64,000 nucleotides of DNA, from assembly GCA_016202605.1 (NCBI GenBank), contig JACQOJ010000065.1, positions 19,907 to 83,906 on the forward strand, written 5' to 3'. Below, piece after piece: positions 1 to 64,000 of the stretch (position 1 is its first letter; each line of letters opens with the position of its first letter). Made by a program: the position numbers and the translations under genes. The notes under the pieces were generated by a model that saw nothing but the letters and a program-made list of their open reading frames with translations, had not been told where the DNA came from and ran no database searches. The DNA comes from Betaproteobacteria bacterium (GTDB taxonomy: Bacteria; Pseudomonadota; Gammaproteobacteria; Burkholderiales; SG8-41).

Positions 1-4816
<4,816 letters not shown>

Positions 4817-5926
4817 TCAAATACGCATCGGCATTACGACGTATTTGAATTCAGCAAGATCCGGTAATGTGATGAGCATGCTGCTGTTGGCGTCACCAAA
4901 TAGGCACTCCACCTTTTCCCCCTGGACATTGGTTAACACGTCCAGGAGATAGGTGATATTGAACCCTACATCCAGCGGCTGGCCATTGTAGGTCACGTCC
5001 AGTTCCTCCAGTGCTTCCTCCTGCTCGTTGTTGGTACAGGAAATCCGGAGACTGTTTTCGGTAAGCATCCAGCGGACGCCGCGGAACTTCTCGTTGGAGA
5101 GAATCGCGGCTCGTTGTAGTGCCTGGAGTAATTCCAGGCGGTCTATCATCACGCACCGTGAGTAGTTCGTCGGGATAACGCGGGTGTAGTCCGGAAACTT
5201 TCCATCGATGATTTTCGTGATAAGTTCAATTGTCGAAAAGCGGAATTTTACCTGCGCAGCATACACTTCAATGTCCAGCGGCTCGTCGGCATCCGCGAGA
5301 AGCTTCGTAAGCTCGTGGATCGCCTTGCGAGGCAGGATGATTTCTTTTTTCTCGGGCGGTCCGGCAATTACGCCTGCTGCATAGCTCAGTCGGTGCCCAT
5401 CGGTGGCGACCATCTTGATCTTCTCTCCCTCGACTACCAGCAGCAAGCCATTGAGGTAATACCGTATGTCCTGTTGCGCCATGGCGAATTGGACCAGGAG
5501 CAACCACTCGCGGAACTCTTTTTGCGTAACGCGCAGGCTCACCTGTAGCGCGCCCGGGTCCGCAAGAGTTGGAAAATCTGCTGCCGGCAGTGTCTGCAGA
5601 TTGAACCGGCTTTTCCCTGCCCGCACCTGGAGGCGATTGTTCTGGATATCGAGAACGGCTTCCTCTTTTTCCGGCAGCGCGCGGAGAATATCCTGCAGCT
5701 TACGCGCTGACACGGTAAGGCTCATCTCCTGGCCTGCATGCTCTTGATCTTCCCAGACTGTCGATGCTTGAATTTCCAGGTCTGTCGCAACAAACCAGAA
5801 TCGTTCCTGCTGTCGGCGAATGAGCACGTTTGAAAGAATCGGAAGAGTATGCCGTTTCTCTACGATTCCCGTTACCGCCTGGAGAGGTTTAAGTAGAGCG
5901 TCGCGCTGTGCCTGGAGAAGCTTCAT
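4817..5926 (-). CDS. dnaN: DNA polymerase III beta sliding clamp
   Basis: 369-aa ORF immediately downstream of dnaA. It has clamp length and ends ..KYVVMPMRI, like the E. coli DnaN C-terminus. Confidence 0.95.
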   Translation of the reverse strand: MKLLQAQRDALLKPLQAVTGIVEKRHTLPILSNVLIRRQQERFWFVATDLEIQASTVWEDQEHAGQEMSLTVSARKLQDILRALPEKEEAVLDIQNNRLQVRAGKSRFNLQTLPAADFPTLADPGALQVSLRVTQKEFREWLLLVQFAMAQQDIRYYLNGLLLVVEGEKIKMVATDGHRLSYAAGVIAGPPEKKEIILPRKAIHELTKLLADADEPLDIEVYAAQVKFRFSTIELITKIIDGKFPDYTRVIPTNYSRCVMIDRLELLQALQRAAILSNEKFRGVRWMLTENSLRISCTNNEQEEALEELDVTYNGQPLDVGFNITYLLDVLTNVQGEKVECLFGDANSSMLITLPDLAEFKYVVMPMRI

Positions 5927-5984
5927 AGGAAATAATTCTAGATAATAAGTCTAATAATGGCTGCAGAAGCGGTGATCAAGTGTA

Positions 5985-5999
5985 ATCTTTCTGAAAGAT
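5985..5999. repeat. perfect 7-1-7 palindrome ATCTTTCTGAAAGAT in the dnaA-dnaN spacer
   Basis: Read directly: ATCTTTC-T-GAAAGAT. GATC sites lie at 5973-5976 and 5997-6000, and an AT-rich run (5928-5960) abuts the dnaN start. Confidence 0.9.
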
Positions 6000-6117
6000 C
6001 ATGGCTGTAACGTCGCGAAAGCTTGTGCAAAGAACCATGATAGCTTGTTGATGTTATGTGAAGGGAATTCCTGTTTTCCCCGGGAGGCAAAGATATGCAC
6101 AAAGAGTTCCCGAAAAA

Positions 6118-7458
6118 TCAACTGCGCAGGACCTTCAACAGAGAATTAACATCACGGATGATGTCGCTGTTCGTGGTTCGGAGGAGAGCAACCTTTCTAC
6201 AAGCGTGTAATACAGTTGTGTGATCGCGCCCGCCGAATGCTTCACCAATGTCCGGAAGGCTGAGTTGCGTGAGCTCCTTGGCAAGCGCCATGGCGATCTG
6301 CCGGGGACGCGCAACGTTGCGGCTGCGCTTCTTGGAATACATCTCCGAAACCTTTATCTTGTAATAATCGGCGACGGTGCGCTGGATGTTCTCGATTGAA
6401 ACTTGGCGACTCTGTATGGCGAGCAGATCGCGAAGGGCATCACGGCAGAGATCAACGGAGAGCTCTTGAGCAGAGAAGCGCGCATAGGCGAGAACTCGTT
6501 TGAGTCCTCCTTCGAGCTCCCGGACATTTGACTGGATATGCTTGGCTAGGAAGAAGGCAACGGTTTCATCTAAGGTGATACCTTCTATCTCGGCCTTCTT
6601 GATCAGAATAGCCACGCGCATTTCAAGTTCCGGCGGGTCGACGGCGACAGTGAGGCCCCAGCCGAAACGTGATATGAGTCTGCTCTCGATGCCGGAGATT
6701 TCCTTCGGGTAGGTATCGCAAGTAATTACGAGCTGCTTGTGAGACTCGATAAGAGCGTTGAACGCATAGAAAAACTCTTCTTGAGTACGACTTTTCCCGC
6801 TGAAAAACTGGATATCATCAATCAGGAGAAGATCCAAGGAGTGGTAGTAGCGCTTGAAATCATCGAATGCTTTGTGCTGGTAGGCACGGACTACATCAGA
6901 AACGTACTGCTCTGCGTGGATGTACCGGATCTTGCTCTCCGGAGCGCGTGCGTGAACGGCGTTGCCGACGGCTTGGATAAGATGTGTTTTTCCCAGCCCG
7001 ACACCGCCATATACAAAGAGCGGATTGTAGGCAGTACCGAGCCGCTCTGCCACCTGCGTTGCCGCAGCGCGAGCAAGCTCGTTGGCCTTACCGGTTACAA
7101 AGGTATCGAACGTAAAAGCCGGGTTGAGACGAGAGATATCCCGGTGGCTCGGCCTTGATGGCGGCGCGTGTCCATCGAGGCTTGCCTCCATAGGGGCTGT
7201 AGCCGGAGGGGTGCTGACGGCCTTCGGGGAAAGCAAAAGCCTAACCTCAACGGGTTCCTGAAAACGCGCGGCAGCGAGTTCCTGGACCTTGGAGAGGAAA
7301 CGATCGCGGATCCATTGCAGGACGAACCTGTTAGGTGCAATGAGCGTGAGGACATTACCCTCCGCATGAAACTTCAGGGGTTTGATCCAGGTCTGAAACT
7401 GCTGGGCAGGAAGTTCCTTCTCGAAATGGGAAAGACAGTAACGCCAGAAGCTGTTCAT
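6118..7458 (-). CDS. dnaA: chromosomal replication initiator DnaA
   Basis: 446-aa ORF with Walker [11 protein letters not shown] and LLIDDIQFF. The C-terminal DNA-binding helix-turn-helix region reads ..[16 protein letters not shown]. Confidence 0.97.
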
Positions 7459-7539
7459 CGTGAACGGTGTAGGGGTTATTGTTCGCTCAAGCAGGAGAAA
7501 GCCGGTGCTGCAGAAGAATTTTAGCCGCTTTGGACAAGG

Positions 7540-7548
7540 TTATCCACA
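7540..7548 (+). promoter_or_regulatory. perfect DnaA box TTATCCACA in the dnaA/rpmH divergent spacer
   Basis: Exact 9-mer match to the consensus DnaA box, about 80 bp upstream of the dnaA start. A possible TAAAAT -10 on the minus strand lies just downstream of it. The placement is consistent with dnaA autoregulation. Confidence 0.7.
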
Positions 7549-7592
7549 AGTTCGGACTGTCGTACCGACAAGGCGCCCGAGCGCTCGATGAT

Positions 7593-7622
7593 TTGACACA
7601 CGAAGGGGAAAGAGGTTGTAAT
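7593..7622 (+). promoter_or_regulatory. putative sigma70 promoter of rpmH-rnpA-yidC
   Basis: TTGACA (7593-7598), an 18-nt spacer, then TGTAAT (7617-7622), about 30 nt upstream of the rpmH ATG. Confidence 0.5.
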
Positions 7623-7652
7623 AGCCAGTTTTATTCCCATCCAGAAGCCAAA

Positions 7653-7796
7653 ATGAAGCGAACCTACCAACCTTCCAAGACGCGCCGTCGGCGCACGCAC
7701 GGTTTTCGCGCGCGCATGAAAACACGTGGCGGGCGGAGCGTAATCCGCGCCCGGCGGGCAAAGGGCCGCGCCCGGCTCGGGGTTCAAACGGCGTAG
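7653..7796 (+). CDS. rpmH: 50S ribosomal protein L34
   Basis: Internal ATG of ORF 7479..7796 gives [44 protein letters not shown].., the canonical L34 sequence. Confidence 0.95.
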
Positions 7797-7832
7797 AGGG
7801 GCTCGTCTCAACTGGCTCGCCAGTCTAACCGC

Positions 7833-8207
7833 TTGCGTCTACGGCGACGCGAGGAATTTGAGGCCGCGCTCCGTCACGGGCGGGTTGAGAACGGCGTTCT
7901 TTTTGTGATGCGCGCCCTCGCCCGCGCGCCCTCGCCCGCGCGACTGGGGATTATTGCCGGGCGCAGGGCGATCCAGCGGGCAGTGGACAGAAATCAGTGT
8001 AAGCGGCTCGTGCGTGCGGAGTTCCGGGCGTGGGTTCCCCGTCTTGCTGGTCTAGATGTTGTGGTCTTATGCAAGCACCCGATATCAAGAACCCATCGCA
8101 AGGCGGCCCGGCAGGAGCTCGCAAGGCTCTTCGGACGCATCGCTGGCTTTGGCGAGGCCCCAGCAGCGATAAAGCGCGGCCGGCCGGCTGGCAGCAATGA
8201 CAGGTAG
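7833..8207 (+). CDS. rnpA: ribonuclease P protein component
   Basis: 124-aa basic protein directly after rpmH with a TTG start. It carries the RnpA pattern ..EEFEAAL..ARLGIIAGRRAIQRAVDRNQCKRLVRAEFR. Confidence 0.85.
   Translation: MRLRRREEFEAALRHGRVENGVLFVMRALARAPSPARLGIIAGRRAIQRAVDRNQCKRLVRAEFRAWVPRLAGLDVVVLCKHPISRTHRKAARQELARLFGRIAGFGEAPAAIKRGRPAGSNDR
7911..7938 (+). repeat. perfect 14-bp tandem duplication (CGCGCCCTCGCCCG x2, plus CGCG) inside rnpA
   Basis: Read directly from the sequence. The unit length is not a multiple of 3, yet the reading frame is intact across both copies (..RALARAPSPAR..). Confidence 0.9.
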
Positions 8208-8212
8208 CATCG

Positions 8213-9862
8213 ATGGATTCACAACGGCTAGTCCTTTTCTTTGTCTTCGCGTTTTCCGTTTTCTTGCTGCTCGATGCCTGGCAGCGGGACCAGCGGTCCC
8301 CGCCCCCGCCAAGCGTGCAGCCGGCATCGAAAGCCGAACAGCCGGCGCTGCCGAGCCCCGGTGAGAAGCTTCTCGCGAGCCAGGCGGCCAAACCTCCTGA
8401 GGGCAGCGCCGCGCTCGCTGCCGGGGATACAGTCACCGTCGAGACTGATCTTCTGAAAGCCCAGATCAGTTCGGTCGGCGGAGATCTCCGCCAACTGGAG
8501 TTCAAGCGCCACCGCGACACCGAAGACAAGACAAAGCCTTTCGTGTTGTTCCAGAACCGCGCCGACCATGTTTATGTGGCGCAGTCCGGACTGATTGGAA
8601 ACGCCTTTCCCAATCATCGCACGACCTACAATGCGCGCGCGGGGGGGTACAGGCTCGCCGACGGAGCAACAGTCTTAGAGGTGCAGTTCGAGGCGCAGGA
8701 GGCGGATGGAGTCAAGGTCACGAAGCTCTACCGATTCCATCGCGGGAGCTACCTGATCGACGTTTCCTATGAGATCAGGAATGGCAGCGCAGCGCCGGTG
8801 CGCCCGTTTGGGTACTTTCAGTTGTTGCGTGACAGCAAGCCGCCGGTCGGCGATTCCGCGATGCTGCCCACTTATACGGGGGCGGCAATCTACACTGACA
8901 AGGAGAAATTTCAGAAGATCGCGTTCGCCGATATCGATAAAGGCAAAGCCACGTACCCCAAGAACAGCAGCGATGGCTGGATCGCGATGCTGCAACACTA
9001 TTTTCTGAGCGCCTGGCTGCCCAGCAGCGGGGCAGATCGGGAGTTTTACGTGCGGCGACTGGACGGAGGTTTATATGCGGCGGGGGTGATCGTCCCCGCG
9101 GGGACGATAGAGCCGGGGACCAGCAGCGCGCTGACCGTCCCGCTCTACGCCGGGCCGCAAGAGCAGGACAAGCTCGACAAACTGGCTCCGGGACTCGACC
9201 TCACTGTTGATTACGGGTGGTTGACGGTGATTGCCGTGCCGCTGTTCTGGGTCCTTGCTTGGCTCAACCAGTGGGTGGGAAACTGGGGATTCGCGATCAT
9301 AGTGCTTACCATCATCATAAAGCTCCTGTTCTATCCGCTCTCGGAAGCAAGCTATCGCTCGATGGCGAAGATGCGGGTGCTGGCACCCAAGCTGCAAAGG
9401 CTCAAGGAACAGTACGGCAGCGACCGGCAGCGCATGCAGCAAGCGATGATGGAGCTTTACAAGACGGAGAAAATCAATCCGCTGGGAGGTTGTCTGCCGA
9501 TACTGGTCCAGATACCGGTCTTCATCGCGCTGTACTGGGTGCTTCTCGCGAGCGTAGAGTTGCGGCACGCCCCGTTCATGTTGTGGATCGATGATCTTTC
9601 CACGCCGGACCCATGGTTCGTTTTGCCGATTCTCATGGGCGCGACCATGATCATCCAGACCAAACTCAATCCGGAGCCGCCCGACCCGGTGCAAGCGAAG
9701 GTGATGAAGATCATGCCTGTCGCTTTCAGCGTTTTCTTCTTTTTCTTTCCCGCAGGCCTCGTGCTTTATTGGCTGGTGAACAACGTCCTGTCGATCGCCC
9801 AGCAGTGGCACATCAACCGAGTGCTTGAGCGAGCAAATCTCAAGCCGTCGGGCAAAGAGTAG
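8213..9862 (+). CDS. yidC: membrane protein insertase YidC
   Basis: 549-aa ORF with an N-terminal TM segment, a large periplasmic domain and a C-terminal 60-kDa-IMP core (..PLSEASYRSMAKMRVLAPKLQRLKEQY..GGCLPILVQIPVFIALY..). It has the conserved position after rnpA. Confidence 0.95.
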   Translation: MDSQRLVLFFVFAFSVFLLLDAWQRDQRSPPPPSVQPASKAEQPALPSPGEKLLASQAAKPPEGSAALAAGDTVTVETDLLKAQISSVGGDLRQLEFKRHRDTEDKTKPFVLFQNRADHVYVAQSGLIGNAFPNHRTTYNARAGGYRLADGATVLEVQFEAQEADGVKVTKLYRFHRGSYLIDVSYEIRNGSAAPVRPFGYFQLLRDSKPPVGDSAMLPTYTGAAIYTDKEKFQKIAFADIDKGKATYPKNSSDGWIAMLQHYFLSAWLPSSGADREFYVRRLDGGLYAAGVIVPAGTIEPGTSSALTVPLYAGPQEQDKLDKLAPGLDLTVDYGWLTVIAVPLFWVLAWLNQWVGNWGFAIIVLTIIIKLLFYPLSEASYRSMAKMRVLAPKLQRLKEQYGSDRQRMQQAMMELYKTEKINPLGGCLPILVQIPVFIALYWVLLASVELRHAPFMLWIDDLSTPDPWFVLPILMGATMIIQTKLNPEPPDPVQAKVMKIMPVAFSVFFFFFPAGLVLYWLVNNVLSIAQQWHINRVLERANLKPSGKE

Positions 9863-9889
9863 GACATCCGCCGGGAGCCGCCCGCGGCC

Positions 9890-11230
9890 ATGCCATCGAG
9901 AGACATTATCGCCGCGCTGGCGACCCCCCCCGGCAGAAGCGGTGTCGGCGTTATCCGGATTTCGGGTCCTGCTCTTGGCGGAATGGCGCGCAGTCTCGTC
10001 GAAAAGCCGCTTCCGCCACGCTGCGCGGTGCTCGCCCAATTTCGCGACGCTCGGGGTGCGGCGATTGACCAGGGGCTCGCGCTCTATTTTCCCGCCCCGC
10101 ATTCTTATACCGGCGAGGACGTGTTGGAGCTTCACGGGCATGGCGGGCCCGTTGTGCTGCGTTTGGTGCTTGAGCGGTGCCTGGATTTGGGCGCTCGCGT
10201 CGCTGAGCCGGGAGAGTTTACCAAAAGAGCATTTCTCAACGGGAAGCTCGATCTCGCGCAAGCGGAAAGCGTGATTGACCTTATCGACGCTGCCACCGCA
10301 CACGCCGCGCGCGGCGCGGTGCGCTCGTTGTGCGGGCTATTTTCAAAAGAAATTCAATGGCTTATATCTGAGCTGATCGATCTTCGTGCGCTCGTCGAAG
10401 CCACGCTTGATTTCCCCGAGGAAGAAATCGATTTCCTGAGACAATCGGACGCGGAAGGACGTTTGCGGAAACTGGAAACCCAGGTCGAAGCGGTCCTCGA
10501 AGCTACGCGGCAAGGAAGCTTGCTGAGGGAGGGCATGCACGTCGTGCTGGCGGGGCAGCCGAACGTGGGCAAGTCCAGCCTCCTCAACCGCTTGACGGGG
10601 GAGGAGCTTGCCATCGTTACGGAAGTGCCCGGGACCACCCGCGACGCCATCCGCCAGGCCATAGACATCGACGGCGTGCCGGCGCATATCATAGATACCG
10701 CAGGCCTGCGCGAGTCGGACGATCCCGTCGAAAAAATAGGCATCTCGCGCACGTGGGACGCAATTGAGAGGGCGGATGTGGTGCTGCTGTTAATTGATGC
10801 CACCATCGGCGAAACCGCAGCCGATCGAGAAATATTGGGCCGGCTGCCAGGGAGGCTGCCCCGCATACGCGTATACAACAAGATCGATCTCCTACCACGT
10901 GCGGCAGCCGTAGATCGGCATCCCGGTGGCGCTGCGGTCTGGTTGTCCGCCAAGACAGGAAAGGGGCTGGAGCTGCTCCGCAGAGAGCTATTGGAGACGG
11001 TAGGATGGCACAGCACCGGGGAAAGCCTCTTCCTTGCACGGGAGCGGCATGTCGAGGCGCTGAGGCGCGCGCAGGAGCACCTGCAAGAGGCATCCTCGCT
11101 CGGTGAGCAATTCGAATTGCTGGCCGAACAATTGCGGCTGGCGCAGGAGGCACTTTCCTGCATCACCGGCGAATTTACCGCGGATGACTTGCTGGGGGAG
11201 ATTTTTTCGCGATTTTGCATCGGGAAGTGA
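9890..11230 (+). CDS. mnmE: tRNA modification GTPase MnmE
   Basis: 446-aa ORF with G1 motif [12 protein letters not shown] and DTAGLR, ending in the hallmark C-terminal ..FCIGK. Confidence 0.95.
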
Positions 11231-11286
11231 TCGCACCATCCGCGGCCGAGATCACGAGAGGGCGGTTCTGGCGCTCGACAAAGCAA

Positions 11287-11302
11287 GGTTTCACGTGAAA
11301 CC
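11287..11302. promoter_or_regulatory. parS-type centromere site (GGTTTCACGTGAAACC)
   Basis: Perfect 16-bp palindrome. Its central 14 bp equal the core of the parS consensus TGTTNCACGTGAAACA. It is intergenic between mnmE and mnmG, about 2.6 kb upstream of parAB. Confidence 0.8.
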
Positions 11303-11350
11303 TACCTGGTTCGGGCGTGACGGGAGTTCATTTTTGCTTACGGATCCGGT

Positions 11351-13276
11351 ATGATGATGTCCAGCGAGCAGGCACCGATATTGATCCAATACCCTGAAAA
11401 ATTTGACGTAATTGTAGTGGGCGGCGGGCACGCAGGCACCGAGGCCGCGCTCGCAAGCGCCCGCTTGGGCTGCCGTACCTTGCTGTTGACTCACAGTGTC
11501 GAAACGCTCGGCCAGATGTCGTGCAATCCATCGATCGGCGGCATAGGAAAAGGCCATTTAGTCAAAGAGATAGATGCGCTGGACGGGGTTATGGCCACGG
11601 CGGCCGATGAGGCCGGGATCCAGTTCCGTGTTCTCAATTCCCGGAAAGGCCCGGCTGTCCGTGCCTCTCGCGCGCAGGCCGACCGGCTGCTTTATAAGCA
11701 GGCGATTCGCAGCCGGTTGGAAAACCAGCCCAACTTGCGGCTTTTTCAGCAGACGGTTGATGATCTCACCCTTGATGGGGATCGTGTCACCGGCGTGGTG
11801 ACACAGCTCGGGGTCCGTTTCGCAGCCCGTGCCGTAGTGCTCACCACCGGGACTTTCCTGTCCGGGCTGATCCATGTCGGGCTGCGGAATTACGAAGCCG
11901 GGCGCGCCGGCGACCCGTCTGCGGTGAGCCTTGCCCGGCGGTTGCGAGAACTCAATCTGCCCGCGGGGCGGCTGAAGACCGGAACGCCGCCGCGAATTGA
12001 CGGACGCAGCATCGATTTCTCGGTCATGTCTGCTCAGCCGGGCGACGATCCGACGCCGGCATTCTCTTTCTTGGGTAGCCGGGAGCAGCATCCGCCGCAA
12101 GTGCCGTGCTGGATTACCCACACCAACGCGCGCACGCACGACATCGTTCGCAGCGGTCTCGACCGTTCCCCCATGTTCACCGGGGTTATCGAGGGAGTCG
12201 GCCCGCGCTATTGCCCGTCGATCGAGGACAAAATCCACCGCTTCGCCACGAAGCTATCGCACCAGATCTTCCTCGAGCCCGAAGGCCTCACAGTCAACGA
12301 GTATTATCCCAATGGCATATCAACCAGCCTGCCGTTCGACGTGCAGTACGCGCTGGTGCGATCCATCAGGGGGCTTGAAAACGCCTACATCACGCGCCCC
12401 GGGTATGCCATCGAGTACGATTATTTCGATCCGCGCGGGCTCAAAGGCTCGCTCGAAACGAAAGCGGTAACGGGGTTGTTCTTCGCGGGTCAGATTAACG
12501 GCACCACCGGGTACGAGGAGGCCGCGGCGCAGGGATTGCTTGCCGGGGTCAACGCCGCCCTCGCCGTCCGCGAACGCGAGGCGTGGCACCCGCGACGCGA
12601 CCAGGCGTATCTTGGCGTTTTGGTCGACGACTTGATCACGCGCGGCGTGTCGGAGCCTTATCGCATGTTCACGAGCCGGGCGGAGTACCGGCTGAGCCTG
12701 CGCGAGGATAACGCGGATCTGCGGCTCACCGAGACCGGTCGCCGGCTCGGGGTCGTCGGCGATCGGCGGTGGGCCGCATTCTGCAGCAAGCGCGACGCCA
12801 TAGCGCGCGAGCAGGAGCGCCTCAAGTCGACATGGGTCAATCCGAAGCTCCTGCCCCCCGCGGCGGCCGAGCGCGTACTGGGACAGCCGCTGGAGCGCGA
12901 ATACGCGCTTGCGGATCTGCTGCGCCGCCCGGATGTCACGTATGCGGCGCTCATGACGTTGCCCGGCGCGGGACCGGCGGTTGAGGATGCGCGGGTAGCC
13001 GAGCAGGTTGACGTCCAGGCGAAGTACCGGGGCTACATTGAGCGCCAACGCGGGGAAATCGAGCGCAATCAATACTACGAAAACGCCCGGCTGCCGCCCG
13101 ATCTGGACTATACGAAGCTAAACGGGCTCTCGGTCGAAGTACAGCAGAAGCTCAACAAGATCCGGCCCGCGACTATCGGGCAGGCGGCGCGAATTTCGGG
13201 TGTGACGCCCGCGGCAGTTTCGGTGCTGCTGGTTCATTTGAAGCGAGGACTTGCTGAACAGAAGAAAAGCGCATGA
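11351..13276 (+). CDS. mnmG: tRNA uridine 5-carboxymethylaminomethyl modification enzyme MnmG (GidA)
   Basis: 641-aa ORF with FAD-binding N-terminus [16 protein letters not shown] and high similarity to GidA throughout. The true start may be one of the three consecutive ATGs. Confidence 0.96.
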
Positions 13277-13896
13277 GCCTTGCCGCGAAGCTCGCGCAGG
13301 GCTCGACCGAGTTGGGCCTCAACCTGCCCCGGGAGGCGATGCAACGACTCATCGATTACGTAGCGCTGCTGCAGAAATGGAACAGGGCCTACAACCTGAC
13401 TGCGGTGCGCGAAACGCCGCGCATGGTGAGCCATCACCTGCTCGACTGTCTTGCGATAATTCCATACGTCGGGGCGAAGACCATAGTCGATGTCGGCAGC
13501 GGCGCCGGGCTGCCGGGCATTCCGCTCGCGATCGCGCTGCCACAGGCGCAGGTGACGCTGGTTGACAGTGCACACAAAAAGGCGGCATTCCTCAAGCAGG
13601 CTGTCATCGAACTCCATCTGAAAAATGCCGACGTGGTATGCGAGCGCGTCGAACGATGGACGCCCCCGAAGCGATTCGACGTGGTTGTCTCCCGTGCTTT
13701 GTCTGACTTGGCGGAGTTTGTCGCGCTTGGCGCCAGACTGTGCAAGGCGGACGGGGTGATGGCGGCGATGAAGGGGGTCTACCCCCATGAGGAGCTTGCG
13801 CTCCTCCCGCAGGGGTTCGCGGTGCAGCGGATTATCCCGCTCAAGGTACCGGGTGTGCGAGCCGAACGACATCTGGTCCTGGTCCGGCCCGCCTGA
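13273..13896 (+). CDS. rsmG: 16S rRNA (guanine527-N7)-methyltransferase RsmG (GidB)
   Basis: 207-aa ORF whose start overlaps the mnmG stop (ATGA). SAM motif [16 protein letters not shown] is present. It has the conserved position between mnmG and parA. Confidence 0.93.
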
Positions 13897-13905
13897 GAGC
13901 GACCG

Positions 13906-14679
13906 GTGGCGAAGATCCTGGCGATAACCAACCAGAAGGGCGGTGTCGGCAAGACTACGACGGGAGTGAACCTCGCCGCCAGCCTGGCGACGGCGCATCA
14001 GCGCGTGTTGCTGGTCGATCTCGATCCGCAGGGCAACGCGACGATGGGCAGCGGTGTTGACAAACGCAATCTCGCCGCGACGATCTATCAAGTGCTGCTC
14101 GGAGTACGCGCGATCACGGAGGTGCGTGCGCGCTCGGCGAACGGCGATTACGATCTCATTCCGGCCAATCGCGAGCTGGCCGGCGCGGAGGTCGAGATGG
14201 TCGAGATGGAGCGGCGCGAAGCGAGGCTCCGGGAAGCGCTCGCGCAGGTTGAAGGCGCCTACGAATTCATCCTCATCGATTGCCCTCCGGCGCTCAATCT
14301 GCTGACCGTGAATGCGCTCGCGGCCGCGCAGGCGGTCATGATCCCGATGCAATGCGAGTACTATGCGCTCGAAGGTTTGAGCGACTTGGTCGCGACAATC
14401 AGAAAAGTGCGCCAGCACCTCAATCCCGAACTGCAGATCGAGGGACTGCTGAGAACCATGTACGACGCGCGCAATACGCTTGCACAGCAGGTCTCCGCGC
14501 AGCTCATCGAGCACTTCGGCGACCGGGTCTACCGCACGGTGATACCGCGCAACGTGCGCCTTGCGGAAGCCCCGAGCTTTGGAGTCCCCGGCCTGAAATT
14601 TGACAAGAACTCCAAAGGCGCGCAGGCGTACTTGGCGCTCGCCGGGGAAATCCTCAACCGCCGCGCGCAGACCGCGTAG
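13906..14679 (+). CDS. parA: chromosome partitioning ATPase ParA (Soj)
   Basis: 257-aa ORF with a GTG start and the deviant Walker A NQKGGVGKTTT. It has the ParA/Soj fold pattern. Confidence 0.95.
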   Translation: MAKILAITNQKGGVGKTTTGVNLAASLATAHQRVLLVDLDPQGNATMGSGVDKRNLAATIYQVLLGVRAITEVRARSANGDYDLIPANRELAGAEVEMVEMERREARLREALAQVEGAYEFILIDCPPALNLLTVNALAAAQAVMIPMQCEYYALEGLSDLVATIRKVRQHLNPELQIEGLLRTMYDARNTLAQQVSAQLIEHFGDRVYRTVIPRNVRLAEAPSFGVPGLKFDKNSKGAQAYLALAGEILNRRAQTA

Positions 14680-14692
14680 GGAAGGCACAGCG

Positions 14693-15547
14693 ATGGCAAA
14701 AATGAGAGGATTGGGGCGCGGGCTCGACGCGCTCTTGGGTGGAGAAAACGAGCGCGCTTCGGCCGAGGAATTGCGAAACCTCGCCGTCGAATCGCTTCTG
14801 CCCGGCAAGTACCAGCCGCGCACGCGCATGGATCAGGGCGCGCTCGCCGAGCTTGCGGATTCGATCAAGGCGCAAGGCGTGATGCAGCCGATCCTCGTGC
14901 GGCCCATGTCCGACGGGCGCTACGAGATCATTGCCGGTGAACGGCGGTGGCGGGCGGCGCGGCTTGCGGGCCTTGGCGCAGTTCCGGCGCTGGTGCGAGA
15001 GGTGCCGGACCGCCAGGCAGTGGCGGTGTCCCTGATCGAGAACATCCAGCGGGAGGATTTAAATCCGCTTGAGGAGGCCAGCGGGGTCCAGCGACTGATC
15101 GATGAGTTCGGCATGACACATGCGGAGGCAGCGGCGGCGCTCGGCCGCTCGCGTTCCGGCGTGACCAATCTGCTGCGCCTGCTCGAGCTTGCGCCGCCGG
15201 TGCGCGAGTTGCTGGCCGATGGGCGGCTGAGCATGGGACACGCAAGGGCGCTGCTGACGCTGCCCGTGGCGCGGCAGATCGAGCTTGCGCGCGAGGCGGC
15301 ACAGAAACAACTATCCGTTCGCGAGGTCGAGCGCCGCGCGAGCATTTCCGCAAAACCGACAGCCCCGACGCGGCGCGCGCGGGTGGATCGCGATGTCCTG
15401 CGGCTTGAAGAGGAACTGTCGAACCATCTAGGCACGATGGTACAGATCCGGTCGAGCGCGAAACCCGGCCGGGGCCGGGTCATTATCAGCTATCGCAGTC
15501 TCGATCAGCTGGATACGCTCCTCGCCCGGCTCGCGCGCGGGAATTAA
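14693..15547 (+). CDS. parB: chromosome partitioning protein ParB (Spo0J)
   Basis: The internal ATG at 14693 is preceded by GGGAAGG and gives MAKMRGLGRGLDALLG.., the conserved ParB N-terminus. ParB box IIAGERRWRAA and an HTH region are present. The ORF-track start at 14600 overlaps parA and is probably spurious. Confidence 0.93.
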   Translation: MAKMRGLGRGLDALLGGENERASAEELRNLAVESLLPGKYQPRTRMDQGALAELADSIKAQGVMQPILVRPMSDGRYEIIAGERRWRAARLAGLGAVPALVREVPDRQAVAVSLIENIQREDLNPLEEASGVQRLIDEFGMTHAEAAAALGRSRSGVTNLLRLLELAPPVRELLADGRLSMGHARALLTLPVARQIELAREAAQKQLSVREVERRASISAKPTAPTRRARVDRDVLRLEEELSNHLGTMVQIRSSAKPGRGRVIISYRSLDQLDTLLARLARGN

Positions 15548-15557
15548 ATCCGCGCGC
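15533..15557 (+). other. GC-only 8-bp hairpin spanning the parB stop codon
   Basis: GCGCGCGG-gaattaaat-CCGCGCGC, with the TAA stop of parB in the loop. There is no T-tract after it, so it is not a canonical terminator. Confidence 0.4.
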
Positions 15558-15584
15558 GGGCATGGCGTCGTCGTCGCGTTGGTT

Positions 15585-15614
15585 TTGACGTAATAGTCGG
15601 TGACAGCGTATAAT
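15585..15614 (+). promoter_or_regulatory. putative sigma70 promoter of the atp operon
   Basis: TTGACG (15585-15590), an 18-nt spacer, then the perfect TATAAT (15609-15614), about 28 nt upstream of atpI. Confidence 0.55.
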
Positions 15615-15641
15615 TTTCAGGTTTAATTCGCGCGTGATTCC

Positions 15642-17170
<1,529 letters not shown>

Positions 17171-17210
17171 TGCCCGCGCGCGCCGTTTTGATCGCGGTTA
17201 GAGGGACACT

Positions 17211-17681
17211 ATGAACATCAATTTGACGCTGCTGTCGCAAGCAGCGACTTTCGCGATCTTCATCTGGTTCACGGCGAAATTCGTCTGGCCGTTCCTGATG
17301 CGGGCGATTGAGGCGCGCCAGAAACACATCGCGGACGGACTCGCGGCCGCCGAGCGTGGCAGGCAGGATCTGGAGCTCGCCGCCCAGCGCACCGCCGAGA
17401 TGCTGCGCGAGGCGAGAAACCAGGCGCAAGATGCTTTGGCCCAGGCGGATAAGCGCGCCGCCCAGATCATCGATGAAGCCAAGAACACCGCGCGGGCCGA
17501 AGGCGAGCGCCTCCTGGCGGGGGCGAAAGCCGAAATCGACCAAGAGATCGCGCGGGCAAGAGAAATGCTGCGAACGCAGGTCGCGATGCTCGCCGTCGCC
17601 GGTGCGGAGCAGATTCTGAAGCGCGAGGTCGATGCGAAGGCGCACGCCGATCTGCTTGCCAGCGTGCAAGCCCAACTCTAG
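17211..17681 (+). CDS. atpF: F0F1 ATP synthase subunit b
   Basis: 156-aa protein with an N-terminal TM helix and a long Ala/Glu/Arg-rich helix, in operon position. Confidence 0.92.
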   Translation: MNINLTLLSQAATFAIFIWFTAKFVWPFLMRAIEARQKHIADGLAAAERGRQDLELAAQRTAEMLREARNQAQDALAQADKRAAQIIDEAKNTARAEGERLLAGAKAEIDQEIARAREMLRTQVAMLAVAGAEQILKREVDAKAHADLLASVQAQL

Positions 17682-17689
17682 CCGGCCCC

Positions 17690-18226
17690 ATGGCGGAACT
17701 CACAACCATCGCGCGCCCGTACGCTGAAGCGGTATTCAAGCTTGCGCGCGAGGAGTCCCATATCGGCGAATGGACGGAAGCGCTGGCCCTGCTCGATCTC
17801 GTGATCAGCGATCCCGGCATGCTGGCCGGCATCCGGGATCCCAACGTGAGCGCGCAGCAGCTCGAGAGCATCGTGTTGAGCGTGGTCGGGGTCCAGCTCG
17901 ACGGAGCCTGCCGCAATTTCGTGCAGGTCCTGATCCAGAATGGTCGGCTGGAAATCGTGCCCCAGATCCGCACGCTCTACGAGGAGCTACGCCGCCAGCA
18001 CGAGGGCATTTTGGAGGCGCGGATTATTTCGGCGCTGCCCATCGATGACGGGCAGGTCGCCCGGCTCGTGGCCCGGCTTGAAAGCAAGTATCGGCGAAAA
18101 GTGAGCGCCAAAGTCGAAATCGACCCGCAGCTAATCGGCGGCGTCAAGATTCTCGTCGGCGACAAGGTTATCGATGCGACGGTGCGCGGCCGCCTCGAAG
18201 CGATGGCGGCAGCGCTTACCCACTAG
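17690..18226 (+). CDS. atpH: F0F1 ATP synthase subunit delta
   Basis: 178-aa protein with the OSCP-type N-terminus ..IARPYAEAVF.., in operon position. Confidence 0.92.
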   Translation: MAELTTIARPYAEAVFKLAREESHIGEWTEALALLDLVISDPGMLAGIRDPNVSAQQLESIVLSVVGVQLDGACRNFVQVLIQNGRLEIVPQIRTLYEELRRQHEGILEARIISALPIDDGQVARLVARLESKYRRKVSAKVEIDPQLIGGVKILVGDKVIDATVRGRLEAMAAALTH

Positions 18227-18235
18227 GAGTCATTC

Positions 18236-19777
18236 ATGCAACTCAATCCATCCGAGATCAGCGAACTCATCAAGAGCCGGATCCAGAACCTCGCGAGCAC
18301 GGTTGAAGCGCGCACTCAGGGCACGGTCATTTCGGTGACGGACGGCATCTGCCGCATTCACGGTCTTGCCGACGTGATGCAGGGGGAGATGCTGGAATTT
18401 CCGAAGAACACTTTTGGCCTCGCGCTCAACCTCGAGCGCGACTCGGTGGGCGCGGTCGTGCTTGGCGAATACGAGCATATCTCCGAAGGGGACACCGTCA
18501 AGACCACCGGGCGGATTCTGGAGGTTCCCGTCGGGCCCGAGCTGATGGGCCGCGTTGTGGACGCGCTCGGCCAGCCGATCGACGGCAAGGGTCCGATCAA
18601 CGCGAAGAGGACGGATGTGATCGAAAAGGTCGCTCCCGGGGTCATCGCCCGCAAGTCAGTGTCGCAGCCGGTCCAGACCGGGCTCAAGTCCATTGACTCG
18701 ATGGTGCCCATCGGCCGCGGCCAACGCGAACTTATCATCGGCGACCGCCAGACGGGCAAGACCGCGGTGGCCATCGACACTATCATAAACCAGCAGGGCA
18801 AGGATCTCTTTTGCATTTACGTCGCGGTGGGCCAGAAAGCGTCTTCGATAAAGAACGTCATCCGCAAGCTCGAGGAACACGGCGCCATGGATTACACGAT
18901 CGTGGTCGTGGCCTCGGCTTCCGAATCGGCCGCGATGCAGTACATCGCGCCCTATTCCGGCTGCACCATGGGCGAGTATTTTCGCGACCGCGGACAGGAC
19001 GCGCTGATCATCTATGACGACCTGACCAAGCAGGCGTGGGCGTATCGACAGGTGTCGTTGCTGCTGCGCAGGCCCCCGGGGCGGGAGGCCTATCCGGGCG
19101 ACGTTTTTTACCTGCATTCCCGGCTTCTGGAGCGCGCCGCGCGCGTGAACGAGGATTATGTCGAGAAGTTCACCAACGGCGAAATCAAGGGGAAGACGGG
19201 TTCCCTGACGGCGCTGCCGATCATTGAAACACAGGCCGGCGACGTGACGGCGTTCGTGCCGACGAACGTGATCTCGATTACCGACGGGCAGATCTTTCTC
19301 GAGACCGATCTGTTCAATGCCGGCATCCGGCCAGCGATCAACGCGGGCATCTCCGTGTCGCGGGTCGGCGGCGCCGCACAAACCAAGGTGATCAAGAAGC
19401 TGGGCGGAGGCGTTCGTCTCGCCCTCGCCCAGTACCGCGAACTCGCCGCGTTCGCGCAGTTTGCGTCGGATCTGGACGAGGCAACGCGCAAGCAGCTGGA
19501 GCGCGGCCGCATGGTGACCGAGCTGATGAAACAGCCGCAATACGAGCCGCTACAGGTGTGGGAAATAGCGCTGACGCTGTTTGCGGTCAACAACGGCTAT
19601 TTCGACGACATCGATGTCAAGAAAGCGCTCTTTGCCGAGCGCTCCATGCGCGACTACCTTAAAGGCAAGTACGGCGACCTTGTGAAGCGAATCGAGAGCA
19701 CCAAGGATCTTTCCAAGGAAGACGAGGATTTGCTGCACCAGGCGGTGAAGGACTGGAAGAGCAGTGCCACGTATTGA
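18236..19777 (+). CDS. atpA: F0F1 ATP synthase subunit alpha
   Basis: 513-aa ORF with P-loop GDRQTGKT and strong alpha-subunit similarity. An AGGAG RBS is present. Confidence 0.97.
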
Positions 19778-19845
19778 GCGGAAGCGCAACAGCAAGACAC
19801 TGTCGTCACGCCGCAATGCGGCGCGCGGCTGAATAAAGGCAAGCG

Positions 19846-20709
19846 ATGCCCGGGTCGAAGGAAATACGCAACAAGATCAAGAGCGTGCAAAACACGCGCA
19901 AGATCACCAAGGCGATGGAGATGGTTGCCGCATCCAAAATGCGCCGTGCGCAGGAGCGCATGCGCATGGCGCGGCCTTACGGCGAAAAGATCCGCAACGT
20001 CGCCGCTCACATCAGCCACGCGAACCCCGAATATCGCCATCCCTTCGTCGTGGAGCGCGACACGGTGCGGCGCGTGGGGATGATCGTCGTGACGACCGAC
20101 AAGGGCCTTTGCGGCGGGCTGAACACCAACGTGCTGAGGCTTGCTCTCAGCAGGATGAAGGAGTGGGAAGTCGAGGGGGAAGGCATCGAGGTGTGCGCTA
20201 TCGGCAACAAGGGGCTGGGCTTCATGCAGCGCCTCGGGGCGAAAGTCGCCTCGCACGTGACGGGGCTGGGTGATCGTCCCCACATGGAGAAGCTGATCGG
20301 TGCGGTCAAGATCATGCTCGATGGCTATATCGAAGACCGGTTCGACCGCCTGCTGATCTTCTACACCAAGTTCGTCAACACGATGAAACAGGAACCGGTC
20401 ATGGAGCAGCTCCTGCCGCTTGCCGGGGAACACCTGGGCACGCCGGAAGGCGCGTGGGACTACATCTACGAGCCCGATGCGAAGGACGTCCTCGACCAGG
20501 TGCTCACACGCTATATCGAGGCATTGATCTATCAGGCGGTGTCGGAGAACATGGCGTCGGAGCAGTCAGCGCGCATGGTGGCGATGAAGGCGGCATCGGA
20601 CAACGCTGGCACCGTTATCGACGAACTGACCCTCATTTACAACAAGACGCGCCAGGCTTCGATTACCAAGGAGTTGTCGGAAATCGTGGGCGGCGCCGCG
20701 GCGGTGTGA
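19846..20709 (+). CDS. atpG: F0F1 ATP synthase subunit gamma
   Basis: 287-aa ORF with N-terminus ..[30 protein letters not shown] and C-terminus ..[18 protein letters not shown]. Confidence 0.96.
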
Positions 20710-20768
20710 GGGGAATCGTGCACCACATCCAGCACCGTGGTGACAGAGGGATTTGTGGCTTTGATTAG

Positions 20769-22224
<1,456 letters not shown>

Positions 22225-22234
22225 CGAAGCGGAT

Positions 22235-22657
22235 ATGGCAAACACCCTGCATGTCGACGTCGTCAGCGCCGAGGAGTCGATCTACTCGGGCGAGGCGGAG
22301 TTCGTGGTGCTGCCCGGCGAGGTGGGCGAGCTCGGAATTTACCCTCGCCACACACCGTTGATCACCCGCATTAAACCGGGTGAAGTGCGCATCAAACCGG
22401 CAGGCGGCGGCGGGGAAGAGTTTATTTTCGTCGCCGGCGGCATCCTCGAGGTTCAACCCAGAGTGGTGACGGTGCTTGCGGACACGGCGATCCGCGGCCA
22501 TGATCTGGACGAGGCGAAGGCGCTGGAAGCGAAAAAACAGGCCGAGGAAGCAATGCAGAACCGCACCTCGAAGCTGGAGATCGCCAAAGCGCAGGCGGAG
22601 CTCGCCGCGGCGGTCGCGCAACTGGCGGCAATCCAGAAACTGCGCAAGAAGAGATAG
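22235..22657 (+). CDS. atpC: F0F1 ATP synthase subunit epsilon
   Basis: The internal ATG at 22235 gives [28 protein letters not shown].., the conserved epsilon N-terminus. The ORF-track GTG at 22154 would add 27 non-conserved residues. Confidence 0.93.
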
Positions 22658-22728
22658 CGGCAGTCGCATCGCGCAGCCGTTTTGGCTTCGAATCCGCGGC
22701 CGTGTAGGCGGTTCAACCCGTTCTCCGG

Positions 22729-22752
22729 GGGCGGCATTGCGCCGCCCTTGTC
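22729..22752 (+). terminator. possible weak intrinsic terminator after the atp operon
   Basis: GGGCGGC-attgc-GCCGCCC hairpin followed by TTGT. The T-tract is poor and the glpD ATG follows within 10 nt, so function is uncertain. Confidence 0.3.
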
Positions 22753-22756
22753 GCAT

Positions 22757-24274
22757 ATGGACACCGCGCATCCGGAATATGTCGACTTGCTTGTGGTAGG
22801 CGGCGGCATCAACGGCGTCGGGATTGCTCGCGACGCCGCGGGGCGCGGACTCAAGGTGCTTCTGGTCGAAAAAGACGACCTCGGTTCCGCAACGAGCTCC
22901 GCGAGCAGCAAGCTCATTCACGGCGGCCTGCGCTATCTCGAACAATACCGCTTTCGATTGGTTGCCGAGGCGCTCGCCGAGCGCGAAGTACTTCTCAGAA
23001 GCGCGCCGCACATCGTGCACCCGATGCGATTCGTGATGCCGCACGTTCCCCAGTTGCGTCCGGCCTGGGTGATCCGCGCCGGCCTCTTCTTGTACGATTA
23101 TCTTGCGCGCCGCCAGACCCTTCCCGGTTCGCGGGCGATTGATCTGACGCGAAGTCCGTACGGTGTGGGGCTCAAGCCGGGCCTGGTCAAGGGTTTCGTC
23201 TATTCCGACTGCTGGGTCGATGATGCGCGCCTGGTTGTGCTCACCGCGCGCGCCGCCGCCGATGCCGGTGCAACGATATCTACCAGAACCGAATGCACGT
23301 CCGCGCGACGCGAAGGTAAAGCGTGGCAGGTAAGCCTGAGCGCAGCGGACGGCACATCGACGGAGATTCGTGCCGGGGCGTTGGCCAATGTCACCGGACC
23401 CTGGGCCCGGCTATTTCTTGAGGAGGTCATGGGCCTTGCGGCGCCGTTCAATCTGAAACTGGTCAAGGGCAGCCACGTCATCGTACCGCGGCTCTACGAC
23501 AGCGATCACGCGTTTATCCTGCAGAACGAGGACCGCCGCGTCATTTTTGTCTACCCCTATGAGCGGAACTACACCTTGATCGGCACCACCGATGTAGAAC
23601 TTGCCGGCAGACCGGGCCCCTGCGCTCCAAGCGCGGCGGAAGAGAGTTATCTGATCCGCGCGGTGAACCGCTATTTCACGCGGCAGCTGAAAACGGAGGA
23701 AGTGGTTTGGAGCTATTGTGGCATCCGGCCGCTATTCGACGACGGTGCGGCGAACCCCTCCGAGGTCACGCGCGATTACGTTCTGCGGGTGGATGGAGGG
23801 CCCCGTGAGCCGCCGGTTCTGTCGGTGTTCGGCGGCAAGATCACCACCTATCGGCGGCTCGCCGAGCAGGCGCTGCGCAAGCTGGCGCCATGGTTTCCGG
23901 ACCTGGGCCGGCCTTGGACCGGAAGCGCGAGGCTGCCCGGCGGTGACATGGCGGGTGGACTCGAGGCCTATGTGCGCGACCTCGCGCAACGGCACCCTGC
24001 CCTGCCCGCGACCCTCCTCATGACGCTCGCGCGCCGCCACGGGTCTCTTTGCCCGGGCGTGCTTGGAGGGGCGCGCTCAATCGATGACCTGGGCGAGCAT
24101 TTCGGCGCCGCGCTCTACGCGCGCGAGGTCGACTACTTCATGGATCGCGAGTGGGCGCGCGCTGACGGGGATGTGCTTTGGCGGCGTACCAAGGCGGGGC
24201 TGCACCTGAGCGCGGACCAGGCGCGGGCCGTCGCGCGTTACATGGCGCTGCGGACAAGCGGCACTATGCGATAA
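22757..24274 (+). CDS. glpD: aerobic glycerol-3-phosphate dehydrogenase (FAD)
   Basis: The ATG at 22757 gives MDTAHPEYVDLLVVGGGINGVGIARDAAGRGL..SSASSKLIHGGLRYLE, collinear with E. coli GlpD along its length. The upstream TTG at 22682 is probably spurious. Confidence 0.92.
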   Translation: MDTAHPEYVDLLVVGGGINGVGIARDAAGRGLKVLLVEKDDLGSATSSASSKLIHGGLRYLEQYRFRLVAEALAEREVLLRSAPHIVHPMRFVMPHVPQLRPAWVIRAGLFLYDYLARRQTLPGSRAIDLTRSPYGVGLKPGLVKGFVYSDCWVDDARLVVLTARAAADAGATISTRTECTSARREGKAWQVSLSAADGTSTEIRAGALANVTGPWARLFLEEVMGLAAPFNLKLVKGSHVIVPRLYDSDHAFILQNEDRRVIFVYPYERNYTLIGTTDVELAGRPGPCAPSAAEESYLIRAVNRYFTRQLKTEEVVWSYCGIRPLFDDGAANPSEVTRDYVLRVDGGPREPPVLSVFGGKITTYRRLAEQALRKLAPWFPDLGRPWTGSARLPGGDMAGGLEAYVRDLAQRHPALPATLLMTLARRHGSLCPGVLGGARSIDDLGEHFGAALYAREVDYFMDREWARADGDVLWRRTKAGLHLSADQARAVARYMALRTSGTMR

Positions 24275-24281
24275 TTCCCGC

Positions 24282-25655
24282 ATGAGACTGAACGTCGCGA
24301 TTCTGGCGGCAGGCAAGGGCCGGCGCATGTTTTCGGGGCGGCCCAAAGTGCTGCATCTGCTGGCGGGGCGGCCGCTGATTCTGCACGTCATCGACACGGC
24401 CCGGAAGCTCAACGCGGAACGCATCTGCGTGGTCTACGGCCACGGTGGAGAAGAGGTCCCGCAAGCCATCGGGGCTTCAGACATCGCGCTTGTAAAGCAG
24501 GAGCCGCAACTCGGTACCGGGCATGCGCTGCAGCAGGCGCTGCCCTATCTCGGCAGTTCCGGCACCACCCTCGTGCTGTATGGTGACGTGCCGCTTATCC
24601 GTGCGGAGACACTGCGGGCGTTGCTCGACGGACAAGGCGATCGCGTCGCAGTGCTCACGGCTGAGCTCGACGTCCCGGACGGCTACGGCCGAATCCTCCG
24701 CAACAAGCGCGGCCGGATCATGGGTATAGTCGAGAACGATGATGCGACGGCTGCCCAGCGCAAGATCCGCGAAGTCAACACCGGCGTGATGGCGCTGCCC
24801 ACCGTGCGTCTGCCGGGCTGGCTCTCGCGGCTCGAGAACCGTAACGCCCAAAGCGAGTACTATCTTACCGATGTGGTGGCGATGGCACTTGCGGACCGCG
24901 TTGCCGTTGATGCCGTCAGAGCGCCGGACGCACGGGAAACGCAGGGCGTCAACAGCCGGGCGCAACTCTCGCAACTCGAGCGCATCTTCCAGTGGCGGTG
25001 CGCGCACCGCCTGCTTGAACAAGGGGTCGGCGTCGTGGATCCGATGCGACTCGACATACGGGGAAATCTCGATTGCGGCGTCGATGTGTGCCTCGATGTA
25101 AATTGCGTGTTCGAGGGCGACGTGAAGCTGGCCGATGGCGTCGAGATCGGCGCGAACTGTATGCTGCGAAATGTCGAAATCGGCCCGGGGACGCGCATCG
25201 AGCCTTTCTCTCTGATCGACTCGGCGGTTATCGGGGCTCGCTGCCGCGTGGGTCCCTACGCCCGCATCCGGCCCGGCACGCGACTGGAAGACGAGGTTCA
25301 CATCGGGAACTTCGTTGAAGTCAAGGCGAGCCACATCGGTCGCGCGAGCAAGGCGAACCATCTCGCGTACGTCGGCGATGCCACTGTCGGCCGCGACGTG
25401 AACATCGGGGCCGGCACCATCACCTGCAACTACGACGGCGCAAACAAGCACCGCACCGTCATCGAGGACAACGTGCAGATCGGTTCCGACGTGCAGCTGG
25501 TGGCGCCGGTCACCGTGGGCAGGGGAGCGACCATCGGCGCCGGGGCCACCATAACGAAAGATGTTCCCCCCGGGGAACTCGCGCTTACGGAGAAGAAGCA
25601 GGTGACGGTTCCAGGCTGGAAGCGGCCCATAAAGAAAGCGGGAGGTGCGGCTTGA
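24282..25655 (+). CDS. glmU: bifunctional GlcNAc-1-P uridyltransferase / GlcN-1-P acetyltransferase
   Basis: 457-aa ORF with N-terminal nucleotidyltransferase motif LAAGKGRRM and a C-terminal left-handed beta-helix of hexapeptide repeats. Confidence 0.96.
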   Translation: MRLNVAILAAGKGRRMFSGRPKVLHLLAGRPLILHVIDTARKLNAERICVVYGHGGEEVPQAIGASDIALVKQEPQLGTGHALQQALPYLGSSGTTLVLYGDVPLIRAETLRALLDGQGDRVAVLTAELDVPDGYGRILRNKRGRIMGIVENDDATAAQRKIREVNTGVMALPTVRLPGWLSRLENRNAQSEYYLTDVVAMALADRVAVDAVRAPDARETQGVNSRAQLSQLERIFQWRCAHRLLEQGVGVVDPMRLDIRGNLDCGVDVCLDVNCVFEGDVKLADGVEIGANCMLRNVEIGPGTRIEPFSLIDSAVIGARCRVGPYARIRPGTRLEDEVHIGNFVEVKASHIGRASKANHLAYVGDATVGRDVNIGAGTITCNYDGANKHRTVIEDNVQIGSDVQLVAPVTVGRGATIGAGATITKDVPPGELALTEKKQVTVPGWKRPIKKAGGAA

Positions 25656-25703
25656 GAAGCGAGGCTCAACGTCTCGCGCCCGGGGCGTAATCGGGCCTCG
25701 CTT

Positions 25704-27530
25704 ATGTGCGGCATAGTCGGAGCCGTTGCCAAGAGGGACGTCGTCCCGCTACTGCTGGAGGGACTGCGGCGCCTGGAATATCGCGGCTACGATTCCGCCG
25801 GAATCGCCGTGCTCAATGGACACCTCACGCGTCTGCGTAGCCCGGGCCGCGTTGCCGAGCTTTCCAAGCTTGCGGATGAGCAGCATTTGTCCGCCTCGAT
25901 CGGCATTGCGCACACGCGTTGGGCGACGCATGGCGCGCCCTCCGAGAAGAATGCGCACCCGCATGTCTCGGACGGCATCGCCGTGGTGCACAACGGCATC
26001 ATCGAGAACTACGAAACCATGCGGGAGAAGCTCAAGGCGCAAGGCTACGTTTTCACGTCTGACACCGATACCGAGGTCATCGCCCATCTGGTGCACTCAC
26101 GATTCAGGACAGGCGGCGACTTGTTCGAGGCGACTCGCCACGCGGTCGCCGATTTGCGTGGCGCCTATGCAATTGCCGTGGTCGCCGAGAATCAACCGGA
26201 TCGCATGGTTGTCGCCCGCATGGGAGCGCCGCTGCTGCTGGGTTTGGGCGAAGGCGAGAATTTCGCCGCGTCCGACGTTTCCGCCCTGTTGCAGGTGACG
26301 CAGAGGCTGATTTTCCTGGAGGAAGGCGACATTGCGGACGTGCGCACCGATGGGTGCCGCATTGCGGATGCGGCCGGGCGCACGGTCGAACGCAAAGTCC
26401 ATGTAAGCCAGCTGACCTCCTCGGCAGTGGAGCTCGGACCGTATCGGCATTTCATGCAGAAGGAAATCTTCGAGCAGCCGGGCGCGGTCGCCGCAACGCT
26501 TGAAATGGTGACCAACGCGCAATCGGTTTCTCCGCAGCTATTTGGGGTCGCCGCCGGGCGCATTTTCGGCGCGGCGAATGCGGTGCTAATTCTCGCATGC
26601 GGCACGAGCTACCACGCTGGAATGGTCGCGCGCTACTGGATCGAGGGTATGGCGGGCATCCCCTGTTCGGTGGAGATTGCGAGTGAATATCGTTATCGCG
26701 CGTCGGTGCCCAACCCCAACGCACTGGTCGTCACCGTATCACAGTCCGGGGAGACCGCAGATACCATTGCGGCACTCAATCACGCCAAATCGCTGGGCCA
26801 CCGATTCTGTCTCTCGATATGCAACGTGCCGGAATCCGCGCTGGTACGCGCTTCAGAGCTGAGGTTCCTGACGCGGGCCGGACCGGAAATCGGTGTGGCT
26901 TCGACCAAGGCCTTCACGACCCAACTGGCTGCTCTGGTGCTGTTGGCAATGGTGCTCGCCCGACTGCGCGGGCGGCTGCCGGCCGACGGTGAGCGGGAGT
27001 TGATCAAGGCGCTGCGGCACGTGCCGGGAGCGCTTTCGAGCGTGCTGCAGGTGGAGGATGCGATCAAGGACTGGGCGGCGAAGTTCGCCGAACATCACCA
27101 TGCGCTTTTTCTCGGCCGCGGCATCCATTATCCGATCGCAATGGAGGGCGCGCTCAAGCTCAAGGAGATTTCCTATATCCATGCCGAGGCCTATCCCGCG
27201 GGCGAGCTCAAACACGGGCCGTTGGCGTTGGTGGACAAATACATGCCGGTGGTGGCGATCGCGCCAAATGACGCGTTGCTCGAAAAGCTCAAATCCAACC
27301 TGCAGGAGGTGCGCGCGCGCGGCGGCGAACTGCATGTGCTTGCTGACCAGGGCGCTCACATAGAACCGGGCGACGGGCTGCATGTCGTTCGTCTCACCGG
27401 GCACGCCGGCGTGCTCTCGCCGATCCTGCACACCGTGCCATTGCAGCTCCTCGCCTACCACGTCGCCCTGCAGCGCGGCACGGACGTGGACAAACCGAGG
27501 AACCTGGCAAAATCGGTAACCGTGGAGTAG
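25704..27530 (+). CDS. glmS: glutamine--fructose-6-phosphate aminotransferase
   Basis: 608-aa ORF with Ntn start MCGIVG, two SIS domains and the C-terminus ..LAKSVTVE. Confidence 0.97.
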
Positions 27531-27562
27531 CGCCGCCGGCTACTTGCCGCCTTGCGGTCCGA

Positions 27563-28231
27563 CTATTTCGCGGCGCGCTGCTGGCGGGCCAACCGCACCA
27601 GTTCGTCGAGAATCGGAATCATGCCACTGAGGCCGCCAGCCAAACCTGCGGAAGTGAGATAGCGTCCGTCGACCACCAGGGAAGGCGTTCCCTGAACGTC
27701 GTAAGCGCGGGTCAGCGCCTTTGCCTGCTGCACTTTCTGCGCTACGTCGCTTGAGTTGTAGGCGCCGAGCCATTTTTCGCGCTCGATGCCGTGGCGCACC
27801 GCCCATTGCGCCATGACTTCGGGCTTGCTCATGTGCAGCTCCTGCACGTGGTAGCCATGATAGACCTGCTGGTGCAGTCGTTCGAGTTCGCCGAGTGCTT
27901 CCAGCGTGTAGTAGATTCGTGCGTGCGGGGCCCAGCTGTCCCTGAGGATGACCGGGATCCGGCGCACGGCCACGTCGGCGGGCTTGCGCCGGATCCATTC
28001 CTCGAGCGCCGGCTGCAGATTGTAGCAGTGCGGGCAGCCGTACCAGAAAAAATCGATAACCTCGATCCGGTCGCCGGTTGCGACCTTCTGCGGTTCAATC
28101 AGCCGGAACTCGTTGTTGGGCCGCGCGCGGCGCGGTTCCTGCGCATGGGCGGGTTCGGCGGGAAAGGCCGACGCCAAGCCCCCGGCGAGGATGCACAACG
28201 CCCGGACGAGGAAGCGTCCAGCGGCGTTCAC
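27563..28231 (-). CDS. dsbA: thiol:disulfide interchange protein DsbA (paralogue 1)
   Basis: 222-aa ORF with a signal peptide and the thioredoxin-fold active site FFWYGCPHCYNL. Its start overlaps the stop of the upstream paralogue by 4 bp. Confidence 0.9.
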   Translation of the reverse strand: MNAAGRFLVRALCILAGGLASAFPAEPAHAQEPRRARPNNEFRLIEPQKVATGDRIEVIDFFWYGCPHCYNLQPALEEWIRRKPADVAVRRIPVILRDSWAPHARIYYTLEALGELERLHQQVYHGYHVQELHMSKPEVMAQWAVRHGIEREKWLGAYNSSDVAQKVQQAKALTRAYDVQGTPSLVVDGRYLTSAGLAGGLSGMIPILDELVRLARQQRAAK

Positions 28232-28890
28232 TTGCTGCCGCGGCCCTTGCGGGCGAGCGCGACCACCTCATCCAGCACCCGGAAGTAGCGATCGTAATTG
28301 ATGCTGTTGTCCGGATTGAGCGTCATCGATGGCGCTGTCAGATACCTGCCGTCGACGACCACCGCGGGCGTTCCCGGGATATCGTAGTTGCGCGTCAGGT
28401 CGATCGAACGCTGAGCGCGCGACTGGACCGCAAAGGAATTGTAAGTGTCCATGAATTTCTGCCGATCGACGCCGCGCTTCGCCACCCAGTCAAACAGGAT
28501 CTTTGGATCCTGCAGGCGCACTTTTTGGTCGTGGATCGCCGCGAACACATCGTGATGCAACTTGTCGATCAACCCCATGGCCTCGATCGCATAATATGCC
28601 TTGGTTAGCGGCACCCAGGAATCCTGGAATACCGCGGGCACCCGCCTGAACTCCACGTCGGCGGGCTTGCGCTTGAGCCACGCGGCAAGGGGGGGCTGCA
28701 GGTTGTTGCAATGGGGGCACCCGTACCAGAAAAACTCCAGCACCTCGACCTTCGCCCCACTGCCGACAGGTTGCGGTGGATTGACCAGCCTGTAGTCTCT
28801 GCCGGCTACTGCCTGCGCGGCAGCGGGTCCCGCCGCGAGCAACAAAGCAAAGGTTGCCGCGATGGGAAGGAAACGCGTGAGAAGTCGCAT
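28228..28890 (-). CDS. dsbA: thiol:disulfide interchange protein DsbA (paralogue 2)
   Basis: 220-aa ORF with signal peptide MRLLTRFLPIAATFALLLAAGPAAAQA and active site FFWYGCPHCNNL. It is collinear with paralogue 1. Confidence 0.9.
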   Translation of the reverse strand: MRLLTRFLPIAATFALLLAAGPAAAQAVAGRDYRLVNPPQPVGSGAKVEVLEFFWYGCPHCNNLQPPLAAWLKRKPADVEFRRVPAVFQDSWVPLTKAYYAIEAMGLIDKLHHDVFAAIHDQKVRLQDPKILFDWVAKRGVDRQKFMDTYNSFAVQSRAQRSIDLTRNYDIPGTPAVVVDGRYLTAPSMTLNPDNSINYDRYFRVLDEVVALARKGRGSK

Positions 28891-28918
28891 GGGGCCTCCG
28901 TTTCGATAGCAGCGCGGC

Positions 28919-29521
28919 TTAACGCGGAGCGGATTCGCGCACTTTGATGAGCGTGGTTTCCACGCCGTTCCGCTTCAGAGTGTCGCGCGTGCGGTTGAGT
29001 TCCTCGACACTCGTGTAGGGGCCGACGCGCACGCGGTGCCATACGCCCTTGTCCGGGAGCGCCGTCGCCTGGATGCTCGCTTCGATGCCCAGAAGCGCCA
29101 GGCGCGCCTTTAGATTATCCGCATCCGGGGCGCTCTGGAATGCGCCCGCCTGCAGGAAAAAGGACTCCTTCGCGGCCGTCGCGGAAGCTTTCTGCGCGTC
29201 CTTCAGTTGCTGGTCGGTTGCCGGTTCCTCGGTGCCCGGCAGTATCCTGTAAAAATCGAAGCGCGGCTTGCCATCCGGTGCCTTGGGTGCCCGTTCTTCG
29301 CTCCTCGCGACGGGTTCCGGCGCGCTTTTCGACGCTTCGCTCTTGTTGGGGGAAGGCGTCCCGCGGCTGAGGAACGGGCTGGGCATCTTGTTGATGTACC
29401 ACGCCACGCCGAGCGCGATACCGAGCCCCAGAACGAGGCCGATGAGAATACCGACCAGCAGCGAACCGCCGCCTTTGCGACCGCTCCCCTTACGCTCGCT
29501 GCGCTTGTAGTCCTTCGTCAT
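28919..29521 (-). CDS. SPOR domain-containing (FtsN/DedD-like) membrane protein
   Basis: 200-aa ORF with a basic N-terminus and one TM helix (LLVGILIGLVLGLGIALGVAWYI). A Pro/Ser/Lys-rich linker leads to a C-terminal SPOR-like module (FFLQAGAFQSAPDADNLKARLALLG..WHRVRVGPY). Confidence 0.8.
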   Translation of the reverse strand: MTKDYKRSERKGSGRKGGGSLLVGILIGLVLGLGIALGVAWYINKMPSPFLSRGTPSPNKSEASKSAPEPVARSEERAPKAPDGKPRFDFYRILPGTEEPATDQQLKDAQKASATAAKESFFLQAGAFQSAPDADNLKARLALLGIEASIQATALPDKGVWHRVRVGPYTSVEELNRTRDTLKRNGVETTLIKVRESAPR

Positions 29522-29530
29522 GGCGGTATC

Positions 29531-31276
29531 TTACATTCTTTCAGGAGCGGAAACACCCAGCAGCGCGAGGCCGTTGCGCAGCACTTGGCGTACGGCGGAA
29601 ATCAGGGCGAGGCGCGCGCGCTTCACGGGTTCTTCCTCGACCAGGATGCGGGTTGCGTTGTAATAGCTGTGGAACTGCCCGGCAAGCTCTCTCAGGTAGA
29701 ACGCAATCAGATGAGGCGCCAGCTCCCGCGCCGCGTCCTCCACCGCTTCGGGAAATTCGATCAGTCGCTGCAGCAGCGCAAGCTCCTGCGCGGATTCAAG
29801 CGGCGATGGATCGACTCCGGGCAGCTCGCCGACATCCCCGCCCCATTGCTCATGGACGCTGCATACGCGGGCGTGAGCATATTGGACGTAATAGACCGGG
29901 TTTTCGTTGCTCTGCGATTTTGCGAGATCGAGATCGAAGTCCAGGTGTTGGTCGCTCTTGCGCAGCACGTAGAAAAACCGGGCGGCATCGTTGCCGACTT
30001 CCTTGCGCAGTTCGCGCAGGGTCACGAAATCGCCGGCCCGGGTGGACATGGACACTTTTTGACCGTTCCGGTAGAGCACGGCGAACTGGACCAGGGCGAT
30101 GGTCACCTGGTTCGGGTTCACGCCCAATGCCTCCAGCGCGCCCTTGACCCGCGCGATGTAGCCGTGATGATCGGCACCCCATACGTCGATGACCACATCG
30201 AAACCGCGCTCGAATTTGTTCAGGTGATAGGCAATGTCGGAGGCGAAGTAGGTGTATTGACCGTTTTCGCGCTGGACCACCCGGTCCTTTTCGTCCCCGA
30301 AACGCGACGAGCGAAACCACTTTGCCCCGTCCTGGACATAGATGTGCCCGCCCTGCTCCAGCTTCTTGACGGCGCGTTCGACCAGGTCCGAATCGTAGAG
30401 CGACGCCTCGGAAAACCAGTGGTCGAATGCGACGCCAAACTCCGTGAGATCGCTGCGGCAATCGGCCAGCTGCTCGTTCAGCGCGAAACGATGAATGTAA
30501 TCGTAATCGCCTGCAAGCAGGGCCTTCGCATTCGCGATCAGCCCGTCAAGGTGCGCCTCGGCGTCGTTCGCGACATCCGGCACACCGGCAAGCACCTGGG
30601 CCGCGGTGCGTACGTAACGCCTGTCGTGAGCAGCGAAAATCTGGCGGGCCATCGCAATCACGTAGGCGCCTTGATAGGCGTTGGGCGGAAAGGGCACGCC
30701 CTCACCGGCGATCTCAAGGTAACGCAACCAAGTGGACGACGCCAGGATATCCATCTGGCGACCGGCGTCGTTCACGTAGTATTCGCGCGCGACCGCGAAA
30801 CCGGCGCGTTCGAGCACGTTCGCGAGGCTTGCGCCAAATGCCGCGCCACGCCCGTGGCCGACGTGAAGGGGACCGGTGGGATTTGCCGAAACGAATTCAA
30901 CCTGGACCCGTTTATTCTGCCCGAGCGTACTGCTGCCGTAGTCGGTGCCGGCGCGCAGAATATGGGTGACGATCTGCTGCTTGAACGAGCGCTTGAGAAA
31001 AAGGTTGATAAACCCCGCACCCGCGATCTCCGCCCGTTCCAGATACGGCGACGGCGGCAGGGCGGCGATCAACCTCGCCGCAATGTCGCGGGGCGCCGCA
31101 CGCAGTTGCTTGGCAAGCTGCAGGGCGAGGCTGCAGGCGTAATCGCCGTGGTGCGCCTGCTTCGGCTTCTCCAGCACGACGATAGCCTCAGGCGGCTGCG
31201 CCATCATCTCGCGTAACGCCTGAGAGAGCAGCCTCGAAAAATGCGCGCGCAGATCCGGTGTGGTTGAAGTCGTCAT
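29531..31276 (-). CDS. argS: arginine--tRNA ligase
   Basis: 581-aa ORF with the class I HIGH region SANPTGPLHVGHGRGA and the anticodon-binding C-terminus ending ..GVSAPERM. Confidence 0.97.
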   Translation of the reverse strand: MTTSTTPDLRAHFSRLLSQALREMMAQPPEAIVVLEKPKQAHHGDYACSLALQLAKQLRAAPRDIAARLIAALPPSPYLERAEIAGAGFINLFLKRSFKQQIVTHILRAGTDYGSSTLGQNKRVQVEFVSANPTGPLHVGHGRGAAFGASLANVLERAGFAVAREYYVNDAGRQMDILASSTWLRYLEIAGEGVPFPPNAYQGAYVIAMARQIFAAHDRRYVRTAAQVLAGVPDVANDAEAHLDGLIANAKALLAGDYDYIHRFALNEQLADCRSDLTEFGVAFDHWFSEASLYDSDLVERAVKKLEQGGHIYVQDGAKWFRSSRFGDEKDRVVQRENGQYTYFASDIAYHLNKFERGFDVVIDVWGADHHGYIARVKGALEALGVNPNQVTIALVQFAVLYRNGQKVSMSTRAGDFVTLRELRKEVGNDAARFFYVLRKSDQHLDFDLDLAKSQSNENPVYYVQYAHARVCSVHEQWGGDVGELPGVDPSPLESAQELALLQRLIEFPEAVEDAARELAPHLIAFYLRELAGQFHSYYNATRILVEEEPVKRARLALISAVRQVLRNGLALLGVSAPERM

Positions 31277-31335
31277 TCGCCAGCGGCTCGCAAAAGAGCG
31301 CGATATTATAGCCGAGGCTTGGAATCGGGCCCGTT

Positions 31336-33522
31336 TCAGAACGCGAGCGGATCGACGTCGAGCGACCAGCGCGCGCGGCTCAAGCGCTCCGCCACGAGCT
31401 TGTCGTGCCAGGCCGCGAGGAATTCCTGCAGCCGGCTGCGCGATTCGGCCTGAACGAGTAATTGCGCCCGCTCCCGCCCGGCGAGCCGCACCATCGCGGC
31501 GGGAACCGGATCATAAATGGTCACGCGATGTCCGAGCGATTTGCCGATCCGCGCCGCGCGCGCGAGGAAAGCGAGCGCCGTTTCGAGCCGGGAGGCTTCG
31601 GCGCGCAGCAATGCCTGATGCATGAACGGCGGAAGTCCCGCCTGGCGGCGCTCATCCAGCAGATGGCGAGCAAACACGGCATAGTCCTGGCTGCGCAAGG
31701 CGGTATAAAGCGGATGGTCGGGGAAATCCGTCTGGATAAGAACTTCTCCTTGCGTTTCCCCGCGCCCCGCCCGCCCGGCCACCTGGGTCAGCAACGCGAA
31801 AAGCCGCTCGGAGGCGCGAAAATCGGTGCTGTAGAGGAGGCTGTCGGCGTTGACAACGCCGACCAAGTTGAGGTGGGGAAAGTCGTGGCCCTTGGCGAGA
31901 ATCTGAGTCCCGACGAGAATGTCGACTTCGCGTTCGTGAATCCGGCGACGCATTTCGGGCCATGCCAGCTTGCGGCGGGTGCTGTCGCGATCGATCCTGA
32001 GGATTCGCGCGTGCGGGAAATGCTGCATCAGCGCCGCCTCGATACGCTGCGTGCCATGCCCCAGCGGAGCGAGGTCGTGGCTGCCGCACCCCGGGCATAC
32101 CACGGGCACCGGCGCCTGGTGGCCGCAGTGGTGACAACGCAGGCTGCGGTCGCGCAGGTGGAGCACCAGTTGTGCCGAGCAGCGCCGGCATCCCGATAGC
32201 CACCCGCAGCCATGGCACATCAGCACCGGCGCGAAGCCGCGGCGGTTGATGAATACCATGCTCTGCTCGTTGCACGTGAGCCGGGCGGCCATCGCATCCA
32301 GCAACCGGGGAGAGAGTCCGTCGGTTGTCCGGTCACCGCGGGTGTTGATGCAGGCGATTAGAGGAGGGGCGGCGTTGATACGGCGGGATAGCGTGAGCAG
32401 GTGATATCGCCCAGCGATGGCGTTCCGGTAGCTTTCGAGGGCGGGAGTGGCCGAGCCGAGGAGGATGGGAATGCCGCATTGTCGTGCCCGCACCACAGCG
32501 AGGTCGCGGGCGGAATAGCGCAGGCCCTCCATCTGCTTGAGCGACGCATCGTGTTCCTCATCGACGATGATGATCCCGAGTTCGGGCAGCGGTGCGAAGA
32601 CGGCGAGCCGGGTGCCCAGGACAATGCGTGCGCGACCTGCCCGGGCGGCGAGCCAATGTTCAAGGCGTTCAGCCTCGCTGAGCCCGCTGTGGAGCGTGGT
32701 TATGCAAGCGAGCGGAAAGCGGGTGCGCACCACGGCTTCAAGCTGTGGCGTGAGCGCAATTTCGGGCACCAGCAGCAGCGCCTGGCGGCCAGCCCGCAGA
32801 ACGGCATCCATCGCGTGCAGATAAACTTCCGTCTTGCCGCTGCCGGTTACGCCCAGCAGGAGAAAAGGCACGAATCGATCCAGTCGCGCGCAGATCGCGT
32901 GGCTCGCATCAGTCTGCTCGCGCGTGAGGGGCGGCGCGTCCTCAGCCGCGTGCTGCTTCGTCGCCGGCCCGGACGGTTGCACCCTCTTGCCGGGGGCAAC
33001 CCAACCGCGGGCGACGAGATCCTTGAGCACCGACGGCGCCGAGGGCGCTACGGTCTTTATTACTGATATATCGAGGCTTCGCCGTTCCTTGAACAGCGCC
33101 AGCAAGCGCAGCCGCACCGGCGCGCGGGCGGGAGCGGTTGCGGCTGCGGCGACCTCCCCCGCAGCCGTCAGAGCCCAGTGTGCGGTAGCGGGCTCGAGCG
33201 CCCGGATGCGCCGCAAACGCGCAGGTAAACTGCCCAGGACGACGCTGCCCAGTCCGTGATGGTAATACCCCGCCGCGAATTTCAGCAGTCGCAGGTCGCG
33301 GGCGCCGAGGGCCGGGACATCACGCACGACGCGCAGAACGTCCTTGAGGCGGTCAAACGGAACGGTGCTCCGGGTGGCGAACTCCAGAATGACGCCAACC
33401 ACCATTCGCTTGCCGAGTGGAACGATCGCGAGCCGGCCCACGTCGTCGACCCCGGCATCAGCGGCAAGGTAATCGAAGGTTGTCGCTACGGGTACATCGA
33501 GTGCGACGCGGGCGATTTTCAT
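31336..33522 (-). CDS. priA: primosomal replication-restart helicase PriA
   Basis: 728-aa ORF with Walker A GVTGSGKTEVY and DEEHD. The Cys-rich zinc module reads CHGCGW..CRRCS..CHHCG..CPGCG. Confidence 0.96.
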   Translation of the reverse strand: MKIARVALDVPVATTFDYLAADAGVDDVGRLAIVPLGKRMVVGVILEFATRSTVPFDRLKDVLRVVRDVPALGARDLRLLKFAAGYYHHGLGSVVLGSLPARLRRIRALEPATAHWALTAAGEVAAAATAPARAPVRLRLLALFKERRSLDISVIKTVAPSAPSVLKDLVARGWVAPGKRVQPSGPATKQHAAEDAPPLTREQTDASHAICARLDRFVPFLLLGVTGSGKTEVYLHAMDAVLRAGRQALLLVPEIALTPQLEAVVRTRFPLACITTLHSGLSEAERLEHWLAARAGRARIVLGTRLAVFAPLPELGIIIVDEEHDASLKQMEGLRYSARDLAVVRARQCGIPILLGSATPALESYRNAIAGRYHLLTLSRRINAAPPLIACINTRGDRTTDGLSPRLLDAMAARLTCNEQSMVFINRRGFAPVLMCHGCGWLSGCRRCSAQLVLHLRDRSLRCHHCGHQAPVPVVCPGCGSHDLAPLGHGTQRIEAALMQHFPHARILRIDRDSTRRKLAWPEMRRRIHEREVDILVGTQILAKGHDFPHLNLVGVVNADSLLYSTDFRASERLFALLTQVAGRAGRGETQGEVLIQTDFPDHPLYTALRSQDYAVFARHLLDERRQAGLPPFMHQALLRAEASRLETALAFLARAARIGKSLGHRVTIYDPVPAAMVRLAGRERAQLLVQAESRSRLQEFLAAWHDKLVAERLSRARWSLDVDPLAF

Positions 33523-33619
33523 CGAGCCGGCAAAAGTGGACGATCAAAGTAGAAATGAATTGCTCACGCCAATTCTGAAAACACGCGGCAACCGGTTTAC
33601 GCAGCGCAAAAAACTCGTG

Positions 33620-33643
33620 TTATTCACATCATGCTGTGGATAA
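33620..33643. promoter_or_regulatory. inverted pair of DnaA boxes about 100 bp upstream of priA
   Basis: TTATTCACA (33620-33628, one mismatch), 6 bp, then TGTGGATAA (33635-33643, the perfect box on the minus strand). It sits in the largest intergenic gap of the window. Confidence 0.6.
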
Positions 33644-33812
33644 CTATGTTAATGAGTTTTGGTCGAGCGCCATCATGGGCTCAGCGGGATGCTTCAAGCG
33701 CTACCGAGAGCCTGCACCAAGAATAGGCTACCCATTGATATGGCGTGAGAAACTTCATGCCCCGGGCGGTGGCAAACGAAGCGGCGGCAGTGGCGCATGG
33801 GAAGTGGCTTCT

Positions 33813-33821
33813 TGTGCATAA
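33813..33821 (-). promoter_or_regulatory. third DnaA-box-like 9-mer (TGTGCATAA, one mismatch)
   Basis: It has the same orientation as the perfect box at 33635-33643 and lies just downstream of the hemE stop. Confidence 0.35.
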
Positions 33822-33870
33822 ATATCCGTGCCACGCGCGTTGCGGCGCAACGCGATGCAGGCAAGGCGCG

Positions 33871-34926
33871 CTAGTGATAAGAGCGGCTATGTTCGTGCAC
33901 CGCATCAACGAGGGCCGCCACATTTTCCGGCGCCGTGAACTGGGATATCCCGTGCCCCAGATTGAAGACGTGTCCGCTGCCCTCACCGAATGCTGCCAGA
34001 ATGCGATGCGCTTGTTCGCGGATTACCGCAGGCTCGGCGAACAGAACGGCCGGATCGAGATTGCCTTGCAGGGCGACCCGGCCTTGCACGCGCTGCCGCG
34101 CCGCGCCGATATCGATTGTCCAGTCGAGGCCGACCGCATCACATCCGGTGTCTGCGATGTCTTCCAACCATAACCCGCCGCCTTTTGTGAATACGATGTT
34201 GGGAATCGCATTCGCCCCGTGCCTGCGTATGAGTCCGGCCACGACGCGTTCCAGGTAACGCAAAGAAAACTCACGGTATGCGGCGGCGCTGAGCAGGCCG
34301 CCCCACGTGTCGAAGAGCATTATCGCCCGGGCGCCCGCCTCGATCTGGGCGTTGAGGTAGGCTGTCACGGCACGACTGTTTACGTCGAGGATATGATGCA
34401 GGAGTTCGGGCCGTGCGTACAGCATGGTTCTCGTAACAGGAAAATCGGTGCTCGCCCCGCCCTCCACCATGTAGCACGCCAACGTAAACGGGCTTCCGGA
34501 AAATCCGATCAGCGGCACCTCGCTGGCGAGCGCCCTGTGGCTTTGCGCCACGGTGTCAAGCACGTAGCGCAAATGCTGGTGCGGATCGGGCGCGCGCAGG
34601 TTACGGATTTCCCACTCGTTGCGCAGCGGACGCTCGAATTTTGGACCCTCACCCTCGACGAAATACAGCCCGAGACCCATGGCATCAGGAATGGTGAGGA
34701 TGTCCGAAAAGACGATCGCGGCGTCGAGGGCGAAGCGCGCCAGAGGCTGCAATGTGACTTCGGTTGCGAGGTCGGGGTTCTTGCATAGCGCAAGAAAACT
34801 GCCCGCCCGGGCACGGGTCTGGTTGTATTCGGGCAGATAACGCCCGGCCTGGCGCATGAGCCAGATCGGCGTATATGGGGCGGGCTGGCGCAGCAGCGCC
34901 CGAATCAGGGTGTCGTTCTTCAGCAT
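33871..34926 (-). CDS. hemE: uroporphyrinogen decarboxylase
   Basis: 351-aa ORF with the signature [15 protein letters not shown] near the N-terminus. Confidence 0.96.
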
Positions 34927-35008
34927 TGATGGGGCGCCACAATTCGCGAGTAGCAGGCGACGCGCGCTGCCGGTCGCTTCGCGCCTCGCACGCTGTTCTT
35001 TATGAATT

Positions 35009-36430
35009 TCAGCGCGGCAGGGTCGAGCTGCCCGTCAGGAATTCATCGACCGCCCGCGCGCACTGCCGCCCTTCGCGGATCGCCCAGACGACGAGCGACT
35101 GTCCACGGCGCATGTCGCCGGCAACAAACACCCTGTCGAGCGACGCGCGGTAATTTTCCGTATCGGCCCTGACGCTGCTGCGGGCATCTTTCTCGACGCC
35201 AAGCTCGGCGAGCAGCCCGCTTTGGACCGGTCCCAGGAATCCCATCGCCAGCAGCACGAGATCGGCTTTCATTTCGAATTCCGAGCCGGGGATTTCCTGC
35301 ATCCTTCCATCCTGCCACGCCACGCGGGCGGCGATGAGCTTCTCGACCCTGCCGCCGCGGCCCTCGAAACGCTTGGTGGCCACCGCCCAGCCGCGCTCGC
35401 AGCCTTCCTCGTGCGAGGACGAGGTACGTAATTTCACCGGCCAGTAAGGCCACACGAGCGGCTTGTTCTCGCACTCGGGGGGCTGTGGCAGCAGCTCGAA
35501 CTGAGTGATGGACTTGGCCTGTTGCCGATTGGAGGTTCCGACGCAGTCAGAGCCGGTGTCGCCACCACCGATGACCACAACGTGCTTGTCGGTGGCGAGG
35601 ATCTGCCCCGACACCTCCTCGCCCGCGACGGCCCTGTTCTGCTGCGGCAGGAACTCCATTGCGAAATGCACGCCGGCGAGCTCGCGTCCCGGCACCGGCA
35701 AATCGCGCGGCTGCTCGGCGCCGCCGGCGAGCACCAACGCGTCAAAACTTTCGAGCAATGTCCTCGCCGATACGTCGGCGCCGACATGCTGCTTGACGCG
35801 GAACTCCACGCCTTCCGCGCACATCTGATCGAGCCGGCGATCGATATGGCGCTTTTCCATCTTGAAGTCGGGAATGCCGTAACGCAGCAGACCGCCGATA
35901 CGATCGCTCTTTTCAAATACCACGACATCATGGCCGACCCGCGCCAGCTGCTGCGCACAGGCGAGTCCTGCCGGACCCGAACCCACGACCGCAACACGCT
36001 TCCCGGTCCTGGACGCCGGAGGCTGTGGCAATACCCAGCCCATCTCCCAGCCTTTGTCGATGATCGCATGCTCGATCGATTTGATACCGACCGGATCGTT
36101 GTTGATATTGAGCGTGCATGACTCCTCGCAAGGCGCCGGGCACACGCGCCCGGTGAACTCCGGGAAGTTGTTGGTCGAATGGAGGACGTCGAGCGCCCGT
36201 TTCCAGTCCTGTTTGTAAACGAGATCGTTCCAATCCGGAATAATGTTGTTGATCGGGCATCCGCTCATGCAGAACGGCGTGCCGCAGTCCATGCAGCGCG
36301 CGCCCTGGATCCCCGCGTGTTCATCGGACAGCGGAATGACGAACTCGCGGTAATGCTTGACGCGCTCCCGCGGCGCCTGCGCCGCTTCATGCAGGCGCCC
36401 GTATTCCATGAAACCCGTAATCTTGCCCAT
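35009..36430 (-). CDS. gltD: glutamate synthase small (NADPH) subunit
   Basis: 473-aa ORF with N-terminal Fe-S cysteines ([12 protein letters not shown]). Two dinucleotide folds are present ([12 protein letters not shown]; [11 protein letters not shown]). Confidence 0.95.
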
Positions 36431-36530
36431 CTATCTTGAACCCTATAAAAGCCTCTGCCGAAAAGGGCGTGGCGCCGGCACACAGGGGACCGCGGATGCC
36501 TCGCGCCCCGGGCTCTACCGTGCGCGGGTC

Positions 36531-41276
<4,746 letters not shown>

Positions 41277-41369
41277 AATTCGGAGTGAAACCAGTTAAGT
41301 CTACATCCTTCAAGGGCTTGCTTCAACACCAAATACAGTTAGCAAGCGCTTACTGATAAACTTGGCGCG

Positions 41370-42491
41370 TCAGCTTTCCTCTATTGCAAAGAGGCGGCGG
41401 TGTTCAAGAATGGCGTAACGGTCCGTCATTCCGGCGATGTAGTCGGCGATGGCGCGCGGCCTGTCCTGGGCGGCGCGAACCTGGAATTCGGGTGGCAGCA
41501 GGTGCGGATCAGCCAAGAAGGTGTGGAACAGATCGTTGACGATACGGCGCGCTTTGGCGCTCATGCGGGCGACCCTGAAATGCTGGTACAGGTTGGCGCG
41601 CAGAAACTGTTTCAGCTCTTGCTGCTCGCCGCGGATCTGCTCGCTGAAGCCGACTAACGGGGGCGCTTCCCTTACATCTTCAATGGTCTTCGGTTTATGG
41701 GTATGGATATTCCTCGTGCTCTGCCGGATAAGGTCAGTTACGAGGGTGTCGATCATCCGACGCACGGTCTCGTGCACCAGACGGCGGCCGGTCAAATGCG
41801 GAAAAGCCTTCAGTGCGGCGCCCATATGGCGCGCAAAAATTCTCACCTGCGACAACTGGTCGAGCGCGAGCAGACCGGAACGCAGGCCATCGTCGACGTC
41901 ATGGTTATTGTAGGCGATCTCGTCAGCGAGGTTGGCGATCTGCGCTTCCAGCGACGGGCGCCGTTTCCTGATGAAACGCTGCCCCACCGCCCCCAGGCTT
42001 CTGGCCGTTTTCACAGAGCAATGCTTCAGTATTCCTTCACGGGTTTCAAAGGTCAGGTTGAGCCCGTCAAACGCACCGTAGCGCTGCTCCAGCACATCGA
42101 CGACCCGCAGGCTCTGGAGATTATGTTCAAATCCGCCAAAGGGTTTCATGCAGGCGTTAAGGGCATCCTGGCCGGTATGTCCGAAGGGGGTATGCCCAAG
42201 GTCATGCGCCAGCGCGATTGCCTCGGTGAGGTCCTCGTCCAGCAGCATGCTGCGCGCCACTGAGCGACCGATTTGCGCGACTTCCAGACTGTGCGTCAAG
42301 CGCGTTCGGAACAGGTCTCCTTCATGATTCACGAAAACCTGCGTTTTGTATTCGAGGCGCCGGAATGCGGTCGAGTGAATGATCCGGTCGCGGTCGCGCT
42401 GGTATTCGCTGCGGCCATTCGGAGGGGGTTCGGGGCGCTGCCGTCCACGCGAGCGTTCAAGCCGGGCCGCGTATGGCGCGAGATCAGGCAT
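41370..42491 (-). CDS. dgt: dGTP triphosphohydrolase-like HD-domain protein
   Basis: The ATG at 42491 gives [40 protein letters not shown], the conserved Dgt N-terminus. HD motifs [10 protein letters not shown] and [10 protein letters not shown] are present. The ORF-track start at 42797 runs antisense through aroB and is spurious. Confidence 0.9.
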
Positions 42492-43572
42492 GCGCCGGCT
42501 GCCCTCCGAGCACGGCGGCGACTTCGGTGCGCGACATGCCATCCGAAACGAAGGCCTCGCCGATGCGCCTGAGAAGGATGAAACGGATCCTGCCACCCTC
42601 GACTTTCTTGTCGTGGCCCATGAGTTCGAGGTAGCGGTCGACACCGAAGTCGGGGGGGACGACCGGGAGTTTGGTCTGCGCGAGAAGAGCGACGATTCGC
42701 GTGACGTCGGCTTCTGCCAGGAGGCCCAAATATTGCGAAAGTCTTGCCGCCAGTACCATCCCTGCGGCAACTGCCTCGCCATGCAGCCACGCGCCATAAC
42801 CCATGCCCGCCTCGATCGCGTGGCCGAAGGTATGGCCGTAGTTCAGCAATGCGCGCAGCCCGGTTTCGCGCTCATCGAGCGCGACAATTTCAGCCTTGTT
42901 CCGGCAGGAGCGTTCGATGGCGCAGGCGAGCGCCCCCGGTTCGCGCGCCAGGAGGCGTCCGATATTGCGCTCAAGCCAGTCAAAGAATGCCGCATCGCGG
43001 ATGAGGCCGTATTTGATGACCTCGGCGATGCCGGCGGAAAGCTCGCGGTCGGGCAATGTGGCCAGGGTATCGGTATCGGCGACGACCGCCAGAGGCTGAT
43101 AGAAGGCGCCGATCATGTTCTTGCCCAGTCGATGATTGATCGCGGTCTTGCCGCCCACCGCGGAATCGACTTGCGCAAGGAGGGTTGTCGGCACCTGGAT
43201 GAAAGGCACGCCCCGTTGATAGGTGGCCGCCGCGAATCCGGCCAGGTCTCCGACCACGCCACCCCCCAAGGCGAGAAGCGTCGTCTTGCGCTCGCAGCGG
43301 TTCACGATCAGCGCGTCAAAGATCGTGTTCAGCGTCTCCCAGTTCTTGTGATTCTCTCCATCCGGCAGCACGACGGATATCACCCTGACGCCACATGCCT
43401 CGAGCCGTCCCTGAAGCGGCTCCAGATAAAGCGGCGCCACGGTCGAGTTGGTGATAATGGCGACGCTTTGTTGCGGCAGTTTGGCGGTGACCAGATCCGG
43501 CCGCGACAACAGGCCCGCCCCAATGTGGATCGGGTAGCTGCGGTCGCCCAGCGCAACGGTAAGGGTATTCAT
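42484..43572 (-). CDS. aroB: 3-dehydroquinate synthase
   Basis: 362-aa ORF collinear with AroB (..[48 protein letters not shown]..). It overlaps aroK by 4 bp. Confidence 0.96.
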
Positions 43573-44189
43573 TTTCGTTCCGATCGCGTCCCTGCTCGGC
43601 TGGTCATGAGCTTGCCGGGGGTCTTTTCCGCTTCGCCCTTAAGCTGGGCCAGACGCTGCTCAATCTTGTGTGCCAGTGCGCCTACGCTTTGGCTGCTGGT
43701 GTCTACGATCAGGTCGGCAACCTCACGGTAAAGCGGATCGCGCCGGGTAAAGAGTTCCTCCAGCTTTACCAAAGGGTCGCCGGATTGCAGAAGCGGACGG
43801 TTCTTATCGTGCCGCGTGCGCTGCCACAAGTCATGCGCAGCAGCACGAAGATAGATCACGGTGCCGTGTGCTGCGAGAAGCTTCCGGTTCCGTTCGGACA
43901 GGACGGCACCGCCGCCTGTGGCGAGCACGATGTTGGCGCCACACACCAGCTCGGAGAGTATCTTCGATTCGCGCGCGCGGAAGCCTGATTCACCCTCGAT
44001 CTCGAAAATCACGGGGATCTTGACGCCAGTCGCACGCTCGATCTCCTGGTCCGTGTCGTAGAACGTCTTGTGCAGGCGTCTTGCTAGGGCCCGCCCCACC
44101 GAAGTCTTCCCGGCACCCATGAGTCCAACCAAAAAAATGTTACCGGGGAACCCGTCTCTCGACGATTTCCGCTCCACAGGGACTTTCAT
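43569..44189 (-). CDS. aroK: shikimate kinase
   Basis: 206-aa ORF with P-loop [15 protein letters not shown]. It has short N- and C-terminal extensions relative to the roughly 175-aa norm. Confidence 0.92.
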
Positions 44190-44258
44190 GCGCCGATTCT
44201 AACGGAATCGAGGGGAGCCGGGCATAAGGCCGGGCAGTTCAACGCCCGGTCAGGACGC

Positions 44259-44284
44259 AAAAAAAGGCGGCACGCGCCGCCTTT
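44259..44284 (-). terminator. intrinsic terminator downstream of pilQ
   Basis: The minus strand reads AGGCGGC-gcgt-GCCGCCT followed by a T-run, about 20 nt after the pilQ stop. Confidence 0.7.
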
Positions 44285-44302
44285 GCTGGCCGCTGACCAC
44301 GA

Positions 44303-46429
44303 TTACTGGCGCAGCGTCAGCGTATCCTTGAGGATCTTGGGGGTGATGAAAATCAGCAGCTCGCGCCGGTCATCGGATTTGACGTTGTTCTTGAACAGGA
44401 AACCGACATAGGGCAGGTCACCCAGCACCGGGACTTTGTTGGTCGTCGAGCGCTCTTCCTGCGTGTAGATTCCCCCGATCACCACCGTGCCGCCATTTTC
44501 AACCAATACCTCGGTCGAGATCTGCTTGGTGTCTATGGCGGGTCCCCCCACCGTTACCTGGCCAACGCTGTCCTTGTTGACTTTGAGGGTCATGATGACA
44601 TTGTCGTCGGGCGTGATCTGCGGCTTGACCTTGAGCGAAAGCGTAGCCTTTTTGAACTGGACGGCGGTCGCACCGCTTGATGTGGCCTGCTGATACGGGA
44701 TTTCCGTGCCCTGCTCGATCGTGGCTTCGATCTTGTCGGCGGTGATCACGCGCGGACTGGAGATGATCTTGCCCTTGCCGTCGGCTTGCAGGGCGGACAA
44801 CTCGAGGTTCAGGAAACGCGTCGCGTTGGTGTTGAAGAGAATGAAGGAAAAAATGCCCGGTTGCGCGCCGCTGATATTTCCAGACGGGAGATTGACGTTG
44901 GAAAAGTCGTTCAATGTGGGGGTTCCGGTGGTCTGGCCGGTATGAAACGTCGTGTCATTCAGATTGGCGCCGGGAAGAACGCGGACGCCGCTGTTCTGGC
45001 TCGGCAGTCCCCATCCCTGGCTGCGGTCATGGTAGCCGAGGCGGACGCCCAGGTTCCGGCTGAACGTATCGGAGGCTTCCACGATGCGCGATTCGATCAT
45101 CACCTGACGTACCGGTACATCGATCTGGCGGATGAGTTTCCTGATCTCCTCCAGGCGGGTCGGCGTGTCCTGCACGAAAACCGTATTGGTACGCGCATCA
45201 ACGACGGCGCTGCCGCGCTTGGACAACAGGCGCTGACTGCCCGTGCTCAGGAACGCCTGGACGTCCTGGGCCTTCTGATAATTCAACTGGAAGCCCTCGG
45301 TATGAGTCGGCTCGAGCTCGGCAATTTGCTGTCGCGCTTCAAGGGCAAGTTTTTCCTTCGTTGCCAGTTCGTCACGCGGGGCAATCCAGACCACGTTGCC
45401 GGACTTCCGCATGTCCAGACCCTTCGCTTGGAGAATGATGTCGAGGGCTTGGTCCCACGGCACGTCCTTCAGGCGCAAGGTAAGACTGCCCGTTACCGTG
45501 TCGCTGGTAATGATGTTGAGCCCGGTGAAATCCGCCAGTACCTGCAGCACCGCGCGCACCTCCACGTTCTGGAAGTTGAGGGAAAGCTTCTCGCCCTTGT
45601 AGCCCGGGCGGCTGCCCTGGACGAGTTTGTTGGGATCCTCGACGAGTTGTTTGACCTCGATGATAAAGCGATTGTCGGTCTGATAGGCGGAGTGTTCCCA
45701 ATTGCCGCGCGGAGTGATGAGCAATCGCGCATTATTGCCCTGTGTCAGGGCGTCGATGGTCTGGACCGGCGTCCCGAAGTCGGTCACGTCGAGCCGCCGC
45801 TCGAGATTCTTGGGAAGGGCCGCGTTCAGGAAATCGACGACGATGGACCGACCCTGTTGCCTGATATCGATGCCGACAGCGTTGTCGGAGAGTTCGACCA
45901 CGATCCGCCCCTCGCCCGCGCCGCCGCGGCGAAAGTCGATGTCGCGCACGCTGTGCTTGCGATCGACCGCCGGCGCCTCCGCGAAACGCTGCGTGACCCC
46001 GGAGGCTGCGACTGCCGCTGCGGCGGTATCCTGCAGCGTGATCAGCACGGCCCTGCCGTCGATTTGCGTGTCGTAGCTCATGCCCTTGGTCAATTCGAGC
46101 ACCATGCGGGTGCGCCCGCTCGCCTGCACGACGTTGATACGGCGCAAATCCCCTCCGCCGACATCCTGAACGGTGCGGCCAAGCGCATTCGCGGTATTGG
46201 GAAAATCAAAGGCGATGCGCGGCGGGTTGTTGATCGTAAATCCGGCTGGCGCGCTGGCTGGCGCGTCCTTGAGCGTGACTTTGATGACGATCTTTCCCGC
46301 CTGCTGCGGGGACACGTCGACGGCCTGGATGCTGTTCGCCTGGGCCCATGCGGCAACGCTCGCCGACGCAATGATCAGCGCCAGCAGCGCGCGCCAGGCG
46401 CCGAACATCAGTTTGTGAGGGGAATTCAT
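44303..46429 (-). CDS. pilQ: type IV pilus secretin PilQ
   Basis: The ATG at 46429 overlaps the pilP stop (ATGA) and gives MNSPHKLMFGAWRALLALIIASASVAAWA, a signal peptide. AMIN-like N-terminal repeats and the secretin C-domain with VPVLGDLPYVGFLFKN follow. Confidence 0.95.
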   Translation of the reverse strand: MNSPHKLMFGAWRALLALIIASASVAAWAQANSIQAVDVSPQQAGKIVIKVTLKDAPASAPAGFTINNPPRIAFDFPNTANALGRTVQDVGGGDLRRINVVQASGRTRMVLELTKGMSYDTQIDGRAVLITLQDTAAAAVAASGVTQRFAEAPAVDRKHSVRDIDFRRGGAGEGRIVVELSDNAVGIDIRQQGRSIVVDFLNAALPKNLERRLDVTDFGTPVQTIDALTQGNNARLLITPRGNWEHSAYQTDNRFIIEVKQLVEDPNKLVQGSRPGYKGEKLSLNFQNVEVRAVLQVLADFTGLNIITSDTVTGSLTLRLKDVPWDQALDIILQAKGLDMRKSGNVVWIAPRDELATKEKLALEARQQIAELEPTHTEGFQLNYQKAQDVQAFLSTGSQRLLSKRGSAVVDARTNTVFVQDTPTRLEEIRKLIRQIDVPVRQVMIESRIVEASDTFSRNLGVRLGYHDRSQGWGLPSQNSGVRVLPGANLNDTTFHTGQTTGTPTLNDFSNVNLPSGNISGAQPGIFSFILFNTNATRFLNLELSALQADGKGKIISSPRVITADKIEATIEQGTEIPYQQATSSGATAVQFKKATLSLKVKPQITPDDNVIMTLKVNKDSVGQVTVGGPAIDTKQISTEVLVENGGTVVIGGIYTQEERSTTNKVPVLGDLPYVGFLFKNNVKSDDRRELLIFITPKILKDTLTLRQ

Positions 46430-46956
46430 TTTCTGGCCTCCTGTACGTCCTGCAACTGCAGCGCCTGATCCTTCTCTTCCCATTGGCCGCCGCTATCCTG
46501 AACGATTTCCTTGAGCATGATCGTGGTTTCCGTGATATCGGTAATGCGCCCGAAGTTCTGTCCCATATAATTGCCCGGCCTGACCCGGAACAGGTTGTTG
46601 TCTGGTGATTTCACCAGTGCGTGCACGACTTTTTTCTGCTGCAACGTGCCGACCATTTTCAGGTTTTCGAGGGGATAAGCCTCAAGCGGCTCTTTGCGAC
46701 GATTGAAGTCGGGCTGGATGCCCCCCGCTCCGGCCACCGATTTGGGCGGCGTGATCTTGCGCGGTTTGAACGGATCGATCAGGTCATGCGCATCGTAAGC
46801 GAACGGCTCGTAGGGCTTGACCTCCGGCAACGGCGGAATGCGCCCGCGCGGGAGGTTGTCGGAATCCTTGACGAACTGTTTCAGGTCGGAGTGCTGCTCG
46901 CCGCATCCCGAGAGAACGAGGCATCCGGCCAATAGCAGAAGTTTAGCGCGTGTCAT
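46426..46956 (-). CDS. pilP: type IV pilus assembly lipoprotein PilP
   Basis: 176-aa ORF with lipobox LVLSGC, in operon position between pilO and pilQ. Confidence 0.88.
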   Translation of the reverse strand: MTRAKLLLLAGCLVLSGCGEQHSDLKQFVKDSDNLPRGRIPPLPEVKPYEPFAYDAHDLIDPFKPRKITPPKSVAGAGGIQPDFNRRKEPLEAYPLENLKMVGTLQQKKVVHALVKSPDNNLFRVRPGNYMGQNFGRITDITETTIMLKEIVQDSGGQWEEKDQALQLQDVQEARK

Positions 46957-46959
46957 TTC

Positions 46960-47589
46960 TCACCTGCGGGCGGGTTTGCTCTTGGCGGCCGCCGCCCTCC
47001 TTCGTTGGGCGAGCTCGCTGTCATCCAGATACCGGAATGTCTTGGCGGTCGTATCCAACACCAGCAGATCCTTCGCACTGCTGATGGCGATGTCGTTCAG
47101 CGTGACGATCCGCGACAGCTTGCCGATGTCGCTCGCAAAAGCACCGATATCGTGATAGTTCCCGGTGATCTTGAGCGCGATGGGCAACTCCGCATAGAAA
47201 TCCCGAACCGTCTCCGTGCCGGGTCTGAATAACTCGAATTGCAGCCCGCGCCCGAGGCCAGCCTGGTTGATATCGATGAGCAACGCGTCGATTTCGGCTT
47301 TCCCCGGCAACTGCTTGAGCAGTGCGCCGAACTGCTTTTCGATATCTTCGAGCTGCTTGCGGTAGGCGGGCAGATCGACCGCGAGCTTTTTCTTCTCGAG
47401 GAAGGTGGTGCGGAGCTGCGCTTCCTTCTGCTTCTCGGTATTGATCGCATCGGCCTGATGCTGCCAGTCGAACCAGTAACTCGCGAAAACGATCAGCAGC
47501 AGCGCGACCAACAATACGCCCAGTTTCGGCAATACCGGCCACGACCCGATCTTCTTCGGATCGAGCCGCCTCAGTTCCTCAAGCGTCAT
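46960..47589 (-). CDS. pilO: type IV pilus assembly protein PilO
   Basis: The ATG at 47589 gives MTLEELRRLDPKKIGSWP.. followed by one TM helix and a coiled coil. The ORF-track start at 47649 overlaps pilN. Confidence 0.88.
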   Translation of the reverse strand: MTLEELRRLDPKKIGSWPVLPKLGVLLVALLLIVFASYWFDWQHQADAINTEKQKEAQLRTTFLEKKKLAVDLPAYRKQLEDIEKQFGALLKQLPGKAEIDALLIDINQAGLGRGLQFELFRPGTETVRDFYAELPIALKITGNYHDIGAFASDIGKLSRIVTLNDIAISSAKDLLVLDTTAKTFRYLDDSELAQRRRAAAAKSKPARR

Positions 47590-47593
47590 ATTC

Positions 47594-48184
47594 CTACCTC
47601 CCCGCCGTCGCCGGCTTGGTGGCCGGCTTCGCGGTGCTCGCCGCGGCACGCGTGATGTTGAAGTTGAGGGTAAACGCGTTGGTTCGCACCCCTCCCTGGC
47701 TGACCGCGCGGACCTCGATCAACCCCGGACCTTCGAGATGGGGCGACGACTCCAGGTTGCGCATCAGTGTCGACACCCGTGCCTGCGACTGCGTAAACCC
47801 GTTTATCGTCACCCGGTTGCCCGTTTGCTTGATGGCGTTCAGGTAGACGCCCTCCGGGAGCTGGCGCACCAGTTGGTCCAGAAGGTGCACGACCTCGGAG
47901 CGGTTGCTCTGCAGCGTCTCGACAACCTGCTTGCGCGCGAGCAACGCGACGGTCTGCTGTTTCAGCTTGTTGATTTCCTCGATCTCCTTGTCGAGTTTCG
48001 CGATTTCCTGCTGCAGATACTTGTTGCGGTCATTCTGGACTTCCAGTTCATTTGCGAGATAGCTGTGTACGCCGAACCAGATGGCGGCGCCGAGGCCGGC
48101 CACCACCCCCAGCATGATGAAGAAATGCTGCTGCTGCCGTTTGCGGCGAATCTCGCGATGAGGCAGGAGGTTGATGCGAATCAT
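47594..48184 (-). CDS. pilN: type IV pilus assembly protein PilN
   Basis: The ATG at 48184 overlaps the pilM stop and gives MIRINLLPHREIRRKRQ.., the conserved PilN N-terminus that binds PilM. One TM helix follows. Confidence 0.9.
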   Translation of the reverse strand: MIRINLLPHREIRRKRQQQHFFIMLGVVAGLGAAIWFGVHSYLANELEVQNDRNKYLQQEIAKLDKEIEEINKLKQQTVALLARKQVVETLQSNRSEVVHLLDQLVRQLPEGVYLNAIKQTGNRVTINGFTQSQARVSTLMRNLESSPHLEGPGLIEVRAVSQGGVRTNAFTLNFNITRAAASTAKPATKPATAGR

Positions 48185-49311
48185 GTGTCGAATCTCCGCA
48201 TAGCAAGGCCGCATGCCACCATCAACGAAGGAGCGTCCTGCGTCAGGTTCTTGGGCTTGATTCTTGACGACAGCGCCATGTTCGCGAACGGGTTGGCGAT
48301 AACGGTGTTTACTTGCGTCCGTTTGGTCACGGCGACGTCGATGCCGGGAATCGCGGCACAGCCGCCCGACAGCACTATGTGATTGACCTGATTATATTGT
48401 GTCGAGGTGAAAAAGAACTGCAGCGCGCGGGCAACCTCCAGTGCCAGCATGTCCATGAAGGGCTGCAGCACCTCGGATTCGTAGTTTTCCGGCAATCCCC
48501 CGGCCCGCTTTGCGGCCTCCGCTTCTTCCCGGGACAGCCCGAAGCGGTTCTGGATTTCCTGCGAAAGCTGATTGCCTCCGAAAGGCTGCTCGCGCATGTA
48601 AATGGATTGCCCGTTGCGCAGCACGTTGACATTCATCATCGTCGCGCCCACATCGACGATCGCGATGTTCTGATCCTTGCCGTTATCCGGAAACTGGCTT
48701 TGAATCAGTTCGAACGCGGTCTGGCTGGCGTAGATGTCGACGTCCATCACTATCGCTTTGAGCCCGGCTACTTCCGCTGCCGCCATCCGGTCCTCGATTT
48801 TTTCCTTGCGCGAAGCCGCGATCAGGACCTCCACATCGTCAGGACTGTTGGGCGAAGGGCCGAGCACCTGAAAGTCGAGGTTAACTTCGTCGAGGGCAAA
48901 CGGGATATACTGGTTCGCCTCGGTCTCAACCTGCAACTCAAGATCTTCTTCGGGTTGGCCGGCGGGCACCAGAATTTTCTTGGTGATGACGGCCGCAGTG
49001 GGCAGCGCCATGGCGAGATTCCTGACGTTGCTGCCGAGGCGCTTGTGACATCGCTTAAGCGCGTCACTCACGGCGTCGAGATTGTTGATATTGCCGTCGA
49101 CGACGGAGTCTTGAGGCAGCGGCTCAATTGCGTAGCGCTCGACCCGGTAGAGACCCTTGCCCGCAGCAGCGATTTCGACCATCTTGATCGCCGAAGAGCT
49201 GATATCGGCACCGATCAACGGCGGAGTTCTCGGCTTGAACAGGGCCTCGAGCTGCTCTGGGTTGATACCAAATTTTCCTTTGAGCATAGGTTTATAGGGC
49301 ATAATGCCCAT
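48181..49311 (-). CDS. pilM: type IV pilus assembly ATPase-fold protein PilM
   Basis: Actin-like fold collinear with P. aeruginosa PilM (..LIGADISSSAIKMVEI..VDVGATMMNVNVL..). The start is ambiguous, with ATGs at 49311, 49302 and 49287. Confidence 0.92.
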   Translation of the reverse strand: MGIMPYKPMLKGKFGINPEQLEALFKPRTPPLIGADISSSAIKMVEIAAAGKGLYRVERYAIEPLPQDSVVDGNINNLDAVSDALKRCHKRLGSNVRNLAMALPTAAVITKKILVPAGQPEEDLELQVETEANQYIPFALDEVNLDFQVLGPSPNSPDDVEVLIAASRKEKIEDRMAAAEVAGLKAIVMDVDIYASQTAFELIQSQFPDNGKDQNIAIVDVGATMMNVNVLRNGQSIYMREQPFGGNQLSQEIQNRFGLSREEAEAAKRAGGLPENYESEVLQPFMDMLALEVARALQFFFTSTQYNQVNHIVLSGGCAAIPGIDVAVTKRTQVNTVIANPFANMALSSRIKPKNLTQDAPSLMVACGLAMRRFDT

Positions 49312-49516
49312 AGTTTACTTTAAATGCTAGCAACAACTATACAACGTGTAAAGCGTTTTGTCTGCGTTTCCTTCGTGCCTTGCAGCCAATATAATTTCGA
49401 CCTGTCTCATATGAGCTACAGTGCATCAAATTTTCCCGTCGTGCAATGGTGCTGAACTGAAAATCGCCGTTCCCGGGCCTGAAAACCGGGTCTTGTCTTC
49501 CAGGATGTGCTACTAA

Positions 49517-51838
49517 ATGTCTGTCCGTTGGTGGGCCTTTCCGCTATTACTTGTGGTTTTTACCACGCTGGCGGGGGTGATGCTGTTGGCATTTGCGGCG
49601 CTCATCGTCTATCCGACGCTGCCGTCGCTGGAGGTCCTCACCGATTACCAGCCCAAGATACCGTTGCGCATTTACAGCGCGGAAGGCCAGTTGATCGGTG
49701 AATTCGGCGAAGAGCGGCGCGCCGTGGTGACGATTGATGCCGTGCCCAAGCAAATGATCTCGGCCATTCTGGCGGCGGAAGACGAGAGGTTCTATCAGCA
49801 CAGCGGTGTGGACTACATTGGCGTCGGGCGCGCGGCCATCTCGAATTTCGTGTCGGGCGGGGTGCGCCAAGGCGCGAGCACGATAACGATGCAAGTGGCG
49901 CGGAATTTTTTCCTTTCCAAGGAGAAAACGCTCACCCGCAAGTTTAACGAGATGCTGCTCGCATTCAAGATCGAACACAGCCTGAACAAGGACCAGATCC
50001 TTCAGCTCTATATCAATCAGATCTATCTCGGCCAGCGCGCCTACGGTTTTGCGGCAGCAGCGCAGATTTACTTCGGCAAGCCTCTTGATCAGTTGACGTT
50101 GGCTGAGCACGCGGTGCTGGCGGGCCTTCCGAAGGCACCTTCCCGATTCAATCCGATCGCAAACCCCAAGCGCGCGAAACTCCGGCAGCGGTACGTGCTG
50201 AGACGCATGCGCGATCTTGGAATGATCACGGATGCGCAGTTGGCGGAAGCCGACCGCCAGGCGCTCGTCGTAAAGAGGGAGTTCAGCGAGTTCGCCGTGA
50301 AAGCCGAGCATTTCGCGGAGATGGTGCGCCAGGCGATGTACGAACGTTATCGCGACGACGCGTATACGAGGGGTTTCAGGGTATATACGACGCTTTCCGT
50401 CCGGCACCAGCGCGCGGCCTACGTGGCGCTGCGCAGAGGCGCGCAGGAGTATGACCGGCGGCACGGATATCGGGGGCCTGAAGGATACGTCAACTTGCCG
50501 GGCGATCTGAGCGAAGAAGCGCTCGAAGACGCGCTGCAAGATACGACCGACGCCGACGACATCCACGCCGCGGTAGTGCTTGAGGCGAGCGCCAAGCGGG
50601 TAAAGGTGTATCGCAAAGGCGGCGAAATACTGGAGATCTCCGAGGACGGTTTGAAATTTGCCGCCCGCATGTTGGCTGGCAAAGCAAGTCCCGGCCAGCG
50701 CATCCGGCGCGGCGCTGTCATTCGGGTCCAGAAGACCGAAAAAGGCCGCTGGCAGATCACCCAGTTGCCGGCGGTCGAAGCAGGGCTGGTGTCGATTGAC
50801 CCGCGCACCGGCTCGATCCGGGCCCTGGTGGGCGGTTTCGATTTTGGCCGCAACCAATATAATCACGTGACCCAGGCATTGCGTCAGCCGGGATCGAGCT
50901 TCAAGCCGTTCATCTATTCGGCGGCCCTCGAAAAAGGCTTCACTTCGGCCACCATCATCAATGACGCGCCGCTCACGTTTACCGCTGCACAGACCGGGTC
51001 GGAGCCCTGGGAGCCGAAGAATTATGACGGAAAATTCGAGGGCCCGATGCGCATGCGCACCGCGCTCGTGAAGTCGAAGAACCTGGTTTCGGTGCGCATC
51101 CTGCAGGCGATCGGGCCGCAATACGCCCAGGACTACATTTCCCGCTTCGGGTTCGATCCCAAGCTCCACCCGCCCTACCTGACCATGGCGCTTGGCGCCG
51201 GCAACGTGACACCGATGCAAATGGTTGCGGCGTACTCGGTTTTCGCCAATGGAGGCTACCGCGTGGTTCCGTACTTTGTAGAGCGGCTGGTGGACGGCCG
51301 TGGAAACCTGGTGACGGAATCACTGCCACAGCGTGCTGGCGAGGGCGCGGAACGGGTCATCGATGCGCGCAACGCGTTCATCATGACGAGCCTCATGCGC
51401 GACGTGGTCCGAATGGGCACTGCGGCGCGCGCGATGAAACTCGGTCGTGGGGACCTCGCCGGCAAGACCGGTACGACCAATGATTTTATCGACGCCTGGT
51501 TCTGCGGCTACAACGCCGGCCTGGCCGCGGTTGCCTGGATCGGCTTTGACACGCCGCAGACGTTGGGCCGGAACGAGACAGGTGCGAGCGCGGCGCTACC
51601 GATCTGGATAAGCTACATGGGGGTCGCTCTGAACGGTGTTCCGGAACAGCTGTTCGCGCCGCCAGAGGGTGTGGCTGCGGTGCGCATCGATCCCGATACG
51701 GGTCTGCGCGTCGCGGATGGCCAATCCGGCACGGTGGACTTCTTCTACCAGGAATTCATGCCGCCCGAGGACGGCGTTGCCAGTGCTGTCCCGGGTGGCG
51801 ACCGGCCGGCGGAAGAAGTTAGGAACCAGTTGTTCTAG
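49517..51838 (+). CDS. mrcA: penicillin-binding protein 1A (bifunctional transglycosylase/transpeptidase)
   Basis: 773-aa ORF with a TM anchor. GT51 motifs EDERFYQHSGVD, GASTITMQ and RKFNE are present, as are transpeptidase motifs SSFKP, SKN and KTGTT. It is divergent from pilM, as in Pseudomonas. Confidence 0.96.
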   Translation: MSVRWWAFPLLLVVFTTLAGVMLLAFAALIVYPTLPSLEVLTDYQPKIPLRIYSAEGQLIGEFGEERRAVVTIDAVPKQMISAILAAEDERFYQHSGVDYIGVGRAAISNFVSGGVRQGASTITMQVARNFFLSKEKTLTRKFNEMLLAFKIEHSLNKDQILQLYINQIYLGQRAYGFAAAAQIYFGKPLDQLTLAEHAVLAGLPKAPSRFNPIANPKRAKLRQRYVLRRMRDLGMITDAQLAEADRQALVVKREFSEFAVKAEHFAEMVRQAMYERYRDDAYTRGFRVYTTLSVRHQRAAYVALRRGAQEYDRRHGYRGPEGYVNLPGDLSEEALEDALQDTTDADDIHAAVVLEASAKRVKVYRKGGEILEISEDGLKFAARMLAGKASPGQRIRRGAVIRVQKTEKGRWQITQLPAVEAGLVSIDPRTGSIRALVGGFDFGRNQYNHVTQALRQPGSSFKPFIYSAALEKGFTSATIINDAPLTFTAAQTGSEPWEPKNYDGKFEGPMRMRTALVKSKNLVSVRILQAIGPQYAQDYISRFGFDPKLHPPYLTMALGAGNVTPMQMVAAYSVFANGGYRVVPYFVERLVDGRGNLVTESLPQRAGEGAERVIDARNAFIMTSLMRDVVRMGTAARAMKLGRGDLAGKTGTTNDFIDAWFCGYNAGLAAVAWIGFDTPQTLGRNETGASAALPIWISYMGVALNGVPEQLFAPPEGVAAVRIDPDTGLRVADGQSGTVDFFYQEFMPPEDGVASAVPGGDRPAEEVRNQLF

Positions 51839-51848
51839 CGGGCCACGC

Positions 51849-52451
51849 ATGGCGAAGGAGCGCACTCGCAACGACACGCGCAGCCGCATCGCACATCTGG
51901 CTGCACGTCTCATGGCAGAAGACGGCATCGAGGACTACGCGCTTGCCAAGCGCAAGGCGGCGCGGCAGGCGGGCGTGCCCGATTCGCGACAGCTGCCGGG
52001 AAACGAGGAAATCGATGCCGCGCTAAGGACCTACCAGCAGCTCTACCAAGAGAATGAACATCGCTCGCGCCTCAGGGAACTGCGCCGCGAAGCGCTCCAC
52101 GCCATGCGCGAACTGGCTCGATTCAATCCCTACTTGACGGGCTCGGTCCTGTCGGGCAATGCCGGGAAATACGCGGATATCGATCTGCAGCTGTATACGG
52201 ACAACGTAAAAGCGGTTGAACTCTATCTCATCGATCGCGGGATCCCGTATCGCGCCGCACAGAGCAGACTTTACTCGGGGGAGTTGCTGCGCATCGTGCC
52301 GACGTTTACCGTCAATATCGGGGGCGCTGACATCCGGCTCCTGGTTCTTGCGTCCCGGGATCTGCGAGCGCCCTTGAGGACCAGCCCGGAAGGCAAGCCC
52401 CTGGAGCGGGCCAAGTTGCAGGCGGTAGCAGAGTTGCTGGTGCGCACTTGA
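51849..52451 (+). CDS. hypothetical protein with a Pol-beta-type nucleotidyltransferase-like motif
   Basis: The ATG at 51849, 10 nt after the mrcA stop, gives a 200-aa protein. The segment LTGSVLSGNAGKYADIDLQLY fits the minimal nucleotidyltransferase pattern G-S-x(9-13)-D-x-D. I recognise no further family. The ORF-track start at 51636 overlaps mrcA. Confidence 0.6.
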   Translation: MAKERTRNDTRSRIAHLAARLMAEDGIEDYALAKRKAARQAGVPDSRQLPGNEEIDAALRTYQQLYQENEHRSRLRELRREALHAMRELARFNPYLTGSVLSGNAGKYADIDLQLYTDNVKAVELYLIDRGIPYRAAQSRLYSGELLRIVPTFTVNIGGADIRLLVLASRDLRAPLRTSPEGKPLERAKLQAVAELLVRT

Positions 52452-52504
52452 GTTGCAGATGTCCGCGGCGAGCAGAAACCCGCGCTGACGGACAGCGAAT
52501 CAGC

Positions 52505-53539
<1,035 letters not shown>

Positions 53540-53589
53540 TTACGACCTGGGTGCGGGAACTATTTGCAATTAAGTTCGTCTTAAAGTTT

Positions 53590-53693
53590 AGACGATGTTT
53601 ATCGTCTCCCGCTTCTCCTCCCTGAGCGGGCGCCTTAATGCTTATTAAGGCTTTTCGCCCCCGGTTTTACTCCCCTTTAACCGGGGGTTTTTT
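53590..53693 (+). ncRNA. candidate small RNA: three hairpins plus a strong intrinsic terminator
   Basis: Four perfect stems occur on the plus strand: GACGAT/ATCGTC, CCCGCT/AGCGGG, GCCTTAAT/ATTAAGGC and CCCCCGGTT/AACCGGGGG, the last followed by TTTTTT. Two loops are C/U-rich (tctcctccctg, ttactccccttt). No plus-strand CDS precedes it. The 5' end is unknown and no clear promoter was found. Confidence 0.35.
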
Positions 53694-54285
53694 ATGCCTG
53701 TCGCAGCCAGTGCGCGATAACCTTCCGGGCGGTGCTGACACCGGTTCCCGTGGTGCTGGAAAAAAGCTGGACACTGCAGTTTCTATATTGGCGCGCCATG
53801 ACTTCGGCTCCTGCCAGCGTCGTCTTTGCTTCCTTCTTATTGAGCTTGTCCGCTTTTGTCAACAGCACGTGCGCCGGCTTGCCGAGCGGTCCAATCCACT
53901 CCAGCATCTGGCGGTCAAGGGCCGTAAACGGATGCCGCGCGTCCATAACGACAATCAGGCCCCGCAGCGCGGATCGAGACTGAATGTAAGCACTCACAAT
54001 GAGACCCCAATTGCGTTTTTCCTGCTTCGAAACAGCGGCATATCCGTACCCCGGCAGGTCGACGAGAAACCGTCCACGCCCGAGGTTGAAGAAGTTTATA
54101 GCCTGCGTACGGCCAGGCGCCTTGCTGGCAAAAGCGAGGTGCCGGCGGTGGGTAAGCGCGTTGATCGCACTCGACTTGCCGGCGTTGGAGCGTCCGGCAA
54201 ACGCCACTTCAAAGTCCCCATCCGGCGGGAAATCGTCAAGACCGTGTGCCGCGCGAAAGAACTGCGCACTACCCGATGGCGACAT
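53692..54285 (-). CDS. engB: ribosome biogenesis GTP-binding protein EngB (YihA/YsxC)
   Basis: 197-aa ORF with G1 motif [16 protein letters not shown] and DLPGYGYA. Confidence 0.94.
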   Translation of the reverse strand: MSPSGSAQFFRAAHGLDDFPPDGDFEVAFAGRSNAGKSSAINALTHRRHLAFASKAPGRTQAINFFNLGRGRFLVDLPGYGYAAVSKQEKRNWGLIVSAYIQSRSALRGLIVVMDARHPFTALDRQMLEWIGPLGKPAHVLLTKADKLNKKEAKTTLAGAEVMARQYRNCSVQLFSSTTGTGVSTARKVIAHWLRQA

Positions 54286-54378
54286 GAGTGCTTGTTTTCG
54301 CTCACAAAGTGGCGTGCCCGGAGGCCCTTACTATACAATACGCCCTTTCCCGGATAAGCCGATAATCGAGGAGCAGGA

Positions 54379-55014
54379 ATGAATTATCGTTCGGCGTTGG
54401 TCATTGTTGCCAACGCGCTGTTGCCGTTCTTGGCGCACGCCCAAGGGGTAATGGAAGGCGATCCTGCCAAGGCGCAGCAGATTGTGACTCAGGTTTGCGC
54501 CGCCTGCCACGGCACCGACGGCAACAGCGCCGTGCCCGCCAACCCCAATCTCGCCGGCCAGCATCCTGAATATACCTTCAAGCAACTGATGAACTTCAAG
54601 GCACAGAATGGAAAACCGGCGGAGCGGCCTAACGCGGTGATGGTCGGGATGGTGGCCAACCTCTCTGTCGAGGACATGCGCAATCTTGCCAGCTATTTTG
54701 GAACCCGGAAGCCCAAGCCGCGTGCGGCTCGCGATCCAGAGCTCGTGAAGCTCGGGCAAGCGATTTACCGCGGGGGAATCACGGCCAAGGGCGTGGCCGC
54801 CTGCTCCGCGTGTCACCAGCCAAACGGCGCCGGAATGCCCGCGCAGTTCCCACGCGTCGCCGGGCAGTTCGCAGAGTATACCGAGCTGCAGATCAAAGCC
54901 TTTCGCTCCGGCGAGCGCGCGAACGATCCCAACCGCATGATGCGCGCGGTCGCGGAAAAACTTTCCGATCGCGAGATCAGGGCCGTCGCAGAGTACATCG
55001 CGGGCCTGCGCTGA
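54379..55014 (+). CDS. dihaem cytochrome c4
   Basis: 211-aa ORF with a signal peptide and two CxxCH haem sites (CAACH, CSACH), each followed by a distal Met region. It is divergent from engB, as in many proteobacteria. Confidence 0.9.
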   Translation: MNYRSALVIVANALLPFLAHAQGVMEGDPAKAQQIVTQVCAACHGTDGNSAVPANPNLAGQHPEYTFKQLMNFKAQNGKPAERPNAVMVGMVANLSVEDMRNLASYFGTRKPKPRAARDPELVKLGQAIYRGGITAKGVAACSACHQPNGAGMPAQFPRVAGQFAEYTELQIKAFRSGERANDPNRMMRAVAEKLSDREIRAVAEYIAGLR

Positions 55015-55093
55015 GCGCCGGCAGCACGTCGACCGCGCCCCGGGCGCAGCGCGCGGATCGGGATTTTCGGCTGTAGCCCGGGCGCGATGTGCC

Positions 55094-56383
55094 TCAGTTC
55101 GCGGCCTTGAGTTCGACGAGAACTCTGCCCGCGGCGTCGAGGGTTTTCTGGATCTCGGCATCGCCGTGCGCGGCGGACACGAAGCCAGCCTCGAAAGCCG
55201 AAGGCGCGAAATAGACGCCCTCTGCAAGCATGGCGTGGAAAAAGTGATTGAAGGCGTCCCTGTCGCATTCCATCACCTCGGCATAGCTTGTCGGCGGGGT
55301 TTCGCGGAAGTAAAGACCGAACATGCCCCCGACGCTGGTGGCCGACAGCTCCACGGCGTACCGACGCGCAGCAGCACTCAGTCCCTCGCACAACCGGCGG
55401 GTCACCGTCGCAAGCCGGTCGTAAAATCCGGGCGCCTGTATCAGCTTCAGTGTGGCGAGCCCCGCAGCGACCGCGACCGGATTGCCGGACAGCGTGCCCG
55501 CCTGATAGACCGGGCCGAGTGGCGCGACTTTTTGCATGATGTCGCGGCGTCCGCCGAAAGCTCCGACAGGCAGCCCGCCGCCGATCACTTTCCCCAGCGT
55601 CGTAAGATCGGGCTTGATGCCGTAAAGACCCTGGGCGCCGGCCAATGAGACGCGGAATCCGGTCATGACCTCGTCAAAAATCAGCACGGCGCCATGCCCG
55701 GTGCACAGCTTGCGCAACGACTCGAGGAAGCCCGGTCGCGGCGCGACCAGACTCATGTTTCCGGCAACCGGTTCAACGATGACGGCGGCGATAGCGTCGC
55801 CGTGCCGTTCGAAAGCCTGTTGCAGCGCGTCGGCGTTGTTGTAGTCGAGCACGATGGTGTTGGCGGCGGTCCCGGCGGGAACCCCGGCCGAGGAAGGCTG
55901 GCCGAGCGCGAGGGCGCCGGAGCCCGCCTTCACCAGCAGCGAATCAGCGTGGCCGTGGTAACAGCCCTCGAATTTCACGATTTTCGCCCGGCCGGTGAAA
56001 CCGCGCGCAAGCCGGATGGCGCTCATCGTGGCCTCGGTTCCCGAACTCACGAGGCGCACTTGTTCGAGCGAGGGCACGAGCCTGCACAGCAGTTCCGCCA
56101 TCTCGATTTCGGCTTCCGTCGGTGCGCCGAAGCTCAAACCTTTGCCGGCGGCACGCTCGACCGCCTTGATCACGTCCGGATGCGAGTGACCGACGATCAG
56201 CGCACCCCATGAGCCGACGTAATCGATGTAGCTGTTGCCGTCGGCGTCCCACACCGTTGCATCCTTGCCGCGCCGGAAAAAAAGCGGTGTGCCGCCCACC
56301 GATCTGAATGCCCGTACGGGCGAATTGACGCCACCGGGAATGAAGTGCTGCGCATGCTGAAAGAGTTTCTGGCTACGCGTCAT
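55094..56383 (-). CDS. hemL: glutamate-1-semialdehyde 2,1-aminomutase
   Basis: 429-aa ORF with N-terminus ..[12 protein letters not shown] and PLP-lysine region [20 protein letters not shown]. Confidence 0.96.
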
Positions 56384-56500
56384 GTTTCAAGGCTCATTGA
56401 GATGATTCGCGGAATGGCGCCGAACCCGACGGTCTGACCCGGTGATCCGTGGGAAATCCGCGGAGGGCGCCCGGGTTTAATGCTTGAGTCTGCCCCTGGT

Positions 56501-57175
56501 TCATCCAAAAAGCGCGCTGAACCGTCTCGCGGCGGCCCGGACATCGTGTGCGGAGAATACGGCCGAAATGACCGCCAGGCTGTCGGCCCCGGCGGCGACA
56601 AGCTGGGTTGCGTTGGCGAGCGTAATCCCTCCGATGGCAACCACCGGTATCGAAAGAGCCTGTTTCGCCTCATGGAGCAGGCGCAACGGCGCGCGCACCG
56701 TGTCAGGTTTGACGCCTGAGGCGAAGAAGCTTCCGAATGCGACATAGCTCGCGCCGGACTGCTGTGCCTGAAGCGCGTTCTGAAGCCGGCCGTAGCAGGA
56801 AGCGCCAAGAATCTTGCCCGTGCCGAGCCGCTCGCGAGCGGCGGCGATTGATCCGTCGTCAACTCCAAGATGAACCCCGTCAGCGCCGGTCTCCAGCGCG
56901 AGTTCGAGATGATCATTTATGATGAGCGGAACGCCGTACATGCGGCAGATGGTGAGCAAAGCCATGGCCTGCTCGCGGCGCAGCGCGCCGCTGGCGGACT
57001 TGTTCCGGTATTGCACGAGGCGCGCGCCGCCGGCCAGGGCTGCGCGGACCTTCGCTTCCAAATGCACTGTGTTGCTTTCGTCAGGAGTGACCACATAAAG
57101 GCCGGCGATTTCGTTTCTCGTCGGCGTCGCAGTCGGTTTCGCCGGAACAGTATCAGTCTTCGTCACGGCCGCCAC
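56501..57175 (-). CDS. thiE: thiamine-phosphate synthase
   Basis: 224-aa ORF with TMP-synthase motifs LVQYRNK, INDHLELAL and GADGVHLG. It overlaps the thiD 3' end by 23 nt. Confidence 0.9.
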   Translation of the reverse strand: MAAVTKTDTVPAKPTATPTRNEIAGLYVVTPDESNTVHLEAKVRAALAGGARLVQYRNKSASGALRREQAMALLTICRMYGVPLIINDHLELALETGADGVHLGVDDGSIAAARERLGTGKILGASCYGRLQNALQAQQSGASYVAFGSFFASGVKPDTVRAPLRLLHEAKQALSIPVVAIGGITLANATQLVAAGADSLAVISAVFSAHDVRAAARRFSALFG

Positions 57176-57995
57176 CCTCCGGGTGTTCCTCCTCTCGCGC
57201 CCAGAAGAGCCGGTCCGGAACGTGCTGGCCCATGCCGGGACGAAAGGCCGCCTTGAGCGTCTGCCAAGTGTATTCCTGCGCGTCCTTCACCGCGTCGCCG
57301 ATCGACAGTCCGTTGGCGATGGTCGCCGCGATTGCCGAGGCGAGCGTGCAGCCGGAGCCGTGGTAGGTCCCCGGCAAACGCCGCCACGAGTCGCTGCGCA
57401 TCACGCCTTCCTGGCCGTACAGCGTATTCACGACCTCCGGCGTGTTCTCGTGTGTTCCCGTGATCAGCGCATACTCGCACCCGGTCGCGATGAGGCGGCG
57501 CGCGCATTCGGCGAGATCGGGATGATCGTTCTCGTCGGAATCATCCGCCGCGAGTCGCCGCGCCTCGAGGCTGTTGGGCGTGATGATGGTCGTCTGGGGT
57601 ATCAGCAACTCGCGCAGGGCGGTGATCATTTCCTCAGTCGCAAGTTCATCGCCCCGACCGGAGGCGAGCACCGGATCCAGCACCAACGGTATCTCCGGAT
57701 AGTCGGACACGACCTCGGCGATCGAGGCGATGGCTTCGACACTGCCCACGAGTCCGATCTTGAATGCGGCGACCCGCATGTCCTCCAGCACGCAACGCGC
57801 CTGGTCGGCCACCCATTCGGGATCGACCGGGAGCACGTCCTCGACTCCCATCGTGTCCTGAATGGTGATGGCGGTCACGCAGGAGAGCGGATGGCAGCCC
57901 ATGCTCGAGAGCGTCATGATGTCGGCCTGCAAACCCGCGCCACCGCTCGGATCCGCAGCGGCGAAGATGAGGACGATGGGGGGAAGCTCAGACAT
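57153..57995 (-). CDS. thiD: hydroxymethylpyrimidine / phosphomethylpyrimidine kinase
   Basis: 280-aa ORF with DPSGGAGLQADI and the ribokinase-family C-terminal region GSGCTLASAIAA. Confidence 0.94.
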   Translation of the reverse strand: MSELPPIVLIFAAADPSGGAGLQADIMTLSSMGCHPLSCVTAITIQDTMGVEDVLPVDPEWVADQARCVLEDMRVAAFKIGLVGSVEAIASIAEVVSDYPEIPLVLDPVLASGRGDELATEEMITALRELLIPQTTIITPNSLEARRLAADDSDENDHPDLAECARRLIATGCEYALITGTHENTPEVVNTLYGQEGVMRSDSWRRLPGTYHGSGCTLASAIAATIANGLSIGDAVKDAQEYTWQTLKAAFRPGMGQHVPDRLFWAREEEHPEGGGRDED

Positions 57996-58032
57996 TAACC
58001 GGATTGGGGCCGTCAGCGCTGCGAGGGCGAAC

Positions 58033-58082
58033 AGTGAGAAGGCGGGATGAATCGTTTAAAATGCGATTCTAGCTCACTTTTT
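58033..58082 (+). other. nested inverted repeat in the thiD/rubredoxin divergent spacer
   Basis: AGTGAG..GAATCG-tttaaaatg-CGATTC..CTCACT followed by TTTT, ending 18 nt before the rubredoxin ATG. It overlaps a TAGAAT hexamer on the minus strand. Confidence 0.4.
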
Positions 58083-58099
58083 CCTGGCCCCGAGAAAAC

Positions 58100-58288
58100 A
58101 TGACCACAGTGGACACGGAGGTTTACAAGACGTACATGTGCCTGATCTGCGGATTCATCTACGACGAGGCAGCCGGGCTGCCCGACGAAGGCATCGCGCC
58201 AGGGACGAAATGGGAGGACGTTCCGACGAACTGGACCTGTCCCGAGTGCGGGGCGCGCAAGGAAGATTTCGAGATGGTGCAAATATGA
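58100..58288 (+). CDS. rubredoxin
   Basis: 62-aa ORF with the two iron-binding pairs [10 protein letters not shown] and WTCPECG. Confidence 0.93.
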
Positions 58289-58674
58289 GAATCCTGCATA
58301 CCATGATCCGGGTGAGCGATCTCCAGCGGTCGATCGAGTTCTATACGCAGGTGCTGGGGATGAAGCTGTTGCGCAAGAGTGATTATCCCGGGGGGCGCTT
58401 CACCAACGCTTTTGTCGGCTACGACGAGGAGTCGCAGGCCGCCGTCCTCGAGCTCACCCATAACTGGGACACCCGGTCCTATGATCCCGGCACCGGCTTC
58501 GGTCACGTGGCGATCGAAGTGGACGATGCCCACAGGACCTGCGAGGAGGTCAGGAAGCGCGGCGGCAAGGTGACGCGCGAGCCCGGCCCCATGAAGCATG
58601 GAACCACGGTGATCGCGTTCGTTGAAGACCCCGACGGGTACAAGATCGAATTCGTCCAGAAAAAGACCGGCTAG
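58285..58674 (+). CDS. gloA: lactoylglutathione lyase (glyoxalase I)
   Basis: The ATG at 58285 overlaps the rubredoxin stop (ATGA) and gives [29 protein letters not shown]... The protein is collinear with E. coli GloA to ..[15 protein letters not shown]. Confidence 0.95.
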
Positions 58675-58726
58675 TGCCGGCGGCTGGAAAACGATCCGGG
58701 CGGCAGAGAGTTTCGCGCAGGGGAGT

Positions 58727-59524
58727 CTAGGCCGGGTCATTTGTTCGACCCGGACCGGTCGCGGCGAGGCGGTCTACGATGCGCGCGAAATCCGCAACGG
58801 AAAGCTCCTGCGCGCGCGCTTCCGGATCGAGCCCCAGGGCGGCAAAGTCCGTTTTCCCGAGATAACTCTTGAGCGTGTTGCGCAAGGTCTTGCGCCGCTG
58901 TGAAAACGCGGCCGAGACCACGGCGGCGAAGAGTCGTTCATCGCATTCCCCGCGGCTTCCCTGCGGCCGCGGCAGAAGACGCACCATCGCGGATTCCACC
59001 TTCGGTGCGGGGCGGAATGCGGTTCTGGGGACGTCGAGAATTTTCTCCAGCCGAAAGCGGTGCTGCAGCGTAACCGACAACCGCCCGTATTCCGAGGCGC
59101 CGGGACGCGCCACCATGCGCGTCACAACCTCTTTCTGCAGCATCACATGGATGTCGCGAATATGCGTCGCGAAACGCGCCAGATGAAACAGAAGCGGGGT
59201 CGAAATGTTGTAAGGCAGATTGCCCACGACGCGCAGGTCGGGGCCAAGCGCAGAAAATTCGAACTTGAGTGCGTCGCCTTCATGGATCGTCAGTTGCGGC
59301 GCCGGAAAGCTCCGCTTGAGCCGGGCAACGATGTCGCGGTCGATTTCCACGACATGCAGGTGCGTGACCCGGGCAAGCAGCGGCCGGGTAAGCGCGCCGA
59401 GCCCCGGCCCGATCTCTATCATGCGGTCCTGCGGCTGCGGCCCGATCGCGGCAACAATGTCGGCGAGCACGGCTTCGTCGGTGAGGAAATGTTGGCCGAA
59501 CCGTTTGCGCGGGACATGGCGCAT
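58727..59524 (-). CDS. rsmA: 16S rRNA (adenine1518/1519-N6)-dimethyltransferase
   Basis: 265-aa ORF with PRKRFGQHFL and SAM motif IEIGPGLGALT. Confidence 0.95.
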   Translation of the reverse strand: MRHVPRKRFGQHFLTDEAVLADIVAAIGPQPQDRMIEIGPGLGALTRPLLARVTHLHVVEIDRDIVARLKRSFPAPQLTIHEGDALKFEFSALGPDLRVVGNLPYNISTPLLFHLARFATHIRDIHVMLQKEVVTRMVARPGASEYGRLSVTLQHRFRLEKILDVPRTAFRPAPKVESAMVRLLPRPQGSRGECDERLFAAVVSAAFSQRRKTLRNTLKSYLGKTDFAALGLDPEARAQELSVADFARIVDRLAATGPGRTNDPA

Positions 59525-59545
59525 GGACGATCGCGGGCGCGGCCG

Positions 59546-60565
59546 TCAGCGCGCGGCCGGGACGCGCTGACGGCCGCGCCGCGCAAGCTCGGCGGCGAGT
59601 TTGACGGCTTCCAGCAGGCTGCTGGCCGCAGCCTTGCCGGTTGCGGCGAGCTCGAGAGCGGTGCCGTGGTCCACGGAAGTGCGGATGATGGGCAGCCCGA
59701 GCGTGACGTTGATGCCGGACCCGAAACTCGCATACTTGAGAACCGGCAGCCCCTGGTCATGGTACATGGCGAGCACGCAGTCGTAGGCCTTGAGCTTCTC
59801 CGGTTGGAACAGCGAGTCCGCGGCAAGCGGGCCGGCGAGATCGAACCCCGCTGCGCGCAGGCGCTTCAACACCGGGATGATGACTTCGATTTCCTCGCGA
59901 CCGAGATGCCCCGACTCGCCGGCGTGCGGATTCAGTCCCGCGACGGCAATGCGCGGTCGGGCGATGGCGAAACGCTCCACGAGATCGCGTACGAGAATCC
60001 GCAGGGTCCGTTCGATCCCGTCGCGCGTGATGTGTTGCGCGACTTCGTTGAGCGGGAGATGTGTGGTCGCGAGCGCAACACGCATTCCCCCGCCGACGAG
60101 CATCATCACCACCTGCTCAACGCCCGCGCGCGCAGCGAGAAATTCAGTGTGCCCGCTGAAGCTGAATCCAGCGTCATTGATGACGCCTTTGTGAACCGGG
60201 GCGGTCGTCATGCCGGCGAAAGTGCCGTCCAGGCAGCCGTCCGCGGCAATTTCCAGTGTACGCAGCACGTAGGCGCTGTTGGCAGGCTCGAGTCTTCCGG
60301 GCTGTGCCGCCGCGGCGAGCGGCGTGTGGAGCACAAGCAGACGGCCATGGCCGGGCGCGGACGCGACGGTGCCCGGGAAATCGACGCATTCGAGCGCCAT
60401 GCCCAACGACCGGGCGCGGTCCAGCAGAAGCTGCCGGTCGGCGATGACCACGACTCGCGCCGGCAGCTCGTGGCGAGCGAGTGCGACGCAAAGATCGGGG
60501 CCGACGCCGGCGGGCTCGCCGGCGGTGATCGCTATCAGGGGTGCTTTGAGTGTTGAGTTTCTAAT
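59546..60565 (-). CDS. pdxA: 4-hydroxythreonine-4-phosphate dehydrogenase (start codon unresolved)
   Basis: Collinear with PdxA (..HKGVINDAGFSFSGHTEFLA..GLNPHAGESGHLGREE..TSVDHGTALELAA). The conserved N-terminal IAITAGEPAGVGPDL lies upstream of the first canonical start (GTG 60451). That stretch holds only ATT (60563-60565), CTG (60536-60538) and ATA (60533-60535). The 60565 end is a guess. Confidence 0.85.
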   Translation of the reverse strand: MRNSTLKAPLIAITAGEPAGVGPDLCVALARHELPARVVVIADRQLLLDRARSLGMALECVDFPGTVASAPGHGRLLVLHTPLAAAAQPGRLEPANSAYVLRTLEIAADGCLDGTFAGMTTAPVHKGVINDAGFSFSGHTEFLAARAGVEQVVMMLVGGGMRVALATTHLPLNEVAQHITRDGIERTLRILVRDLVERFAIARPRIAVAGLNPHAGESGHLGREEIEVIIPVLKRLRAAGFDLAGPLAADSLFQPEKLKAYDCVLAMYHDQGLPVLKYASFGSGINVTLGLPIIRTSVDHGTALELAATGKAAASSLLEAVKLAAELARRGRQRVPAAR

Positions 60566-60634
60566 GGTGCGTTACCCGCAGGTAGGGCGAAAGAGGGCCT
60601 TGCGCGTGTGGACATACCATGATGAAAACGCGCG

Positions 60635-61969
60635 TCAGCGTTCCTCGAGACGCAGTTCGACATACGCCCGGTCCCGCAGCTGCCGCCCCCATTCCTGGTA
60701 GGCTTCGTCGGACTTGCGCGCACGCAGTGCCTGCCGCGCCATCAGCCGCTGACGGTCCTTCGACATGTCCTCGCTGCGCCGCTCCAATACCTGAATCAGG
60801 TGCCAGCCGAACGGGCTTTGCACCGGATCGCTGATCTCCTTCGGTTTCAACGCGTTCATCGCACGCTCGAACTCGGGGACCGTGTCTCCGGGCGACAGCC
60901 AGCCGAGATCCCCGCCCTTGGTGGCGCTCGCATCCTCGGAATGGGCGCGAGCGAGCGCGCCGAAATCGGTGTTGTTCTCCAGCCGTTCCTTGAGATTGCG
61001 AAGCCGGCTGCGGGCTTCATTCTCCGACACCAGCTCGTTGGTCTTGATCAGGATATGGCGTGCGTGGGTCTGCTGCACGATCACCGGCGATCCTCCGCCG
61101 CGCCGGTCGTTGAGCTTCAGGATGTGAAAGCCGTTGGGGCTGCGCAGGATCGGACTCAGTTCACCCGGTCGCATGGTCTTCAGTCTGTCCGTGAAAAGCG
61201 CGGGCAGCCGGGAAGACGGGCGCCATCCCATGACGCCTCCCTGCAGAGCGTCAGGTGCCTCGGAAAATGCGGCGGCGACCTGCCGGAAATCAGCACCGCT
61301 CTTGAGCTGCGCGAGGGCCTGGTCGGCGCGATCACGTCGGGCCTGGATCTGTTCGGGGCTGGCGTTCTCCGGGACCGCGACCAGGATGTGCGAAAGATTG
61401 TATTCGTCGTTGCCGCTCTCATGAGCCCGCTGCAGATTGAGAAAGTTGTCGATCTCGCCTTCCGTGATGACGATTCTGTTGTTGACCTCGCGCTCACGCA
61501 GCCGCGCGATCACGATTTCGTCACGGATGTCCTCCCGGAATCTCGCGAACGGCACGCCGTCTCTTTCCAGCACCTGGCGCAACTGTTGCGGCGTGAGCTT
61601 GTTGTCGTCCGCTATGCGGCCGATCGCCCGGTCGAGCTCGGTGTCGTCGACGCGCAAACCGGTCTCCTTCGCGAACTGAAGTTGCACGCGATCGCTCACC
61701 ATGCGCTCGAGGAGCTGCCTCTCCAGGACCTCGCGAGAGGGCAGAGGCGTGCCCTGCTGCCGCAGCTGCTTGATTGCGATTCGCATGCGCTCGTCCAGAT
61801 CGAGACGCGTAATGACCTCGTCGTTGACCACCGCGACGATGCGGTCGAGTACGGTGACCTGCCGGGGCTGTTGCGCCCCGGCCCCACGGTGAAAGAGGAG
61901 CACCGACACCATCAGCGCCGCCGAGAGAACGTAAAGAAATGCTCGCAACTTGTAAACTCCTGTCGCCAA
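60635..61969 (-). CDS. surA: periplasmic chaperone / peptidyl-prolyl isomerase SurA
   Basis: 444-aa ORF with a signal peptide and the N-terminal chaperone domain (DRIVAVVNDEVIT). Two parvulin-type PPIase domains are present (..ILVAVPE.., ..ARHILIKT..). Confidence 0.94.
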   Translation of the reverse strand: MATGVYKLRAFLYVLSAALMVSVLLFHRGAGAQQPRQVTVLDRIVAVVNDEVITRLDLDERMRIAIKQLRQQGTPLPSREVLERQLLERMVSDRVQLQFAKETGLRVDDTELDRAIGRIADDNKLTPQQLRQVLERDGVPFARFREDIRDEIVIARLREREVNNRIVITEGEIDNFLNLQRAHESGNDEYNLSHILVAVPENASPEQIQARRDRADQALAQLKSGADFRQVAAAFSEAPDALQGGVMGWRPSSRLPALFTDRLKTMRPGELSPILRSPNGFHILKLNDRRGGGSPVIVQQTHARHILIKTNELVSENEARSRLRNLKERLENNTDFGALARAHSEDASATKGGDLGWLSPGDTVPEFERAMNALKPKEISDPVQSPFGWHLIQVLERRSEDMSKDRQRLMARQALRARKSDEAYQEWGRQLRDRAYVELRLEER

Positions 61970-61995
61970 AATAACAGTACCGCGCAGCGTGAATG

Positions 61996-64000
61996 TCAGG
62001 AACCGGGAACGCGACGATCTTCCGGCCGCGCGGGCTGGCCATCCTGTCGAACGTAGCCCCCAATACTTCGCCGCAGCACATCCAACGGGTTAGAGCCGAT
62101 ACGCGATACTCCGTTCAATTCCAGCTGCAGGAAGATCGAGGTCGACGCCTGCTGGGTGGCCGTTGCGAAGCGGTGTCCCACGACCCGGAAAACCCAGCAG
62201 CCGCCGTTGTACTCGAAGCCGGCAAGGGCCTCAAGCGTCCGATCATCCAGCAAGGAAAAATTCCAGCGCGCAAGGGCCGTCCACTGGCTCGTGAGCGGCC
62301 ACTGGGTGGAAATGTCGGTTTGTCGCACCGAATTGATCGTGTTGCGGTATGCCAGATTGAGCACTTTGCCCGCCTGTGGCTGGTAGCGCGCGGCCGCGTT
62401 GAATTTCTGGGTTTGCGACAGATCGGTGTTGTACTGCCAGCCGACTTCCGCGGTCCAGTGCGGCGCCACCGTGCCGCTGAGCGCGGCGAGCATGTCAGAG
62501 GTCGAGCTCTGGCTGGAGCGCGGCGGCACGCCTGGAACAGTCACCCTTTGCGACTGAAAGTAGTAACGCTGTGCCACCGCGACCCGCAGTCGTTCGCTGC
62601 CGGTATCGGCGTTGATCAGGCGCGAGGTCACGCCCAGCGTGACCTGGTTGGCGTCATTGATGCGGTCGTGACCGCTGAACTGGTTCTCCGCGAAAATCGT
62701 CGCCAGATTGACATCCTGCACCCCGCTGTCGAAATTGGGAATCCGGCTCTGGTCGCGAAATGGCACGTAAACGTAATAGAGTTTGGGTTCCAGCGTCTGG
62801 ATCAGACGCTCTCCGGTGAAGTCCGTGCCGCGTTCCAGGGCCAGCCCGGTTTCCGCACTGAAAATGGGCAGTGCGCGTGTCGAATCGGGAAGCGTCGTGG
62901 TGCTCTTGTCGAGCACGTAGTGCGTGAAGTGCGCGCCGATCTTGGGCGTAAAGTGCGCGAATGCGGTCTGCAGCGGCATGGACAGGCTGGGGTAGGCCAC
63001 GAAGCGCCTGCCGTTGACGAGCGTGGGATGATCGAATTCGATGAGGCTGCCGAGCAAGTCGAAGTCGCTGTGAAAAACGTCCTGGTTGTGGGCGGTCAGC
63101 GTGAGCTGAGGCTGCCGGTTATATGGCGGCGTGATGGGCGCGAGCAGGTCGGGCTGCAGTGTCTGCCAGCGCTGAACCTGCGCGGCAAAGCCGTAGACGC
63201 CGCCGCGCCCCCAGGTCCCCACGCGCGCGAGCGTGCCCTCGCGCGGCAGCAGCGCCTGGGAGGTCAGGTTGATCTGGGTCGAAAGGTCGGTGAAATAAGT
63301 GCCGTCCGAGACTTTCTGGAGATTGAGCGCGCCTAACCAGTCGTATGGCAGAGTCTGCCGGTGCTGGAGGGACATGGCGTAGCGAGTCGCATCGTCCTTC
63401 TGGCGGTCATTGGGAAGCACCTCGAGGCGGGCCTCGCCGCTGTAGGCGGGTTCGAGGTAGCGGAACTCGTTGTTGACGAGCACGCCGCGCTTGGTGAGCA
63501 GGCGCGGCGAGATCGTCGCGTCACGGTTCGGCGCAATGTTCCAGTAATAGGGCACGGTGATCTCGGTTCCGCTCTTGCTCGAACTGCCGTAGTGCGGCGT
63601 CAGAAAACCGGACTTGCGCTGCTGGTGCAGCGAAAACGACAGGTACGGCGAGTAGAAGATCGTCTGTCCCAGGAAGACGATGCTGGCATCGCGCGCGACC
63701 CCCACATCACGATTCTTGTCGATGTGCAGGTCGGCGCTGCGGATGAACCAGTCGTCATTGCCCGGCTCGCACGTCGTATATTCCGCCTTCTCGGCACGGT
63801 ACTGCCGCGTGCCCTCGAACAGGAGCCGCTCCGCCCGCCCGCGGGCATCAACGTCCGTGAACCGTGGTTTGCCGGGAGTCGGCGCGGCCGTGGCCGGAAC
63901 CGGTGTCAGGGTGTAACGCGGCTTTTCCATGAAGCCACGGTCGGTGTCGAGGTTGTAGCGCAGCCGCTCGCCCTCGACGATGTCGCCGCGCTGCTCGATA
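61996..64000 (-). CDS. lptD: LPS-assembly outer-membrane protein LptD (5' end lies outside the window)
   Basis: The frame remains open upstream of the ATG at 63930 to the window edge (..IEQRGDIVEGERLRYNLDTDRGFMEKPRYTL..). A beta-barrel-type sequence follows. This is the conserved lptD-surA-pdxA-rsmA order. Confidence 0.92.
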   Translation of the reverse strand, partial: IEQRGDIVEGERLRYNLDTDRGFMEKPRYTLTPVPATAAPTPGKPRFTDVDARGRAERLLFEGTRQYRAEKAEYTTCEPGNDDWFIRSADLHIDKNRDVGVARDASIVFLGQTIFYSPYLSFSLHQQRKSGFLTPHYGSSSKSGTEITVPYYWNIAPNRDATISPRLLTKRGVLVNNEFRYLEPAYSGEARLEVLPNDRQKDDATRYAMSLQHRQTLPYDWLGALNLQKVSDGTYFTDLSTQINLTSQALLPREGTLARVGTWGRGGVYGFAAQVQRWQTLQPDLLAPITPPYNRQPQLTLTAHNQDVFHSDFDLLGSLIEFDHPTLVNGRRFVAYPSLSMPLQTAFAHFTPKIGAHFTHYVLDKSTTTLPDSTRALPIFSAETGLALERGTDFTGERLIQTLEPKLYYVYVPFRDQSRIPNFDSGVQDVNLATIFAENQFSGHDRINDANQVTLGVTSRLINADTGSERLRVAVAQRYYFQSQRVTVPGVPPRSSQSSTSDMLAALSGTVAPHWTAEVGWQYNTDLSQTQKFNAAARYQPQAGKVLNLAYRNTINSVRQTDISTQWPLTSQWTALARWNFSLLDDRTLEALAGFEYNGGCWVFRVVGHRFATATQQASTSIFLQLELNGVSRIGSNPLDVLRRSIGGYVRQDGQPARPEDRRVPGS

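Follow-up and report, generated by a model that had tools for sequence, protein, structure and literature searches.

The spacer between hemB and engB, two minus-strand genes in the 64-kb stretch of DNA analysed here (the window), carries a plus-strand sRNA gene with the following features and neighbours.

52505-53509, minus strand: hemB (porphobilinogen synthase; NF006762, 506.9 bits).
53556-53562, plus strand: -35 element GGAACTA of a predicted sigma-E/AlgU-type (ECF) promoter (alignment A1, motif search).
53579-53583, plus strand: predicted -10 element TCTTA, separated from the -35 element by a 16-nt spacer (orthologue comparison).
53590-53695, plus strand: predicted sRNA transcript of the anti-hemB/ncS04 family, ~104-106 nt (RF02837, model R1, layout and length of ncS04).
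53590-53607, plus strand: 5' hairpin of 7 bp (53590-53596 with 53601-53607), loop GUUU (MFE fold).
53608-53630, plus strand: hairpin 2, stem CCCGCT/AGCGGG, loop UCUCCUCCCUG, a putative seed resembling the anti-Shine-Dalgarno (anti-SD) sequence (fold, conservation).
53632-53651, plus strand: hairpin 3 of 8 bp, stem GCCTTAAT/ATTAAGGC, loop GCUU (fold, covariation).
53652-53657, plus strand: U-rich linker UUUUCG ahead of the terminator, together with the U-tail a putative Hfq module.
53658-53693, plus strand: intrinsic terminator with a 9-bp G+C-rich stem CCCCCGGTT/AACCGGGGG, loop UUACUCCCCUUU and U6.
53692-54285, minus strand: engB (GTPase YihA/YsxC = EngB; TIGR03598, 218.1 bits).
54379-55014, plus strand: dihaem cytochrome c gene.
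55094-56383, minus strand: hemL.

The hemB start at 53509 and the engB stop at 53692, both placed on the minus strand by the initial annotation, agree with the open reading frames and the profile matches. The sRNA gene on the plus strand and engB on the minus strand are convergent, with the engB stop codon lying in the overlap with the U-tail of the sRNA, and a gap of only 80 nt lies between the hemB ATG and the predicted +1 of the sRNA. The HemB protein of the window is only 74-77% identical to those of the nearest genome representatives (Sideroxydans, Gallionellaceae, Nitrosomonadales and 'Burkholderiales' MAGs), which places the host among the betaproteobacteria but outside Burkholderia.

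The plus strand of the spacer had been described as four perfect inverted repeats, and scripted checks found all four (GACGAT/ATCGTC at 53591-53606, CCCGCT/AGCGGG at 53608-53630, and those at 53632-53651 and 53658-53687), with TTTTTT at 53688-53693 directly 3' of the last one. The first hairpin is indeed perfect, but in the fold it has seven pairs (53590-53607) rather than six. The minimum free energy (MFE) structure of 53577-53696 comprises these four hairpins and no others, and its -45.4 kcal/mol is far below the energies of 200 dinucleotide shuffles (-26.5 +/- 3.1; z = -6.07), none of which was as good. Terminator-like sites were called by the terminator scan on the plus strand only; read on the minus strand, the last hairpin has CGAAAAG behind it and is no terminator, as had been pointed out.

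A search with cmscan (Rfam 15) matched RF02837, 'anti-hemB (Burkholderia RNA 7)', to 53605-53695 on the plus strand with 79.1 bits and E = 1.2e-18, well above the gathering score of 49.5 bits and covering model positions 1-81 of 81. This was the sole Rfam family at or above its gathering score in the whole window. The 81-nt RF02837 model omits the 5' hairpin, and our own covariance model, R1, matched the longer stretch 53590-53696 at 110 bits. The structural and positional traits of the family are present: one hairpin bears the conserved loop (UCuCCUCCCUGa), another follows, a terminator hairpin with its U-tail comes last, and the gene lies upstream of hemB and is encoded on the other strand. 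The terminator loop of the window sRNA differs from the RF02837 consensus in having an extra conserved C/U-rich insertion, CUCCCCUUU. Other families scored below their thresholds: RF02344 (ar14, cuckoo) reached 27 bits against a gathering score of 58.8, LhrC 27.9 against 110, and Pseudomon-1/ErsA (RF01719) 14.1 against 50 (E = 1.3-9.4), the last spanning no more than hairpin 3 and the terminator with a score comparable to many terminator-driven chance matches.

The anti-hemB motif goes back to Weinberg et al. 2007 (PMC1950547). The initial annotation was right to see a plus-strand sRNA gene with its own terminator here, but this is not a new candidate, as it belongs to the known family RF02837 (79.1 versus 49.5 bits). 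Because Rfam-based annotation would label the locus anti-hemB automatically, the find matters little as a detection.

The member of the family used for our comparison is ncS04 of Burkholderia cenocepacia J2315, a 105-nt anti-hemB RNA at 292949..293053 on the plus strand (Sass et al. 2015, 2017; PMC4603805, PMC5688073). Its neighbours are BCAL0264 and BCAL0265, arranged with it as <- -> <-, and the supplementary tables give BCAL0264 as hemB, BCAL0265 as engB and BCAL0266 as cytochrome c4 (PMC4603805, PMC5688073). The evidence for ncS04 includes a dRNA-seq transcription start site (TSS) at 292949, an end confirmed by 3'RACE and a Northern signal (PMC4603805, PMC5688073); it co-purifies with Hfq (PMC4603805), and its level did not change significantly across seven conditions in qPCR (PMC4603805, PMC5688073). 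The primary TSS of J2315 hemB, at 293115, is 248 nt upstream of hemB, so that the hemB leader spans all of ncS04 (PMC4603805, PMC5688073).

The window sRNA and ncS04 agree closely. The order hemB(-), sRNA(+), engB(-), cytochrome c4(+) in the window is that of BCAL0264-0266, both RNAs lie upstream of hemB in antisense orientation and converge with engB, and both pass RF02837 and end in a Rho-independent terminator. They share the order of the four hairpins, including the 5' hairpin, and a length of ~105 nt, and the two do not differ in the 23-nt hairpin 2, CUCCUCCCUG loop included. Since the mapped 5' end of ncS04 sits 1 nt before its 5' hairpin, this comparison supports a 5' end near 53590 and a length of ~105 nt for the window sRNA, and the first base of the 5' hairpin is the most likely transcript start. 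The sequence, the family model and the comparison with this mapped homologue together establish the region as a ~105-nt anti-hemB sRNA gene on the plus strand, running from ~53590 to the terminator end at 53693-53695.

The annotation had suggested looking for conserved stems and compensatory changes in related hemB spacers; the stems are conserved and the covariation is strong. We gathered 80 hemB loci from species-representative genomes with the window HemB as the query; a strict hairpin-2 pattern selected 13 of them, from which R1 was built, and R1 finds the sRNA in 41 of the 80 loci and as one copy in the window. All 41 confident matches are on the strand opposite to hemB. In 40 loci the sRNA is ~60-370 nt upstream of the gene; the exception is locus L055, with the sRNA ~1.5 kb from hemB. 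Although engB adjoins in only 20 of the 41 sRNA-bearing loci, the hemB linkage is kept where engB is absent, and it extends across Burkholderiaceae-, Comamonadaceae-, Rhodocyclaceae- and Gallionellaceae-like loci.

In a 43-sequence alignment (A3), which was fitted to the model so that its pair counts are somewhat inflated, 98.5% of the cells are standard pairs, and in 23 of the 27 pairs both partners have changed (172 cells). None of 500 shuffles reached these values, and only 27-53% of cells were paired when the partners were slid by 1-3 columns. Kinship alone may let related sequences beat shuffles, but the slid controls and the asymmetry of G-U and A-C cells given below speak against this explanation. 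MAFFT/RNAalifold, applied independently to 13 sequences, returned the identical four hairpins. Among 42 distinct sequences each, both sides have changed in all seven pairs of the 5' hairpin and in all seven modelled pairs of hairpin 3, and five of six modelled pairs covary in the terminator stem. The hairpin 2 stem also covaries, with CG changing to AU or UA at three pairs, around a CCUCCCU loop that is invariant in 41 distinct sequences. The U-rich linker is conserved in A3 as well. Most members of the clade with the sigma-E-type promoter described next have a CCCCUUU motif in the terminator loop, which is missing in the Burkholderia and Comamonadaceae members as well as in the Rfam consensus.

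Consistent with the initial annotation, which had found no convincing sigma-70 promoter, the promoter scan found no plus-strand sigma-70 site near the sRNA. The best candidate named there, TTGCAA at 53564, does not hold up, as this hexamer is not conserved in the orthologues; what is conserved is the sigma-E-type sequence GGAACTA-N16-TCTTA. In the window this promoter reads GGAACTA-N16-TCTTA-N6-A, with A53590 as the predicted +1. In alignment A1 the GGAAC varies hardly or not at all, and the orthologue consensus, GGAACT(T/A) followed after 16-17 nt by TC(T/A)(G/T)A, ends 5-6 nt before the 5' hairpin, with TCTTA, TCTGA, TCAGA and TCTCA occurring as -10 variants at the same place. The strict motif stands at the fixed position in 19 of 43 covariance-model matches, against a background of 63 per 1.02 Mb; all 19 are among the 23 best-scoring matches, and 3 further loci of those 23 are near-misses. 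Spacer and discriminator lengths in these loci are paired as 16/6 or 17/5, the +1 is A or G, and the upstream DNA is A/T-rich. The E. coli sigma-E promoter has GGAACTT at -35, TCAAA at -10, a preferred spacer of 16 nt (range 15-19), a 5/6-nt discriminator whose length is inverse to that of the spacer, an A/G start and A/T-rich upstream DNA (Rhodius 2006, PMC1312014), so that the window promoter agrees with both the E. coli consensus and its spacing to the predicted TSS. The pattern GGAACT-N17/18-TCNNA occurs four times in the window, against 0.55 expected, and none of 100 shuffles reached four. Another of the promoter matches in the window lies 78 nt upstream of a gene for a DsbA-like periplasmic oxidoreductase.

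The sRNA in the lineage of the host thus appears to be driven by a sigma-E/AlgU-type promoter, and envelope stress is predicted to raise its synthesis. Such control cannot be extended to the family as a whole, because the promoter of ncS04 looks sigma-70-like and its level was unchanged in the seven conditions. In eight metagenomic loci of B. cepacia-complex type, gathered by means of a 36-mer specific to ncS04, TATGAT occupies -12 to -7 relative to the mapped TSS in place of the sigma-E-type elements of the window, and their GGAAC is ~10 nt too far upstream for that TSS; the TATGAT promoter fits the steady ncS04 levels seen by qPCR. Comamonadaceae-type loci have TTGAAA-N17-TAAATT. Judged by these elements, the promoters of the Burkholderia and Comamonadaceae members are sigma-70-like, and the promoter type has thus been swapped from clade to clade around a conserved RNA. 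Our literature search, although incomplete, found no prior report of RpoE control of anti-hemB/ncS04.

We interpret the locus as an anti-hemB sRNA that is transcribed here from a sigma-E-type promoter and acts by base pairing both in trans and in cis, a joint reading to which we assign a probability of about 0.75. The 3' end of 16S rRNA reads UCACCUCCUU, and a U-rich linker combined with a U-tail is a typical Hfq module. The invariant, single-stranded CUCCUCCCUG loop of hairpin 2, which resembles this anti-SD end and reads UCACCUCCCU in some members, could bind GGAGG-type ribosome-binding sites (RBSs); by occluding the RBS it would block translation of the target mRNAs, with Hfq on the U-rich linker and the terminator U-tail assisting the pairing. 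From the U6 terminator, the U-rich linker and the Hfq co-purification of ncS04, it is likely that the sRNA is a base-pairing RNA of the Hfq type. In this clade its expression would follow the activity of the ECF sigma factor sigma-E. RBS occlusion has been proposed for CU-rich sRNAs of B. cenocepacia (PMC4603805, PMC5688073) and for the alpha-proteobacterial cuckoo family (PMC4615179).

Two anti-SD-like C/U-rich loops had been noted in the window RNA; the hairpin-2 loop is conserved and carries the full motif, but the terminator loop has only CUCCCC. The proposed target search seeded on the C/U loop did not discriminate from chance within the 64-kb window, as the complement of a 12-mer seed had no sites beyond chance and duplex energies against 49 translation-initiation regions were no better than those of shuffled seeds. 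The best duplex site (-25 kcal/mol) is internal to a topoisomerase III gene that the edge of the window truncates.

Action in cis would follow if the hemB leader, or an engB-hemB read-through transcript, crosses the sRNA gene. Neither the promoter scan nor conservation revealed a hemB promoter between 53510 and 53590, and the only sigma-70-like site, at 53527-53499 on the minus strand, was rejected because its -10 element overlaps the conserved start codon. As the 80-nt gap between hemB and the sRNA is filled by the sRNA promoter and A/T-rich DNA, the hemB mRNA most likely starts beyond the sRNA, and as the hairpin on the engB side is not a minus-strand terminator, this mRNA most likely runs across the sRNA gene. 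A leader that crosses the gene would be fully complementary to the sRNA. From this geometry and the J2315 leader we infer an antisense overlap with the hemB leader in the window as well; pairing, by loop-loop contact and duplex formation, could lower hemB expression and haem synthesis.

It is conceivable that the sRNA acts purely in cis, with the hemB leader as its sole target and the conserved loop serving kissing-loop initiation or protein binding. The linkage of sRNA and hemB across four family-like groups, even without engB, supports a cis relationship, as does the overlap of the J2315 leader with the sRNA gene, and a preprint of 2026 likewise makes a case for antisense regulation of hemB. 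However, a cis-antisense pair stays complementary whatever mutates, and an invariant loop hence points to more than cis pairing; the mimicry of the anti-SD sequence by 7-10 unchanging loop bases would be left unexplained. Hfq association is typical of trans-acting sRNAs, copies uncoupled from hemB are described in the same preprint, and among our loci L055 has the sRNA ~1.5 kb from hemB. Taken together, we consider an exclusively cis-acting antisense RNA unlikely.

The functional RNA could also be on the minus strand, as a structure that regulates in cis from the hemB 5' leader or from between engB and hemB (the 'hemB motif' of Weinberg et al. 2007), with the plus-strand features being incidental. 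A minus-strand transcript can form the same stems, as the initial annotation had cautioned, and its fold is almost as exceptional as that of the plus strand (z = -5.07); the element is tightly tied to hemB in the 41 loci and is spanned by the J2315 hemB leader, and covariation was similar in both directions in 2007, which left the strand ambiguous (PMC1950547). The stem cells of our alignment distinguish the two directions: 82 read G-U on the plus strand, and thus mismatch as A-C on the minus strand, whereas only 1 shows the opposite pattern. This asymmetry settles the 2007 ambiguity from sequence alone, and with the terminator and the conserved promoter, which are present on the plus strand only, it identifies the plus strand as the selected RNA. 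Moreover, ncS04 is a discrete plus-strand RNA with mapped ends (PMC4603805, PMC5688073). As a sole explanation the minus-strand structure is largely refuted, and we give it very little probability. Transcription of the spacer exclusively from the minus strand had been named as a refutation of the sRNA; minus-strand transcription does cross the element in B. cenocepacia, but so does plus-strand transcription, the hemB leader overlapping the whole sRNA gene, and the two directions therefore coexist.

The family that the initial annotation had named, 'Betaproteobacteria toxic small RNA' (RF02278), has a terminator and a CU-rich motif of the anti-SD kind in common with the window RNA, and gave a weak cmscan match. 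The Rfam scan proposed there did return a family above threshold, but this was RF02837; RF02278 stayed at 19.8 bits, far under its gathering score of 50. Its members have a different architecture, being 57-92-nt double hairpins with a 5' GUCUCCUCC, and ncS04 was listed apart from the four RF02278 sRNAs in the B. cenocepacia study (PMC4603805, PMC5688073), so that membership is highly improbable. Finally, an ATG-initiated 17-codon ORF (53595-53648) does translate as annotated to MFIVSRFSSLSGRLNAY, and E. coli Spot 42, also beside engB, encodes SpfP, but a peptide gene or a dual-function RNA of the Spot 42/SpfP kind can practically be dismissed here, as the ORF has no SD, its ATG lies inside the variable 5' hairpin, and it is absent in 8 of 24 orthologues and frame-shifted or truncated in most others.

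Beyond the known family, the anti-hemB sRNA described here adds three modest points: the sigma-E-type promoter conserved in its lineage, the resolution of the strand from sequence alone, and a second C/U motif that is specific to the clade and lies in the terminator loop. A sigma-E-type promoter conserved in one large clade names a concrete condition, envelope stress or rpoE induction, for a target search, and the swap between sigma-E and sigma-70 among clades makes a tidy case of regulatory rewiring around a conserved sRNA.

Compared with known anti-SD-mimicking RNAs, the window sRNA resembles the cuckoo/alpha-r14/CcsR family (RF02344; PMC4615179) and the RF02278 sRNAs in presenting CCUCCUCCC-like loops on variable, covarying stems. 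RBS occlusion is presumed for the RF02278 members of B. cenocepacia (ncS03, ncS05, ncS27 and ncS62) as it is for cuckoo, and the cuckoo-family RNA RSs0680a, like ncS04, has been reported as Hfq-bound (PMC4615179; PMC4603805). In contrast to cuckoo, in which every loop has CCUCCUCCC, the window sRNA has CUCCUCCC in hairpin 2 only and CUCCCC in the terminator loop. It differs from RF02278 in its four hairpins and ~105-nt length, in its sequence when compared with the published ncS03 and ncS05, and in its single copy within the 64 kb (the genome copy number being beyond the reach of the window) against three to five copies per genome. Unlike both groups, its locus is fixed beside hemB.

The promoter links anti-hemB conceptually to the sigma-E/AlgU-dependent sRNAs MicA, RybB and MicL of enterobacteria and ErsA of Pseudomonas aeruginosa, with which it shares canonical promoter spacing and the predicted Hfq-type architecture. 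Its putative seed is a generic anti-SD mimic, however, and not an OMP-specific 5' seed, and its sigma-E dependence is a prediction. A tentative extension, which may well prove wrong, is that in the Gallionellaceae-, Nitrosomonadales- and Rhodocyclales-like lineage anti-hemB is the counterpart of these envelope-stress sRNAs, its anti-SD loop blocking targets and its antisense overlap with the hemB leader throttling haem synthesis. The place of the gene adds a further parallel, as ersA lies in the spacer between polA and engB (PMC8575079) and E. coli spf, encoding Spot 42, lies between polA and yihA/engB, convergent with engB, although ErsA has no demonstrable sequence homology to the window sRNA and has just its place beside engB and its promoter type in common with it. 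With engB adjacent in only about half of the anti-hemB loci, the combination of an engB-adjacent slot and a sigma-E-type promoter is suggestive; if the slot is truly common to ErsA and Spot 42, it could be an ancient sRNA locus whose promoter was rewired repeatedly, to sigma-E here, to sigma-70 in Burkholderia and Comamonadaceae, and to CRP control for Spot 42.

The promoters of the anti-hemB sRNA differ between clades, so that a single sRNA family is associated with several promoter types. In the clade of the window the promoter is of the sigma-E type, whereas the Comamonadaceae-type loci (L041-L043, L063, L073 and L032) carry a sigma-70-like TTGAAA-N17-TAAATT, and the B. cepacia-complex-like loci (L082-L089) have TATGAT at -12 to -7 before the sRNA. 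The Burkholderia-type loci also carry GGAACCC, which lies upstream of the mapped TSS at a distance too great by about 10 nt; it may be a relic, or else a second promoter.

Sigma-E-type motifs were found at four sites in the window when all are taken together, compared with 0.55 expected. The three apart from the sRNA promoter are listed here with the genes that they concern.

28975-29003, minus strand: GGAACTC-N17-TCTGA, the second sigma-E-type motif in the window
27563-28231: second DsbA-like ORF, after ORF 28228-28890
6603-6631, minus strand: GGAACT-N17-TCTGA match within dnaA, upstream of dnaN
35800-35828, plus strand: GGAACT-N17-TCTGA match within gltD, antisense to it
6118-7458, minus strand: dnaA
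4817-5926, minus strand: dnaN

An FtsN-like (SPOR) gene has the second motif at its 3' end, and 78 nt downstream of this motif begins a gene for a DsbA-like thiol:disulfide oxidoreductase (ORF 28228-28890, minus strand). The motif is a plausible envelope-stress promoter and supports, indirectly, the view that a sigma-E-type regulon is active in the organism. The matches in dnaA and gltD may have arisen by chance or may be internal or antisense promoters. Because dnaA and dnaN lie together at 4817-7458 (minus strand), the window adjoins the chromosomal replication origin region.

Near the start of the anti-hemB sRNA, TCGTCT is present twice on the plus strand (53577-53582 and 53602-53607), and the upstream copy is able to pair with AGACGA (53590-53595). 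The resulting alternative hairpin (53576-53595, plus strand), which was picked up by the terminator scan, covers both the -10 element and the sRNA's predicted +1; only read-through transcripts or DNA would allow it to form. In ncS04, the B. cenocepacia J2315 homologue, a secondary TSS or processing site was reported at 292987 (plus strand), 38 nt within the RNA, with a coverage of 135.9 versus 336.3 (Sass 2015 supplementary tables, PMC4603805); this site would imply a shorter form that lacks the 5' hairpin and begins inside the loop of hairpin 2. At the other end of the sRNA, the terminator loop (53667-53678) contains (U)CCCCUUU, which appears as an insertion when aligned with the consensus of the Rfam family. 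In the alignment of 43 anti-hemB sRNAs the motif is kept in most members with a sigma-E-type promoter and is missing from the Burkholderia and Comamonadaceae members, and it may be a clade-specific second pairing site.

The haem-pathway genes hemB and hemL, at most 3 kb apart, flank a region with engB and a dihaem cytochrome c, and thiE adjoins this group of genes (52505-57175); B. cenocepacia BCAL0264-0266 is syntenic with the hemB-engB-cytochrome c4 block. In the E. coli MG1655 locus L081 (4046500-4051500), spf converges with yihA/engB, like the anti-hemB sRNA here (53590-54285 compared); its RNA, Spot 42, additionally codes for the small protein SpfP. In P. aeruginosa, the sigma-22-dependent ersA is located in the polA-engB spacer (PMC8575079). 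No sequence homology could be shown among spf, ersA and anti-hemB; since all three lie beside engB, the engB-adjacent slot holds three different sRNA families.
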